Under the pieces are notes generated by a model that worked only from the letters and a program-made list of their open reading frames with translations, was not told the DNA's origin and made no database searches. A stretch of DNA of 64,000 nucleotides from Spizellomyces punctatus DAOM BR117 (Eukaryota), in the NCBI GenBank assembly GCA_000182565.2, contig KQ257455.1; one strand, written 5' to 3'. The position numbers and the translations under genes were made by a program. Each line of letters starts with the position of its first letter. Within the stretch, counting starts at the first letter, position 1. This document shows positions 1 through 64,000 of the stretch, piece by piece.

Positions 1-144
1 ATATCCACAAAGGGACAACTGCTGTCATCACGGATTTTAAGGGCCATCACAGGCGTAGGTTCACAGTACAAGAAGCTCTTACCTTCGAATCTATTTATAC
101 CAGTCACCTCAACTCTCTGGATTAGACTTTTTGTTTGAACGACA

Positions 145-816
145 ATGGCTGCTGCATCAGCTCACACTGGGTCCGCGTTTGCGCGGTTTTGGAACCATCC
201 CGCAGGTATGTCGTGTGCTTCTGAAATGACCGGATGATGCAATCCATTTTAGCTCGAGTGAGGCTGTTTGGAAAAGGAGATTGTTTTTATTGTGGCTAAA
301 CCCAAGTTTTTGATTGCTTGCACAGGTCCGAAGACAATCCACTTCTGGGCACCTGCTATGAAATGGGTAAATATTCGTATTGCTGTTATATATGCGTTGC
401 GCTTCAAGGATCTGACCAAAACCCACTTAGGGTCTCGTCATTGCTGGCTTGGGAGACTTGCAACGTCCTGCTGAAAAGCTTTCTGTGATGCAAACTGTGG
501 CCCTTGCGGCGACAGGGGTTATCTGGTCCCGGTATTCGCTTGTTATTACACCCAAGAATTGGAGCTTATTCAGCGTCAACGTATTCGTCGGAGCCACTGG
601 ATTGTATCAATTGTATCGAATCTACGAGTAAGTGTTTTTAATTTCTATATTCACTGCCAGGTGTGGATTGACAGTTTTGCCTCCCTGTGACATAGCTACA
701 GGCAGTCGCTTAAAAACGCTCCGCTAACGACCCAGGCAAAAACAATCGCAAATGCGGCACAGGATACCGCTGCGCAAGCAAAGGACAAAGTTGAAAACGT
801 CTTGAAGAATAAATAA
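145..816 (+). CDS. MPC2: Mitochondrial pyruvate carrier subunit (MPC2-like), 4 exons
   Basis: Spliced translation reads MAAASAHTGSAFARFWNHPAG|PKTIHFWAPAMKW|GLVIAGLGDLQRPAEKLS...LAATGVIWSRYSLVITPKNWSLFSVNVFVGATGLYQLYRI, which carries the MPC family motifs; GT-AG introns; stop TAA at 814-816. Confidence 0.93.
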
Positions 817-1017
817 ATAAATAGATTTTGATTTTCATTTGGAGGACACCCGCTAGAGAAAGTGCCCTTCTGAGGGGGAACTTCATCATATAGATGTCGG
901 GTTCATTGACCATTGTTAGCTGAGTCAGGCAATCCTGTCGCTTCCGTGGCTAGCGCAGGCTGATGAGCCAAATTTCTCTGGTTTTGTCTTTCGTAACCAT
1001 GAGTGGTCAATCCCTCT

Positions 1018-2799
1018 TCACATTCCTCCCATAGAAAGCCGTCGTGATGGTCTTCGAGGTGGGTTTACGACACGCTTCGTTTTTGCTCTGGCCTTGCGCA
1101 ATTCCGCCAACTGATAGGGAACCGGAAATGGATTGTTCCGCGATACAACCCTATTTTCACATTGGGATGAACACAATATACATGACAATGATGTTTGCTT
1201 TGCGCTTACACTAATTTTCTTGCCGGCAGCGTGTATCCTTTCATATATCCCTGTAGAGTTGTCCATTGAGATTTTTCGTAGACAGAGCAAGCGGAACTTG
1301 TACTGCCTTACCTGGGCGATCAGGGCCACCACAATGCTCTCGAGACTAGCCATGTTCATATCCTGCACACCGGCAAATACACAGGCACGTAGAAGCTGAG
1401 CATAATCAAGTTGGGTCATGGCAGCATCGGGTTTCCCTTCTCTTGACAGCAGTAACCTAGAAACCGTAGTGACATCAGCCGGCGGCCCACTTCGAAGACA
1501 CAGCCCAAGTGTACGTACACACTTCGAAACAGGTTTCTGTACATAATAATACGCGTTCGATGCTCCAAAATATACAAAACTCCCAAACTCGCAAAAAAGC
1601 TCGCATTCTTCTCCAATAATCGGTCGTACTCGGCGAGATGGCCTCTTTTGTAGGCCGCAATCAGTGGCCCAAACGATTGGTCCAGTTGAAACTTCTCGAG
1701 AAGGTAGGTGCGTGGGATCATCCCTCGAATCATTCTGGCGACCACAAGAAGAGAGAATATACGGCTGATGAATTCAAATATGGTCAGATTGGCATGCCAC
1801 GACTAGTTGCACAAATTACCCACCATCGATTTGCTCCTGCCCGTGCATGACAATGTTCCAATGCAAACGATAAATGTCGCTCTGCCTAAAAGTAACGACA
1901 TCAGAAACGAATATATCTAAAGAGGTGCCGTCTACCTACCGCGCGAAATTTATGATAATACAGTTTCAGTCGCCCAACCAGGAAATGGTATGTAACTCGT
2001 TGACTCATCGAATAAGCTGTTAGATCAAGCCTTCGTTGATCGATCTGACGAACCAGCTTGGTGCACAGTTGCCATTCGTTTATTTTGATATAAAATCTGA
2101 GGGCGGTATTGGCCACTAAGAGAGCGGCTGCTTTTGTCTCAGCAAATCCGGGTCTAGCGGCTAGTCAATAAATGTCGCGCGAAAGGACCGCCCCCTCTCA
2201 ACCGCAATGACATACCGATCCACCAATATCAATGACATTAGCACCGAAAACCGATTCTGCAAATTTACGGCACTTGTTCCCTTCTTGCCCAAACTTTTCA
2301 GGTACATATCCCTTTGTAGGGCCAGAAAAATCATACTTCCGCAGAGCCGCTTCAGGACCGGGATATGCCAATGTCGTGAAAACACTGGGTTGCAAAATTG
2401 CCTACGTAGGGATATCCGCCTTGAGCACATTTTTCTCATCCAAAAAAGCCTCCGTTTTTGAGACTCACGCGAATACCGCAGCGGCGGCATCGTAAAAGTC
2501 TCGGGGGTCGGCGGTTTGTAGGTAGCCTAGGAATGCCGAGACGTAGGAATCAAGGGGAGCGGGCACCGCTGAAGATACTCGTGCTTCTATTGTTGAAAAC
2601 TCGCCCTGTTAAACAAAAGATGAGCGAAACCGATCTGTGATAGAAACTCAATTTATCTATCCACCTCTGAGAGTTCTGGTAATAGCTGGGAGACCCATTC
2701 CTCAGGCATAAGCAAATCCGTCAAAGTCGCAAGTGCTTCGCCATTTTCAGTCCCAACTGCATTTGCGACTTTGGCTAGGTAGTCTCCCAAAGGTGTCAT
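1018..2799 (-). CDS. PCI-domain protein, PCID2/Thp1/Csn12-like (multi-exon)
   Basis: ORF pieces ANTALRFYIKINEWQLCTKLV, YSMSQRVTYHFLVGRLKLY, MIRGMIPRTYLLEKFQL, ESIVVALIAQ|GYMKGY...VVSRNNPFP match the PCID2-family layout; start MTPLGDYLAKVANAV. Confidence 0.8.
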
Positions 2800-3120
2800 G
2801 GTTCCGCTGGGAGTCTACTGATAACTTCCCCTACGGCCAAAGTTGCGGATCCCCAGTGTCCCAGTGTCCGCAAAGTAAATCTCTTGCCCCTCTTTGGTGT
2901 TGTTGCTGTTAAGATGAGAATCGACAATGGCCGTTCATGTAGGTCCAATGGTGTGGACAAGTGTGTGGGTCGATAACCCAAAAACTGTATGTTAATTAGA
3001 TTTTTGCATAAGCCGCGTTAATACGACAATTTGGGTACAACAGGCCGACCGCTGTTGAGGTCATAACATATCAGGCTGGGGGTTCTTCCCCCCCACTCCT
3101 CCCCAAGCAAGAGCAGCAGC

Positions 3121-4641
3121 ATGAGGTCGTCCACTCAGATTGATAGAGAAGCCTTTGAACTCGATCAGCGATCACGACCGTTGCGTTCCCCATTGCCGAC
3201 ATGGAGCAGAACTTTTGTATGTGGCCACGAATATCTTTGATAATGTAGTGATACTAACAATAACTTTTGCCCCTCCACTAAACTTGAAAGACCATGACAC
3301 TCGGGGTTTTGCGTGGAACACTAGAAGCGAACAAAAACTCTCTTCGGCGAGCCCGCCTTCTCACTGATAAAGCCGCGACTCCCGTTCCACTGCGAGTAAA
3401 GCTCTCAAAAATATATATTCCACGTAGAAAAGATGTCCTTCCGGAAGGAATGGCTGAAAAGGATGCTGAGGGTGCGATCAAGGCAGAGTGGGTAGACTGG
3501 GAGCCAATTAAGAACGATAAATCAGCAGCGGATCGAGTGATTCTTTATGTGCACGGCGGGGCGTATTTCATATGCTCAAGGAAAACACACAGGGGAATCA
3601 CTTACCGACTAGCAAAGTATGCAAAGGCAAGATTACTGGGTACGTCAGTATTTATAAAGTTTACTACTTTATTCGGTGTAAAAGCTGGGTTTTAGTCTCT
3701 TACTCGATCTTGATGTAGCAATTGACTACCGCCTGGCGCCAGAGGCCACCTTTCCCGTACCGCTGAGCGATGTTTTGTCGGCCTATCTTTTCCTTATCGA
3801 TCCACCGCCTCATACGGGTGCACCCAAATACCGCCCTGAACAGATTACATTCATGGGTGATTCTGCTGGTGGTGGTCTTGCACTGTCAGCTATCCTATGG
3901 CTTCGGGACAATGGCCGACAGTTTCCGATGCCGGGTGCTGCTGCGCTCATGTCACCTTGGATGGATTTAACACACTCTATGCCCTCATGGCGACTCAATA
4001 ATCCTTATGATTATCTGCCGGACGGTTCCAACGATCCAAAATACATTAATCCCGAGCGTTCCCACTACTATGTGTCCCACAATTCCTTCTTGGATCATCC
4101 ACTAGTTTCGCCTCTGTATGCAAAAGAAAATCCTAACCGCCCACTCCCGCCGATGATCATTCAATGCGGAGATGCAGAGAAACTACGGGACGAAATAATA
4201 ACTTTTGTGGAAGAGAAGTTTCCCACAAGTGCTATTCAACTTGAACTTTACGAAGATCAAGTCCATGTTTTCCAAATGTTTGCAAGTCTCGAATCTATTT
4301 CGAAACTTGGACTACGGCGATTTGGAGAATGGATTCTCGGTGTAACCAGCCAATACGCAAAGGAGCGTGCGCCAAGGGTGGAGCACAACGTCCTGCGAAT
4401 CTTAAATCGGAAAGGGCACCCTGTATCGGTTGTGAAAAATGCTCTCGATATTGTTGAGGAGGCGAGAAGAATACTGATTGGACGTGGACAATGGAGCGGC
4501 GACAAGAAATTTGGCAAACCAAAATTGTCACGAGGCGAGTCAGCGTTTGTGGTGAACCCGGAGTATGTGCAGTATGATGAGGAGGTAGCGGAGGAGCTGG
4601 ATAAGCTTGCAATCGCCGGGGGACAGGTCCAAAGTAAATAA
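3121..4641 (+). CDS. Alpha/beta hydrolase, hormone-sensitive-lipase/esterase family (Say1-like), 3 exons
   Basis: Motifs LYVHGGAY, IDYRLAPE, GDSAGGGL, SPWMDLTHS and QVHVFQ; introns at about 3217-3290 and 3640-3718. Confidence 0.9.
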
Positions 4642-5902
4642 GCGTAAGGGATGTTTTTTTTGAGGATAGAGTACCTTAGAATATCTAAAGGTAGATTTGT
4701 ATATGTGGCTGGAACTCATAGATAACTACACAGTACTCATATATAGCACAAACGACACCAGATGTCCGTACAATACGGGTTCAAAACTTACATATCTAGT
4801 AGTGACGAGGCGACATACAAGAGCCATCAAGTTAGAAGCGGAAAACAAAGCAAAAATGATTGACATGCTCAACCCGATCGTGTGTGTTCCGATCTCGTCA
4901 AGCCACAGGGATGTGAGATTGAAATACAAACATTAGATCAAGTCAAGAAGGTGTCATTTTGCACAGCATGAACGGTGATGAAGAGCTACAAAAGACTGCA
5001 ACATTAAACACATCTTTTGCACGAGCGATGAACAAGTTACCAAAGTGATCCCACTTTCTGTTGCATGATTCGTACTCAAACAGAGGAAACGCTGACAATG
5101 GTGCGAGGCTGTGAAAGGGATGATTAGAAATTTGGACAACAAACCTTAACTGTGCGCAATGATGAAGCCTGTATCGTTTCCTTTTGCTATAAGAATCTCA
5201 AAACGACAGCGAAAAGCCTTGACTAGAATCCTCCAACAGAATCACATATTGGCTTAAACCCAGCGCACACTCTAGTAGTAATAAAGTCAAATGGTTATTT
5301 TATAGCTCCCGACCCAGTAATTTTTCAGATGAACGGCGCGTGACTCAGCTGGCAAGTTGGGGTTTGGAAAGCAAAACTACTCGCAAGTGGCGGGCAAATA
5401 GGACCTTTTTTCTCTCCTTTTTCTTTCACATCTCTTTAGGCATCCCGCATCGACAGGGCACCGGGGGCTCCTGGGCGTGGACCTAAACCGTGATACGCAG
5501 TGGAACGGGTACCCCCAACTCATCGTCCAAGAGAAGGACGGTCATTTTGTGGACCTGTCAGCGTCGACAGCTAGCTTCAATTCATTCCGTTACCTGCTGT
5601 CCACGCCTAATTGTAGGAACAGTGGCGCGAGCGACGTTTTCACAAAAGCAGCCAAAAGCCATCGTTGTTCCATAGTCTTGGACGTTCTTAAAGGTCTTTG
5701 GGATTGGAAGGAGGCGTTGGAGATTGGATCTCATCCCTTGCGTGCCTTGCAGACAGCTAGAAGGTCGATTGATTATCTGTCGCCCGGTTTGAACCAGGAG
5801 AATGCTATGACCGAGGTGGCCATAAGCTGTAGTCGAAACGAACGCATTATTATTTCCAAGCGTCGTACCTACAAGAACATTGACTTGCGTTGACGCTGCA
5901 CG

Positions 5903-8900
5903 ATGAGTTCCACTACTTCTCCGACGTCTCCTATTCACGAATCCGCAATGACGCATACGGCAGAGGCTAAGCGGGTAGTAGACACTGGCACACAAACCGA
6001 AGTTGAATTGGAAGACGCAGAATCCCAAGCAACGCTGAGTATTACAATACCGCATTCTCAATTATCCTTTTTCCACATTGAAGAAGCTGGTAAAGGGAGG
6101 AAAGAAAAGAAGCGGATGTCTGCAATAATAGTGTCATCGAGCGGGACAGATGGAACTGTCACGGACGACGTTTCAGTACTGTCTATCAGCCTGTCCAGCC
6201 GCTATTCGGTCAGCTCGGTCAAATCCATAAAGTCGCCTGACAAACCTTTTGCTGCCAAGAACAGCATTATCATAAGTGGTGCCGAGCAGATGCAAGACAA
6301 GTCTATCGCTATTGACCTGCTTCCTTCATCAAAGCTCACCGCCGTTACCGCGCCGTCCTCCTTACCCACGCGGACAAAGGACTCTGAGCTCTTCCCAATT
6401 CCGGCTTACGAAGAAGTTGCTAATAATGCGAGTCCTGGTGCCGAGGAGAAAGCTCCCAGTTCAGTGATTGCAAACGATGTATCGATGGTGACCCGGCAGC
6501 CTAGCACAGCAACATTGAATGATTCCAATTATCAGCCAGAATCTCAAATGAACAGTTCTTCCGTTCGCCAGTCCATTACCGCTCTGCCCAAGCTACCACC
6601 TTTGAATGTATGTGCGATAGCTTCTCCTCTTCTTGCGTGTACTAAAGCTGGCTATATTTAAGGTTCATGAGATAATAGTTCATCCTGAAGCAGCCAGTAT
6701 GCTCCGAACACTCTCTTTACAGTGGCCCGTTCTTAAATGTGGCCTTCTTCTTCGAAAAGAGGTGCTTGCATCATCTTCGGCATCGATGCACCTTCGAAGT
6801 TTGGATCGACCATCAGCTGTCAGAATGGTGGGCCGCTCCTTGGGGACGCTTTTGAAAGGGAAGCGCAGAACCAGAGGGCCTGGCGACTACGTCGAATCGA
6901 GACCCGCTTACTCTACAGAAGATGACGAATGGAATTTGTTTTACGCCGAAGTTAGGGGGCGGTATTTGATGTTCTACGTGTTGCAGGAGCCTCCCCGACA
7001 AAATTCGTCGCCAGTGAATCCTGGAACAGGAGCTCCCCCCCTGCCTGCGAAATCGGCTGTTCCGGCAAAAGGGCCATCTCAGGTGACCGCAGCTGGGCGC
7101 GATGGACTTCTGCATAAACCTTTTACGAAGGTATATTCTTGTTTAAAATGGGATGGCGAAACAGAGATTCTCATATTTCTTCACGGTACCCGCGCAGCTT
7201 TTTAATACGTTGGGGAAGAAAGCAAGATCAGATCCTGCGAGAAAGTCATCCGCTGACTTGGCTGCGAAGCTCTTCCGCAACGAGAGGTCATCTGTGGATG
7301 ATGTGCGACGACCATCCAATGAACAGCAGAGGACCATTCTGGCAAATCTCACACCCGATGCTCTCAAGGACGCACCGGTAACTATGCAAATTTGGTTATT
7401 AGCTTGATGACCTGTAACTCATTTTATACTTTATTAGCGTACTCTAGTTCACTATCTACCGCTTCACAAGGCTTTAGTGGAACCTGTGCCACAAGCAAGG
7501 ACAGGGGCGATGACCTCACCGGGCAACTCGTCCTCTTTTGTCAGTACGAGTTCATGTCATGTGAATTCGCATCTTGTCCTTAGCACCACCCCGGTTGAAC
7601 GGCATCACGAAGCGGGTCTGGCTGGCGCGAAATGCGATCAAGTTTTGCTGGATATCGTTCTGCACGAAGATATCCTACTAGATCACAATGAGCTCACTGT
7701 CTCTACCGTGAACTCCACGATGCGTGATACACACGCGCGTCGCCAAGAGATTCAGGAATGGATGACAGCCATCCGCACTGTCAGCGATTTTCAACCACCG
7801 TCGTATGACCCTGAAAGGGTATCATTGAGCCCATCGCTTGTTGAGAATGCTGAACCCGGAGATAAACGACCGGAGAGCATACACCATGAGAAACGAGCTG
7901 GTCCGCTACCTGTTCAGATGATTTTCAAAGAAAATAGCTCCATATCTAGTATAAAGAGCTCTGAAAGTGCACAATCGTTAAAAGAAAACTCCGGGAATCA
8001 AAGATCACCGTCTGTTGAAGAGCTCCCGGAACCGCTTGACTCAGTGGCCCGGGACGAGCGCCAAAAGGGACCGTCAAGCCCCGCATCATTCCCTTCATCA
8101 GCCTTGCTGAATAGTCCGCTGCCACCTACACTGACGGACTCTCTACCCGCTGCCGAACCATTGATTCTAAACACTGTAGCTGCGGATGCGTCCGTTCGTG
8201 CCTCTCATCCAAGCGTTCCTGCGCCTGGTAACAAGTCGTTTGCAAAGTTGATCTCTAATAAGTGGAAGATGACGTTTGAAAAGGAGAAAGAACCCGCACG
8301 TGCAAAACCCGTAATTTCGGGCCCGACCAACTTCACAAAGCTTGAGGTATCGCCGGAAATGCTTGTAAAGAACGCCGCCGCTATCAGCGGGCCAATTTCG
8401 GGAAGCCCGCCATCCCGTTCTAAGCTGGATATGAAACCATTGTCGGTGGCTGGCGAAAAGGAGTTGGTCCCTTCGTCCGAACCATCAGTGAATGACTCCG
8501 ATGCCAGGAGGAAAGATGATCGCCGAAAGGGTGAGAAGGCACCTCGAACCAACGTCCATAAAAAGAAAAGTCATAAGGGCGAGGAGAAAGATCCAGGGTC
8601 TAATGTGGTGGCCAGTAAGAAAGATCGCGAAAAGGAGAGAAAACGGGAAGGAAAAGACAAAAGCAAATTCCACAAGGCCTCTTCAAGCTCTTTTGTAATA
8701 TCGGCCCCTATTGCGGTTACTGCAAGCGATTCGACTGGTGTACACCAGCAACAACCCCAGAAAATACATCCACCGGCTTCAGATCTGGATCAGCAGCCTA
8801 GCGTCTCCACGTCGAGACTATTCTTCCCTTTTTTCAACAAAAGCCTCTTTACTCCGAAGGAGAAGGAAAGCCTCGCTGCCATATCCCCTGCGGCAGACAT

Positions 8901-10713
8901 CTTAAAGCGCACAGCTACTGTGTCTTCAAGGGCGTCAACAGTAAGACGGCGTGTTGGTAAGTCGCGGCCGCCGTCTTCTGGTACCATGGCTAGCGATCGC
9001 GGAACAATCGGGAGCGCAGTACGTGATGGGCAAGGGCGTGTGCCTCTGGAACTGAGGAAGTGCATTGCGTTGGTTGAAGATATTGGTATGATACGACCTA
9101 TTTTGGCTTCTGAATGACTGATTGCTCATAACCATGCTAAACAGGAATGGAAACCGAAGGACTTTATCGGATATCTGGAAGCGCTGCCAGTGTTGAGCGG
9201 CTACGACGCCTATTGATGATTAACCCATCCAATGTGTATCTTCAAGCGCCGCCCACCACACTGCCGTTGTCTTCGCCTCTGTCTGCTATGGTGACGGCTG
9301 AGATTGTGGCCGCAGCTGAAAAGATACCCAGTCTACCGCACAGATCGTCAAGACTGTCACTTGCCGAAACCGTCTCCTCTGCGCGATCTAGCGTTGATTT
9401 CGGACCTTCTCTTTTTGAGATGCGTCGCGCGTCTCGAGCACGTCGGCTATCTACCTCTAGTATCCCTCCAGGCATAGCTGGATTGTCTGGCCCATCGTTG
9501 TACGACAATGACATACACGTTGTGACTGGGGTGATCAAGGGCTTTTTGAGAGACGGCTTGGGATCCAAGAAGTTACCAATCTGCACCTTTGATGCTTACG
9601 AAGATTTCATTTCGGCCACTCGTAAGTGAATCCATACTTCCCCTTCACCATAAGCACCTGTTGACTTTTGTGTACTCTACAGAGATTGGCGACTGGCGAT
9701 CCCGAATGATTGCCATACAAGACCTTGTCCATTCCCTCCCAGCTAACCATTTCGCGACTCTAAAGTTTATATGCGAGCATTTGAACCGCGTTGCTTCCAA
9801 ATCCGAGAAGAATCGCATGTCTGTGCGTAACCTATCCATCATTTTTGGACCGACCCTGTTACGACCTCCACCTGCACTTGACTCGATGGCGCGAATTATC
9901 GAAGACATGCCGTTTCAATGCACCGTTGTTGAGACTCTGATCGAACAGGTTGACTGGGTCTTTGGTCCAATTGAGTATGAAGAAGTGGAGGAAGTCGTGG
10001 AGTATGGTGATCTTGAGCATTTGCAAGACTTGGTGGTTGCAGATGATGAGGAGGATATTACGAGCAACATTGTGGTTGGTGGGACAGAGTCTAATCAGAA
10101 TGATGTTGCTTCTGATTGTGGTGTAGTTGGGTCTGCGGATGGGTCAACTGTAGGGGTTGACAAGGAAATCCCGCATACGGAAAATGAACCGACATCCCTA
10201 CCAGAGGCCGCCGATCTACCTAATCAACAAGCAACGGACTTGCACCCGGAGGAGGGCGGGAATACCACTGGCCACCCCGCGGTGCCTTCTGGAGGCCGAC
10301 TTCGCCACACCAAATCCAAACTCGACCGTCGTCGTGGTCATATTCTTCCATCTATGTACCTCAACGACCTCTGCGAGAACATGCACGTTGATACATTGGG
10401 TTATTACCCAGTCAACACCACCAGCGTATCATCCGGTGTGGACCCTTCGCCTCGTCGAGGATCAGCATCGTCAACCTCAACCCCTCTTCAGCGCTCACAG
10501 CACAGCCCGTCCTCCTCTTCTGCCTCAAGCACTCTTAATTTGCCTCCTCTTCCCGCGCCCTCTCAATCCGGCTCTGTTACGACTACCATACCACCACCGA
10601 CCCCGACGTCCCTCATAAACACGACAAGAGTCTCTTCCTCATCTGGGGACCATGAGCCGCCGCGGTTGAGCTTGAATTTGGATATTGAGGAACGGTCCTT
10701 CTTGGACATTTGA
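5903..10713 (+). CDS. Large RhoGAP with an N-terminal split PH-like region and long low-complexity segments
   Basis: RhoGAP motifs VPLELRKCIALVE, GMETEGLYRISGS, DIHVVTGVIKGFLR, LPANHFATLKFICEHL, NRMSVRNLSIIFGPTLLRP; PH-like WNLFYAEVRGRYLMFY and EIQEWMTAIR; start codon uncertain. Confidence 0.85.
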
Positions 10714-11099
10714 TATGGTGTATAGTTATTGTTCTTTTGCTTGTCTTTTTTCCCTTTTCTGTATGTGTGCGTAGTCTAAGATAGTGGATATGGGACGAGT
10801 AGTTTACATGATTGTTTAGCAGGGCTCGTATCGTTTTCTTTTTTTTTCTTTACATGCTTTTTTTGTTGGAACGTTTTTCGTATAGGTTTGATATTGAATT
10901 TTCAGCATAGTATGTTCTGTAGCAGTTTGAAGTGAAGACGACATTTTTTTTCTGATAATAACATTGTATGGTTCCCAGTTAAATGAGAGATTGTTAATTC
11001 TGCAGGTCTACGACTGCACTGCGTCTCTTTTAGCAGTTAAGTACAAAAATGTAACAAGTAGGGGGGTACTAGGATATCTAAACGATTTCCGCGCCATCT

Positions 11100-13179
11100 C
11101 TACAACTTTGCCTTGGGACCCAAGACTTCAGCAACATGCCTCCTCTGCACTTTGCCAGTCGCCGTCTTTGGTACACTATCGACAATGTGAATTTTACGTG
11201 GAATTTTAAAGGTTGCCAAGCTCTTTTTGGCATGAGCCAGCAAGTCAGCTTCTTTCACTTTGCCCTTGTATTCATCTTTGGGTACGATGGCTGCCTCGAT
11301 TTCCTGGCCATAGATTTGTGAGGGAACGGGGAAGGCGACCGCTTCGCTTACGGCACGATGTTGAAGTAGGACCTACGAGGTGAGATTTGAGCAAAAGGGG
11401 GTAAAAGCGACCGTATTGGAACAAGAAACGCACCTGGTCGATTTCAAGGGGACTAATCTTTTCCCCACCTCGATTAATCTGTTCCTTGATACGGCCGACA
11501 AGGAACAGGAATCCCATTTCATCAATGTACCCCAAATCGCCTGTACGGAACCATTTAGGAGCTGACGGTGACGTTGGGTCATCGAAAAAGGACTCTAGAG
11601 TAGCCTTCTCATTGTTGTGGTACCCTAATGAGAACTCATTTAGGAAAATTATAACCCCCAGATGATGATCGATGAGAAATGTCTCCTACCTTTAATCACG
11701 TTTGGACCCCTTACACAAACCTCTCCTGCCTGCCTTGTCTTCAAGGGCTTGCCTTCCGCGTCCATAATCTGCACCTCAACTCCACGGCCTTTACCCACAG
11801 AGCCCGGCTTCCGCATGCCAGGAGGCAGAAAATTCGCCGAGATCTGATGTGCACTTTCGGACATTGCGTAGGCCTATCAGAGCAGTTTTGATTAGCGATG
11901 GTCTCTACAGGCTCGCAAAGCCAAATTCATCTACCTCAACAACAGGTGCTTTGAACGTCTTTTCAAGTTGGAAAAGCGTGGCGGGCGCTCTAATAAGCGG
12001 TACGGGTGAGAAATACAATACAACCATAAATAAGCTTTTTCAAAAACTCACAAGCTAGCACTGCAGCTCCGAATAAACCGAAGCTTGCCACTGCTTCCTT
12101 TATAGCTCTCTTTGACTTTGAGGAGCATCATTTGGTGAATGGTGGGCACAGCTGAATACCAAGTGGCCTATGTAGGGACACGCTGATTAGCAAAGACATC
12201 CGACTATTGTCATTGCATCTCCTGACATACGCCGTGTTCGATAAAATCTGGCCAGAAATGCGTCACAGAGAACTTTGGAGGGATGACCACAGTCCCACCA
12301 GAGTGGAAGGTTGAAAGTAGCACACCAATAAGACCGTGAACATGGAAGAGCGGCATCACGAGATACGAGACGTCAGATGCATTGAGTCCGAAAGTCTCCT
12401 CGACATTCCGCAAGGTGGCAAGAATATTCCCGTGCGAAAGAGGGACACCTACAAGAACGCTTCAGTATAATGTATGGATTAAACGTATTTCCAATAAAAC
12501 AACCTTTAGGCCTTCCTGTAGTTCCACTGGTGTGCAACATGAGCGCAATATCATCCGCTACCGGAGCGCCCCGTTCCTCCGGTTGCACGGCTGCCCCGAT
12601 CGCGCCAGAGGCATCGGATGGCCTGACGTGAACAATGGGATCGATGACATTTACCCTCTTCTCCTTGTCAACCTTCTTCACTGGCTTGTCTCTTCGCAGC
12701 ACACTTCCAACTTCCGCCCAGACCTCGTATATCGGAATGGCGCCGCCAAGACTCTCCACCGCCTTCTTGGTATTAGCAAGGATTTTTGCGTCCCCTTTGG
12801 GCACAACTACCGCTTTCGATCCCACGTCCTGAAGGTAGAATGCAATTTCTTCCGCGGTATAAGAAGGATTAAGTGGGTTGGCGATGGCACGCACTCCAGT
12901 GGTTGCGAAAAACACAGCCACGTATTCGAGCGAGTTTGGCAACAAGAACGTCAACACGTCCCGTGGACGCAGATGCGAGAAAGGCGCCTGAGATTGAAGG
13001 GTGTTGATGACATGCCGGAGATGCGAATAATATATCTTATAAGAAGGACATGAGTCGCGGTGTGGAATAATAACAGCTGGACTGTACGAATCCGTTAGAA
13101 TTTCGTTCAGGTTCCCGTAGGGGGAAAATGCAGCGGGAGCAGGTGGTGGAGGAGGAGCCACACGTCGAATACGAGCCAT
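11100..13179 (-). CDS. PCS60: Peroxisomal acyl-CoA ligase, oxalate--CoA ligase (Pcs60-like), multi-exon
   Basis: Motifs [65 protein letters not shown]; ends in the PTS1 tripeptide AKL followed by TAG. Confidence 0.88.
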
Positions 13180-13488
13180 ATCGTTCACTGAGATGGAAAA
13201 CCGGAGGGGATTATCGCGATGAGGAGGGGGTCAAGTAGTCGATGGAAGAACGGAATCGCAAAAGAACGTAAACACAGCGCATACTGATAATCTGCCGTGC
13301 TTGTGTAATTGCGTGATGTCGGCAATGACTCACATCGCACGCGATGAGACACATTCAACTTGCTGATGGAAAACGTCCAAAGAATCTTTGGATTTGTGAG
13401 CTCTTTTTTTATTATTATATCATTACAATGCTACCCAGTATGTAGCTCCAACATATCAAATGTGACATATCGCACACCTTTGGAGTGC

Positions 13489-15371
13489 TTAATGAGTGCC
13501 CACAGTGCTATAAACCACTACGACCGTCTGGCTCATCAAATGACAGACGTGCGCTCCTATTGGACATCTCTCAGATTCCTTTACATCAATTATTGCAGTG
13601 AAAACTGCATTAAAACCAAGATCTCGGTGAGTTTTCCTGGTACGCACATGATTATTGAAACCAGCACTTCTTACCTGGATCGCACCCGCTCTCATCTCCA
13701 AGGGAAGTTGATTTCCGTCGTCAGGTCTTCCTTGTTGTGCCTCTCTTGCATTTTGCTGGTGTTGCTGATAAGCCAGCATGGCATTACCGGCATCTTGAGC
13801 TCCTGCTTGTTGGTAAGCGAGCACAGCGTGATGCGCCGCTTCGGCAACGTTGGCGCTCTGTTGTGCCAATGTGTGTCGATCATCGTGATTGATGCCCATA
13901 TCTTGTGGAGTAGGGTGCCGATGCATGTGCTTTTCTTCATCACCTTCCCTAACCTCCATGATGCGCAGCTGAGGATGCCCGTCGGGCTGATCGCGTCCTC
14001 CATCCTCCATTTGAATACGCTGGCCAAGGACCATCCCTCCCATACCATTATTCATGACATTGCCTACCATGCCCTCACGCATGTTCTGGCCGTTGGGCAT
14101 CATATTGCCCATCGGAAGAAGAACCCATTGACCATTAACATTACCAGCAACCCCAGAAGGTGTTGGTGTTCCTGGAGCAGGCATTCCGCCATTCCGGCCG
14201 ACTGCATCGCCGTCGTGTTCTTGTACTCCTCCATCGACATCGCCGATCATGCGGATGCTTGGTAGCGGTATTCCCCCAAAAACAGCACCGAGGCCTGGTA
14301 CGACAGGCCCACATCGACGAGCAGTAACGTGGCGCTGTAACGCATCCTTGCGAGTGAAAGTCTTGCTGCAGTATGGGCAAACGTGTGTCTTTTCTTTTGT
14401 GTGCACTGTGACCAGCGGAAATGAGACATGAGCAATCGCAAATGTAGACGCTAGAACTGGGAGATTTCATTCCCGCCCGCACTCACCGTTCATGTGCCTG
14501 TCTCGATCAACTTTACGTCCAAATGCTTTATCACATAGCTCACAACTGAAGGGCTTGTCGCGATTCGGGTCATGTGTCTTCATGTGAGTTTGGAGGTTGA
14601 AGTGGCGAGTAAACTGTCTCGTACATCCAGGAAAGGTGCAACTGTACACTTTGGTAGGCCGTCGTTTGCGTTTTATGGAACTCATTCCATTGTCCTCTCG
14701 CTCTGGAGCTGGGCCTGGCTGTATTGGAGCTGGCTGCGCAGCAACTGCTGCTGCCACTAACAGTGGGAAAGCTCCAACACCTGTGGACGTAGGCTGCGGT
14801 ACGGCAAAGAGAGGACCTGGAAGATTACCAGGAGGATAGAAAAATTGAAAGCGGGGATGTGCCTGATTTGCTGAAGTAGGCGATGTAGCTGAAAGGGGAA
14901 CAGCATGGGCCGTTGACTGGGCTTGGGTATACTGTGATGGAGTTTGTTGTCTTTCTTCGTCGTCGTGTCGTTTTGGTGTTGGAGGTAGAGCATCGGGTTG
15001 AGGTTGTGTTACTCCTGCGGCGAATGCAGCTTGCGCCGACTGAGAGGCACTTGCAGCGAGCTAAAGTCATTACACGTGAGATAGAGTGTAAGCAGGTGAA
15101 AAGAGAATGGTGGAAGGAAGCGACACAAGCGTCTTCGGTTCAGTCACTTTACCTCGCGAACGCGCTCTAAGACTCCAGCTTCATCGCCAACCACACCTCC
15201 TTTCTCGTTAAGTACACTCATAATCTTTGATATCTTCCTTCGAAGCTGCACGACCTCATCGTCCGGTCGGTTTGGATCTCCTTGAACACTGTTCAAGGTT
15301 TGGAGGACTTCTTCAGCGGATATCTGATGGGGCGTTTCGGGCGCTTCTTCAGCGTTCACAGGCGCTGACAT
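13489..15371 (-). CDS. C2H2 zinc-finger transcription factor (three fingers)
   Basis: YSCTFPGCTRQFTRHFNLQTHMKTH, FSCELCDKAFGRKVDRDRHMN|VH, HVCPYCSKTFTRKDALQRH; upstream exons join in frame; 3' end uncertain. Confidence 0.85.
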
Positions 15372-15891
15372 GCTGTGGTATGCACTAATGCGAGCACTGT
15401 GCTTAGCGAATATGCGCTAAAAACTTCAACAGCGCGCTGGTTCCTGAAGTAGTGAGGGGTAAAAAGGCCCCCGATTTCGATATTAGAAAGTACCCAAATC
15501 CCTTTCGAGCAGCACTGTATTCAACAATACGCGCCAATGTCTCGCAACTCGACATCAATGTGTCGTAAACGACCTGCACAAAGATTGCAGCAGGCGGGGA
15601 AGAACGAGCAAACGAAGGGGAAACGAGTTGGGTTTCCAGCCGACCTGTGCCACCGAATTTCCGTGATCACGTGGAAGCTGTGCCAGTGGCTCATTTTCGC
15701 ATCGATTGATTGCAAAGTGATTGGGCCATTTGTCAATTCGCATTGCCACCTGCGCGTTCTTCCTGGACTTTTGGGCTTGCAAACTGGACGTTTGCAGAAG
15801 GTAAAAATTCAGATTCTAGAAGGATATCTTGTTCGAAAATCGAGCAGTAACAAGTGACCAAATACCATAGCAAGAACCGGGTTGCTTTCTT

Positions 15892-17096
15892 TTATAGCGC
15901 TGACAATCGCAGCTGTACTTTTAAAGATAGCGCAATGCCTTTAAGCCATCTATATACCTTCACCCGTCCTCGAACCCTTCTAGGCGATATTGAGCTATCT
16001 ATTCCAAATTGATACCACATGCTATTCTCCCAAACGCTGCTAAATAGTCGTAATGCTACTGTATTGGCTATGTAACGAGATGTCTGTTTACTTTGAAATT
16101 GTGATTCAAGTGTGTACGATTGTGAGATATCGACGTTACTTGAAATAGCAGGTACAACAATTCGTGGAACACCCTGAGCAGCGAGATGTCCGCTCATCCA
16201 AATATCGTCGACCAATGTGGCCTCTGAAGATGCACCCGTTAAGTTAAGAATTGGCACTGTTAAGCGCCCATCAGTCACAGTCACTAGTGTTAGCTATCAC
16301 TGCATCTAAACGTACCGTCCCCTGCACTCGTGGCGAAGAATCTTGGTTGAATCAGATACCCTTCATTAGCTGTCACAATACCGACTCTGTACGGTTCAGC
16401 TAGAGTCCACCCTTGAATAATATGACGTCGTTGTTCTTGAGCTCCTTGAACGCCCCATTGCAAGTCTTGACGTATTCTCCATCCACGTAGCCCGATTGCT
16501 GCATGCCCCAATTGGTGATGTGCGCGCATTAAATCTTGTAGAAATGTGGGTGCGTAGTAGTGGTCATCATCGCAAACAACGATTGGCTGATGTAGATACG
16601 TTGCTGAGACCGGGACGTCTGGTTCTGACGAGTGGGCAAAATCATGGGTGGTAGTAAATATTCGAGAAGGGCTCCCTCCTCTGGAAAGGAACTCCTGAAT
16701 TACGTACAGGAATTTGGTAGCAGGTCCCAAATCTGCGACGGGAATGACATGAACGCTGGGATGACTGAGGACATTGAGAATTTTGGCTTCCCTTGCACAA
16801 AAGGGGGTGGTCGGCCGCTTAGAGACATTACAGCTGTTGGACAGTAGTGCCGTGGCTTCAGGAATATATAAGCGGATCTCAGCTGGTGGCAGGGTCTGCT
16901 GCAACAATGACTCCACAGTGATCGGTAGCTCCAAAGTCAACCGTGTAGAAGTACTCGTCAGGGACACTACTGGTTGCTGATAGGAAACGTCTGCTTCGGT
17001 TCTCCAATCCAACAGATCCAACGGCAACAGAAGAACCAATACGATGGCCAGAGTAGAGAATACCCCGAGACCTACACGACCTTGGCAAATCATCAT
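15892..17096 (-). CDS. Putative GT-A fold glycosyltransferase with an N-terminal membrane anchor, 2 exons
   Basis: Hydrophobic N-terminus, then VVSLTST..R, VESLLQQT, DLGPATK, VCDDDHYY (DxD) and VDDIWMSGHL; the two ORFs are joined by the intron GTACGT..GCTAAC..ACAG (16257-16315). Confidence 0.75.
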
Positions 17097-17431
17097 AGCA
17101 TTTTACGTTGATTTGGAGAAAGTGCTTCCATTCTGCAGTGCGCTTTGTTCTCTATTGACGTCATCTCGTGATTGCGAAATAATTTCCGAGTTCATACCTG
17201 GAAGGACATCTCGACGATTATAAACAAAGAACCTTATGCGTCCGATAGAGACGAATTAAATAAACTGTCGGATCGAGATGATTGTAGTATATTATTTCTC
17301 TTGGTAAATTTTACATACAAGTCTGGACGACTAGGCTGTTCAAGCAGTAACGCAGCAGTAGGTGGCCACCCAAAGGCGAAGACAGCTGAACTTGGCTTAC
17401 GGAAGCCTTAGGTATCACGGGAACACACGTT

Positions 17432-17446
17432 GTTGCTATGAGCAAC
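17432..17446. promoter_or_regulatory. Palindromic RFX X-box-like motif GTTGCT-ATG-AGCAAC in a divergent promoter
   Basis: Perfect 8-bp arms TTGTTGCT/AGCAACAA about 120 bp upstream of the AQR ATG; fits the X-box consensus. Confidence 0.3.
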
Positions 17447-17567
17447 AAGAGTTCAGCGGGGTGGCCAATTCCAGTCGATTGCTGCTAGAGATCACCATTG
17501 GACGCTTGCTGGCCACACGATTCGCCTACCTACCTACGGTAGCGACACGGAGGCTATATATCAGAGA

Positions 17568-20500
17568 ATGTCACGGCCAGCACAAGAGTCCGTGGACTTG
17601 GGTTACTTTGCCCCTCCTGAGCCGGAGCCTGAAGCTCAAGAGGAGATCGCTGTTCCAGCTCAACCGGAAGTGCCCACACCAACACAAGAGGTAGCAGTCC
17701 CCGATGTCAAGCCCCCACCTCCTCCACCGATAGCTTCACTATCAGATCGCCGGCAAGGCGAGCAATACGCACCAACGCTGCAGGAAATCGAGTCAGATGC
17801 CATTACACAGTTGGCACATACACATTGGAGTGAAAGAGGAGCTTTGGAGTTTGACCCGACGCTCGTAGAGACCATATGGAAAGAGCAGCTGGAAGGAAGT
17901 GGATTCTCACTTCGCAAAGTGATGTTGTTGGAATTTAGTCAGTACCTTGAAAAGGTTAAGCTCGAGATTAAATGGCGTCCTAGATCTTCTCCCCGCCATC
18001 ACTAATCCGCTACTTGTTTCTTATCACAGTATCTGTGGCCTTCGTTCGTACCAAAGGGATCCAAGGGGAAGCCGCGATCGTCATTAGCCCATGTATTATC
18101 AATTGTTGTTATGGTGAACGAGAAGTTTCGGGAACGCGTAAGCGGCGTCTGGGATATATTCTCAGAAGATGCATCCAAATTCTCCGGACTAGTATCGCGT
18201 GTGTTGAGACTCCTAGTGGAGCCTCTACAGCTGGCGGGTGGGGAAGGCGTGGAACTAGGACTGCAGACCCGGCGTTTTCTGCTGATATTCCTGATTCATC
18301 TCTTCCAATCTCTGGAGAATGCCCAAGTGCGAAGCGAGTGTATGCGTCTGGTCAGTATTTCTTCATGGAGCTGTATAGTTGAGAAGCGTCGCGAGGAGGA
18401 GTTGCGACAATACCCGGAACGTCTTGCATTATGGGAGCGATCAGAGGCTAAATACAGTTCTACAAGTGAGTACACGTCATTTTCTTGCGAGTTTTGCCTG
18501 CATTAGTCCTAAATCAATGGCATTGTCGTTCACACCAGCAAAAGCGTCGGCCAAAGAGAAAATGGAGTTTGATCGCACGTTTATGTCGAAACTCATCAAA
18601 AACTTCCTTGTCGTACTATCCTCCATACCGGAATCTGGTCCACCACCCGCTCATGGTGTTGCCTACTGTGAGAGATTCATTGAATTCCTGATCGATCTTG
18701 AGGCACAGCTCCCTACACGTCGCCACTTTAATCTCCTCCTGCACGATCATCTCGTGGTCCCGATTTGCGATCGAAGTAAGCTAGCTCAACGCGGTAGAAA
18801 GTTCCTGCGCACGAACCGTGATCTGTCCATTGTGCTGCCGTCGGATTGGGGATCGCGAGGGTCAGAGAGCGGGGCACTCTTCGTGCAATTGCTTGACCGA
18901 GTGAAGTACTACGCTCGATTTGAGATTAATGACTTCACCGGTGCTGCCCTAACCGCTGCGGACATAACGCATGATTATTACGACAAGATTCGTCGATTGC
19001 AGAAGGTGGCCTTTGTTCACTTCCGTGAGACGCTAGAGGACTTTGCTTTGGCTAACGTCGGGAGTGTGGAAAGCCGAGAGAGCCTGCGCAGTTATTTCGG
19101 GAAAGTTGATGAAGAGACACTCCGCTCTTTCTGCTCGGAAATTGGGATTCGAACACGCAGAGTGGAACTTGAATCTGACGATGCACCATTCTATGACAAG
19201 GCATTTCTCATCGAGATTCTCATTGCCATGTACGCGAAGAGGCCCAGTCAGATTGAGTTGATAAATTCTCTGCCTTTGTATCCTGACGAGGCAAGTTGTC
19301 TTAAACCCATCATGATGCTCTACGCTGCATAGCACGTGGAAATAACCTGCTGTTTATGGTACACTTTCAGGAATTTTTGTTTGATGAAACGACGGTTCCT
19401 GCGACCCAGCAATTCCCAAACACGCATTGTCTAGCAATTCCCAAACTTAACCTACAATTTTTGACCATCCACGACTATTTACTTCGTAACTTTACCCTGT
19501 TCCGCTTGGAAAGTACCTACGAAATCAGACAAGATATTGAAGATGTTGTTCAACGTATTGCACCTCAACATAACATAGATCGGCGAACTGGAGAAGATCA
19601 GACAGTCTTTACCGGATGGGCGCGAATGGGTGCTCCGATCGACATGGTACGTTGGCGTACTCTATCGTAACCTACTATATATTTCCCTTTCTTTACTTAT
19701 TGTCATGTTCTCAAGTTCCAAGTAGTCGAAGTCGGCCCCCCAAAGCTTGGTGACACCAAACCCAGCGCGGTGAAGGCGGATGTCACCGTAAATATTTTCA
19801 AATACACTGACTCGATTCGAAAAGAGTGGGAATCCTTACGGCCGCGTGATGTATTGTTCCTTCTGACGGTCCAGATGGAGCCGGATGGTCCTGGATGGAT
19901 GGAAACCGATGCAAAGAAAAGCGGAGTCATCGAAAGCGAAGGTAGCGCTTTCCGCCGCAAGTTTGGTCTAAAGTACGTTCGGGGTTGTGAGGTCGCAGAT
20001 TTGATTGGAGATGATGGTCTACCTATTGAGGATTTTGAAAGCGCGAAACTACCTCCACCCGGCACCAATGAGAAACCTCTTGTTACCGGGTATAAGCGAA
20101 CATTCCGTGTCCTGTTGGACACCAATCAATATCAACAGGATATGGACCGGATACAGCGCAAGGAAGGAGAAGATGTCTATCCAACCTTTAATGTTCTCAT
20201 GCGACGGAAGCCGCAGGAAAACAACTTCAAAGCGGTACTTGACACCATTCGGGATCTCATGCAAAGCGATCTGGTTGTTCCGGCATGGTTACATAACGTG
20301 TTTTTGGGTTATGGCGATCGCAACAGTGCGCACTTTACCAAGGTGCCGGAGCCCATTCGGACTCTGGACTTTAGAGATACGTTCCTCGACTGGGACCATT
20401 TAATCCAGAGCTTCCCAGATAAGGTATAAAAATGTGCTACTGTTTCTGTGCGCGTCATGCAATGCCTAAATCCTGTGCCGTTTTCGCTTCTCTCAGCGCA

Positions 20501-22800
20501 TCATTCCCGCGGGGAAGAGGACGGATGGATCGGACGCGAGTCTTGCACCGCCTTATGTCATTACTTTCCCTAAATCAATGTTCTCGGCTTCGGTTTCGGA
20601 AAAAGAGGAGGCAAACGCCAAGTCGTCAATCTCTTCCGGCGTGAAGCGTAAATTAGGTGGTAACATGGCAGACGGTGACAACGGTGCGGAAGTGGATCAG
20701 GATGCAGACACGCTACTTGTGCAGACGTATAAGCCGTTAAATATGGGACCGTATCCAGAGGATGTTCCAAAGAAGAATACCGTGCGGTTTACACCCACTC
20801 AAGGTACGTACAAAATGTGATTCTTGGCGGGTGGTGCTAAGGGTACATATTAACATTTACATTGCTAATGTTCAGTGGAAGCAATCCATGCGGGAAGTTC
20901 GCCGGGGCTCACCATGATCGTGGGTCCTCCTGGGACTGGTAAAACGGATGTGGCCGTTCAGATCATTGCGAACTTATACCACAACTTCCCGGAGCAGCAT
21001 ACCCTTATAATAACACATAGCAACACCGCGCTAAACCAACTCTTTGAAAAGATTGCCGCGCTGGATATTGATCCACGACACATTCTTCGTTTGGGTCATG
21101 GACAAGAAGAGCTGGAACTAGCAGACGCGGGGAGCTGGGGCAAATACGGACGTGTGACAGCCTTTCTGGAAAAGCGCGTCCAGTTGTTGGGCGATGTGGA
21201 CCGACTTGCACAAAGCTTGGAGATCCCTGGTGCACATGGATACACATGCGAAACAGCTGGGTACTTTTACCTGTACCACATACTGAGCCGATGGGAGCCA
21301 TACATCCACAAAGTGAAGGCGATAGCCGCACGGGGTCAAGGAACGCGCCAGGATGTAGCTGTGGACTTTCCCTTCGAGGTCTATTTCGCGGATGCACCCC
21401 AGCCCCTGTTCCCGGAGGAGGCGTCTTTTGACGAGGCTCTGGAAATTGCTGAAGGATGCTGGCGTCATATCCGCCACGTATTCGATGAACTGGAGGAAAT
21501 CCGAGCATTTGAATTGCTACGTTCAGGATACGACAGATCCAACTACCTCCTTGTGAAAGAAGCGAAAATTATAGCCATGACATGCACCCACGCTGCATTA
21601 AAACGCCGTGAGTTTGTCCAGCTAGGTTTCAAGTACGATAATGTCGTCATGGAAGAGGCAGCACAGATACTCGAAGTGGAGACGTTCATTCCATTGTTAC
21701 TGCAAAATTCGGACCCAGATACCGGTGCAAGCCGATTGAAGCGTGTCGTCATGATTGGGGACCATAACCAGCTCCCCCCTGTGGTGAAGAATACGGCATT
21801 CCAACGATATGGCAACATGGAACAAAGCTTGTTCACTCGGTTTGTACGTCTTGGAGTGCCTACCATTCAACTGGACGCACAAGGACGATCACGAAGTTCT
21901 ATTGCTCAGCTATTCAAATGGAAATACCCACGATTGGACGATCTCCCAGCGGTGGTGGAGCGGCCCGAGTTCCAATTGGCTAATCCGGGTTTCGCCTTTG
22001 ACTATCAAGTCGTCAATGTACCCAGCTTTTTAGGCAAGGGTGAGACTGAGCCCAGACCGCACTTTTTGCAAAACCTGGGCGAGGCAGAGTATGTGGTTGC
22101 GGTGTACCAGTATATGAGATTACTTGGATACCCAGCGGAGCGCATCACCATCCTAACGACCTACAATGGCCAAAAAGAGCTAATACGGGATGTTCTCGAG
22201 AAGAGATGTTCATGGAATCCTCTTTATGGCAACCCCCACAAAGTATCCACCGTAGACAAATACCAAGGCCAACAAAACGATTATATCCTTCTTTCCCTGG
22301 TCCGCACGAAAACGGTCGGACATTTACGGGACGTTCGTCGGTTAATTGTCGCCATGTCGCGTGCCCGACTTGGGTTATACGTTTTCTGCCGTGTCCCCCT
22401 CTTTCGAGAATGTTATGAACTCCAACCCGTTTTTCAAAAGCTTTTGGAAAGGCCTTTTGAAAGTCTTTGGATACGACGTGGGGAGCTGTATGCGCACGCT
22501 GGATTCCCGCGTGCTGTTGAAGCATATGGTGTGGTTCAAAAAGCGGAGGGAAAATGGGGAGTGGAGAATAGGAATAAAAAGGACAAGATTATTGCTATTA
22601 CGGGAGTGCAGCATATGGGGGAATTTGTGGAGGATATGATGAAGGAGCAGATTGAGCGGTTGAAGAAGCAGAGAAAGGCAGAGTTGCGGCGGACGTTGTT
22701 GGAGATGGGTAAAGCGGGGGAGGTGGATAGTGAGGGGGAGGGGAAGGGGGGGGAGGTGAAGGATGGGGATGCGATGGAGGGCGTCGAGGGTGGGCAATAG
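17568..22800 (+). CDS. AQR: Intron-binding spliceosomal RNA helicase Aquarius (Cwf11)
   Basis: [105 protein letters not shown]. Confidence 0.96.
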
Positions 22801-23170
22801 AGTGTGTGTGCGTGTGTGTTTATTTTTTTTTTTTTTTTGAGTGTGTGTGTATAGTGCGAAAATGGTGTGGTATTCTCATTTGAGAAAAATGGAGGGTCCA
22901 CTTTTTTTTTTCTTGTACTTGTGATGATTCGAGCTTTCTTTCTTTATTTCGCGCACTGTTTTGGAATGACAGACGATACTACAAAAAAGCGCGAGAAAGC
23001 GTTCCAGTACATTCAAGAGGAGACGTACTGATGCAACAAAAAAGAAACCAGGAACCATTTTCTAAAGTATCGCACAAGTACACCACATCATTCATCCAAC
23101 AACGTATGCACACACAAAAGAAAAAAGCACAAGAAAAAAAACACACCAATTCAAACTGCATTATCCCACT

Positions 23171-26100
23171 TTATCGTCCACCCACATCCACATCCCTCCA
23201 CGTGCCACTCCCTTCCAAAAACCCTCCCTCAATACCAGGCGGCACAACCACATCCCTGCCCTCTTCCTCCTTCTTGGCCCTGACATACGCCAAAACATTT
23301 CGAAAATGTTTTAAGACCGTTTCCGAGATTTTGGTGGTTGTTTCGTCGAATAGGGAGCCGGTACTGCCGGCGGGTGAGAGTGGGCCGGGGGCGTAGGATG
23401 CGTAACCGGGGCGTTGGGGTTCGGTTTCGAGGGAGGAGAGGTTGGTTTGGATGAGGTCGATAAGGGAGTTTAGGTATTTGACAGTAATCTAAAAAAAAAA
23501 TACCAAAAAAAAAAAAAAAGATTGACGAGTAAGAAACAAAACACCGTTTCCCATTTGAAAAGGTAGTGAAAAGGGGAAAATTACAAACGTACCGCATCAT
23601 TCCTCTTTTCAAAATACCACACATATCTCTCCAAAATTTCCACAAAAAGCTCCACATTGACATTCTTATCCATGACCGAGTCTGCTATTTTGAGTGCTTT
23701 TTGGAGACATTCAAGGACACGCCGACCGTCCCGGTACACAGGTTTTCCTTCCTCACGTACACGGGTATCATCCCCCCAGAATAAATGACTAACAAGCGTC
23801 ACACCACGGCATTGGTCAACCCGTTTGAGAAGGCGTGAGCAGTGGACAGCGGCTTTGGTGATGAGGGTTTCATAGTTTTCGTAGCCAAAGACGGTGGTGC
23901 TGTATAGTGTACCAATGATGAGTGTGATGGCAGCGAATTGGGCTTTGGATTCTGATATGGATTCTTCGTAGGCTGTGAATGCCTATAATGCCAAAAAAAG
24001 GATCAATCAAACTTTGTGCATCCATATTTGTAACGACAATATACATACCTGCACAAAGAATTCATATGACAGCTCTTCAAACCCTCCTTCATCTGCCGCT
24101 TGGGCCGCCATCAAAAACAATCGCAAGGACATATCGGGTGGAGCCATCAATCCATGTCCAATCTTGGATGTATTTGACGGTGCAGGGTTATCATCTTTGA
24201 ACAAGGACCCTTCGTCATCATCGGCAAAGTACTCTCGAGCTCGACTCATGGAAGAAATGGTTTGGTGGATGAATTTGAACAAGGTGGCAAGTTTATCGCT
24301 GGTAGAGTCGTCCTTTGAAAGGGGGTTTACTATGCTATAGGGAACAAAACAAGCCAAAAAAGCAGTATACCTCTTCTGAATGCGCCCGGAACTTTCTCGC
24401 GAGTCGTATGGAGGCCATCACCAATGGAGGAAGGGTAAACCGGATACGAATATCCCCACCCTCTCCAAAATGTTTCCGAGCAGCCGATAAAAGCTTATTC
24501 ACCAATTGATAAGCAAACACATTGTTTCCTGTGAAATAACAACATAGCTCACCATAAACTCCTTATCAGCATCCGCATCCCTACTTTTGACCAAATGCAC
24601 CATCTTTGCAACCATATTCTGCTCTTCAACCACATCCTCCCAATCCAAAGGCAACTCCTCCACCCGTGTCCGTCCCGCATATTTAGGCCCCTCCTCCGTA
24701 TCATGATGAACAATCGGTTTAGGTCCAAATAACCCACCATCCTTTTGTTCGCGGATCATGATACTGCACAGCTCGCCAAAGAGGGCATTAACCCCATCAG
24801 CAGAGTCGACAATAAAGTCTGATGTCGTGTAGGCTCGAAGGGAGGTGGTCGCTACAGTGTGGGCTACTTGGCGGCGGGTAGAGTAAGGTTGGAGGAAGAG
24901 GAGGTCCGAGTAGTTCCCGCCCAGTGAGAGTGAGGCCCCTGCACCATCGGTTTGCGTGACGCTAGAAGGGAACTGTAGGATCGTGAGGACGTTGACATGG
25001 TAGGTGTGGATAGGTCCGAGTAACAGTTGGAGGAGGGAAGAAGTTGTTTGGGTGCTTTGAAGCTCTGGCCTAAAGGGATAATATACCAGATTTTCGGAAT
25101 TAGTAAAAACAGTTTTTGCAAAAGTATCCTGCCGTAATACGTACGATTTAGCATTCTGAGCCTCCAAAACCCTCTCTTTTGCAAACCCAAGAACTTTATC
25201 CACATAATCCAACCGCTCAGGGTAACAATTCAATGACAAATTGTTCAGGGAAACCAGTAAGGCAACCACATCCTGAATCGTAAACTCCGGTCGAGCCTTG
25301 ACCAACTCGGTAATTTGACCCCAAAACACATCAAAGAGCTGAACGTCATCGGGTATGCCGCTCACGGGTTTTTCATTTTCAAGCGTCAAATCTTCCTTGC
25401 TTTTCACATCGACTTCATCTCTAGCTCGCGCAGCGTAACTCGCAAAGCGGTCAATAAGGCTAATCACAATTTGCTTTACATTGACGTTCCGCTGTAGTTG
25501 GGCTGTAGCGGATAAGAAGGCGTCCAAGGATCGAAGGTGAAAGTCATCGTGAAAGACTTGGATAATGACTTCCATGAGATATTCTTGGGCAATGACGTCT
25601 TTACAGCTTACAATCTCTTCCAAAATACTCGGGAGAACCAAGGATTTGTACATTTCGAGATCCAAAGCTTCCAACTGACTCAATCTCACCAAGCTGGATC
25701 CAACCAACAGTCGCAGCTCTTTACGCTCCACCTCCCTCTTTTCCCGTTCACGAGAATGACCCTGATGTTGTAGTCTCACCCAAAGTTTATTCATCTCTAT
25801 AAAGTTTTGCAGAATAAATTGAATCGAGTCGTGGATTGTACCGTGAGGTCCATCCACCAGTCCATCGGGGAGGTAATCTCTCGTCATGCCGCTAAGGTAA
25901 TACCGTAAAAACAATCCACGCGTAGGATGCTGGACACCTCTAGACATTTCAAGCATATCCTTCATAAGTTCCTTGATGGGGGGTACGTCGTCTTGATCGG
26001 GTTGTTTAAGTCCCTCTTCTGCTCCATTAACTTTTTTACCCTTGTCCTCTCCCTCCGATTGCGGCATAATCTCCTTTGAGACACGCATATAGACGGATCC

Positions 26101-26582
26101 GACAGTAATCATCAGGTAGAGCCGAGGCACAATGTTTCCAGCGTACTGAACCAGTTCGTAGAGATCTGAGAGGTGGTGTCGGTGGCTCATGTGGGCATCG
26201 TACAAGTAAGTTGTTAAATGCCGCAATTCGTCAAAGATGGCCATATCTGGAAATTTATAGTATAAGAGCAATGCCAACCCTTCAGAAAAGCGTGAGGAGG
26301 ACAAGATGAACATACAAAGCTCGTAGTAATTCTTTGGCGTCAATGAAGATGTTCGTAGTTCAGAAAGCATGGTAGAACAATGCTTTAGTGCATCCATAAG
26401 TTTGTTTGCATCCTGTCAAAACCGGTAAGCCAAAACCCAAAAAACAAAAGAAAACCATTACAAGAAAACCTTACCAAATTTCTCTTCATATGAAACGCCT
26501 GGACTTTAACAACCCCCAAAGCCTCCTCCAATATCTTTCCCTGGTCTTCCATCCCTGGCGATCCCGGTGCACTGGCGACCAT
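23171..26582 (-). CDS. VPS35: Retromer subunit Vps35
   Basis: MDALKHCSTMLSELRTSSLTPKNYYEL, DLYELVQYAGNIVPRLYLMITVG, GVQHPTRGLFLRYYL, NFIEMNKLWVRLQHQG, RVLECLQKALKIAD. Confidence 0.96.
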
Positions 26583-26982
26583 CGTGATGGCGGTTAGGTT
26601 TCAGAGAACGTTGGCGCGAGACGGAGAACAAGAATGCTCAAGTCTTCGGATGGGCACTAGAACAATAAAAAGCGTGCGTCCCGGGCTTATATCAAGTAGA
26701 CAAGATGGGATGGTCACAATGGATGTAAGATGATGGGGGCTATGCAAATCTACAATGATAGAGTGTCCACCGTTGGTCCAATCATGCGTCACGTGCTGAC
26801 GGCAGCCAATACAGTAAAAATGCAAGATATTTAAAATTCCCCATAGAATTGTTTTTTAAAATCGTCCACCAGGAACAAATGTGTATAAAAAAAACCAAAA
26901 TGCAAAATGCTTCTAAATATGCCCTAGGGTCATGCTCTCTCCCTCATGACGTTTTACCCCACTGTCCAAAACCTTTTTTTTT

Positions 26983-29563
26983 TCAAAACCTTCCACCAGG
27001 GACATCAGGAATAACATGACACCGATCCACCGGAACATCCGGCTCACCTATCGCCCACTGCTCAAGCGTAATCCACGTCGTATAAAGCATAGCAGCCATC
27101 CCAAACACCACCAACCCCATATCCTTCATTCGGACCCATTTGCTCTGAGCAATATGCGAATGGAACAAGCTGGGATAGATGAAACTGAGGGGTATACACG
27201 CAAAACATCCGACAAGACTGACAAATTTATCGAGGTTGTTGCTGCCGAGCCATGCGACACCGCCTAGACAGAGCATCAAAAAGGCTCTGTAGAGATTTTT
27301 CTGCCATTTGACGAGCGTAGAGTGTTTCCCGTCGCGTAAACCAAAGAGTCCGTGCTCGGTAATGCGAATCGTCGGGTACACAGTCAAAGGAAACGAAAGC
27401 ATGATCGCCACCGCGTAAAAGAATTGCAACATTTGGGTATGCGGGCCTTTGGGTAGGTTCAAAAACACCACCGTCTCGACTTTGGATCCAAAGGTGAGGT
27501 ACCCCATAGCTCCCACAGAAATGAAAATGGCACCAATGACGACAGTACACCACGTCAAGACCATTCCAAATCGCTCTGGTTTCTTCATGGATTCGCCAAT
27601 GGGGAGAATAAGACAAATCCCCTCGAACGCAAACATGGCCGTACCGACAAACAACGGGAACGACTGACTGTTGAACCACACGAGATCCTTCGCGGGTCCA
27701 CGTGTCGAGACCACAAAAACGTCGTGATAGAGAATGTAGGCCAATCCAAGGAGGATAAACACGTCGGCAATCAGAGACGTTATAGAAAAGTGCTTGATGC
27801 GGCGCACCCACGATAACGGGACGTAGACAACCAGTTGAATGATAATAAAAGCCCAATCCGGCCATATCAGTTGACAATCTGACACAATCATCAAAAAGTC
27901 TCGAAGGTTCTGCGCAACGAAAATATAGTATGCACAACAAAAGCCCGCCTAAAGCGATTCACCGTGAGCCTGTTGGACACTTGACAGCAAAAACAAAAAA
28001 ACAAAAGAAAACGTACCTGTGAAATCGCAATTGACCCTAAAACAAGTTGTCGCATCTTTTGGCCATACAAGTGTTCCCCAATATCACCAAACGATCCACC
28101 CAATATCCGGCTTGTTTCCACCAACAAGAGCATGCAGTGCAAAGTCAAAAACCCAATCACCACCAACGTCACGAGCGAAAACGCCATACCGCCATTCGCA
28201 AATGCTTTTGGTAAAAACAGAACCCCTGTCCCGACAAAGGCTTTGAGGACCATAAAAAAGGCTTTTTTGGCCGACGTGCCATGTACAGCAGCAATAGATG
28301 GAGTCCTCGATCGTTGTATGAGCGGTTCATTCTCACCCGCCTCTTCTTCCACATCTGGTTCCATCAACCCGGGCTCGTCATCCTCGTCTACATCCTCAGG
28401 ATAGACATCTCCACCATAGAATCCATACAAGGCAAGGAAATCCAGGAAATTGCGCGTGAGGGCGTTGGGTGGGGGTTTACCTTGTCGTTCGGCTTGTGCG
28501 TGCACAAAATGTCGACGAAAGACGCCAGGTTCGCGGAGTTCGGATGCACGAGGAACGTCCTCATCAATCGCTTGTACGGAGCGAATATCGGGTTCAGAGT
28601 TTCGGCGACGGTGGGAGGAACCATGCTTTTCTTGCCATTGGTAAATATCGCGCGTGACCTCGCCTATATGTATTGATTAGTACCGCATTCCTACACACCA
28701 AAAAAATAACACAATTCTTTGCATTGCAATATTGCGTGCATCTCACTGCATCGACAGATGCAACCTTTATCACATACGCGATACACAGTTTCAATACCTC
28801 TTTGCAATAGTACTTGCATCGACAGACGCCCCTTTTGTCAACAAACAGCAAATCACATTCTCAAAAGCCCAAACCACCCATCCTTCACATTTACACACTT
28901 TCAGAAACTTACCACCAAGCAACCCATGCGAAACCGACCCAACAAAAGACCCAGGCGAAGACGAAAGCGCCCCATCCTCAGGCAAAACCAAATGCTCCGA
29001 AACCAACCTCGCAACATCCGAATCCGTCAGACCATCCTCATCCTCATCTCGATATGATGTTCGACTGCGAGCCGGACTAGGCGAAAACGACCGCGGCGTT
29101 CCATACATTGGATTCAAACCTGATCCACCGCTTCGGCCTCTCATCATTGTGATCCCGTGTGCACTGGCTTGGGATCTGGCCAAGGGGGTTCCGATGACGG
29201 CGGGGATGGAACGCGGGAGGGAGCGGCTAAGAGGAGTGGATTTGGGTGGAGACGAACTCCCCGCAGAGGAAAATGATGATGGAGGTGGAAGCGCCTATCC
29301 AAAATAACGAAAATTCAACATATACAAAAAACAAATGCTTGTAGATTTCTTTCTTTTTTACTTACGGGATGCAAGAACCCACCCACCGTTTTTGACATTG
29401 ACCCATAACTACTCCTTTTCCCCACCGTTGGACTCGCACTCAAACTCTCTGCCAACAAGCTTCGTTTCTGTGGAATGGGTCCAGAAAGCGTGGTGTTGGT
29501 TGTTGGTTCAGGTGATGTGCTTTTGGTTGCGCCATCGGGTGGTGATGGTGGATCAACCGCCAT
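26983..29563 (-). CDS. Vacuolar amino-acid transporter, Avt3/Avt4-like (AAAP family)
   Basis: KAFFMVLKAFVGTGVLFLPKAFANGG, GTAMFAFEGICLILPI, LDKFVSLVGCFACIPLSFIYP; N-terminal Ser-rich region. Confidence 0.9.
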
Positions 29564-30371
29564 GAATAATGCGCTATTGGTGTTTTGGGAGGGTAAAAAA
29601 ATTGTACTGTATCCAAAGAGTAGAGAATGAGGTAAATCAAAGGTGGAAGCAAGGAAATGTACAAGTCCACCTTACAACGAAAGGATTCTGTATGAAAATC
29701 GGCCTTTAACAAAAAAACGTGGGAAAAACTCTCCAACTCGTAAACCCTTCTGCGCGCTCGTGACTCTTCTAAACATACTATGGAGGTGATTGAAAATGGC
29801 ACTAGAACTCATTATTATCTGGCTTATTCTGGTTAATCATATCGCATAATCAGCACCCCCATCTATCGCTCAAAACGGTGTGGCATGCATGTAATGTTTT
29901 TTTTTTTTAAACTGCGGTGAGGCGCATGCCAAAGGTCTATAAAAGGGGGACCTTCTGTCTCCTTCCCCTTTCCTCTTTACCCTCGACTTGCAAAGCATCT
30001 GCCCAACACATCTCAGTCCATCATGAGAGTACTGCTCTGGTGCCGAGGACCTCGTCCGCCCGACAGCAACAGCAATCAGAACCAGCCCAGCCTCGGAACC
30101 AACAAAGCTGCTATTATGCTGCCACATTATTTGAGCTTGGTTGGTATGTATCGATGGCATTTCTTGCATTTCTTGTCATCGGGTCATCTTCTGACATGCA
30201 GTTCTTTATAGTCTCCAAGCCTTGTCACTGAAGATCCTCCAGCTTGCGAGTCTCCCCAATATTGCGAAGACTCTGGCTTCAATGCCATCAAGAGTTCTGG
30301 ATCAAGGCCCAGTAGGAACGCGTGTGGTGGTGGGCAATTATCCGGTTAGAACCAACCGTTACGTATTGCTT

Positions 30372-30497
30372 GTATAATTGCCTAGTAGTAGTTAGTTAAC
30401 TTTTCCGAGCCAGTTCTCGCTGGTTCATTCCCTGGTGTACATAAACCGGCGACAACCGGTTCGGAAAAGCTAACTAACTACTACTAGGCAATTATAC
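30372..30497. mobile_element. MITE-like long inverted repeat (54-bp arms, 5 mismatches, 18-nt spacer)
   Basis: 30372-30425 is the reverse complement of 30444-30497; the outer 27 bp are perfect; termini read TA-TAATTGCC...GGCAATTA-TA. Confidence 0.6.
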
Positions 30498-31314
30498 TGT
30501 AGTAGCTAGTGCCAGTTTCTGTCACCTCTACACTACTAAGCACTGCCAAATGTCCGACAGTTTGGATCCCATAGTGTTCTTTTACTGTGTGCTTTTGTTC
30601 CATTTTTGTTTGTCGGGTTTTTTTTGACAAGATACAAGGCTGCGTACAGGGGATGGATTTGGAGGGCAATTGATAAAGGCTGTCGCTTTGTTTGCGAAAG
30701 CAACGACTGTTTTGGAACGATTCTTGCCAGAGATTGGTTGCAGAAAAGTGTTTATTGTTTATCGTCTTTTGAGAAAAACAGTTTTGGCAATTCCTACAAG
30801 TGTCCACAGCACGAACCCACCATCATGGGAACTGCGTAAGATCCAAGACTAGATAACACATCTCCAAAATACGATATGAACATCTACCCACTCATTCCAC
30901 TCTCCACACCACGAGTCAACCCTTTACTACACTCTCCACAACAACATATCGAACCAAAGTTCAAAAGATATGAATTGCATCCTCACATTCATCCTCACGA
31001 TTCCAAGGTGTCTTAGCCAACCGGACTTTCGCTCCGTCCATCCAACCAGATCAAAAAGGGGGTATAGGGATAATACAAACAACTCAAAAAGCACATGCAA
31101 CCGTTCATAAAAGCTCTGCAACTCACAAAAATCGTTTACACGTCATTTATCAGAATGCTAGAGATTCTAAAAATAGGTATATCCAAGAATAGCATGTTTC
31201 GTTTGACTATATTGCCAAGCCGGAGGTTGGTACATAAGCCGAAAGGTGTTAGCAAAAAAGTAGCAAAAAACTGTTAAAAGGAAAAGAAACCACTTTTATA
31301 AGTAGAGAGTAGTT

Positions 31315-32979
31315 ATGCCTCTCCCGATGCCTCGTTCGTCGAGTATGTCTCGATCATCTAGCATGTCTCGATCGTCTAGCATGCCTCGATCGGCGTCGAC
31401 ACCCGAGTTGAATAAAAAGAGGGAGAAGGAGGTTGGAGGGTATCTCTGGAAGGTAAAAAAAAAAAAAAACCACAAAGAAAAAAGTGGTACTCCCAACCAA
31501 TAACACTAAAAACCGTCAAATCCACTCTTGACAGCGTTCCAAAAACCATCCAACCCGCTGGCTCCGCCGCTACTTTATCCTAACCGACACACACCTAACC
31601 TACGCCCACACACCCACCAGTCCCCCCAAATTCCAACTCGCTCTATCCCAGATTACACGCGTCGTAGCGACTCCCCGTCCCATTAGCGGTATTACAGCCA
31701 ACGTGTTTGATATATGGGTTGCGAATGAGCCGCCTTTGGAGGTGGCGTGTCGGACGAGGGAGGGGATGGAGGAGTGGGTGAGGAATTTGTCGGTGGGGAT
31801 TTTGGGGGATAGGAAGAGGGAGAAGGATTTACCGCCGCTTCCGGCTTTGCCGAGGGAGGTTATGGAGAGGAAACGGGGGGATGCGTCATTGGGTGCGTCG
31901 GTGGGTGCGTCCGTGCAGGTTTCCTCGGTTCCACCCGTGATTCCTCCATTAGGATTCGAAAAAAGAGGAGACCGAAGCAGTGATGCAACTATCACAACCG
32001 AAATGGGCCACCCCATCCCCAATCCCCTCACAAACGATCATACAAGTCTCCGTAGCACCTCCTCCACAAAATCCGTACGACCCAAAATGGAAGCTCTAGA
32101 CGACCTCATTGAACGCATGTTCAAAGAAGCCTCCCTCGTCCTCCGAACCCACGACACCCCAAAACAAAATACAACATGGGATACACCATCCCCACGTATC
32201 GAGAAATCCATCTCAACACCCGATTTGAACAGAGTTGATAATACAAAACGGTTTGGTCATGTCCCGGATGTTCGTATGGAGGGATCTATGAAGCGATCTC
32301 AAACTACTCATCATCGGGTCCTTCCATCGAGANNNNNNNNNNNNNNNNNNNNNNNNNNNNNNNNNNNNNNNNNNNNNNNNNNNNNNNNNNNNNNNNNNNN
32401 NNNNNNNNNNNNNNNNNNNNNNNNNNNNNNNNNGTGTCGCCTAGAGTTTCGCCAAAGGTATCGCCAAAGGTGTCGTCTGTAGACCCGTCTGTGGACCCCT
32501 TGGCGACCATTACAGTGGGACATGTCCCGCCTGTTCCCAATTACCACAACCTTCCTGTAATCACACCACTGACCGTACAACCTCAGCCTCCCACCCCAGC
32601 CTCCCACCCAACCCAACCACCCATCCAACCACCCATCCAACAACAAGTACAGCAACAAGAACCACCCCAAACAAAGACAGCAACAGCAATCCTCCAAAAA
32701 TCCATCTCAATCCTCCAAAAATCCACTCGTCTCCACGCACGCCTCAACACCCCCTCCCCACCCCCCCAAAACACCCACCTAGCAGCCCTCATAAAAGCCC
32801 GTCGAAAAGCCCTAGACGAATACCGAACAGCCACAGAAGACCTCGGACGACGTACAAGAGATTACGTACGGTGTGTTCCCGGGTGGGGAAATACGGCTGC
32901 GGTGGATTTGGTCGAGAGTGTTGAAGTCGTTTTGATGAAGTTGGCCCAGTTGAGAGAGGTTTTTAGTGAGATGGTTTGA
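31315..32979 (+). CDS. PH-domain protein with Pro/Gln-rich region (interrupted by the assembly gap)
   Basis: GGYLWK|RSKNHPTRWLRRYFILTDTHLTY...VFDIWVANEPPLEVACRTREGMEEWVRNL is a PH pattern; intron at about 31453-31534. Confidence 0.72.
31327..31398 (+). repeat. Coding 18-bp tandem repeat, 4 copies (M[PS]RSSS)
   Basis: atgcctcgttcgtcgagt atgtctcgatcatctagc atgtctcgatcgtctagc atgcctcgatcggcgtcg. Confidence 0.85.
32333..32433. other. Assembly gap (N run), flanked on the right by 12-bp VSP[RK] coding repeats
   Basis: Run of N bases; the flanking ORFs are in different frames, so the gap length is probably a placeholder. Confidence 0.99.
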
Positions 32980-33904
32980 AATTTATGGGTGTTTTGGGAG
33001 GTGTTTTTGTTTTTTGTGTGTGAGATTGTGTGAGGAACTCGTCACTCGTTCATGTTAGGAAGGCCCATTGGATAGATTGATATTAGTAAACAATATAGAT
33101 GGACACTTATGAGATAGATTCGGAAAAAGTACATTTACATATCATATTTCCTTTCTCAATATCATACATGTTTTCTTGTCTTTCTTTTTCACTCGTTGTT
33201 TTTTTTGCGTTTATTAAATGTCCATCAACTCAGAGTCCCCAACGACCATGAAATGAAAATGACATTTATTGACGAAACATTTTTCTTTGAGATGTGACGA
33301 TGGCGATATTCTGGTAGTCATTACTTTATATACCTATCCCCATTACTTACGTTCAAGATCAAGTCCAAGAATATCCATGTGCGGTCTCGTGCTTGGGCCA
33401 TTTGGGGTTATAGTTAGCGGGTTGAGTTTGTATGGTGTCATTCATAGAGGTCAACCTGCAAAAAAAACTCCAATATTTGAACATTTGGGCATCCCATGGC
33501 ATACCCAATTGTTGCTCAAGAATATTGATTAATCACCAGTCAAAGAATATTGACCTGGGTTCTCCAAAGGTTGGTCGCCTGCAAAAACCCCAATGTCATA
33601 CTCCACACACAAACTCACACACACATCCAGTATGCTCAATCAAAACCGCCCATCTAAACGATTATAAAGTCAAACAATGCCAACAGGCACCCACACCCAA
33701 AAACGCTCATTATTAACCTGTGATATATTATTATTATTTTATCCCCACCACTTGGTATCCCACGTTCACAGAAAAATGATAGTATACAAATAAAATGTCC
33801 CAAAGTCTATCAAAAGTGCGTGTGTGTATCAGAAAATAAAACCTAAACCGTGGCTGTATCCCCAATTCCCTTGCCCCCAAAATAAGAAAAAAAAAAAGAG
33901 AAAA

Positions 33905-35641
33905 TTAAACGGGAGTTCCCCACCCTTTGCGCGCAGAAACAACCATAATCCGAGGCTTTTCACCTCCCAGCTTGACAACCTTCCAAGCCGGTTTATACCG
34001 ATAAAAGGGTGCAGGACGACGCGACATGCGACGATGCGAAAAGGAAACGTGAGGGTTTGATCCGCATGCAATCAAAATTTTGGACATGACGGGGTCCAGC
34101 ATGGATTTGCGGAGCAAGAGTTCGCCGTGGTGGCGGGTGGGATAGTATAAAACGTCCAAAAGCGTGTCAGAGGTATACGAGTGCTGGGCGTCGAGGTAGG
34201 CCTTGACGCGGGGGGAAGGGACAATGGCGTCGTGGCCGGCCAAGAGGACCGCATTGCGTCCGCCGCGCCCGTCTAGAGTCGGTTGTGGCAATTCGTCGTA
34301 AAATAAAATGTTTTTGGACCAGTGAAAGTGGCGAGAGAGGGAATGCGCAATGTACATTTCGCGCGAGACAAAGTAGCTCATGAGCAGTTCGAGGACCGAG
34401 GTGGGCGGGCGGTACAAAAAGTTGTAGGCAATGGCGGGGTCGCACAAGAGAAAAGTGACGGGATCCAAAAGAACCACTGACGAAACCAGGTTGCGATGGA
34501 GAGGCGATTTGAGGATCCACGAAACCGCAACGGTGCCGAGCGAGTGGGCGACAAAGGTGGCGCGAGGGTGCTTGTCCCGACGGAGCATGCCAGATAGAAA
34601 ACTCAGGGTGTCTGGGATGGTTGGGACTTGCTCTTTTAATTGCATGGAAACGTGGGGCCACTCCAAGAGATAGATGGGGACGTTGCGGGGCAAGCGAGCC
34701 AGGAGCTGGAGGTACGCAGCAAAGCCAATGCCAATGCCGTGGACAAAGACAATGGGGGTAGCACCGAGGGGCGTGGGTTCTGTGGCAGGGCGATACAAGT
34801 ACCTCAGCGTGCCCGTTCCAGCCACATCCATGGGATCGAGGGTCCTGTAGTAAAAGCCCAGCTGGTGGAGCAAGCGGGTCCCGATCGCATTGAGGCATTT
34901 TGTGGCAAGGTAATACACGAGGGGACGGTGCGTTGCTTGGACGGGATCGAGGGTGAGACGGATGCATTTGGCGGCGGGGTTGCTGCCAAGAGGAAAAACA
35001 TGGTCTAAACGCTTTTCAATGAGCGACACCAAGTCATCCACGTGCGCCCGCTTGTCACTGTCGAGGGTATCGACATCCTCATCGAGAAAGGCCCAAGCGA
35101 CCCAGGAATTGATATTGTCTCTCTGAATCTGGTCAAAGGAGATATTGCCCAGAAACCAGCCGGCAATGACACGCTTCATGTCGTTGATGCGTGTTTTTAT
35201 GGGAGAGGCTGCTTCGAGAGCATCGAGACAGCGCACGAGGAGAGCGCGACGGGTGTCTGGGTCCGATGTTGCATGGTACGCTGGGTTCCGTCTCTGGAGG
35301 CGCTTGACTGTCAGCAAGTAGTATGGGAACCAGAGAGTTTCTGCGGCCATCCAAGCAATGAGACTAGCAAAGATAAGCGTGCGAGGGAGAGATTCTTGAG
35401 AAACGATCCATAGCGTCGAGGGACCCCATACCTGTTTGTGTTGATATTAGCATGTGTAAAGCAAAAGTTTAGCATAAAATCCAATGACACTACTTGCCAA
35501 TAGATAAGAAATGAAGAGATATGCAATGGGAGTGATAGCCCGTAACAAGAGAATAATGAATTGACAAGCGAGATAGGCAAGAGAAGAGCGAGACTGTGTA
35601 AAAGAGCGTGCAGCAACGCTATGCACCGCGGGCATTCCCAT
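33905..35641 (-). CDS. Membrane-anchored alpha/beta hydrolase, 2 exons
   Basis: PIVFVHGIGIG, FVAHSLGT (nucleophile), LLDPVTF, AGHDAIVP and RHHG; a hydrophobic exon 1 joins in frame through a GC-AG intron (35432-35497). Confidence 0.85.
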
Positions 35642-35649
35642 CGTGAGAG

Positions 35650-36089
35650 AATGCGAGTGCGAATCAGTGCGATTGCGTGAGAGTGCGTGTGGGAATGCCA
35701 ATGAGCGTGCGAGTGCAAATGAGCGTGGGAATGTGTGTGTGTGAGAGAGAGAGAGTATGTAATAATAATAATAATAATAATAATCTAAAAAGAAGAATGA
35801 GTGTGAGTGAGTGAGAATAAGAAAGAAACAAGAGAAGGTAATACTCACAAAAAGAAAGAAACTCTCTCTACTCTCTCTCTATTGTCGTGTGTGTGTGAGT
35901 GTGAATGAGTGAGTGAGTGAGTGATGATGAGAGAGTTGAAAGTCGCTTGTTGGTCGTTGTTAAAAAGCAACTTGTTCTCTCTCTCTCTCTAGTCTTTCTA
36001 TCGCCCGTTTGTTTTTCTTATTCTCTTCTCTCTCTCTTCTCTCTCTCTCTCTTCTCTCTCTGTGTGTGTGTGTGTGTTTAAATGGGAAT

Positions 36090-36124
<35 letters not shown>

Positions 36125-36420
36125 CTCTTGCCAAGTTTTCTCTTGTTCTTTGTCAAATTTCTTTCACTTTCTCACACACGGCTAAATTCCTCTCTCTCTC
36201 TCTCTCTCTCTCTCTTATTATGGCCATGCTGTCTCTTTATTATTTCATCATCATCTGATCTTTCATTTTTTATTCTATTTATATCTACTACATTTTCACA
36301 TGTCTATTCTTATTATTACATTCACATTTATTGTCATTTATTCACATTTATTTGCTTACATACACGCTTATTGTCTCTACTCTCTTTCTCACGCACTCTT
36401 TTCAATCTCACACATTTCTC
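35650..36420. repeat. Microsatellite cluster: (GA/CT)n, (GT)n, (TAA)n, (GAGT)n
   Basis: Visible directly, e.g. (TAA)n at about 35760-35784 and (CT)n at about 36030-36060, 36093-36121 and 36190-36215. Confidence 0.95.
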
Positions 36421-36422
36421 TC

Positions 36423-38016
36423 ATGACACTCGGACAATCCAGGCCTGGCTCTGACCAGGCATTCCCTCGTCTCGACAGTCGTCATGACACACGCGTAGAA
36501 AAGAGACAGAGCACAATAATGCACAAGGAGTTTGAAGCAATCTTTGGCAAGGTCGCTTGGGAACAAAAGTCTCCGGAACTTGTAAAGAGAAATGTCATTC
36601 AGAAAAAGCATGTTTTGATTGAATTTGGTGACAAGGAGTGGGATCTCGATGAACTTAAACGTGAGTATTTGAACACGAGCCATTCCGAGCGTTGATGAGT
36701 GAGAGGTTATCAGGGGGGATTTGATTCACGGAGGAGGAGCAGCGATGGGCTAATCACTGATTGATCATCGAGAGGAGGACACCTCTCGCGATCGTTTATG
36801 CGCGCAACCCGAATCTCACATCTTGGTCATGAATGTTTTCTTCTTACAGAGGCAGCACTCGACAAGACATCCCTGACCACTGTCACGCGCTCGGTCCGCC
36901 GCATCCTCTCCTCGGCCCTCCTCGACGAATTTCTCGTCAATGGCGCTCTCTACGCAAGGTATGTTGACATCCGCCAAATCATGGCATGTGTCGTATGGAT
37001 GGCATGTGTGATGGGGACTGAGACTCGTTCGCTCAAAACATTTAGGTGGAACGTCTGGACACTCATTTTAGAAAAATCTCGCACAACGCACCGATTAGGG
37101 GCTCTACAAAACCCGCGGGCCGTTGGATTAGGTCCCATTGCAAGGTGCGTATATCCCCTTGGATAACTAAACATAAACAGATGGTTGATGCATGGGGGGG
37201 ACCGTGCTCTACAATGCGAGCAGAAAACGGCATGAATATGCACAGAGGGTTGCGTCACAGTAGGAGATCCCTCGTGCGCTGCAACGCAACCCTTTGCGAG
37301 AAATGAAATTCCCTTTGTGACTTTGCTTACACCCGCCTTCTCACGCCCCCTCTTCGCATAGACACCCCTTGTTCAATGACGAAACCCTCACCCTCCCCCA
37401 AGCCCAGGCAACCCGCACAACAACCCTAAAAGCCTTTTCCCTCTCCTACTGCTTCCTCCTCCTCTTCATCTCCACCCACTCCTCCTCACCCGCCAAAGAA
37501 CGCCTCCACTTTGAACTCGTCTACACCCTCGCCAAAGAAATCATTCCAACCCTCCTCAGCATCCCGAGTCATACACCCATGATTGAACAGGATTTGGATC
37601 GCTTGTTCCGCGGTGGGCTGTTTTGTGGGGAGAGTGTCGGAGTCGTTGAAGACGCTGAGGATCATTATGTGGCCAGATTGTTGAGTGGGGGGTTGGAAAA
37701 AGTTTTGAAATCTCGTCCGCCTAGTTCGAGACGTTCAGTGGTGCGTCCGACGAGTAGTAGTCCTCGATCCCACTATTCCCTTCCAAAACATGCTTGGACA
37801 GCAGCCAGTACAAAGAGTACAAACAGTGATACACCAAAAGACGACACGATAGATCCGTCTCCACCCCCACAACGTCGTACGCCATCTAAACGGAAAATTT
37901 CGTTAAATGCTGTTAGGATGGCGAGATCGCCTTTGGCGGATAGTGTGCTACCACCCCCGCAGCGCTTCTTGTTTGTTCAGACTCGGGGACGGGGTGAGAG
38001 TCTTGTCGGGGTTTAA
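36423..38016 (+). CDS. Hypothetical protein, possibly PPP1R36 (PP1 regulatory subunit 36)-like, 4 exons
   Basis: In-frame splicing via introns 36661-36849, 36959-37045 and 37145-37361; FSLSYCFLLL...ERLHFELVY...IEQDLDRLFRGGLF resembles the PPP1R36 core as I recall it. Confidence 0.55.
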
Positions 38017-38564
38017 CGATTCAGTAAGATTGCAGGAAACCAGTTTTGCTTTAGGGTCCATAGCGTAGGTGTACTAGAGTACAATTTACAGTAGATCCCC
38101 TCCCTTTACAAACACACACACACACACATTGCATGAGTATTGTGTAACACACTTGTAGCATTGTAGTAGTGTTGCAGTACACTGGGTTTCCGTATCAAAA
38201 AAGAACATGTCAAACACTCATTTTTTGACCTTTAACCCCATCAAGATCTTATGCACCCATTGGTACGACCAGCACTGACCAACTGGCCAGGACAAACAAA
38301 ACGCAGAGCACATGATATGGACATTCATTCACGCAAAACAACCTGTTTTATTACGTGCATACAAACTAATATCCAAATTGTGTAAAAATGCCATTTGTCA
38401 TACAAGTGCATAAGCACCTGCAAGTTTGCTACTGTTGTTGTAATTTGCGACCATGACTACCCACGGCCTCCACATGCCAGTATAAACAAACACACAGCAC
38501 ATGATATGGACATACATCCACGAAAAAAAAAAACAGTGTTCTATTACATACATCCAAAGAGAAA

Positions 38565-39936
38565 CTAATATCCAGAGGTGTAAAAATGCCATTTCTCCCA
38601 CAAGGGCTGATAATCCCTCAAAATACCTACCGAAAAAAAACATTTATTAAAAAACTCGCAACAACCACCCAACAACATGAACATACCAGCAAACAAGGAT
38701 ATCAACGGCCTCTTCCTAGCACCCTCCACAAAAGCATCCAACCGTTCTTTTGTAAACCGCTCATAAACGGGATTACGCAACAAGTAGTACAAGAGAAGCC
38801 AGCACCGGCGTTTGGTTTCGTCTTTTTCGAGAGAGGTTTGTGGGCGGTTGAGGGATGCGAGGAGGGATCCGAGTTCGAGGGTTAGGGAAATCAAGTAGGG
38901 TTTATATGATTTAGGTCCGTATCTGCGTAATGTCAAAACTGTAATAAAACGTTAAAAGGGACGTAAAACAACCCAAAAGCGATAACCAAAGTGATATTAA
39001 GAAGAGAAGGAAACATACCATACACCAACGGTCGAAAAATAAACACCCATTCCGCCCACTTGTGACATCCCAACCGATTCAACAAATCCACCGGACTCGA
39101 CGCACGTTCCGTCAAGGCCTTTGATAACAAAAACTGAACTGCTTGGTCGTACCCGCCCTTTTGGGTAATCACGTCAACGTGGACGTGGTGTTTCCCGGTA
39201 CGTTTACCGGTCCATGTACCGGGTTTAGAGGTTGTCGGGGGTTGGATGGTGCTTGGATCGTAGTCGCGTTCAGGAACGGCCGAGTGGAGGAGCATACGGT
39301 TTTGTGAGAGTTTCAAGAGGGCTGTACGGCATACCACTCTGTGAATAATCGGTTAGATGATTCCGTTTTTTACCGCCATCCCATAATTTTCAACAAAACA
39401 CAACACTACGCACTTTATCACCTCAATCCCCAAAACAACTCGTCCCCTCCCTTTTCGTCCCCCCAATTTCCGTGCCCCCATCTCCACCAACACTTCCACC
39501 ATTTGCACCATCGTTAACGTATACGCAACCTTTTTGTACCAACCACCCGATAGCAGCATATGCCGAGTGTATCGGTTGAAATTCGAGGTGGGTGCCTCGG
39601 GGTTTTGTTGGTGGGCTGCGGCAGAGAGGATGGTGTCGTGGTAGAGGGACATTAAATTCACCGTAGCGAAAACTATACAAATGTTAATTGTTTGCAGTCC
39701 CTTTTGAGAAATGATATAATTTAGGGGAACAACTTACTCGCTTCAGAAGCCATATCAGCGTCATTAAATCTCCCTAATAAGGTTGTCAACACTGCGATCC
39801 CATCACAATTCTTCCTCTCGCTCACACCCTAACCTGGTAAAATGTACGTCAAGGACCGCAATCCACTCTCGATCCCGCTAATCTGGGGTGCATTATGCAA
39901 GACAAAGTCTTCGTATTTCTTAACGAGATTCGACAT
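38565..39936 (-). CDS. PEX16: Peroxisomal membrane biogenesis protein Pex16
   Basis: MSNLVKKYEDFVLHNAPQISGIESGLRSLTYILPG|RFNDADMASE, NLMSLYHDTIL, AEWVFIFRPLVY, LLYYLLRNPVYERFTK, ILRDYQPLWEKWHFYTS. Confidence 0.9.
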
Positions 39937-40219
39937 GTCCTGCCCTTGTAACTGCAAGTTTGCACGAAACAATTCGAATCAATGTTAAAAAAGATGTCGA
40001 ATGGATATCGCGTACAAAAAAGACCAGATTCCACTTTGACAAACTCGTCAAACAACAAACGAACACTAGATGGGAATCCTTTCATCCGCGTCACGTGATT
40101 TGATGACACACGCGCCAGGGGCCAAGGGAAGGAACTTCCAGCTTTTGTTGTTTTTGTTTTCATTCGAGTTGATTTCTGTTTTTCTTGCTTTTGGGGAATA
40201 ACAACGTTTTGCATTTGGC

Positions 40220-41674
40220 ATGGCCCACTGGCAGGCCCTCCCACTGGAACTCTGGACCGTGATATTCACATTTGTGCCTGATCCGTCATCCCTCAGCCTA
40301 ACATGCAAAACCCTACACACGCTCACACACGACCCTTACACGGTCTCAAAATGGCTCATCACGGCTTATGGCCGGGCATTGGCGTTTTATCGAGGGTGGA
40401 TGGAGCGACGGAGGGTGTTGAATTGGGATGTGGCTTTGCAGATGGTCAAGGCGGGTGCGATGTTGCAAAGGTTTTTTGTGCAGATGGTTGTTAAAGAAAT
40501 GGGAAAGGCCTCTGTGGAGCCGGGGTTTTATGCGTTTTTGGTGGGGGAGGGATTCAAGAAGTTTGGTACTGAGGTGTGTGTGTGTTGTGTCAAGTTTTGT
40601 TATGGTTTATATCTTTACTAAAATCCTGCTTGCAAAACGCCTGGACAGGTGGATTATACCGGGGACGATGCAGCGGCGTTTAGTACGGCCCTCTTTACGA
40701 CTGTTTCCCTCCCACACCTCCATCGTCTCATTACCACATTTCATTTCCATCCCCTGAAACCCCTCATCACCCACCCTGAAGAATCCATCTACCGTCTCTC
40801 AAAACTCGACATGGCCCTCCTCGACCACCTCCTTGGCACCGGATGGGATCCGACCCCATTCAACGACGGCGTCATGAGACGTGTAGTCACCGACGATGTG
40901 ACGCCTGATGTATTGACAAGCTATCTTACCCGAGGCTTCACCCTAACACCCCAATCCATCAAAGCCGCCCTCCGAAAATGCGATGAAGGAACGCTAACAT
41001 CCCTGAAAACGCACGTGGAACCCACTCTACTCGAATCCGCCGTCCACGACCTCTTTATCGACAACCTTGCCCCCGATTTCCAATTCTCGAATGGCCTCGT
41101 TGCGTTCCTTTTACGCCATTTCCGTATCCCTGACCCGATTGTCGAGCAGGCTCTTGTGGATCCCCATCCCTCCGAGACCTGTCTGCCTCTTACACCCATC
41201 ACCCGGTGTTTCAAACAACCCAAACCCGGTGTCGCATGGCGGTGGATCCTCCGTACCTATGGCCCCACACACCGGTTTACGCAATACTGCTTTGACGACG
41301 CTTTATTACGCCTTTCGCATCCGGATGGGAATGTCCGACCCACTACACACGATTTCCTTGCTAGCGGTGTTAAATTCTCTCCACGGCATGTTCGATACCT
41401 TTCAGCAATCGCGATGGGGTGTGCAGGGTTTGCGGTCCTTGCTGCTCACGATCTCCTACAACGTATGCGCCAACAAGTTGTTTCTGATGGTGGGGATGCC
41501 TGGGCGGAAGTCTTTGGATCTGAGATGGAGCACCTAAAGAATTTGCCTTGTAAGAAGGAGGATGGGGATATGCCGGTTTGGGCTTCCACCCGACGTCCTA
41601 GTGATCCCCCGTTTCCTGCTGCGTGGTTTGTGCGAGAGATGGAGAGTATTGTTGAGGAGATTGGGAAAGGGTGA
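40220..41674 (+). CDS. F-box-like protein of unknown function, 2 exons
   Basis: N-terminal WQALPLELWTVIFTFVPDPSSLSLTCKTLH is an F-box pattern; intron at about 40574-40648. Confidence 0.7.
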
Positions 41675-41857
41675 AGGGATGTTGGGGAATTGTTTTGCTT
41701 TTGGGTGGACTTGTGTGTGCTTTTAACAGTATTTTATAAAGAACCGTTTTGCACTTGAACTCCTACCACGTCCAGTCGCTATTGATTTATGACTCATTTG
41801 CCAACCCTCTCAAAAAGCACCTCCCACTCTCGGATCCAACAAAACCCAACTTGCACG

Positions 41858-42302
41858 ATGCCAACCACCATAACACCCTACGAAGGTAAACCCCCCACAC
41901 TTTGCATTCAACATGCACAAAATAAGAAACACTCACAAACCAATAATATCAACAGAAGGATTCTGGGCCCGAACCAAACGAAAGAATGCCGAAAACCCCT
42001 TTATAGCCCCGGGTACATGCCCAATCCCCTTCCAAAAAATCATTCTTTTCATAACTCACACTCATTTTATTTTATTAGCGGTGGTACTAACATGTTACGG
42101 CCTCTACCGCATGTCCGTAACATTATTCCGACATGACCGGATTGGATTCCAGAATTCGCAGAGATTGCGTGTGGGTGCTCAGATGGCGGCTTTTGCGGCT
42201 TTTGTGGGGGGGATTTGGTATCAGGATTTAAAGAAAAAGGGGGAGATGGGAGTTGGGAAGCCGGTTGAGAAGGTTGAGAAACCGGTTGAGAAGAAAGAGT
42301 GA
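41858..42302 (+). CDS. HIG1-domain mitochondrial protein (Rcf1-like), 3 exons
   Basis: EGFWARTKRKNAENPFIAP|AVVLTCYGLYRMSVTLFRHDRIGFQNSQRLRVGAQMAAF is a HIG_1_N pattern. Confidence 0.8.
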
Positions 42303-42875
42303 GGAATAGTGTGGGTGGGAGGTGCAAGGATACCACGGAGCAGCAACACTGGAAATCGATCCATGTATATATTTGAATACACGAATCAAATGAGGATATC
42401 TTGTTGGAATTTGTAGAGCTGAGTGTATGTTCATATGGCGGTTTCGGCGTTTCGTAGGGGGATTTTGGTATGGGAATTTAAAGGGGGAGATGCGAGTTGA
42501 GATTGAGAAACAGGGTGAGAAGGATGAGCGATGTGTGTTGTGCGTGGGAGGTGCAAGGATATCACGGCAAATGGACCAACAAAACCGGATATTGACTATT
42601 GTGCGACTTTTTTTGAATATACGAATCAATTGAGGATATCTTATCGGAATTCGTGAGTGTGTGTTCATATGGCGGTCTCTTTTGTAGGAGGGTTTTGGTA
42701 TCAGGATCTGGAGAAGGGGGAGATGCGAGTTGAGAAACAGGTTGAGAAGGATGAGTGATGTGTGTTGTGGGTGGGAGGTGCAGATTATCACGGCAAATGG
42801 ACCAACACCCGTAAAGTTACCGTTGTGTATTCATTGTTGAATATACGAATCAAACAAGGAAGATATCTAATGGGA
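42183..42875 (+). repeat. Three degenerate tandem copies (~210-250 bp) of the HIG1 gene 3' end plus 3' flank
   Basis: Units start with ATGGCGG at 42183, 42435 and 42669 and share ggggagatg, gtgggaggtgca, acgaatcaa and gatatct blocks in the same order. Confidence 0.9.
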
Positions 42876-42990
42876 CATGTCCATGTAACCAAAAACTTTT
42901 TTTTTAACGGCAACTTGTCCACCAAAAGCGAAAAAAAAAAAAACCATCAAACATTAAAGAAAAATACACAACAAAAACCTACTCTCCAAT

Positions 42991-45958
42991 CTACTGTCCA
43001 AACTGTTTCGCACGATAAAGCTGCCTACGAAACCTCACCCCAATCCTCTCAAGCACACTCGGCGAAATCCTCAAACTCGCACTCTCACAATCCCTCAAAC
43101 ACCCTTTAACAGCTCCCATCAAATTAGCCGCACAAGCAACCAGTTGGGCATCCCGATCACGATCCATAGGTGCAGACGCTTTAACAGCCGCAACAATCTT
43201 GAGTTGTTGTCCCAGGGTTTGAATCTTATCTGAACATGCTAGGAGTTGAGCACGTAACCTCCGATCCGTACATGCCTCAATAATGGGTCGAGCACTTTGG
43301 GAAACTGTCATGGCTTGTGATGTGATTTGTTGGGCGGAGGCTATAAATGCTTTTTTGGTTGCCGGTTGGGCTGAGGTGCGGAGTTGGGTGTGGAGGGCTG
43401 AGAGGTCCAAGAGGTTTTGGGACATGATGGTTACGGCGTGGACAATGGGGTTTTGGGTTGATGTCCAGTTTGAGGCTTCGACTTTGAGTTCTTGTCCTGC
43501 AGCCTTTTGATGCGTAGGGGACTTTAAAACCTTTTTTCAAAGAGATCAATGACTACAAATATGCCCTTACCTTGATGGGCTCCGCTTTAGCCTCCTCTTC
43601 AGACAACAAAACCGGTTTCTCCTCCTCAACAATAACAACATCCTGCAACGTTTCCACCAATTCATCCAAAGCATGTTTAGCACTTTTCACATTCGTTTCT
43701 TCTTGAGGCTCCGATTCTTGTGTATTTGTATCCTCAATGAGCTCGTTTCCGCCCTTGTAGTTTCGGATCACGTCGCCGAGGCCTGTGAGGTGGGATGCGA
43801 GGTCCCGGACGATGGAACCGAGTTCAAGGGCTGCGTCGAGGGAGGAGGCGGTCAGGGAGTTGAGGACCAGTTCGGCGCCAGATAATAGTTGTGGGAGGAC
43901 TAGAAGAAAACAAAATAGAGTTTCTCAATATAAACATATGGAAAAAAAACCTTTTTGAATAACATGCCAAAAGATAGGACATACTTGTTTCAACCTGCTT
44001 AATCTTGGCATCTAATTCCTTGCGATATCCAGCATCTTCTGTATTCTCTGCCTCTTTTCTTGCGACTGCTACAAACTGGTGGGCAGCCGATACAAGCAGT
44101 GCAGCTTCCTGATGTGTGGACCGGATGTCACCCTTTGAAGCCACGGCTGCTAAAGCACGGGCATGATGCTCAAACCCATTCTCTTTTAACCACAAAAAGT
44201 GTAAATATAGATACCTAGATACGCAAAAAAAAAAAAAAACCAAAATGATACTCACTGGCTCCCGATACCAATTCATGAGCTTTAAACACCCCTTCCTGTC
44301 CCACCATTAACCTCTGCACATCCTTGACACCGTCTTCCCACGCCGCAACAACAGCCTTGTAATGCTCCTGAGTGGCAGCATCAGCAGGATTCGCCACCAA
44401 CAATTCCGTAGCACCTTTTAAGCCAGATGTTAACCCCTTTAGCCGATCTCTAGCCACTTTGAGTTCCTGCGCAAGTTGGGGATGGGTCCGACACACCGTA
44501 TCCATGGCCGTCGTAGCAAGTGCATACAATTTCGCTGATTCACCTTCAAAGCGTTCTAACCCCTCTTGAACGGCTTTTGTGTCCCCTTTTTTAGCGGATT
44601 CGTGAATGTGTGTCAAGAGTGTCCCGGGTTGGGTCGTGCTCCCCACATTGGCGATCACGCTCCCAGCTTCGGAAACGATACTCTTGTTCAACCCGGTTTG
44701 AAGGGCCTCCGTGCGTGCCGTGAGATTATCCAGTGCGGTACGGAGGGCACGTTCGGTCTCTGGGGTAGGTTTTGCTGAATAGTCTTTTAGAGCCTTTTGG
44801 AGACGGGTTTCAGAGTTTGTAAGTTCGGTTACTAGGGTCTCGCAGGCGGCTTTTTGGAGGGGGTCTTTTAGGCCTTTGATTTGATCTAAAAAGGGGGGTG
44901 TATTCAATACATTTTCCTTGTCCTTTTCACTCCATTTTGATTAAAACTACTAGTACGCACCTTGAGCGTGCTGGATGATGGCACCGATGGCATCGGATTG
45001 CTCCGTAATGGCTCCATGAACATCTTGAGTTGACCCGGATTGAAGGCCTCGGAAGATTTTGGGAACGTATTCTTCGGCAAGCGCTTTTCGGAGTTTGCCT
45101 ACCTCGCCAATCTGGTCATACCAAAATTCAGTGTCAAAACCCCTCTCTTTTCAACCACCAAGCTCAAAATAAGACAAACAACTATACCTCCATGGCCAAC
45201 CCTTCCTCCTCCGTTGTAAACTGCACCACCACTTCAATCTCCTTAACCACGTCCACCAGTCTCTCACACGTCTCCTTCCGAGCGTTCTTGGTACCCTCCT
45301 TTCCAGGATGCATCAAACACAACTTGCACACCCCAATCAACCCCGGACTCTGCTTGGTCAACGCCACAATAGCCGTCTTGAGCCGCGTTTGCAAGACTGG
45401 GTACAACAACTCTGCGACACGCTTATTGGTCAACTGAGCCAACACCACAATCGTTTGCGACGCTTGGGCAATGGTTTGAACGTAGCTCTGAGCATCGGTA
45501 GGTGAAGGGGGCCCAAGGGTGATGGTGTAAAGTAGATTCCGGAGGAGCGTACACGCTGACAAAATCTTTCGAACCTCGGCATCATCAAACACATTCAATA
45601 CTTGGGTCGTTCCCGATAAAATCCCCTTGACAGCATCCAAAAGCCCCTGTCGTCCACTCTGAGAATACGGATCAGAAACTAACCCCTGAGTAGATTCAAC
45701 GAGCAATGCAGCAGCTTTGGTGACTCCTTCGCACGCTAATGGCATATCTCGCTTCATAATCTCATCAGCACTAGGTTGGTCTTGGATTTTTTTACCGACT
45801 GAGACGAGGTTGGCGATTTGGGATTCGACCCCGCTGGCCAAGGCCGACAAGTCTGGCATGGGTGTTCCTTCCGTTTCGGCATCGGATACAATGACAATGA
45901 GTGAGCTGACTGCTTCTGCTAACGGACTTAGAACGGTTTTGGAGGTTGTTGTGTGCAT
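42991..45958 (-). CDS. Vinculin / alpha-catenin family protein (vinculin-like), multi-exon
   Basis: MHTTTSKTVLSPLAEAVSSL..GTPMPDLS..ANLVSVG..IMKRDMP..DPYSQSGRQGLLDAVKGILSGTTQVLNVFDDAEVRKI parallels the vinculin D1 domain; tail CTDRRLRAQLLACSDKIQTLGQQLKIVAAVKA..QLVACAANLMGAVK. Confidence 0.9.
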
Positions 45959-46655
45959 TTTTTTTTTTAAAAGTATCGTGTGTGTTAACAGCAAAAGTTC
46001 AACTCCCAACACGTATTTTTCTAGGCGGAGTTGCTTACGGCATTCACCTTCCACATGAATATTCCATCCACATTGGAATGCAAGCGTGGAGATGTCCGAA
46101 TTGGTAAACAAAATCCTAACGCGGTATAGTGCCCTGTCGAGTGTCCGCACACGAAGCCGCTGCTTTTGTTGGGGGAGGTCTTTGCTTGCAATTTCCCTTT
46201 TAGCCAAGTGGGGAGGGTGAACTTTATCTGGTATCTTTTTTTAATTATTCTTTTGTTTTTCCTTTTGGTGTGTTGGGTTGACAGTCCTGCCTTTGTTTAC
46301 TGCAGGACTTTAAGTGATCGTCTTGTCTGGGGATTTTGAAAGGTATGTCCCATCGTGTTTAGGATGGCGGGATGGCGCTGGTCATGAGGGTGATCTACGT
46401 GTATATACACCCGCGATGGGAATATGTCCTTTACTGTGCGCAGACTCTGTTAGCGGTATTGCTGAGGTCATACTGCATTCAGCATCTGGTACGGTTGCTG
46501 TGGGGACTGGGCAAATATGCACGTTTAGATTACACCGAGATCTCGCTATGTGTCACCGCCATCTTGGCGGAATGCACACCAGTTGCATACGACATGATAG
46601 TCCAGACTGTCAACCAACACTTTCTGACAACTGTCTTGCACCTCATTGTCTACAG

Positions 46656-48235
46656 ATGTCACCCAACCACAATGTCCATCAAGTGGCGCCGACACGCTAC
46701 CGTGTCGAAGGGCCCGGCAACATGTACTTTTCCAACTTGCAACTCGTTGGTAGCATTTTGGGTGTTCCTCTGGGTATCGTCCTGCTCACGGGATGGCCCT
46801 TGGCATGGTTCCCGTTCCTGGCCGTCCTGCTAGCTCTTCCCGTGTTTGCGGCGTACAATGTCCTGTACGCTCAATATGCTCCTCCGATTCGCCCCCAGAA
46901 AGGCCTACCGGGCAAGAACATTGAGGATTACATGGTGATAAAGGACAAGGAACTTCAGATCTATTCTGGCAAAAAGAAGATTCCCATTGAGACCTTCTTT
47001 GAGAATTACTTTGATGAAAAGATTGATATCAAGGATGATATGTTGGAGCTTTTGGAATCGAGACATGATTGGGCTTCCTTCATTTGGACCACGGCTCAGG
47101 CAAAGTTTTTCTTGACTCAGTGGATTCCTGAGACGCTCTGGCATTCCAAGAAGCAGGATGAGGATCAAGTGCGGGACCACTACGACCGTGGAGATGACTT
47201 TTATGAATCATTCTGTGAGTGAACCGCTTGGTACTGCCCTCATGTCAGCACACGTATCTAACCGTGTGATTTTGCTTTCTAGTGGGCCCGATGATGATCT
47301 ACACCTCTGGTATCATGACCAGCGCCACCAAGCGCGAAACCCTTGAAGAATTGCAACAGAACAAGCTCAACTTGGTCTGTGACAAGATTCAACTGAAACC
47401 CGGCGACCGGATGCTCGACATTGGTTGCGGCTGGGGGACCTTGTCGGTTCATGCCGCCAAGGCCGGAGCCAAAGTCACTGGTGTTACCCTTGGAAAGAAC
47501 CAGGCTGCGTGGGGAACCCGCAAGGCGCAGGAAGCTGGCGTGTCCTCCAATGTCCAAATCCTTTGCAAAGATTACCGTGACATTCCCTTCCAAAAGTACG
47601 ACAAGATTACTTGTCTTGAGATGGCCGAGCATGTTGGTGTGCTCCGCTTTCAAACATTCTTGTTGCAAGTTCGGGAAATGTTGGAGGACGATGGTGTATT
47701 TTTCCTTCAAATTGCAGGGTTGCGTCGGACTTGGCAATATGAGGACCTGATGTGGGGTGTAAGTGTTGTACTGTCCCTTTCTTGGCCCCTCTGTATGAGC
47801 GCTGAGCGTCTGTCTATTTAGCTCTTTATGGCCAAGTATGTCTTCCCTGGCGCGGACGCTTCCTGCCCTCTCAACTGGTACATTGAGCAGCTGGAACGAG
47901 CTGGCTTTGAGGTGCAGAGCTCCGAGACTCTTGGTGTGCACTACTCGGCGACGATTTACCGCTGGTACTCGAACTGGTTGAAGAACAAGGACAAGATTAT
48001 TGCCAAGTATGGTGTGAGGTGGTACAGGATTTGGGAGGTATGTCAGTTGACCTTTTAGCCAGTTATTGGTTCTGGTTTCATTGACCTTTGTTACACCCGT
48101 TTGGATTTCCAGTACTTCCTTGCCTATTCCACTATTATTGCGAGACAAGGCAGTGCTACTGTCTACCAACTGGTTTGCCACAAGAACTTGAATTCGTTTG
48201 ATCGGAATCAGTTTATCGAACGACCGAGGCTTTAG
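46656..48235 (+). CDS. Sphingolipid C9-methyltransferase (cyclopropane fatty-acid synthase family), 4 exons
   Basis: EGPGNMYFSN, HSKKQDEDQVRDHYDRGDDFY, GPMMIYTSG, MLDIGCGWGTL, KITCLEMAEHVG, WQYEDLMWGLFMAKYVFPGADAS. Confidence 0.92.
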
Positions 48236-49049
48236 TGGTTTTACCATTACTTTGTAGTAGGGGTTTGAAACTTATTTAGGATTATAGGAAGGAGAGAGGG
48301 TTGGGGTATCTAGATGAACGTTTGGGGCTTAGCAAAAAAGTGTAGAAGTTAGGGACTTTGGTCTTAAAACTTGTACTTTTTTCGGAAGATGAAGGCTTTT
48401 GATGGTTTTTCTTTTTATTGTGCAGGGCGGTGTGCTTGATTGAATAACTGTTTGACGTGGTACCCCACTGACCAGCCAACCGACCGTGACTATTCCATCA
48501 AAATCAAAAACCATTTGATTTCCACTCTGCGACTGCGCGGCAGTCCCACCAAAGCAATATTTAAACCCACCATCACATATAACCTCTTTTCTGCATTTCT
48601 ATTCTCCCTACTTGCTCAAAGTAGGTCGAGATATCCACCACGCTGAGTGATGATTGATCGTAGCAGGTAAGGAGAAGGACAAAAAGATCGAGTACGTATT
48701 TTATGTATTCTCTTTGCCCTCATGTCTGTAACCGTTATATCTGACAGCTGGCCTGTATTCTTTTCTTTTATACTTTTTGAATAGAAGGATTTTTGGGGGC
48801 TTTTTGGAGAGAGGTTGTTTGGAGAGGTTTTAGATTTTGAGATGTATATTGTTAGTAGTTGGAATATGTTGTGACTTTTGGCTTTTCATGAGGTTTTAAC
48901 AAGGATGAGTGAGGACCAGCAAGCCGGCTCTGAGTGGGGCACTGAACGATACACAGCTAACACTCATCAGAAAAGGATTTGATGCGTGACGTTAAAAGCC
49001 TGGTTGTGCATAACTGGAACAGACTGGGTAGAGTCGCATACTGCAAACG

Positions 49050-49830
49050 TACAGTAGATGCAGAACGACATGAGTGGGTTCTCATTCAAATGAGTTTCTA
49101 TCTGCTAATTTAGTTTGTATAAAGTTTACAACCTCAAAAGTCCACGTTGCTCATCATCTTTTGCTCAAACCCCACTACAACTCATATCGAGTATTGCATC
49201 GGACAGATAAACGGGGAACACAGCAGAAACATAGCAGCGCGTGCAGATTGATGGGCATAGCCATACCGCCATAGCACCATCTATAAAAATAGGGCGAGTT
49301 GAAAGAAATGCAAAACCACCCACAATGGAAAACATCACCCATGTCCGCGCAGAACAACCAGAGTTCCCGCAACGTCGCGCAGAACACTCGGATTTTGTCA
49401 AAGGCAAAGTAATTGGATTGCACCAAGGAGGCCACTCCACCAGGCAGATGGCACACATTCTTGTTATCCCACAATCCACTGTATCAAATATTATCATACG
49501 ATACCGGACGACTGGATCGGTTACCACACCTAAACGTCCCGGACGCCCTCGTGCTGCTACACCAGAACAGTTGGCCATCATTAAGAACACGGTATTGGCT
49601 CTTCGGTGCTCCCCTCTCCGAGTCATCAAGCATGAGCTGGAGACCAAACATGGAATTAAATTCCATTACCAGACTCTCTTGGCTATTATCTATAGCCTCG
49701 GTCTTCGGAGTAATGTCGCTCCTTGCAAACCTTACAAACCACCCGTGGGTAACTGAAGAGCTCGTCTTTGGATTCAATGGACAGGAAAAGTTAGCTTGGA
49801 CACTGGCAGTGATGAGTTGTACTTTACCAT
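49050..49830 (+). mobile_element. Decayed Tc1/mariner-type transposon (transposase pseudogene)
   Basis: HTH region KGKVIGLHQGGHSTRQMAHILVIPQSTVSNII..RPGRPR; in-frame TGA at 49754, then RARL..W..GSDELYF (first-Asp motif); TA-CAGT at 49050 resembles a Tc1 left end; no right end found. Confidence 0.8.
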
Positions 49831-50037
49831 ATTCAGCAAAAGCAGAGGGTTAGCTGTGTATGCTCAGTGCCTGTCTGTGCAGCGGTGCACGCAGGATATG
49901 GGTCGCATGCTAAATATGTTAGTCATTTTAAATACGTCAAATTCAAACCCCTGGTATGCTTAAACATTGAATAGGTCGATACGATTAATACAATACATAT
50001 CATGAAGAAGAAAAAAACTGCCAAGAGCTGTACGAAG

Positions 50038-50120
50038 TGACGAGAGTGGGATTTGAACCCACGCCTCCGGAGAGATCAGGGCCTTAACCTGACGCCTTAG
50101 ACCAACTCGGCCATCTCGCC
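50038..50120 (-). tRNA. tRNA-Leu (anticodon AAG), no intron
   Basis: GGCGAGA acceptor stem pairs with TCTCGTC; D arm GCCGAGTTGGTCTAAGGC; anticodon arm TCAGG-TTAAGGC-CCTGA; long variable arm; T arm GTGGG-TTCAAAT-CCCAC. Confidence 0.97.
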
Positions 50121-50245
50121 ATGTGGATTTCAAGGGGTAAACGACACTCCATTCTTCACAGTTGGTCTTGCGAGATAGTCAAGTCGTTTGTTGCTTGCAA
50201 TCTGGTAGATCCCTCCCGAATGCCCAAGAGCCAACCATCCTTGCT

Positions 50246-52161
50246 ATGATCTCGTCTCCTGGGAAAAGCCCATCAAAGTCCACCCGCTCCTCTCCTCCAC
50301 CCGACCTCGGCATCACCTCTCATTGGTACACCCTCTTACTCGAATCCAAAGGCGGACACCTCGCGCTTTTCTCCACCTACCTCTTCACCATCTTTATCAA
50401 ATGGTGCGTATCTCTCAACGGATACTCTGGCCAGGGCGTTCCACCCCTCTACGGCGACTTTGAGGCGCAGAGGCATTGGCTAGAATTAACCGTTATTCTA
50501 CCGCGCGAAAAATGGTATCGTTACGACCTCCAGTATTGGGGGTTGGACTATCCATTGATAACGGCATATCATAGTTGGGTTATGGGCATTATGTGAGTTT
50601 ATAAAGTGTGCTTTAAGTGTGGAGATGAGGTCTCATGTAGTGTTATTGCAGAGCACGGTGCATTAATCCCGAATGGGTTGCGCTGGACACATCCCGTGGA
50701 TACGAAAGCGATGGACTCACGGTGTTTATGAGGGCTACGGCACTCGTAACGGAGTATGCCTTGTACGTCCCCGCTGTTGTCTTTTTCGCTAATCGTTGGA
50801 TAGGGTATGCAGAGTTCGTTCCCAAAGTTTGTACCTAATCGTTTGCCGAGTGTCCGTCGGATCTTGGCTCACGTTTCTCATATGCAGAATGTTCTCATCC
50901 TCCTGATACTCCTTCAACCCGCCCTTATTATCATCGACCATGGTCATTTTCAGTACAATTCAGCCATGTTGGGTTTCACGGTGTGGACCATCATGTGTCT
51001 GATTCGCGGCAAATACCTCCTCGGAAGTATAATGTTTTGCTTGGCGCTGAATTATAAACAGATGGCACTGTTTTATGCGTTGCCTGTTTTTTGGTTTTTG
51101 CTTGGTCGCTGCTTTATTGAGAAAGGGTAGGTTTTTGCGGATTTGTTGCAAATCGTGCACGTTGATCTCATGGGATATTCATTGGCGATAGTGGCTTCCG
51201 GTTATTGATCAAGATCGCATGTACAGTTGTCGCGACATTTGCTATCATCTTTGCCCTCTACTCTACATCCCTACCCGATGTCCTTCAAGTCTTTAAGAGA
51301 GTTTTCCCCGTTGAACGTGGACTCTATGAAGACAAAGTGGCTAATGTCTGGTGTGCAATCAGTGTGGTGATCAAATTGCGACAAATGTTTGATCTCCAAA
51401 CATTGGTGTATGTCAGGTAAGGTTTTGTGCTGGAGGTTGGACCTTTTTCGGATTCTCGTTGAACTGGAATTGTAGTATCCTAGCCACACTCCTGTCCGTC
51501 TTACCCTCCGGCATCAATCTTTTCCTCAGCCCAACACCTAAGCGTCTCGTATACGCGCTGCTGAACTCTTCATTAGGGTTCTTCCTGTTCGCCTTCCAAG
51601 TCCACGAGAAATCGATCTTATTGCCGCTGTTACCCGCTACGTTATTGTTGCTGGACGAGCCGCTATGGAGCGTGTGGTTTAATAACGTGGCCATGTTTAG
51701 GTAAACCATCGTTGCGGTACATGCGATTTGAATTTGGTTGTTAAATGCTACTGTGCATTTTGTAGTATGTTCCCTCTGCTAAAGAGGGATCAGCTCGTGC
51801 TTCCCTATGTCCTCCTTTTACTTCTTTGGAACTGGTTTGCCAGTTTCAGTATTAGACAGGCGTCCAAGAATGCCAAGATCGTAGTGCTGGTAATGTCACT
51901 CCGCTTCTTGATAACGCTAAAAACGTTTTTGTCCTCACTATTTGTTGTTGATTACAGCTTTCATACATGCCGATACTTTTGGTCCACACGCTAGAGGCAA
52001 CGGTCCCGCCCCCTGCAAAATTTCCAGACATTTACACAATGGCCAGTGTCGGAATTAGCACCGGACTTTTTCTAGTATTTCTAGTATATTTCAATTATCG
52101 ACAGTTTACATTGAGTGACAGTAGTATACCCAGCATCAACAACAAACTAAAAAGAACATAG
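50246..52161 (+). CDS. ALG6: Dolichyl-P-Glc alpha-1,3-glucosyltransferase Alg6
   Basis: [83 protein letters not shown]. Confidence 0.95.
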
Positions 52162-52193
52162 CCCATCGTAAGGAGTTGCGTTCGTTTAATAAA

Positions 52194-53656
52194 TTAAGTG
52201 CAGAATGCCCGGTAGGAAGTGAAAGGACCATCTCCCAGCCCCGTCAAGGTGACAGCCACGCCTGCACTGATGAAAAACACGTAGCCTGCTTTTGCATCCA
52301 AAACAGTCTTGGTCCCAGTGTTGCTATACTCAATCTTTCCGTTTCCCTCCGTGACGATCAACACGCTCGGTCCCGCGATACCTTCTACTGTTTCTTGTTC
52401 TTTCTCAAGCCGGGTGCGCAGAATCGAAAACTCTTGGATAGGGGGATCGTACAAAGTTGTGTTCTTGAGGCCTTTGTATGGGTCTCCGTGCAGAATCTGG
52501 GCATCAGCCGGACCGTAGTTGTAGGTTAGGCATTTGACGAGGGTATCCACATCCTTGAACTTTGGTGTCAATCCCGAACGAATCACATTGTCGGATGCAG
52601 CCATGCACTCCACGCAATCTGCACCGGAGCGGTAAATCAAAAAGAAGTTCAGATATCACCATTGAAAATTAAGCTTACCCCCGGAAAGGTACGCATGTGG
52701 CTCATTGGCGGCCAAAAAGATTGATTCGCCGGGGCTCAGCTTGACATGATTTAGTAAAAATGCGCAAAATACACCAACGTCTTTGGGAAACTGTTCATTC
52801 AGACGGTAAACCAGTTCAAACAATCCTCCTTTGGTGTTTAGTCCATCGGCTTGTATTCTGGTTATCAATTTGTCCAGTTGTTCATGGAGCGCTTTTTCGT
52901 CGCTCTCCATCAATGTTTTGAACAGGAGCTTCAAAACATCCTTGTTGGCCGCGAGATCTTTGGCATCAGTTGATTCACCCGCTTTATCCACTTGCACTTC
53001 GAATTGTTTGGATACGGCATCACCGATCAGGTCCCGGAATTCGGGAAATTGAGTGAGATTGGCCTTGATTTCTTTCAAAGGGCGGAAGTTGATGAATGCT
53101 TCAAAAGGGGTGAGGGCAATGGCCTAACAAAATGCATTCATCGTCAGTCAACAAAGTCGCATTCGTTGCTCTATGGTCTCTGTACCATTTCAGGCTTGTG
53201 GTTTGGGTCCTTGTAAATATCAGGGAACCTTGCATGCAGGTCGCCTGCCAATTTCTTATCCGGATGCGCTTGGATGGACAACGCCTTTCTGATGGACAAG
53301 ACTTTGAACAGGAAGGGAAGGTCGCCGCTGTATTCTTGGTGTAGCTTTTCAGTCAAGTTTGTTGCGTTCAATATCGTCTTGAGAGGGGTATCTGTGTCGA
53401 AGACTTTTGAAGGCCCGTTGGGGTGGGTTCCCATCCAAAGCTATTTACCAATATTTTGTTGGACTGTAAACCCGATTTGTATGATTCGCATGCTGTCTCA
53501 AACGAAGCCTACCTCTGCATACGGCGTGTTTTCCTTTGCGGCAAACTCTGGCGAAGCAGCCGCAAGCTCCGCGACTTTGCTGTCCTTTCCTAGCTTTCCC
53601 CAATCATATGATTGACTTTTGCAATCCAGACGGATGATGGGCGCGTGTGCAGTCAT
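52194..53656 (-). CDS. PMI40: Mannose-6-phosphate isomerase, class I
   Basis: QSYDWGK, PYAE|LWMGTHPNGPS, LPFLFKVLSIRKALSIQAHPDK, YKDPNHKPEM, LAANEPHAYLSG|DCVECMAASDNVIRSGLTPK. Confidence 0.96.
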
Positions 53657-54264
53657 TTCAAGGACGTAGTGACTGGTTGAAACGTTTTAGATGGGTTGAT
53701 GAATGTGGTTTTCTCCTTTTTACTGGCTTAGGCTGACTGTCAACAGCGCGGCGGATGCGCCCCGACAGCGCTGCTTATCCAGGTGGCCACGTTGCTCATT
53801 TAGCCTTTTTGGGTTTGCCTATGAGATACATTGTCAAAGGTGATCCGCCCCAAAAGGATTATATCATAACCACGTGCGGAAGATGCTGTGCTGGTTGATC
53901 CTTGAACGAAAACTGTAAACTTTTGTCTTTTGTCACTTAAGTTTTGGTCGCAGCACTTTGCATTAGCTGAGAATTTCCACAAGCTGTGGAGTGGAGGACT
54001 TATTTTGAACATGATGCCCACGATCATTACCAACAACTTTGAAGCCAAAGAAAGTGCTTATAGCTGTTGCATTGCTAATATTCCGGGGTCCATTCGAATC
54101 TTTGAAGAACATAGCGATTGTCGTATCGGGCTATTCCCAACGTTTAGACGCTTTACGCGCAGGATGTGATCGAGGGATCCAGCTGGGATGGCGTAAGCAG
54201 TGTTGGACGCGTCCTCACGCAGTGATCCAAATCATTCTCATCTGAATATTTAACAGTCACCACC

Positions 54265-57057
54265 ATGTACGGTATGTTTTGCAGATGGCAGTGACGCAAA
54301 ACGCCAATCTCATTTTTCATAATGGCATCTAACGATTCAATGTGAACTTGTTCAGGTCGACCGCCAACAGGATCGCTTGCAAACCGTCCAAGTAGCCGCG
54401 CCGGGTCAACAACATGTAAGTGAAAACATATTAGGACTGCGACTTGCTCATGGAGATATGTATATGATTAACCTTTGGATAATAGCATGGGGAAGAGGCG
54501 GCGCTGCGGCGGGAGGAGCCCCAGCTCCTCCGCGAACTGGTACGATCTGCATGTTTTGATTTTGATGGCAGGAGCTCATCACGTATTAATTGAAGGTGCG
54601 ACGAGGGCGGGTGTACCTGGAACCGCGCGACCCACGACAGCGATGAGAGGAGCATTTGGTTTCCAGGTGGTTGACCGGCCAATGACTCAACAGGGCCTGG
54701 GAGGCATGCGTACCGGCGTCCAAGGTACATACATAACTACATGACCAGACTATTCCTAGCAGCTTCACGCTAAAGTTCCCTGGCTGACGCACTAAAGTGT
54801 AGGGCCTGGTCGTATGGTGCAAGACATTACGTTCTTCCAAAGCGAACTTCGGCAAAAGATAACTCTACTGAACAATGAGGTCAAGCGGCTATGTGCGGAA
54901 TACGATACATTGAACAAGGAGAATGCCAATAGTGCCGCATTTGAGAAGAGGTATGCAATTGCCGAATAGGTCAACTTGCTGGATCCAGCAACGGTCTAAC
55001 GTTACTAGAGCCGACATGCTGGCGGAGGAATTACGCGATCTGCAGGGTCAATTAGGAGACTTTAACACACTTGTCGACAAGCTTCACACGGACACCGATC
55101 TGGAAGACATTGAACGACATTACAACCAGCTCAAAGCAAAGAACGAGCGGGAATCTCAGGTGTTAGATGAAGTCTTCATGGAAAGACAACAGTGAGTGTC
55201 ATGGAGTTTGGGCGGTGGGCACATGAAGAAAGACAAAAGTTAACACACCCATTTCCGTAATCAGACGGGAAGCGGCAACCAGGGAGCTGGAGAACCAAAT
55301 AGAAGAAGAACGACGCCGGACAGAGGAACAAATCAATGATCTGGTTCGTCAATCATGAAGTCGTAACCGTCAAAGTCTTGATATTGAAATTGAATCCTGA
55401 TTCTCCAAAGGATGATGCTCGTCGAGCACAATATTACGACCTTAAAGAACAAAACTTCAGATATCAAGAGGAGATTGCACGAAGGCAGCTGGAGCTTGAT
55501 GAGCTCAGCAAACAGACGACGGCGTTACAAGAGGTATGTGAGCGCCCCATCTCAGCGTAGTTGGATAACGACAATGATGGCGATAAAGGCTCAAATCATC
55601 CGATGGCTCATGATCGTTGCGTATAGGACTTGCGACAAGATCCAATCAAGAAACGAGCTCTAGCACTGAACGAGAAAGTGAACGAGTTGCGCACAAAGAA
55701 GCAAGAGATGGAGGAATCACTTAAGGCTTTGGAATCAGAATCTGGACCACAGGAGAAGAGCAGACTACTGCAGCAGGTAATTAATTTTGCGCGATCCAAG
55801 GCTTTTTTATGCGCAACGAACCCACTTTTTGGTTGACCAGGTCAAAGAAGATAACCAGGAAACATCTGCTATGGAGCGCAAAATTTTGGAGTTCGAAGAA
55901 CAAGCTCAAAAGATGAAGGAACAGCTCTCTGAATTGGACATGGAAATAGATTCCAATCAGGGTATGCGAAGCACCGCGTGCATTTCCGACACTCCTTGTT
56001 CACTTATATATGCGCTCGATTCTGACACAGCCGAGAAGAATGCTAAATACGAGGAGCTTCTTAAGCGCGACCGGGACATGCAGAACTTCATTGATAACTT
56101 TGAGGATCGGAAAAAAGACGCCGAGGAACGCAACAGCCAGACTGAAAAGAACATCGTAACGTTGCTGGACCATATTCGGGTAAAATCGCACGACAGCAGG
56201 GTTGCATCAGTTTTGCCATACTCCAGCTTGACGTTCTTTCTTAATCAGTCGCTCTCTAAACACGAGCAATTGCCGTCACCAGAAGGATTTCAAGATTTGC
56301 AAGGCGATTTAAAGTTTAAAGAGAAGGAAATGCGGAATTCCGAGAACACAATGGAGGCTTTGGTCCAAGGTTGGAGCTGCTGAAGTTATTGTAGCATCAA
56401 GTGTACTTTCTCTGATGTTGATATGGGGCACATTAGAACGGGATCGACGTCTTCAGGACCTGGAAAAAGTCAACCAACTTGAAACCAAGATGGCGGCCGA
56501 GCTGGAGCAACTTCGAGTTAAAATGGAGGGGCTCAAGAACGACCTTATCAAAGTCTCTGATATCGAAAGTGTGAAGAAAGAAGTTGAGGAGACAAAGGCT
56601 GTATGTTTCCTTGTCCAGGAACTCGTCGAACTTTTTCAGACCCACAAATTGACAACTTTACTTGCATCAGCGCAATTCATCGGAGCGCGAGCAGCTGCTT
56701 ACACTGCGAGATACACTCCGATATCAGGTGCAACACACGCTTTCTGCCAAGCACGAGGCGAAAAAGACGTCCTTGCACGAAAATGAGACGGCTGCACACC
56801 TGGCAGCTATGGAGCAACGTTTAAGGCATATTGAGGGAACCAATTTCCATTTGAAAGAGTGTAAGTTTTTATGGCAAGATGTGGGAGACATTACAAAGCA
56901 CGTTCAGCGGATTGACATGGCGAATCATTTCTTTTTAGATATAAGCTCAAAGCTCGCTGAAAGTGATTACAAGCCCGTTGCAAAGCAGGTGTCCGCCCTG
57001 ATGGAGGAAGTTAACCAACAGATTTTGAAAATAATGTCAGTTGCGCCAGCGCGGTGA
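54265..57057 (+). CDS. IFT74: Intraflagellar transport protein 74/72
   Basis: RPPTG..RP-rich N-terminus, VVDRPMTQQGLGGMRTG..GPGRMVQD, AEELRDLQGQLGDFNTLVDKL, LLQQVKEDNQETSAMER, KYEELLKRDRDMQNFIDNF; long coiled coil; many introns. Confidence 0.9.
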
Positions 57058-57344
57058 AAGGAATAACTATGTTTAACCAACACAATAATCATGAAAGTAG
57101 AAGTAATTTAGAGGTGTTACAACTTTGTAGAGATCGCTTTCTTTGTTTACCCACCCTCAACACGTGACTAATCACCCCAGCCCAAAGTTTTGAGGCATGG
57201 CGTGACGGCCATAACGTCTCCCTAGCCAAAACACCCCACAAGTTCATTCCCCACACACACCTCGGCGTTGCAGAGGGGAATCAATTGAAGCCTCTCATCG
57301 GACACCCTTTTGACAGTTGGTGCTGTCACTGCAACCAGATCGTA

Positions 57345-59524
57345 ATGCCTGCTGCAAAGCTTCCCGATCCTTGCAATAGTCTTGGAGGCCTGAGTGAGTT
57401 TTTTGGGCTTCCTAGCCAATAGCATATCAGTTTGACACAAGTTGACATGACCATAAAATAGCACCCAAATCTGTATTGCCGGCGGGAGCAGCAGCAGATC
57501 CTCGTCCTTTAACTCCTGAGAGCGAGGATATTGATGAGGGTTATGATGAAGACTTCCCCGACGATTTCCCCTTCTGGTATGGAGGAGCTAGTGGAGTGCA
57601 GCGGATAGGGGCCACACGCAAGGCCTCGGTGGATGCGGCGCCGTGCCCTGAAAACGAACATGAAGGAAGGGAGGAAGAGCATGATGGTGGTGAATACGAG
57701 CACGGAGAACCAAGGGAACGCCGCTCTTCATATCACGATCATGATTCAGTCCTCCACTATTTTGTTGCTACTAGTCAAAGTGAAAATAAACTCGATCGCT
57801 ACCTAAGCAACATCATTGAAGCCTTTTTGAACGAACCAGCTCCGATATACGCTACTCAGCCTGACACCCCAGAATCTATGCGCGCTCGCTTCGTTCAATC
57901 TGAGGTACCTCTGCGTTCAAAGGCGGCCGGACAGATTGGAGTAGCATCCGCAGAAGAATATTTGCGGACAGTCAAGTCCAACGTCATTGACCGAGCGACT
58001 CGAGTCTCATCTCCCAAAATGATTGGGCACATGACAACCGCGCTACCTTATTTCCATCGGCCGCTTGCACGTCTTTTGGCCGCCATGAATCAGAACGTGG
58101 TGAAGCTCGAAACGGCGTCAACCATGACGTACCTTGAGCGCCAGACAGTTGCGATGCTTCATCGCGAGTTTTATAATAATCCGTCATCCTTCTATGAGGC
58201 TTACATGCACAGCCCTGAACATTCGCTCGGTGTATTTTGTTCTGGTGGCACAATAGCGAATATCACTGCCATGTGGGCCGCGAGAAATCGAGCACTTCCC
58301 TCAGATCCACAAAATGGCTTCAAAGGGGTGGAGAAGGAAGGATTATTCAAAGCATTGAAACATTATGGCTATGAAGGTGCAGTCATCGTCGGTAGCAGAC
58401 TGATGCATTACTCCTTCAAAAAGGCCGCGGATTTGCTGGGGCTTGGTGATGAAGGGCTGGTAACGATCGATTCTGATGATGCGTTCAGGATGAGGATGGA
58501 CGAGCTTGAAGCCAAACTATCTGAACTCCAAGCCAAGAAGTACCTGATCATTGCAGTAGTTGGGATTGCCGGCACAACAGAAACAGGATCTATAGACCCT
58601 TTAGACCGCATTGCCCTACAATGCCAACGGCAGGGAATTCACTTCCATGTGGATGCTGCATGGGGTGGGCCTCTCATTTTCTCCGCCGAACACCGCCCAA
58701 AGCTTCATGGCATTCACCATGCCGATACCATCACTGTTGATGGTCACAAACAACTCTACACACCCATGGGTCTTGGGTTGCTTCTTTTCCAACATCCCAC
58801 CACCGCGCACGCAATCCGAAAAACTGCAAACTACGTGATACGACACGATTCTCCTGATCTCGGCAAGTTTACTCTTGAAGGCTCCCGACCCGCCATATCT
58901 CTCCATCTTCATGCCAGTTTGCATCTTCTGGGACGGGACGGGCTCGAATGTCTGGTCACGCGAAGTGCGACACTCGCGAGACAAATGAGCGTTAGAATAG
59001 ATACACATCCCAGCTACGCATTTCAAGGCCTCCATCTGCCGGAAACAAACATCTTCTTGTTCAGATACCTGCCCAAAGAACTTCGTGTCAAAGTTCACAC
59101 TGGCGAACCTCTAACAGAGGAAGAAGATGCATCCGTCAGTGATTGTACCAGGCGGGTTCAAGTTGCTTTGGCCTCTGCTGGCACAGAGCCATCAGAAGCA
59201 ACGCAGGAGCCATCGCCACCCACCGGCTTTGTTTCGCGGACACGGGTCAGATTCCACGGCCGTGATGTGGACGCGTTCCGCGTAGTGATCGCCAATCCTC
59301 TGACCAGCTGGGACGATGTGGAGGATGTTCTTCGCAACATGCTCATCATTGGAGCCAAAGTGGAAGCAGAGATTGCGAATGAACGGCGTCCCTTGGTGGC
59401 ACAACACGTACCTACTGTTCAGAAGGTAGATGGAAATGTCAAGGAAGACATTAGCAGATGGAGTGAGCTCCGAGTTCCCCAGAAGGGGGAGAAGATGTGG
59501 GTGGGATGGCCTTTCGATATGTAA
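57345..59524 (+). CDS. Group II PLP-dependent decarboxylase, bacterial PanP (aspartate 1-decarboxylase)-like
   Basis: IGHMTTALPYF, NQNVVKLET, MHSPEHSLGVFCSGGTIANITAMW, EGLFKALKHYGYEG, AGTTETGSIDPL, HVDAAWGG, DGHKQLY (PLP lysine), DLGKFTLEGSR; a single intron (57394-57461) links ATG 57345 in frame. Confidence 0.88.
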
Positions 59525-59778
59525 ACAATGCACAACTTACAGGTGGTTTTGTTACATTGGTCAAGTAACCTAACTTATAGAACTCACGTAGGTAGAGTAG
59601 AGAGAGATGTACATGTAAATAGTGGGGTGGTAGGGTGTGACAGGACAATGATTCAGATGGCTGGATAACTCGTTTCTTGGGTGGAACAGCCACCAATTTG
59701 ATTTGACTCATATGCACAATTGCAAGTAGCCGCTACATACGCCGTCCCAGTACTTATTCTACACAGCCTATACTGACT

Positions 59779-60264
59779 CTACTGCTTTCCTTGGAGCTCT
59801 TTCACAAGCGCCACGTACTGCTTCTGAGCCTCCTCCTTGGACGTACCTAAATGTCAAAATGGAACGGATATTAATGTCACTGTCTCCTTAGCATGTGGGA
59901 AACGTCCTACGCACCCTTCAACTTGGTCCAGGCATCCCACTTTGCCTTTCCTTGGAGGTCAAACATGCCAGGCTTGGCTGTAAAAATAAACACCAGTCAA
60001 AAGACCGCTATTTGGCCACTGGATTACAGATGAAGTAACACCCACTAGTTTCATTGTCACCAACAATAGACTGCTTGAAGAGAGCGTAGAGGCGGAGAAG
60101 TTCGTCGTTGCTGGGTTTGTAGGAAAGGTTCTTGACGTCCTCGGCGGCTTGGATGAATTCAGGCTACGACAATAAACAAGGTGTCAACCAGATCATGACA
60201 TCCACGCGTAGACTGAGGGCTAACCAAGCACACTTACGTTTCCAGTGCTTGCAGGGTCTGCCAT
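59779..60264 (-). CDS. ACB1: Acyl-CoA-binding protein, 4 exons
   Basis: EFIQAAEDVKNLSYKPSNDELLRLYALFKQSIVGDNET|..KPGMFDLQGKAKWDAWTKLK|GTSKEEAQKQYVALVKEL. Confidence 0.95.
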
Positions 60265-60537
60265 TTTTTAAATTGTTATTGCAGTAGAGTATGAAGAGAT
60301 GTGTTGAAGATGCCGAGACGATGAAGCGGCCACCACAGACTTTATATTGGGCTGATGTGCCGGATAAACCGGATAAAGTCTTAATCGCCACTGTTGCAAT
60401 TCCACAGTTGGACTCATTAAATGCAGGTTCGAGCCGCCCTGTTCCGCCACGACAACAAGGCCGTCCAGCTACAAACTTGATCGTTGCGCCAGCAACTGTG
60501 AGGTTTCATTGAAATACTGACATCAGATCCGTGCAAC

Positions 60538-60983
60538 ATGGTACGTTCGCCCTCGCATGGTAACTCTTGTTGTAGGTCTGACTCTGACCCGCTTTCATAG
60601 TCCGACACATCCTCTCCAAGCGTCCCCCCACGTACCGCAGCGGGTCTGCGCCGACGCCAGACTGGTACCGTGGCGAGATCGTCAACGGGAGCACGTCCGG
60701 CTACTAGCGGACCGGGTGGTATGATGAGAATCTACACTGACGACTCACCGGGAATCAAAGTGTAATGTTTACTCGTGCATTTGCGCTTTGGATACGTGGT
60801 TGTTGACGGGGTGTTTGTGATTCCGTGTTTAGTGACCCTGTAGTTGTTCTGGTCGGAAGTTTAACATTCATTGCTTCGGTTTTCATTCTGCATATCGGTA
60901 GGCACATACATGTACCTTTCTTGACAAGAAGGCTCTTTTGCTAAAGTGTTCCTTGTGTACCAGTGGGTAAATACACTCGTTAA
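60538..60983 (+). CDS. SEC61B: Sec61 translocon beta subunit (Sbh1-like), 4 exons; not in the ORF track
   Basis: ATG|SDTSSPSVPPRTAAGLRRRQTG...GGMMRIYTDDSPGIKV|DPVVVLVGSLTFIASVFILHI|VGKYTR* is the Sec61-beta signature; all introns are GT-AG. Confidence 0.93.
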
Positions 60984-61348
60984 CGCTCGCGCCCGGATTG
61001 GTGAACAGAGGGTATGTCAAGTGTTGGAACTACGGAAAATGGAGGATTTGGGGGGATCAATGGATGTATTTCGTAGATTGAGAACCTCAGAAATATGAGT
61101 ATTGCGTGGCCTGGAACTGCCGTCCGCCTAGCCAGATCTTAAATCTTGCCTTGACGTTCCTTGAGTACCGGTTTGACGAGCAATAGGAGTGGGAAAGAAG
61201 CCATCATGTGCTGCCAGCCCCGTGAATTTTCACAAATGAGCTTGCCGATGAAATCCACATGAATTTCTACGATGCAATGTGTAATGTCATTAAAGGGCAA
61301 GTGGTCTACCAAGACTATTCCTATATCAAAACCATTTCTATCAATATC

Positions 61349-62949
61349 CTAAGCACGTTCCAGAATCACAGCAATACCCTGACCACCGCCGATGCATGCC
61401 GAACCAAGGGCGTAACGACCGTTGGTACGCTGGAGTGCGTGAGCCAAGTGCGTCGTGATTCGTGCCCCACTGGCCCCGAGAGGGTGACCCAAAGCGATCG
61501 CACCACCGCTGGTGTTTGTCTTGGCGCGGTCCAAACCAAGCTCTCGCTCAACGGCCAGGAATTGAGCGGCAAAAGCTTCATTGACTTCGATCAAGTCCAT
61601 GTCCTTCAAAGACAGACCAGCTCTCTTCAGAGCACCTTGGATGGCAGGCACGGGACCAATTCCCATGATGTTGGGGTCAACGCCTGTGTAGAACCAGCTG
61701 ACAAGACGAGCAAGGGGCTTCAAGCCGTGCTTCTTCACTGCATCTTCGCCGGCAACGACAAGACTCGCGGCACCGTCGCAGATGCCAGATGCATTACTGC
61801 GTTTGCAAGTTAGACATTGGTGCCATTCTCAAGGATCTCCTTTACAATCTGCTTACCCTGCCGTCACAAGACCGGTGTCCTTGATGAACACTGATGGAAG
61901 TTTTGCTAAACTTTCGAGGGTTGTCTGTGGGCGTGGATGCTCATCGGTGGTAACAGCCTGAACTCCCTTCTTCGTCTTGATCTCCACTGGTGAGATTTCA
62001 GCATTGAAGATGCCGGCTTCGTTGGCTGATGCGTACAAAGACACTTTTAGACATTATCCTTTGAAATCATAACCAAAACTAGCATACCCTTGGCCCATCG
62101 CTGCTGACTTTGAAGAGCAAATTCATCACACTCTTTACGGGTAATACCATATTTCTTTCCAAGGTTTTCGCCAGTGATACCCATGGGAACACGCTGAGGG
62201 AAACTGTCAACCAAGGCATGGGCAAGGGTGTCTTCCAATTTTTGGCTGTGTTTTGCATCCTTATGAGACCACGTACACGGGTACGTCCATGGAAGTAAAG
62301 CACTTACTCTACACCATATCTTGTACCAGACCGAATGTTCCGAAGCGCGTAGGGTGCTTGGGTCATGTTTTCTGTACCACCGGTCAGGACAACATCCGCT
62401 TCTCCCAAGATGATCTCTTGTGCTCCGTTAATGACAGCCTGGAAACCGGATCCACAAAGACGGTTGATTGTCAACGCGGGAGACTCAATGGGAACTTTGG
62501 CCCGATGTCCAACATGGCGGGCAAGATAGGCCGCATCTATATAAAGGGAAGATTTCGCATTGTTTTTAACCTGATCGCTAAACCTTCCATAACACTGGAT
62601 GTATCTGGCTTACCTGCTGAGGTCTGCAGCACGTTGCCGTAAATAACAGAGTCAACCTTGGTACCCTGAGGCAAGTCCTTGATCGCGGCAACAGAAGCTA
62701 ACCCACCAAGCTCGGTAGCGCTCAATTGCGCAAGCTTTCCTCCGAACGCACCAAAAGGCTGCAAAGGTCGATACCAGCGGTTAGTGATAGCTGCAAAGTG
62801 AGCCAAATTCCGTAGAGATACCCACTGTGCGCTTGGCGGCAACTTTATGTGACGAAAAGCAAAGAAGTCAGCGATAATGCAAAGAACGAAATCTCTAGGG
62901 GTACAGTACGAAGCTCACCAATGAAAACGTCTTTGGCGATCTTGGACAT
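61349..62949 (-). CDS. 3-ketoacyl-CoA thiolase (ACAA2-like), multi-exon
   Basis: PFGAFGGKL, TINRLCGSGFQAVINGAQEI, MGITGENL, VTAG|NASGICDGA, EVNEAFAAQ, GGAIALGHPLGASGARI, SACIGGGQG. Confidence 0.94.
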
Positions 62950-63137
62950 GACGATGAGGTTGGTCTGGTGGAGGAAGAGCAGCAAGCGAGGCAGATGGAA
63001 ATTGTCAGCAGCTCGGAAGGACTCGGCGATCATGTGAGTCTGTCCCACCTTGGCTTAGTATTTGTAGATATTAATTTAACCGACCCACGCTCTCGGACGC
63101 GCTTTTGAATTTGCGATTTACTGGACGGACTTTCAAG

Positions 63138-64000
63138 ATGAGCAACGATTCTGAAAAGCCATTTAGTGCACGCCCCGAGTGGGCAGATGTCACGCCCGTG
63201 TCCCAAGATGATGGTCCAAGCCCACTTGTTCCAATTGCCTACTCTTCTGCTTGTAGGTGAACTTTGAACGCTACCGCGGTCCTCACCTAACCAACGTGCA
63301 ACTGTTTAGACTCGGATGCAATGAGTTACTTTCGAGCAATCTTGCAAACCAACGAATATAGTCCTCGCGTACTGGATCTCACTGCCCATATCATTCGCCT
63401 TAATCCCAGTCACTACAGTGTGTGGTCAGTCTCCCTAGTCCGATCTCAAAGGGCTACGGCAAGGGCCTGGCCGCTTTGCTCAAAAACGATCCTCTCAACC
63501 CTATGGATGATTACTCCAGGAAATACCGCCAAGATGCCGTAATTGCGAGGGATGCAGATCTCCTGAAGGAGTTGGAATTTGTGGAAGAGATGGCAGAGGA
63601 CCAGCCAAAAAGCTACCAAACATGGTAAGGATGGTGGGTCACGTTCAACCCCCAGTAATCTGTGCCCACGCGACGAGTGGGCACTAAGGGTAAGTCGAAA
63701 ATTACAGGCACTATCGACAGGCCATAATACGGAAGCTCGGCGATGCGTCGCGGGAAGTGGAATTCATCAATCGAATGCTCCATATTGACTCGAAGAATTA
63801 TCACGCGTGGTCATATCGGTAGGATTACGATACCTCCACAGATATTGCATACCACTTCTCATCAATCAACTTTTATGGCCTGCTCCAGTCAATGGGTCAT
63901 CTCTACCTTCGATTTATGGGATGGAGAAATGGCGGATACCAATCGCTTTCTGGACATGGATGTGCGTAATAACTCTGCGTGGAACCAGCGATATTGGGTG
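63138..64000 (+). CDS. RAM2: Protein farnesyl/geranylgeranyltransferase alpha subunit (partial; runs off the window)
   Basis: [88 protein letters not shown] (PFTA repeats). Confidence 0.93.

What the first reader, a model, noticed from the sequence alone, without database searches (positions are those of the whole stretch)
57345..59524. Bacterial PanP-like PLP decarboxylase in a fungal genome (candidate horizontal transfer; possible alternative beta-alanine route)
Seen: the ~2-kb catalytic body lies in one exon, and the only intron is in an N-terminal extension (acidic, His-rich) upstream of the conserved region. Known: blocks such as IGHMTTALPYF, MHSPEHSLGVFCSGGTIANIT, FKGVEKEGLFKALKHYGYEG and DLGKFTLEGSR match, as I recall, the proteobacterial pyridoxal-dependent aspartate 1-decarboxylase PanP (Vibrio-type) much better than eukaryotic GAD/AADC. 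Yeast makes beta-alanine by polyamine oxidation. Inference: a bacterial gene was acquired, gained a eukaryotic N-terminus and intron, and may supply beta-alanine for pantothenate/CoA synthesis. Long exons also occur in AQR and VPS35 here, so lack of introns alone is weak evidence.
Basis: partly seen in the sequence, partly recalled or inferred. Interest (0 to 1): 0.75.

Follow-up and report, generated by a model that had tools for sequence, protein, structure and literature searches.

The report
PanP-like aspartate decarboxylase gene in chytrid
This chytrid fungus gene encodes a vitamin-B6-dependent decarboxylase of the bacterial PanP type that most likely makes beta-alanine for coenzyme A; this family and its foreign origin in chytrids were already published in 2021, so the finding is real but not new.

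Summary
Window 57345-59524 (+) is a two-exon gene whose spliced translation is identical to Spizellomyces punctatus SPPG_03806 (703 aa). The single 68-nt intron lies in the N-terminal extension.

The protein is a group II PLP decarboxylase. Its best family match by far is PanP (TIGR03799, 519 bits; next family 153; GAD 29).

The idea is already in print. Perli et al. 2021 (mBio) showed that Neocallimastix AdcA rescues yeast fms1-delta, found orthologs in chytrids, and proposed an ancient bacterial transfer. AdcA is 43% identical to this protein and lies in the same fungal clade.

My trees refine that picture:
- The transfer is not specific to Spizellomyces. More than 35 named chytrids carry the gene.
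- Fungi group with thraustochytrids, dinoflagellates, diplonemids and a euglenid in one eukaryote clade (100/99). That clade is not nested in any sampled bacterial PanP clade.
- Chytrids and protists share a C-terminal W-x-x-[W/M]-P motif that is absent from 82 named bacterial proteins.

Aspartate decarboxylase activity for this protein is inferred, not shown.

The parts
57345..57393 (+). Exon 1: start codon plus 16 codons and 1 nt (MPAAKLPDPCNSLGGL + first base of Thr)
   Evidence: Sequence. The spliced translation equals public protein P0002.
57394..57461 (+). Only intron, 68 nt, GTGAGT...TAG, phase 1
   Evidence: Not confirmed by RNA reads, because depth there is too low.
57462..59524 (+). 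Exon 2, including the stop codon at 59522-59524; holds the whole catalytic body
   Evidence: Open frame; splice check.
57533..57601 (+). Chytrid-specific N-terminal motif DEGYDEDFPDDFPFWYGGASGVQ
   Evidence: Alignment A2 of 20 chytrid proteins: P53, Y56 and S60 are nearly invariant. A loose pattern for it is found in 25 of 41 chytrid-A rows, 0 of 82 named bacteria, 0 of 12 named protists and 0 of 3 Neocallimastix. Function unknown.
57779..59338 (+). PanP-like core (TIGR03799 profile positions 23-518 of 522); the Pfam PF00282 part is 57956-59014
58646..58669 (+). HVDAAWGG block, containing the conserved Asp that binds the PLP pyridine nitrogen in fold-type I enzymes (role recalled from general knowledge)
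   Evidence: Position. Invariant in A1, A2 and A3.
58739..58750 (+). DGHK: the Schiff-base lysine motif of group II decarboxylases
   Evidence: Position. Invariant D-x-H-K. Bacterial loci split into 25 of 80 DGHK and 55 of 80 DAHK.
59498..59521 (+). Extreme C-terminal motif WVGWPFDM (W-x-G-W-P-[FYL]-[DE]-x)
   Evidence: W696, G698 and W699 nearly invariant, P700 invariant. The related W-x-x-[WM]-[PD] pattern is present in the last 100 residues of 35 of 41 chytrid-A rows and 9 of 12 named protists. It is absent from 82 named bacteria, 3 Neocallimastix and 3 chytrid-B rows.
59525..59715 (+). Approximate 3' UTR and transcript end
   Evidence: The RNA run X11 gives + strand depth of 46-77 in bins 59425-59715, dropping to 3.3 after 59716. 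The exact end is not resolved. A convergent minus-strand transcript has poly(A) ends at about 59670.

Best explanation
The gene is Spizellomyces punctatus SPPG_03806. It is a nuclear, intron-bearing gene for a fold-type I, group II pyridoxal-phosphate decarboxylase of the PanP/AdcA family.

Most likely it removes the alpha-carboxyl of L-aspartate to give beta-alanine and CO2. That would feed pantothenate and coenzyme A synthesis without the oxygen-dependent polyamine-oxidase route used by yeast.

Shown here: family assignment, intact catalytic motifs, placement in one fungal clade with the experimentally validated Neocallimastix AdcA, presence in all sampled chytrid orders, and transcription.

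Inferred: the substrate (aspartate), the physiological role, and the direction and age of the transfer.

The gene belongs to a eukaryote-wide subfamily (chytrids, Neocallimastigomycota, thraustochytrids, dinoflagellates, diplonemids, a euglenid) that is sister to, not nested in, the sampled bacterial PanP clades. Its entry into fungi is therefore ancient, and the immediate donor is unresolved.
For: - Family scores. TIGR03799 PanP is the best model at 519.3 bits and covers 496 of 522 profile positions. The next model scores 153.4. PF00282 scores 154 bits.
- Catalytic blocks. SGGT, HVDAAWGG, DGHK and EGSRP are invariant across eukaryote and bacterial members.
- Link to the validated enzyme. NcAdcA (UniRef A0A1Y1ZL74 = P0281) rescued pantothenate auxotrophy of yeast fms1-delta (PMC8262920: abstract and passages). 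It is 43% identical over 609 columns, E 2e-162. It lies with the window protein in a fungal clade supported 100/99 (through its cluster-mate P0056) and 99 (NcAdcA itself).
- Second validated anchor. Vibrio fischeri PanP is reported as an aspartate decarboxylase (Pan et al. 2017, known to me only as cited in PMC10102598). Vibrio orthologs form the other side of the family. Validated Asp decarboxylases therefore bracket the window protein.
- Cut-off. NcAdcA also scores below the TIGR03799 cut-off (539.8), so a sub-threshold score does not argue against the activity.
- Not contamination. Orthologs at 50-84% identity occur in more than 35 named chytrid species. The gene lies on a 1.5-Mb contig. 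It has no marked compositional oddity: GC 0.51 against a window GC of 0.48.
- Transcription. + strand reads pile up at the 3' end.
Against: - No activity has been measured for this protein or for any chytrid-A ortholog.
- It is only 43% identical to the validated enzyme.
- Group II decarboxylases change substrate among Asp, Glu, cysteine sulfinate and diaminobutyrate with few changes (general knowledge).
- It misses the curated PanP equivalog cut-off (519.3 against 606.1).
- The chytrid-A clade carries conserved N- and C-terminal motifs that NcAdcA and bacteria lack. These could mean a different regulation or role.
- Some chytrids (Polychytrium, Geranomyces) have a second, shorter copy without these motifs. 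That copy could be the housekeeping enzyme.
- I could not search the S. punctatus genome. I therefore do not know whether Fms1/Ald, PanD, the uracil route or pantothenate synthetase are present.
Confidence: 0.7

Rival explanations
1. Same family, different substrate. The chytrid-A enzyme decarboxylates another acidic or basic amino acid (glutamate, cysteine sulfinate, 2,4-diaminobutyrate). Its products would be GABA, hypotaurine or 1,3-diaminopropane rather than beta-alanine.
For: - The second-best NCBIfam model is L-2,4-diaminobutyrate decarboxylase (153.4 bits).
- The best solved relatives are diaminobutyrate-pathway and siderophore decarboxylases (8zpi, 4rit, 5o5c).
- The score is below the PanP equivalog cut-off.
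- There are clade-specific terminal motifs and a second paralog in some chytrids.
- Public annotations call several orthologs 'glutamate decarboxylase'. These are automatic names only.
Against: - The PanP model beats every other decarboxylase model by more than 360 bits.
- The only two members with reported function, NcAdcA and V. fischeri PanP, are both aspartate decarboxylases. They lie on either side of this protein in the tree.
Confidence: 0.2
2. Origin rival. The gene was not taken by chytrids from a bacterium. It is either an old eukaryotic gene lost many times, or it entered one eukaryote once and then spread between eukaryotes. On either version the chytrid copy came from a eukaryotic ancestor or donor.
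For: - All named eukaryote rows fall on one side of a branch and all named bacteria on the other. This holds for 27 named eukaryote rows at 100/99 in the careful tree and 34 at SH-aLRT 93 in the wider quick tree.
- Subclades follow taxonomy: dinoflagellates together, diplonemids together, thraustochytrids together, fungi together.
- Holding fungi with the cyanobacterial/acidobacterial clade costs 68.5 lnL, AU p = 0.0037.
- A C-terminal W-x-x-[WM]-P motif is shared by chytrids and protists and absent from 82 named bacteria.
Against: - The distribution is very patchy. No animal, plant, Dikarya or Mucoromycota protein appears among the best 120 hits of either search.
- Perli et al. found none in 372 Dikarya except one separate ascomycete protein.
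- The family is broad in bacteria: 585 of 600 scanned stretches in genome contigs.
- 18 rows in the clade are unnamed and could include bacteria.
- The base of the family tree is unresolved.
- The AU group was chosen after seeing the tree.
- The motif pattern was written after seeing the sequences.
Confidence: 0.35
3. Recent, lineage-specific transfer into Spizellomyces, or bacterial contamination of the assembly.
Against: - The gene has a spliceosomal intron and sits on a 1.5-Mb contig.
- Orthologs at 50-84% identity are present across Spizellomycetales, Rhizophlyctidales, Chytridiales, Rhizophydiales, Cladochytriales, Polychytriales and Synchytriales. The gene tree is broadly congruent with those orders.
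- The best bacterial identity is only 39-49%.
- GC is close to that of the flanks.
Confidence: 0.01
4. A vertically inherited eukaryotic GAD/CSAD/GADL1/AADC-type decarboxylase.
For: It has the same Pfam domain (PF00282) and carries automatic 'glutamate decarboxylase' names.
Against: - The GAD model TIGR01788 scores 28.8 bits against a cut-off of 380.4.
- Solved GAD65, GAD67, CSAD and GADL1 reach 99-118 bits and DOPA decarboxylase 51.5. PanP-like bacterial proteins reach about 450 bits.
- Perli et al. report a separate Neocallimastigomycete clade for true GAD homologs (discussion passage).
Confidence: 0.01

Closest known systems
Neocallimastix californiae AdcA (UniProt A0A1Y1ZL74; Perli et al. 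2021, mBio, PMC8262920)
   Same: It lies in the same fungal clade of the PanP-like family. It is 43% identical across the whole core. Both have the D-G-H-K lysine motif, and both score sub-threshold but best on TIGR03799 (539.8 and 519.3). It was proposed to supply beta-alanine for CoA and to stem from an ancient transfer shared with chytrids.
   Different: NcAdcA lacks the chytrid N-terminal DEGF..FPFWY extension and the C-terminal WxGWPF[DE] end. It has its own low-complexity insert near the C-terminal domain. It comes from a strict anaerobe, whereas S. punctatus is aerobic (general knowledge). Only NcAdcA has been tested.
[quoted passage not shown] 2017 as cited in PMC10102598)
   Same: The same family model is the best hit, with full-length collinear alignment and 39-46% identity.
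   Different: Vibrio, Marinobacter and Desulfuromonas proteins form a separate clade with D-A-H-K and an N-terminal R-I-F-T-V-P-E-A-P start. They score 906-977 bits. They have no terminal extensions and are about 550 aa.
Cyanobacterial/acidobacterial PanP-like proteins (Nostoc, Microcoleus, Pyrinomonadaceae, Blastocatellia)
   Same: They are the highest-scoring bacterial relatives (44-49% identity, about 450 bits). They share the D-G-H-K motif.
   Different: They are a separate, well-supported bacterial clade (99/99). They sit just above the TIGR03799 cut-off (613-642 bits). Their function is untested, and they have no eukaryote-type C-terminal motif.
Animal acidic-amino-acid decarboxylases (insect ADC, GADL1, CSAD, GAD65/67)
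   Same: Same Pfam domain and fold type. Some also make beta-alanine from aspartate (PMC7367687, title and abstract listing only).
   Different: They are only distantly related: 99-118 bits to solved GADL1, CSAD and GAD. They represent an independent origin of the activity.
Pyruvoyl-dependent PanD and the yeast Fms1/Ald2/Ald3 polyamine route
   Same: Same metabolic product, beta-alanine for pantothenate.
   Different: These are unrelated proteins and chemistries. There is no PanD-family hit. Fms1 needs O2 (PMC8262920 introduction passage).

Membership tests
Group II PLP-dependent decarboxylases (Pfam PF00282) | Match to the family HMM above the gathering score | tested here: met
   154 bits against a cut-off of 27, profile positions 21-358 of 375.
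Group II PLP-dependent decarboxylases (Pfam PF00282) | Schiff-base lysine in D-x-H-K and the conserved HVD...W aspartate block | tested here: met
   DGHK at 58739-58750 and HVDAAWGG at 58646-58669. Both are invariant in alignments A1-A3.
PanP, pyridoxal-dependent aspartate 1-decarboxylase (NCBIfam TIGR03799, equivalog) | Whole-protein score at or above the curated cut-off of 606.1 bits | tested here: not met
   519.3 bits. All 6 other eukaryote-clade proteins tested also fall below (468-563), including the validated NcAdcA at 539.8. All 6 bacterial proteins tested are above (613-977).
PanP, pyridoxal-dependent aspartate 1-decarboxylase (NCBIfam TIGR03799, equivalog) | PanP is the best-scoring decarboxylase model, with full-length coverage | tested here: met
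   519.3 against 153.4 for the next model. ORF residues 112-631 align to profile positions 23-518 of 522.
PanP, pyridoxal-dependent aspartate 1-decarboxylase (NCBIfam TIGR03799, equivalog) | Falls inside the PanP family relative to other PF00282 decarboxylases in a rooted tree | tested here: met
   Two non-PanP PF00282 proteins from Vibrio and Nostoc genomes are split from all 74 PanP-like rows at 100/99. Only these two outgroups were used.
PanP, pyridoxal-dependent aspartate 1-decarboxylase (NCBIfam TIGR03799, equivalog) | L-aspartate 1-decarboxylase activity | not testable with these tools
   Needs an enzyme assay or complementation.
Fungal AdcA (Perli et al. 2021) | Same clade as the validated NcAdcA A0A1Y1ZL74, to the exclusion of bacteria and protists | tested here: met
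   The fungal clade of chytrids plus Neocallimastix is supported 100/99 and, with NcAdcA itself included, 99.
Fungal AdcA (Perli et al. 2021) | Rescue of yeast fms1-delta pantothenate auxotrophy | not tested
   Done only for the Neocallimastix gene.
Fungal AdcA (Perli et al. 2021) | Listed among that paper's chytrid orthologs | tested here: inconclusive
   The main text names no Spizellomyces: 0 occurrences of 'Spizellomyces' and of 'punctatus'. It says 5 of 6 chytrids had orthologs.
Eukaryotic GAD/CSAD/GADL1/AADC | Best match to these families | tested here: not met
   TIGR01788 GAD scores 28.8 bits. Solved GAD, CSAD and GADL1 score 99-118 bits and DOPA decarboxylase 51.5.
Pyruvoyl-dependent PanD | Any match to the PanD family | tested here: not met
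   No such family among the Pfam hits at E <= 0.01.

The most novel reading that the evidence does not exclude
The 'chytrid AdcA' is one branch of a single eukaryote-wide PanP-like subfamily. That subfamily spans Opisthokonta (Chytridiomycota, Neocallimastigomycota), Stramenopiles (thraustochytrids), Alveolata (dinoflagellates) and Euglenozoa (diplonemids, a euglenid). It is marked by a eukaryote-only C-terminal W-x-x-[W/M]-P motif.

This would mean one early entry into eukaryotes, or descent from an early eukaryote, followed by loss or eukaryote-to-eukaryote spread. [quoted passage not shown]

In chytrids the extra conserved FPFWY and GWPF[DE] termini would then be an added regulatory or docking module on a housekeeping enzyme.
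Probability: 0.45. Interest if true: 0.45.

Novelty: already known. Interest (0 to 1): 0.3.

Why it matters
Beta-alanine supply is the step of CoA synthesis that differs most between lineages. A PLP-dependent aspartate decarboxylase gives an oxygen-independent route, and this has been used to remove a vitamin requirement from anaerobic yeast (Perli et al. 2021).

For this window the main value is correct annotation. SPPG_03806 is listed publicly as 'uncharacterized' or 'pyridoxal-dependent decarboxylase', and its orthologs as 'glutamate decarboxylase 2'. The evidence points to an AdcA/PanP-type aspartate decarboxylase.

The modest new element is the wider, single eukaryotic clade and its shared C-terminal motif. 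This changes the published transfer scenario. S. punctatus is a genetically tractable chytrid (recalled), so it offers a place to test both the enzyme and its conserved termini.

Tried and rejected
- Whole-genome search for other beta-alanine routes (Fms1, PanD, PanC): no genome is held for this window. The pathway context is untested.
- Structure. AlphaFold2 on the 20-row chytrid alignment gave mean pLDDT 60.4 and pTM 0.62. Residues 1-232, 660-687 and 698-703 were under 50. It says nothing about whether the terminal motifs dock on the core, so I ran no fold search. A homodimer prediction was not attempted, because two copies exceed the 1000-residue limit.
- RNA support for the intron. The only raw-read RNA run has 60-letter reads biased to 3' ends. 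The 5' part has depth 0-3.5 and no joints were listed. The short contigs of runs X1 and X4 (252 and 180 nt, identical to the window) show only that the sequence is present in a root and a soil RNA library.
- Literature. Searches and 49 of the held library found no paper describing PanP/AdcA homologs in thraustochytrids, dinoflagellates or euglenozoans. I saw listings only, apart from the three papers named in the report. This is not proof of absence, and supplements were closed.
- Pfam scan of ten neighbouring frames: only phosphomannose isomerase pieces were found. Nothing links the neighbours to pantothenate metabolism.
- Recent transfer or contamination, and GAD/AADC identity: considered and rejected (see rival explanations).
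Full report
**What is there**

The + strand carries one stop-free frame from 57446 to 59524 (692 codons). Upstream lie an ATG at 57345, a GTGAGT donor at 57394 and an acceptor ending at 57461. Joining 57345-57393 to 57462-59524 gives a 703-codon reading frame. Its translation is identical to the public protein SPPG_03806 / XP_016608723.1 / UniRef A0A0L0HIP1 of Spizellomyces punctatus DAOM BR117. This organism is a chytrid of the order Spizellomycetales.

The first 110 residues are acidic (25 D+E) with 5 His. The single 68-nt intron lies in that extension.

The intron is supported by the public annotation and by a similar N-terminus in a related species. It is not supported by RNA reads. The one usable RNA run is biased to 3' ends. 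It shows + strand depth of 15-77 at 59328-59715 and almost nothing at the 5' end. That run does show that the gene is transcribed.

**What family it is**

- Pfam gives PF00282 at 154 bits.
- Among NCBIfam models the PanP equivalog TIGR03799 scores 519.3 bits over 496 of 522 profile positions.
- The next model, diaminobutyrate decarboxylase, scores 153.4, and GAD scores 28.8.
- Solved GADL1, CSAD, GAD65 and GAD67 reach only 99-118 bits and DOPA decarboxylase 51.5. The best 22 matches include no chain named as PanP.

The score is below the curated cut-off of 606.1. I calibrated this:
- three proteobacterial or Desulfuromonas proteins score 906-977;
- three cyanobacterial or acidobacterial proteins score 613-642;
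- six other eukaryote proteins score 468-563, among them the experimentally validated Neocallimastix AdcA at 539.8.

Missing the cut-off is thus a property of the whole eukaryote clade. It does not argue against the activity.

**Prior art**

Perli et al. 2021 (mBio, PMC8262920) is the key paper. I read its abstract, all of section 5, and passages elsewhere. The paper reports the following:
- They identified AdcA (A0A1Y1ZL74, 625 aa) in Neocallimastix californiae.
- They showed that it restores pantothenate prototrophy to yeast fms1-delta.
- They found orthologs in 5 of 6 chytrids examined and in no other eukaryotes, except one separate ascomycete protein.

The main text does not name Spizellomyces. 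The species lists are in supplements that I could not open.

V. fischeri PanP as an aspartate decarboxylase is known to me only through its citation in PMC10102598.

**Link to the validated enzyme**

A0A1Y1ZL74 is protein P0281 in the collection. It is 43% identical to the window protein over 609 columns, E 2e-162.

**Distribution**

The first homolog search scored 8000 candidates, found 3822 at E <= 0.001 and listed the best 120. Among those 120:
- the window protein has orthologs at 50-84% identity in more than 35 named chytrid species, spanning the orders listed under the rival explanations;
- a shorter second copy occurs in Polychytrium and Geranomyces;
- Neocallimastix proteins are at 43-46% identity;
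- unexpectedly, protist proteins are also at 44-48%.

Cluster look-ups and the taxonomy tool identify the protists:
- thraustochytrids: Hondaea fermentalgiana (genome contig of 240 kb) and Mucochytrium quahogii;
- dinoflagellates: Ansanella, Yihiella, Noctiluca (two copies) and Polarella (genome contig of 315 kb);
- diplonemids: Artemidia, Namystynia and a transcript labelled 'Hpha';
- the euglenid Petalomonas.

A scan of one genome per prokaryote species found 585 relatives among 600 matched stretches.
- 25 of the 80 have the lysine motif DGHK. These are cyanobacteria, Acidobacteriota, and one each of Actinomycetota, Planctomycetota and Geobacter.
- 55 of the 80 have DAHK. These are Vibrio, Marinobacter and other gamma-proteobacteria, Desulfuromonas and one Microcoleus.

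The window protein has DGHK.

**Trees**

*FastTree.* A tree of 213 rows placed every named eukaryote in one 99-row clade. The rows were all listed hits of at least 450 aa, 77 of the 80 bacterial loci (those of at least 500 aa), and two outgroups.

*Careful tree.* I then ran IQ-TREE (LG+C20+F+G4 by PMSF, 1000 ultrafast bootstraps plus SH-aLRT) on a hand-picked 76 of those rows and 541 columns. It was rooted on two non-PanP PF00282 proteins from a Vibrio and a Nostoc genome. The results were:
- all 27 named eukaryote rows plus 18 unnamed rows form one clade (100/99);
- all 20 named bacteria lie outside it;
- fungi (chytrids plus Neocallimastix) form a clade (100/99);
- the named protists form a clade (99/93);
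- the two bacterial clades are each strongly supported and join each other at 87/88;
- the base of the family is unresolved.

*Wider quick tree.* A quick LG+G4 tree of 92 rows added NcAdcA itself and more protists. It keeps all 34 named eukaryotes on one side (SH-aLRT 93) and puts NcAdcA in the fungal clade (99).

*AU test.* Forcing fungi to group with the cyanobacterial/acidobacterial clade costs 68.5 log-likelihood units (AU p = 0.0037). The group was named after I had seen the tree.

*Caveats.*
- The 18 unnamed rows could include bacteria. Most sit on contigs of about 2 kb, which look like transcripts, but I could not fetch them.
- Bacterial sampling came from best hits only.
- Eleven rows have deviant composition.

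**An independent character**

The chytrid proteins end in W-x-G-W-P-[FYL]-[DE]-x (window 59498-59521). The protist proteins carry Y-W-x-x-Y-W-x-x-M-P at the start of a longer C-terminal tail.

The pattern W-x-x-[WM]-[PD] in the last 100 residues is found as follows:

| Group | Rows with the pattern |
|---|---|
| Chytrid-A | 35 of 41 |
| Named protists | 9 of 12 |
| Named bacteria | 0 of 82 |
| Neocallimastix | 0 of 3 |
| Chytrid-B | 0 of 3 |

I wrote the pattern after seeing the sequences. The chytrid and protist counts are therefore descriptive, and the zero in bacteria is the control. Misses in chytrid-A include partial proteins and variants such as Synchytrium F-V-G-W-P-I-E-F.

Chytrid-A proteins also share an N-terminal D-E-G-F-x-D-F-P-D-E-F-P-F-W-Y-G-G-A-S-G-V-Q motif (window 57533-57601). 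It is absent elsewhere. Its function is unknown, and the structure model was uninformative there.

**Reading**

The gene is a long-resident nuclear gene of chytrids. It has an intron, a composition close to its flanks (GC 0.51 against 0.48) and a gene tree broadly congruent with the chytrid orders. It belongs to the PanP/AdcA family.

Validated aspartate decarboxylases lie both within its fungal clade (NcAdcA) and in the bacterial sister clade (Vibrio PanP). Aspartate-to-beta-alanine is therefore the most likely activity, and I put it at about 0.7. The main rival is a different substrate, at about 0.2.

On origin, the data agree with Perli et al. that the event predates the chytrid/Neocallimastigomycete split. 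They do not show a direct bacterial donor for fungi. The fungal genes share ancestry with genes of four other protist lineages.

**Verdict**

The kind is already known and the interest is low to moderate. The useful outputs are:
- a better functional annotation for SPPG_03806 and its orthologs;
- the wider single eukaryote clade;
- the conserved terminal motifs.

Noticed in passing
Proteins P0128, P0129, P0133, P0137, P0146; not in the window: Many of the best 150 representatives are 1000-6000 aa long. All 5 that I scanned are NRPS-type proteins with a PanP-like decarboxylase domain. In P0133 and P0146 the domain sits between the AMP-binding core and AMP-binding_C, which makes an interrupted adenylation domain. 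This may be on-line beta-alanine formation.
   Followed up: partly
Protein P0371 (KAH9259400.1, labelled Batrachochytrium salamandrivorans BASA81): This protein sits in the protist part of the clade next to thraustochytrid rows, not with the B. salamandrivorans ortholog P0028. Either the assembly label is wrong or a second organism is in that assembly.
   Followed up: no
window 59619-59900 (-): A convergent minus-strand transcript has very high read depth (264-917) and poly(A) loose ends at about 59670-59673. Its 3' end abuts or overlaps the 3' end of the decarboxylase transcript. The Pfam scan of nearby frames gave no family.
   Followed up: partly
window 52194-53123 (-): Two adjacent frames match phosphomannose isomerase type I: the helical insertion domain and the C-terminal domain. 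This looks like an ordinary housekeeping neighbour split by an intron or frame change.
   Followed up: no
Proteins P0047 (Polychytrium), P0037 and P0044 (Geranomyces variabilis): Some chytrids carry a second, shorter PanP-like copy without the terminal motifs. It branches at the base of the chytrid clade. It may be an older duplicate that was lost in most lineages, including Spizellomyces as far as the hit list shows.
   Followed up: partly
window 57000-57096 (+): RNA depth of 76 on the + strand just upstream of the gene, falling to 6 by 57097-57193. This is probably the 3' end of the upstream + strand gene whose frames run 55781-57057.
   Followed up: no
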